Sequence record: EF517010.1
Source: a phage
Strand: one strand, 5' to 3'
Length of the DNA: 553 bases
In this document: piece by piece, positions 1 through 553 of the stretch
How the letters are laid out: every line of letters starts with the position of its first letter
How positions within the stretch are numbered: position 1 is the first letter of the stretch
Notes under the pieces: model-generated
The model's database searches: none
Told to the model about the DNA's origin: nothing
Seen by the model: only the letters and a program-made list of their open reading frames with translations
Program-made: the position numbers and the translations under genes

Positions 1-497
1 GGAACATCTGCGTAGACAATACTGCTAACAGTTACTGGCTCTCTCGTGTATCTAAAACGATTCCGGCACTGGAACACTTAAACGGGTTTGATGTTCGTTG
101 GAAGCGTTTACTGAACGATGACCGTTGCTTCTACAAAGATGGCTTTATGCTTGATGGGGAATTCATGATCAAGGGCGTAGACTTTAACACAGGGTCCGGC
201 CTACTGCGTACTAAATGGACTGACACGAAGAACCAAGAGTTTCATGAAGAGTTATTCGTTGAACCAATCCGTAAGAAAGATAAAGTTCCCTTTAAGCTGC
301 ACACTGGACACCTTCACATAAAACTGTACGCTATCCTCCCGCTGCACATCGTGGAGTCTGAAGAAGACTGTGATGTCATGACGTTGCTCATGCAGGAACA
401 CGTTAAGAACATGCTGCCTCTGCTACAGGAATACTTCCCTGAAATCAAATGGCAAGCGGCTGAATCTTACGAGATCTACGATATGGTAGAATTATAG
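1..497 (+). CDS. 1.3: ATP-dependent DNA ligase (T7 gene 1.3 family), 5'-partial, ending at an in-frame premature TAG at 495-497
   Basis: Frame with codons at 3-5, 6-8, ... has no stop from the window edge to 495 and reads NICVDNTANSYWLSRVSKTIPALEHLNGFDVRWKRLLNDDRCFYKDGFMLDGEFMIKGVDFNTGSGLLRTKW...YDMVEL*. This matches my recollection of T7 DNA ligase starting just after the motif I lysine (KYDGVRG, outside the window). Nucleotidyltransferase motif III (FMLDGE) is encoded at about 144-161. The ATG at 147 is an internal Met, not the start. Assignment is from memory, not a database search. Confidence 0.85.
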   Translation, partial: NICVDNTANSYWLSRVSKTIPALEHLNGFDVRWKRLLNDDRCFYKDGFMLDGEFMIKGVDFNTGSGLLRTKWTDTKNQEFHEELFVEPIRKKDKVPFKLHTGHLHIKLYAILPLHIVESEEDCDVMTLLMQEHVKNMLPLLQEYFPEIKWQAAESYEIYDMVEL

Positions 498-553
498 CAA
501 TTGTACGAGCAGAAGCGAGCAGAAGGCCATGAGGGTCTCATTGTGAAAGACCC
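498..553 (+). other. 1.3: In-frame continuation of the ligase reading frame downstream of the amber codon (motif IV region), 3'-partial; translated only if the TAG is suppressed or absent
   Basis: Same frame after the TAG reads QLYEQKRAEGHEGLIVKDP. EGLIVKD (531-551) is the conserved motif IV of ATP-dependent ligases and, as I recall it, matches the T7 ligase sequence following VELQ. There is no frameshift between the two segments. Confidence 0.75.

Follow-up and report, generated by a model that had tools for sequence, protein, structure and literature searches.

Classical ligase-deficient mutants of bacteriophage T7 were reportedly described by Masamune, Frenkel and Richardson in 1971 and by Studier in 1973. 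Gene 1.3, the DNA ligase gene, has also been removed from T7 and T3 by engineered deletion (Δ1.3), and the phage ligase is made nonessential by a normal host ligase (PMC2696425). Ligase-deficient phages are expected to grow where the host ligase is normal and to fail where it is defective (PMC2696425). With regard to the induction of mutations in T7, G:C>A:T changes prevail after mutagenesis with nitrosoguanidine or hydroxylamine, and nitrosoguanidine yields about four viable mutations per T7 genome per infection (PMC6042481).

In this work we analysed a stretch of 553 nt of phage DNA, referred to throughout as the window, in which the ligase frame is interrupted by an amber codon. As in the classical ligase-deficient T7 mutants and the gene 1.3 deletions, the phage ligase is predicted to be lost; unlike in those systems, the predicted loss occurs through a nonsense codon in a heavily mutated allele. 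The data lead us to propose that the window very probably derives from a heavily mutagenised laboratory T7 lineage, and that the amber codon is a tolerated passenger in its ligase gene.

Results

The window is part of T7 gene 1.3

Comparison with the T7 genome revealed that the window corresponds to bases 6593-7145 of V01146, within the annotated 'gene 1.3, DNA ligase' (6475-7554, 359 codons). Nucleotide identity with T7 gene 1.3 was 97.6% across the 553 bases, with zero gaps and a shared frame, and the window covers codons 41-223 of the gene on the + strand, starting at codon 40/41. The translated window matched PF01068, the ATP-dependent ligase adenylation domain, with 74.7 bits (cut-off 26.2), and gave a gapless end-to-end alignment with the solved T7 ligase 1A0I (E 1.7e-122). 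Motifs III and IV are both encoded in frame 3 of the window; the sequence FMLDGE corresponds to motif III of ATP-dependent ligases. The active-site lysine of motif I, K34 in T7, lies upstream of the window start.

Pfam assigns residues 9-240 of the full-length T7 ligase to the adenylation domain and residues 241-349 to the C-terminal domain PF17879. Here the TAG at codon 205 interrupts the frame while it is still inside the adenylation domain, ahead of the C-terminal one. Although orthologous to gene 1.3, the gene in the window is, as its sequence stands, a nonsense allele that does not encode a complete ligase. Other features were also looked for. Rfam gave zero matches at E values up to 1 on both strands of the window, and neither promoter-like sites, terminator-like sites nor repeats were found within it. 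A credible open reading frame was not found on the opposite strand of the window, where the longest frame has 49 aa. The features of the window are collected in Table 1.

Table 1. Features of the window on the gene 1.3 strand, numbered from its first base; substitutions are read from T7 to the window.
Position	Strand	Feature	Evidence
3..494	+	Open part of gene 1.3, codons 41-204; part of the adenylation (nucleotidyltransferase) domain	Translation, PF01068, 1A0I, V01146 annotation
74	+	G>A, synonymous, E64 GAG>GAA	T7 comparison; derived with respect to outgroups
98	+	C>T, synonymous, R72 CGC>CGT; also in T7 isolates K and K115	T7, outgroups, K/K115
108	+	C>T, synonymous, L76 CTA>TTA; also in T7 isolates K and K115	T7, outgroups, K/K115
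144..161	+	Motif III region FMLDGE, residues 88-93, intact	Sequence and translation; same in T7 and nearly all relatives
162	+	C>T, missense L94F, adjoins motif III; Leu in all relatives	T7, outgroups, relatives
168	+	G>A, missense V96I; Val in all relatives	T7, outgroups, relatives
212	+	C>T, synonymous, T110	T7, outgroups
242	+	C>T, synonymous, F120	T7, outgroups
361	+	G>A, missense G160E; Gly in all relatives	T7, outgroups, relatives
447	+	G>A, missense E189K; Glu in relatives, except one Asp	T7, outgroups, relatives
474	+	G>A, missense V198I; Val in all relatives	T7, outgroups, relatives
492	+	C>T, synonymous, L204 CTA>TTA, codon just before the amber	T7, outgroups
495..497	+	Amber TAG, codon 205, from CAG (Gln205) via C>T at 495	T7 comparison, relatives
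498..553	+	In-frame continuation of gene 1.3 past the stop, codons 206-223 plus 2 bases; untranslated barring amber read-through	Translation, alignments
501	+	C>T, synonymous, L207 CTG>TTG, two codons past the amber	T7, outgroups
531..551	+	Motif IV EGLIVKD, residues 217-223	Translation

An amber codon truncates the ligase gene

The frame starts at window base 3 and comprises 164 open codons (3-494), followed by the TAG and then, in the same frame, by QLYEQKRAEGHEGLIVKD. An earlier note on this DNA, made from the letters alone, had placed the TAG at 495-497 after about 164 open codons and EGLIVKD at 531-551 in the same frame beyond it; the translation showed both sets of coordinates to be exact, and the alignment to V01146 gene 1.3 bore out its estimate of about codon 205 of a T7-type ligase of about 359 residues. 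The alignment to T7 gene 1.3 that it had proposed places CAG opposite window bases 495-497. The base at 495 is C in more than 100 T7 records and in P82, LNA7, phiA1122, Bas102 and 13a, so that a single base change (CAG>TAG) made a sense codon into the stop. Codon 205 is CAG (Gln) in T7 and in 10 of the 10 natural relatives examined; the case that T7-group ligases in general end at this position, which the same note had named as contrary to its reading, is not what was found. The likeness to ligase downstream of the stop, also claimed there, holds both in the alignment with 1A0I and in the relatives. These data confirm that the stop codon in the window is real and truncates the T7 DNA ligase gene; a stop within this conserved open reading frame is not a chance feature of the frame.

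Set against the Pfam boundaries, termination after residue 204 leaves the adenylation domain 36 residues short, motif IV (residues 217-223) being among those lost, and takes away all of the C-terminal domain, in agreement with the earlier claim of a truncated product without motifs IV and V and the OB-fold domain. Motif V is presumably also among the 36 lost residues. The 204-residue fragment should be inactive as a ligase, a prediction based on domain anatomy and on what is known of the family, because it lacks motifs IV and V along with the DNA-binding domain at the C-terminus.

The codons around the stop read UAG-CAA-UUG (495-503), the UUG having arisen from the change at 501. This context is one base off the plant-virus leaky-stop context UAG-CAR-YYA, a signal that is not known to act in E. 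coli.

Searches for the exact allele were carried out in nucleotide and protein collections. A 41-base megablast query, designed so that no 28-mer within it could avoid the T at 495 or the neighbouring changes at 492 and 501, gave 0 matches among 50,697 phage records. Exact-pattern scans of viral, genome and metagenome contigs, the later pattern permitting either base at 492 and 501, gave 0 matches, and no match to the window whatsoever was obtained in plasmids and E. coli genomes. At the protein level, the 164-residue fragment, a query 97% identical to the T7 ligase, retrieved no T7-grade ligase from a large protein database, in which near-identical proteins appear to be either absent or missed by the word index; the sole match was a sequence of 212 residues, 76% identical, from a 1663-base contig.

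All differences from T7 are G:C>A:T transitions

The window differs from more than 100 mutually identical T7 records at the same 13 positions. All 13 differences, read from T7 to the window, are G:C>A:T transitions (8 C>T and 5 G>A), and across the 553 bases there are no transversions, no A:T>G:C changes, no indels, nor any other difference from T7; outside the 13 transitions the background is exactly that of laboratory T7. No ambiguous bases are present in the window. The earlier note, whose interpretation is supported overall, had overlooked the 12 further G:C>A:T changes with respect to T7: the amber does not stand by itself but belongs to a heavy load of mutagen-type hits.

The direction of these changes was established by comparison with natural relatives. 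LNA7, phiA1122, Bas102 and 13a retain the T7 base at 13 of 13 sites, and all 13 changes are therefore derived in the lineage of the window. The natural relatives themselves differ from T7 with mixed spectra, in which G:C>A:T changes account for just 10-33% (pooled 21%); under such a spectrum, the probability of 13 out of 13 is about 1.6e-9. In addition, the five missense sites and Gln205 vary little or not at all among ten relatives, the most distant of which have about 80% nucleotide identity, which indicates that the changes in the window are not natural variation. Two of the missense changes, L94F and V96I, fall just past motif III, and from their position the allele might be impaired even without the stop.

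Analysis of the sequence context revealed that 10 of the 13 hits lie at 5'-purine-G sites, as compared with a background of 50% (P = 0.046, marginal at 13 sites); the likelihood ratio for a context bias of 80%, such as that of T7 isolate K described below, over no bias is about 7 from these 13 sites. The two strands were struck about equally (P = 0.41 for 8 C>T vs 5 G>A).

With regard to coding effects, 7 of the changes are synonymous, 5 missense and 1 nonsense. By neutral expectation, the 264 possible G:C>A:T changes divide into 16 nonsense (6%), 54% missense and 40% synonymous. Had purifying selection acted before the stop arose, synonymous changes should be in excess, but the 7/13 observed do not significantly exceed 40% (P = 0.23). 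Since 16 of the 264 changes make a stop, 13 random hits give at least one with P = 0.56, and one nonsense change in the window is unsurprising. The amber is thus not special within the load, as the coding effects fit the neutral expectation.

Comparison with the mutation-laden T7 isolates K and K115

Isolates K (AY264775), K115 (AY264776), P and P82 of T7 belong to an accession series whose first record, AY264774, is the wild type of the Bull laboratory; PMC2680503 attributes this record to Bull et al. 2003 (J Mol Evol 57:241). Comparison of the complete K genome with this wild type revealed 413 substitutions in 39.1 kb, a density of 1.06%; G:C>A:T changes make up 389 of them (94%). These G:C>A:T changes occur at 5'-purine-G in 80% of cases vs a background of 51% (P = 7e-33). 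The mutagen history of K is deduced here from this substitution spectrum; the K and P lines are reportedly products of nitrosoguanidine mutagenesis.

The density of substitutions in isolate K varied widely among genes: gene 8 (0.31%) and gene 19 (0.45%) are at the low end, whereas gene 1.3 reaches 1.85% and gene 4.7 reaches 2.7%. Such a spread would fit purifying selection acting on essential genes while the line was being mutagenised. Gene 1.3 is among the densest of the larger genes, and 20 of its 20 changes are G:C>A:T. Nonsense mutations were found in the nonessential genes 4.7, 5.7 and 5.9, one in each, and nowhere else in the genome. These genes lie at 13083-13490, 16306-16515 and 16515-16673 of AY264775, where the depositors labelled them 'similar to gene ...'. 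The stops of isolate K are a precedent for mutagen-induced nonsense limited to nonessential genes.

The window resembles K and K115 in its nearly pure G:C>A:T spectrum, in having nonsense in a nonessential gene and in a similar density of changes in gene 1.3, and its 5'-purine-G context, marginal at 13 sites, leans in the same direction as that of K: the 2.35% observed in the window does not differ from the 1.85% of gene 1.3 in K (P = 0.58). It is about twice the genome average of K (P = 0.01), and such a doubled density needs either relaxed selection on gene 1.3 or a heavier treatment. Unlike in the window, gene 1.3 stays open in K and K115. Furthermore, K does not have 11 of the 13 changes of the window, the amber among them, and the window does not have 8 of the 10 changes that K carries in this stretch. 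The two changes in common, at 98 and 108, are identical in K and K115 and could reflect mutagen hot spots, a short shared history or coincidence; a test of shared ancestry with line K on the basis of these two sites was not significant (P = 0.08 under a uniform model and 0.14 when weighted by context). The window belongs to a mutagenised lineage that is independent of K, or an early sister of it at most.

Discussion

The amber codon described here is most likely unremarkable: such lesions, left by mutagenesis in the laboratory in phage genes that can be dispensed with, have been familiar for decades. The sequence of events that we propose starts from a laboratory T7 that would have been exposed heavily, and probably repeatedly, to a mutagen, most likely an alkylating agent such as nitrosoguanidine. 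Thirteen G:C>A:T transitions would have built up within the 553 bases, the C>T at 495 converting Gln205 into an amber. On a non-suppressing host, translation would end after residue 204. Nonsense hits in gene 1.3 would behave as near-neutral passengers, with the host's own ligase substituting, and the lesion would persist because the T7 ligase is dispensable while the host ligase works. We infer the identity of the mutagen, the loss of activity and the tolerance of the lesion from the pattern described above, whereas the stop, its position, the loss of the sequence beyond it, the purity of the spectrum, its derived polarity and the likeness to a mutation-laden T7 line were observed directly; the mutation load is that seen across 553 bases.

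An alternative, which we regard as unlikely, is that the window is a classical T7 ligase amber mutant that was screened for after one heavy mutagenesis, the amber being selected and the 12 other changes co-induced locally (compare PMC2680503). Ambers produced by G:C>A:T mutagens do typically arise through CAG>TAG, and three changes (492, 495 and 501) fall inside 10 bases. This clustering is, however, not significant (P = 0.14), and the short-range clustering of changes in isolate K is likewise not significant (P = 0.11). The density of 2.35% far exceeds the rate per cycle, about four viable mutations per 40-kb genome (PMC6042481), and it matches that of gene 1.3 in a genome with 413 substitutions.

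A passenger lesion from heavy mutagenesis remains the preferred reading, and a further question concerns the chemistry. The transitions might be due to deamination of cytosine rather than alkylation of guanine, through hydroxylamine, bisulfite acting on virions, heat, a deaminase mutator or a base editor, with the same outcome for the ligase. Hydroxylamine treatment of T7 also gives mostly G:C>A:T changes, with up to 8 mutations per genome (PMC6042481), and the near equality of the two strands (8 C>T, 5 G>A) fits this origin. The finding that 10 of 13 hits are at 5'-purine-G, which resembles the 80% of isolate K and is not expected from simple cytosine deamination, argues weakly against it through the likelihood ratio of about 7. 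We consider a deamination origin rather improbable, although the context of 13 sites is too little to tell nitrosoguanidine firmly apart from hydroxylamine, EMS, heat or deamination by enzymes.

It is also conceivable, with a very low probability, that the amber is read as an amino acid on a suppressing or recoded host, in which case supE would restore Gln and the gene would be uninterrupted. A Gln-inserting suppressor exactly reverses CAG>TAG at the protein level. The downstream frame is intact over the 18 visible codons, but a stretch of 18 intact codons carries no information on this point. No feature of the window requires such decoding, and 13 random hits give at least one stop in 56% of cases. 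Hosts without release factor 1, which decode amber as an amino acid, have been used to evolve T7; those populations acquired 7-12 non-synonymous point mutations each, with no new in-frame ambers reported and with no mutagen (PMC8923235). This study, on heat adaptation of T7 under an extended code, was considered as the source of the window and rejected, given that its genomes have far fewer changes, that synonymous substitutions are lacking and that no mutagen was used (PMC8923235). The specific outcome of a full-length ligase, with Gln or another residue, possibly a non-canonical one, at codon 205 on a suppressing or RF1-free recoded host, has in our estimate only a slight chance of being correct, and this same slight chance is shared with the weaker variant in which the UAG-CAA-UUG context gives appreciable natural read-through. 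If decoding of this kind were true, the phage would exemplify a gene that acquires a new amber with sense meaning where the genetic code is altered.

Similarly remote is the explanation that the T at 495 arose through a mistake in sequencing or assembly, or entered the consensus as a minority variant of a polymorphic mutagenised population, the true genome having CAG. Mutagenised populations do hold many low-frequency variants (PMC6042481), but the change at 495 is a C>T of the same type as the other 12 and needs no special explanation, and the window contains neither indels nor ambiguous bases. Finally, natural decay of the ligase gene to a pseudogene in a wild T7-like phage can be practically dismissed, as far as 553 bases allow, on the basis of the spectrum and the outgroups: natural Teseptimavirus relatives are numerous (80-94% identity), but none of the 13 differences is common to LNA7, phiA1122, Bas102 or 13a, the window is without the A:T>G:C changes and transversions that make up 67-90% of the differences in natural relatives (P about 1.6e-9), and the ligase gene is full-length in all annotated relatives.

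Regarding the significance of the amber as a mutagenesis passenger, gene 1.3 in the window is to be marked as a nonsense allele or pseudogene in annotation, and the sequence is to be flagged as mutagenised laboratory T7 and not as a variant of a wild phage. Because of this origin, it is unfit for comparative studies or tests of selection that deal with natural variation, and equally unfit as an example of a working ligase on which to train models. Outside annotation and provenance the significance is slight; the window offers a small and clean illustration of how, when a G:C>A:T mutagen is at work, stops accumulate in a dispensable gene as often as neutrality predicts.

Follow-up and report, generated by a model that had tools for sequence, protein, structure and literature searches.

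Mutation accumulation as the probable source of an amber codon in a DNA ligase gene fragment of phage T7

The window, by which we mean the whole 553-nucleotide stretch of DNA that was analyzed, is a segment of the DNA ligase gene of phage T7 that differs from the wild-type phage at 13 positions. Every difference is a G:C to A:T transition, and one of them converts a glutamine codon into an in-frame amber codon. We infer from these 553 bases that the sequence probably records the build-up of mutations in a ligase gene that was dispensable to a heavily mutagenized laboratory T7 lineage. A sequence-only reading made earlier had focused on the stop codon and had taken it for a classic suppressible amber allele, wherein one lesion interrupts an otherwise wild-type gene. 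This interpretation is not supported by comparison with T7, as the amber codon is accompanied by 12 other G:C to A:T changes, five of which are missense, and even the leucine codons that flank it (positions 492 and 501) have undergone C to T transitions.

A segment of gene 1.3 with an amber codon at position 205

Every base of the window pairs with one in nucleotides 6593 to 7145 of wild-type T7 (V01146), and the alignment needs no insertions or deletions. It therefore lies wholly inside the gene 1.3 coding sequence (nucleotides 6475 to 7554 of that record), which encodes the ATP-dependent DNA ligase, and it carries codons 41 to 224. Wild-type T7 is also the best megablast match among phages (97.6% identity, again without indels), and the window has no ambiguous bases. 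The gene 1.3 frame is open across the window's 183 codons save for a single TAG at positions 495 to 497 (all coordinates are given for the plus strand of the window), which is the only in-frame TAG present. The part of the gene that is still translated, codons 41 to 204 (positions 3 to 494), matches the adenylation domain profile PF01068 over profile positions 35 to 166 of 204. Codons 206 to 224 (positions 498 to 553), which lie 3′ of the stop and are presumably untranslated, read QLYEQKRAEGHEGLIVKD in frame. Neither strand of the window gave an Rfam match or contained a promoter-like or terminator-like site, and the minus-strand open reading frames, 20 to 49 amino acids in length, look like chance occurrences.

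The sequence at positions 492 to 503 is TTA TAG CAA TTG, with the TAG in frame as codon 205. Around this codon the T7 protein reads VEL-Q-Q-LYEQ and the window VEL-*-Q-LYEQ (the asterisk marks the stop), just as the earlier reading had stated. A codon-by-codon alignment of the window with eight relatives (67–99.8% identity) reveals that codon 205 is CAG, for glutamine, in T7 and in PHB20, CHRF_10027 and PGX1, the natural relatives closest to it, and the ligase reading frame is open in all eight. Because the closest homologs agree on CAG, this is the ancestral codon as judged by the alignment, and a single C to T change at position 495 (T7 nucleotide 7087) turned it into TAG. The earlier proposals on both points are thus borne out. 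Neither of the outcomes that the earlier reading had named as refuting it is seen within the 553 bases, as close homologs carry CAG and a single in-frame stop is present.

Residue 205 itself is poorly conserved. The codon specifies Trp, Ser, Thr or Ile in Berlinvirus, Teetrevirus and Yersinia phages that are more distantly related. An unrelated laboratory T7 mutant (OL964750.1, “Mutant Escherichia phage T7 clone T7_1t3”) carries a CAG to CAT change (Q205H) at the same ligase codon and is otherwise identical to wild type over this stretch. The range of residues found among relatives and mutants (Q, H, W, S, T and I) identifies the position as tolerant of substitution.

Spectrum and density of the changes

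Seven of the 13 differences are synonymous. These are a G to A change at position 74 (codon 64, GAG to GAA) and C to T changes at positions 98 (codon 72, CGC to CGT), 108 (codon 76, CTA to TTA), 212 (codon 110, ACC to ACT), 242 (codon 120, TTC to TTT), 492 (codon 204, CTA to TTA, three bases 5′ of the amber codon) and 501 (codon 207, CTG to TTG), the last of which creates a new in-frame TTG three bases past the stop. Five differences are missense: a C to T change at position 162 (codon 94, CTC to TTC, L94F) and G to A changes at positions 168 (codon 96, GTC to ATC, V96I), 361 (codon 160, GGA to GAA, G160E), 447 (codon 189, GAA to AAA, E189K) and 474 (codon 198, GTC to ATC, V198I). The amber mutation at position 495 completes the set. 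Leu94, Val96, Val198 and Gly160, which is part of an ESGED stretch, are invariant in all relatives compared; residue 189 is variable, and lysine also occurs there in a Yersinia phage. The change at position 162 also produces an EcoRI site, as GAACTC at positions 159 to 164 becomes GAATTC; this new site could matter if the lineage were typed by restriction mapping.

By class, the changes comprise eight C to T and five G to A transitions (13 of 13 G:C to A:T); A:T to G:C transitions and transversions are both absent. At all 13 sites, T7 has the same base as PHB20 and CHRF_10027, the two closest outgroups, and thus every change is derived on the lineage of the window. Wild-type laboratory T7 therefore behaves, in this alignment, as the direct ancestor of the window. 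Natural divergence over the same stretch has a very different composition, wherein G:C to A:T changes account for only 7 of 34 differences between T7 and PHB20 and for 13 of 64 between T7 and CHRF_10027, and the remainder are A:T to G:C transitions and transversions. The spectrum of the window departs from that of each natural pair (Fisher p = 5.5e-7 for PHB20 and 5.7e-8 for CHRF_10027), and the probability that all 13 changes would fall in this one class at the natural rate of approximately 20% is about 1e-9. A spectrum of this kind is a mutagen signature.

G:C to A:T changes dominate when T7 is mutagenized with nitrosoguanidine or hydroxylamine (Bull and colleagues, PMC6042481). The amber mutation therefore does belong to the hydroxylamine-type class to which it had been assigned from the sequence, although alkylating agents produce the same class. 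As summarized by Stoltzfus and McCandlish (PMC5850294), the nitrosoguanidine-grown T7 lines of Cunningham et al. (1997) acquired 11 nonsense codons, all of which arose by G:C to A:T changes.

Sequence context provides some further guidance regarding the agent. When each site is viewed on the strand carrying the mutated G, this base is preceded by a purine in 10 of the 13 cases, compared with a background of 50%, a difference that is marginal (p = 0.046). MNNG-induced O6-methylguanine mutagenesis characteristically favors a G that follows a purine, but the bias alone cannot separate nitrosoguanidine from hydroxylamine or EMS. We lean toward nitrosoguanidine-type alkylation, with repeated hydroxylamine treatment as the alternative, and consider the former only somewhat better than an even proposition. 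Three of the C to T changes (positions 492, 495 and 501) fall within ten bases. We considered this cluster as a possible sign of nitrosoguanidine co-mutation and set it aside, as the clustering is not significant (p = 0.15).

The density of changes is equally informative. The 13 changes amount to 2.35% of the 553 bases and 4.9% of the G/C sites in the window. According to published rates, nitrosoguanidine gives T7 approximately four viable mutations per genome with each infection, and hydroxylamine gives at most eight per genome with each treatment (PMC6042481). A single round of mutagenesis at four to eight mutations per genome would be expected to leave 0.06 to 0.11 changes in 553 bases. Under these conditions, the probability of at least two changes in the window does not exceed 0.006, and that of at least 13 is below 1e-22. 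If four mutations accumulate per genome per generation, 13 changes correspond to approximately 235 generations (95% confidence interval 125–400). A load so far above that of one round suggests long-term passage under a mutagen rather than a one-step mutant hunt. A nitrosoguanidine-treated T7 population is reported to have carried approximately 245 mutations per genome, or 0.6%, as a genome-wide average. The density in the window exceeds this average, as would be expected for a neutral gene.

Constraint on the gene and fate of its product

Whether the ligase gene was under selection while these changes accumulated can be judged from their coding effects. Among all possible G:C to A:T changes at the 264 G/C sites of the window, 106 are synonymous, 142 are missense and 16 are nonsense (40, 54 and 6%, respectively). 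The observed split of seven synonymous, five missense and one nonsense is consistent with this unselected expectation (exact p = 0.44), although a sample of 13 gives the comparison little power. In addition, four of the five missense changes (L94F, V96I, G160E and V198I) affect residues that are invariant in all relatives compared. Because the split fits random hits and most of the amino acid replacements fall at invariant positions, gene 1.3 looks unconstrained in this lineage. The phage ligase is known to be non-essential when the host ligase is normal (PMC2696425).

The amber codon is readily accommodated by the same reasoning. Given 13 random hits, the probability of at least one nonsense codon is 0.57 in the window and, at the same rate, approximately 0.78 in the whole gene. 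A stop is thus likelier than not at such a load, and the amber codon is an expected by-product of it. These considerations suggest that the amber codon is a passenger, neither selected for nor isolated on purpose. Loss of the ligase may itself have been favored, and the sequence may represent one clone rather than a population consensus.

The position of the stop determines which parts of the enzyme can still be made. In T7 ligase, Pfam places the adenylation domain (PF01068) at residues 9 to 240 and the C-terminal domain (PF17879) at residues 241 to 349, and codon 205 falls inside PF01068 at profile position 166 of 204. The catalytic lysine, Lys34 in the sequence KYDGVR, is encoded just upstream of the window. 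Nucleotidyltransferase motif III (residues 88 to 96, positions 144 to 170) is present in the translated part but has changed from FMLDGELMV in T7 to FMLDGEFMI through L94F and V96I, both of which alter residues that are invariant in all eight relatives compared. We take FMLDGELMV to be motif III from what is established about ATP-dependent ligases. Motif IV (EGLIVK, residues 217 to 222, positions 531 to 548) is intact in the DNA but lies 3′ of the stop and so is absent from the product, and motif V (WWKMK, residues 236 to 240, with Lys238 and Lys240) and the whole C-terminal domain also lie downstream. The 204-residue product thus retains motifs I and III but ends before motif IV, so that motif V and the C-terminal domain are lacking as well. 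A functional enzyme would need a full set of adenylation-domain motifs (I, III, IIIa, IV and V) and the C-terminal domain within a single open frame, which the interrupted gene does not offer.

A comparison with T7 DNA ligase of known structure (PDB 1A0I, PF01068 plus PF17879) makes the same point. The window encodes residues 41 to 224 of this protein with five substitutions and one stop, whereas its product ends at residue 204, short of motifs IV and V and the C-terminal domain. Because these parts are missing, the 204-residue product should have no ligase activity, a prediction that follows from the established roles of the motifs. Separately, the replacement of an invariant glycine in G160E may be sufficient to inactivate the ligase independently of the stop.

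We considered whether translation could restart past the stop. The new TTG at position 501, which is in frame and three bases beyond the amber codon, has no Shine–Dalgarno signal (−2.8 kcal/mol, compared with a background mean of −2.0). The strongest anti-Shine–Dalgarno match in the window (−6.1 kcal/mol) is formed by GAGGG at positions 531 to 535, which is followed after seven nucleotides by an in-frame GTG (Val221, positions 543 to 545). This arrangement is the same in wild-type T7, and so it is unrelated to the mutations. A fragment begun at either codon would lack Lys34. Rescue by restart is therefore unlikely.

Suppression of the amber codon offers no simple route back to the wild-type enzyme. 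The sequence-only reading had proposed that a supE host, which inserts glutamine, would restore the original protein exactly. Such a host would indeed return Gln205, but L94F, V96I, G160E, E189K and V198I would remain. With G160E and two changes in motif III predicted to persist, full restoration in a suppressor host is doubtful. A C immediately 3′ of UAG, as is present here, is a weak suppression context.

Origin of the sequence and comparison with known systems

The explanation that we favor, mutation accumulation in a laboratory lineage, would proceed as follows. A descendant of wild-type T7 would have been passaged over a long period, for something like a hundred generations or more, in the presence of a mutagen that causes G:C to A:T changes, most likely a nitrosoguanidine-type alkylating agent or, alternatively, hydroxylamine applied repeatedly. 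If the host supplied a normal ligase, then gene 1.3 would have been dispensable and hence under little or no purifying selection, and it would have accepted changes at a near-raw mutational rate. One of the changes accumulated in this way would be the conversion of the Gln205 codon from CAG to TAG, such that translation in an ordinary host would end after residue 204. The resulting fragment would be inactive, and the phage would rely on the host ligase.

Several other histories can be weighed against this one. One is that proposed by the sequence-only reading, wherein a single round of hydroxylamine-type mutagenesis produced a suppressible gene 1.3 amber in an otherwise wild-type phage that supE could restore. 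The codon and the class of change are both right for this history, as CAG, glutamine in T7 and its closest relatives, becomes TAG through one C to T transition of the kind that hydroxylamine induces. The 12 additional G:C to A:T changes, with their five missense replacements, are not; the probabilities given above for one round of mutagenesis apply here directly, and supE would not recreate the wild-type protein. Nor would an amber at this codon be conditional-lethal in the usual sense, since the phage ligase is non-essential on hosts whose own ligase is normal (PMC2696425). A literature search for the gene 1.3 amber HA13 returned no relevant paper. We consider this history extremely improbable. 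Its suggestion of a laboratory ligase-amber strain was nonetheless half right: a laboratory origin is very likely given that all 13 changes are derived from T7, whereas a defined single amber is at odds with the 12 further changes.

The alternative suggestion, a natural or evolved ligase-null variant, divides in a similar manner. An evolved null is close to our own conclusion, but a natural one is not supported by differences that all fall in one class and on one side. Natural relatives with 80–92% identity do exist, and residue 205 varies among the distant ones (W, S, T and I), so that a T7-like phage whose ligase gene decayed in nature might be imagined. However, natural pairs exhibit about 20% G:C to A:T changes rather than 13 of 13, none of the 180 related phage records that a near-identity search returned is closer to the window than wild-type T7 is, there is no net sharing of variants with them, and the ligase reading frame is open in all natural relatives examined. 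Natural decay is accordingly an exceedingly unlikely source of the window.

Hypermutation or an artifact local to the fragment deserves greater weight than either of these, yet we judge it to be unlikely as well. This could take the form of a PCR clone of DNA whose cytosines had been deaminated by heat or chemical damage, in vitro treatment of a cloned ligase gene with hydroxylamine, bisulfite or a deaminase, or targeting of a ligase construct by a deaminase fused to T7 RNA polymerase. Cytosine deamination also yields exclusively G:C to A:T changes, deaminase–polymerase fusion systems exist (bioRxiv 10.1101/2024.07.25.605042), and the window is a short sequence with no match in any collection searched. 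The distribution of the changes argues otherwise. C to T and G to A changes occur in proportion to the C and G content (p = 0.41), meaning that both strands were hit, unlike the outcome of complete bisulfite conversion or of a strand-biased deaminase. There is no enrichment of TC, CC or WRC contexts at the 13 mutated sites, and on this basis APOBEC- or AID-type deamination was rejected. There are also no indels or ambiguous bases, and the marginal purine–G bias would point to alkylation.

It is also conceivable that TAG is read as sense, such that the lineage evolved on a host that suppresses amber codons, or on a recoded host with RF1 deleted, and made full-length ligase. T7 has been evolved on amber-suppressing or recoded hosts and can adopt amber codons (PMC8923235 and, as cited there, Hammerling et al. 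2014). Given the tolerance of residue 205, the position would probably accommodate nearly any amino acid inserted there. However, only one of eight potential TAG sites in the window was converted, with no excess of TAG over random expectation, and G160E together with the changes in motif III argues that the protein was not maintained. The T7 heat/selenocysteine evolution study fixed approximately 10 substitutions per genome, none of them synonymous, and gained no new ambers; this profile is unlike that of the window, and we rejected that study as the source. Full-length ligase from a TAG read as sense on such a host is thus very unlikely. We likewise give very little credence to the more elaborate proposal that TAG205 is a captured sense codon on an amber-decoding host, or that termination followed by reinitiation at the TTG at position 501 yields a two-piece ligase, and we found no positive support for either.

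Database searches gave no second copy of the sequence. A megablast search of a plasmid collection with the window produced no match, and two diagnostic exact patterns were absent from viral, genome and metagenome contigs, whereas a relaxed pattern, used as a positive control, recovered wild-type T7 in IMG/VR. An exact-protein look-up of the truncated product in a protein collection found none. A protein homology search with positions 3 to 494 returned seven matches, all of 250 amino acids or fewer and at most 76% identical. This search missed the 359-amino acid T7 ligase itself, and its negative outcome consequently says little about the presence of the product in public data.

Among known systems, the closest parallel to the proposed mutation accumulation is found in the long-term nitrosoguanidine lines of T7. 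As far as they are described in the papers that cite them, these share with the window a wild-type laboratory T7 ancestor, exclusively G:C to A:T substitutions, G:C to A:T nonsense codons in genes that are dispensable in the laboratory and a load of hundreds of generations. The same citing papers place the changes in the lines of Cunningham et al. mainly in the early 0.3–0.7 region, whereas those described here are in the ligase gene. Classic hydroxylamine-induced phage ambers resemble the window in having a single C to T change of CAG to TAG that can in principle be read by a glutamine-inserting supE tRNA. They differ in that the window is not isogenic with its parent, carrying 12 further changes in 553 bases, and in that its gene is non-essential on normal hosts. 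The predicted phenotype, a phage without its own ligase, is that of the T7 and T3 phages with engineered deletions of gene 1.3 that have served in studies of compensatory evolution; such phages are viable where the host ligase is normal but severely impaired where it is defective (PMC2696425). Those phages carry a deletion, whereas in the window the gene is damaged by a point nonsense mutation and by missense changes.

The result bears mainly on annotation and provenance. The sequence is best labeled as a laboratory-mutagenized T7 derivative with a pseudogenized ligase; a label that implies natural variation, recoding or a defined amber strain would not fit it. On this reading, the window would show, on a small scale and cleanly, how a phage gene that is not needed decays at the raw mutational rate when a mutagen causes G:C to A:T changes. 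It also illustrates that what appears to be a textbook amber can be a by-product of mutation load, and that the interpretation of one stop codon should wait until the whole spectrum of changes around it has been surveyed.
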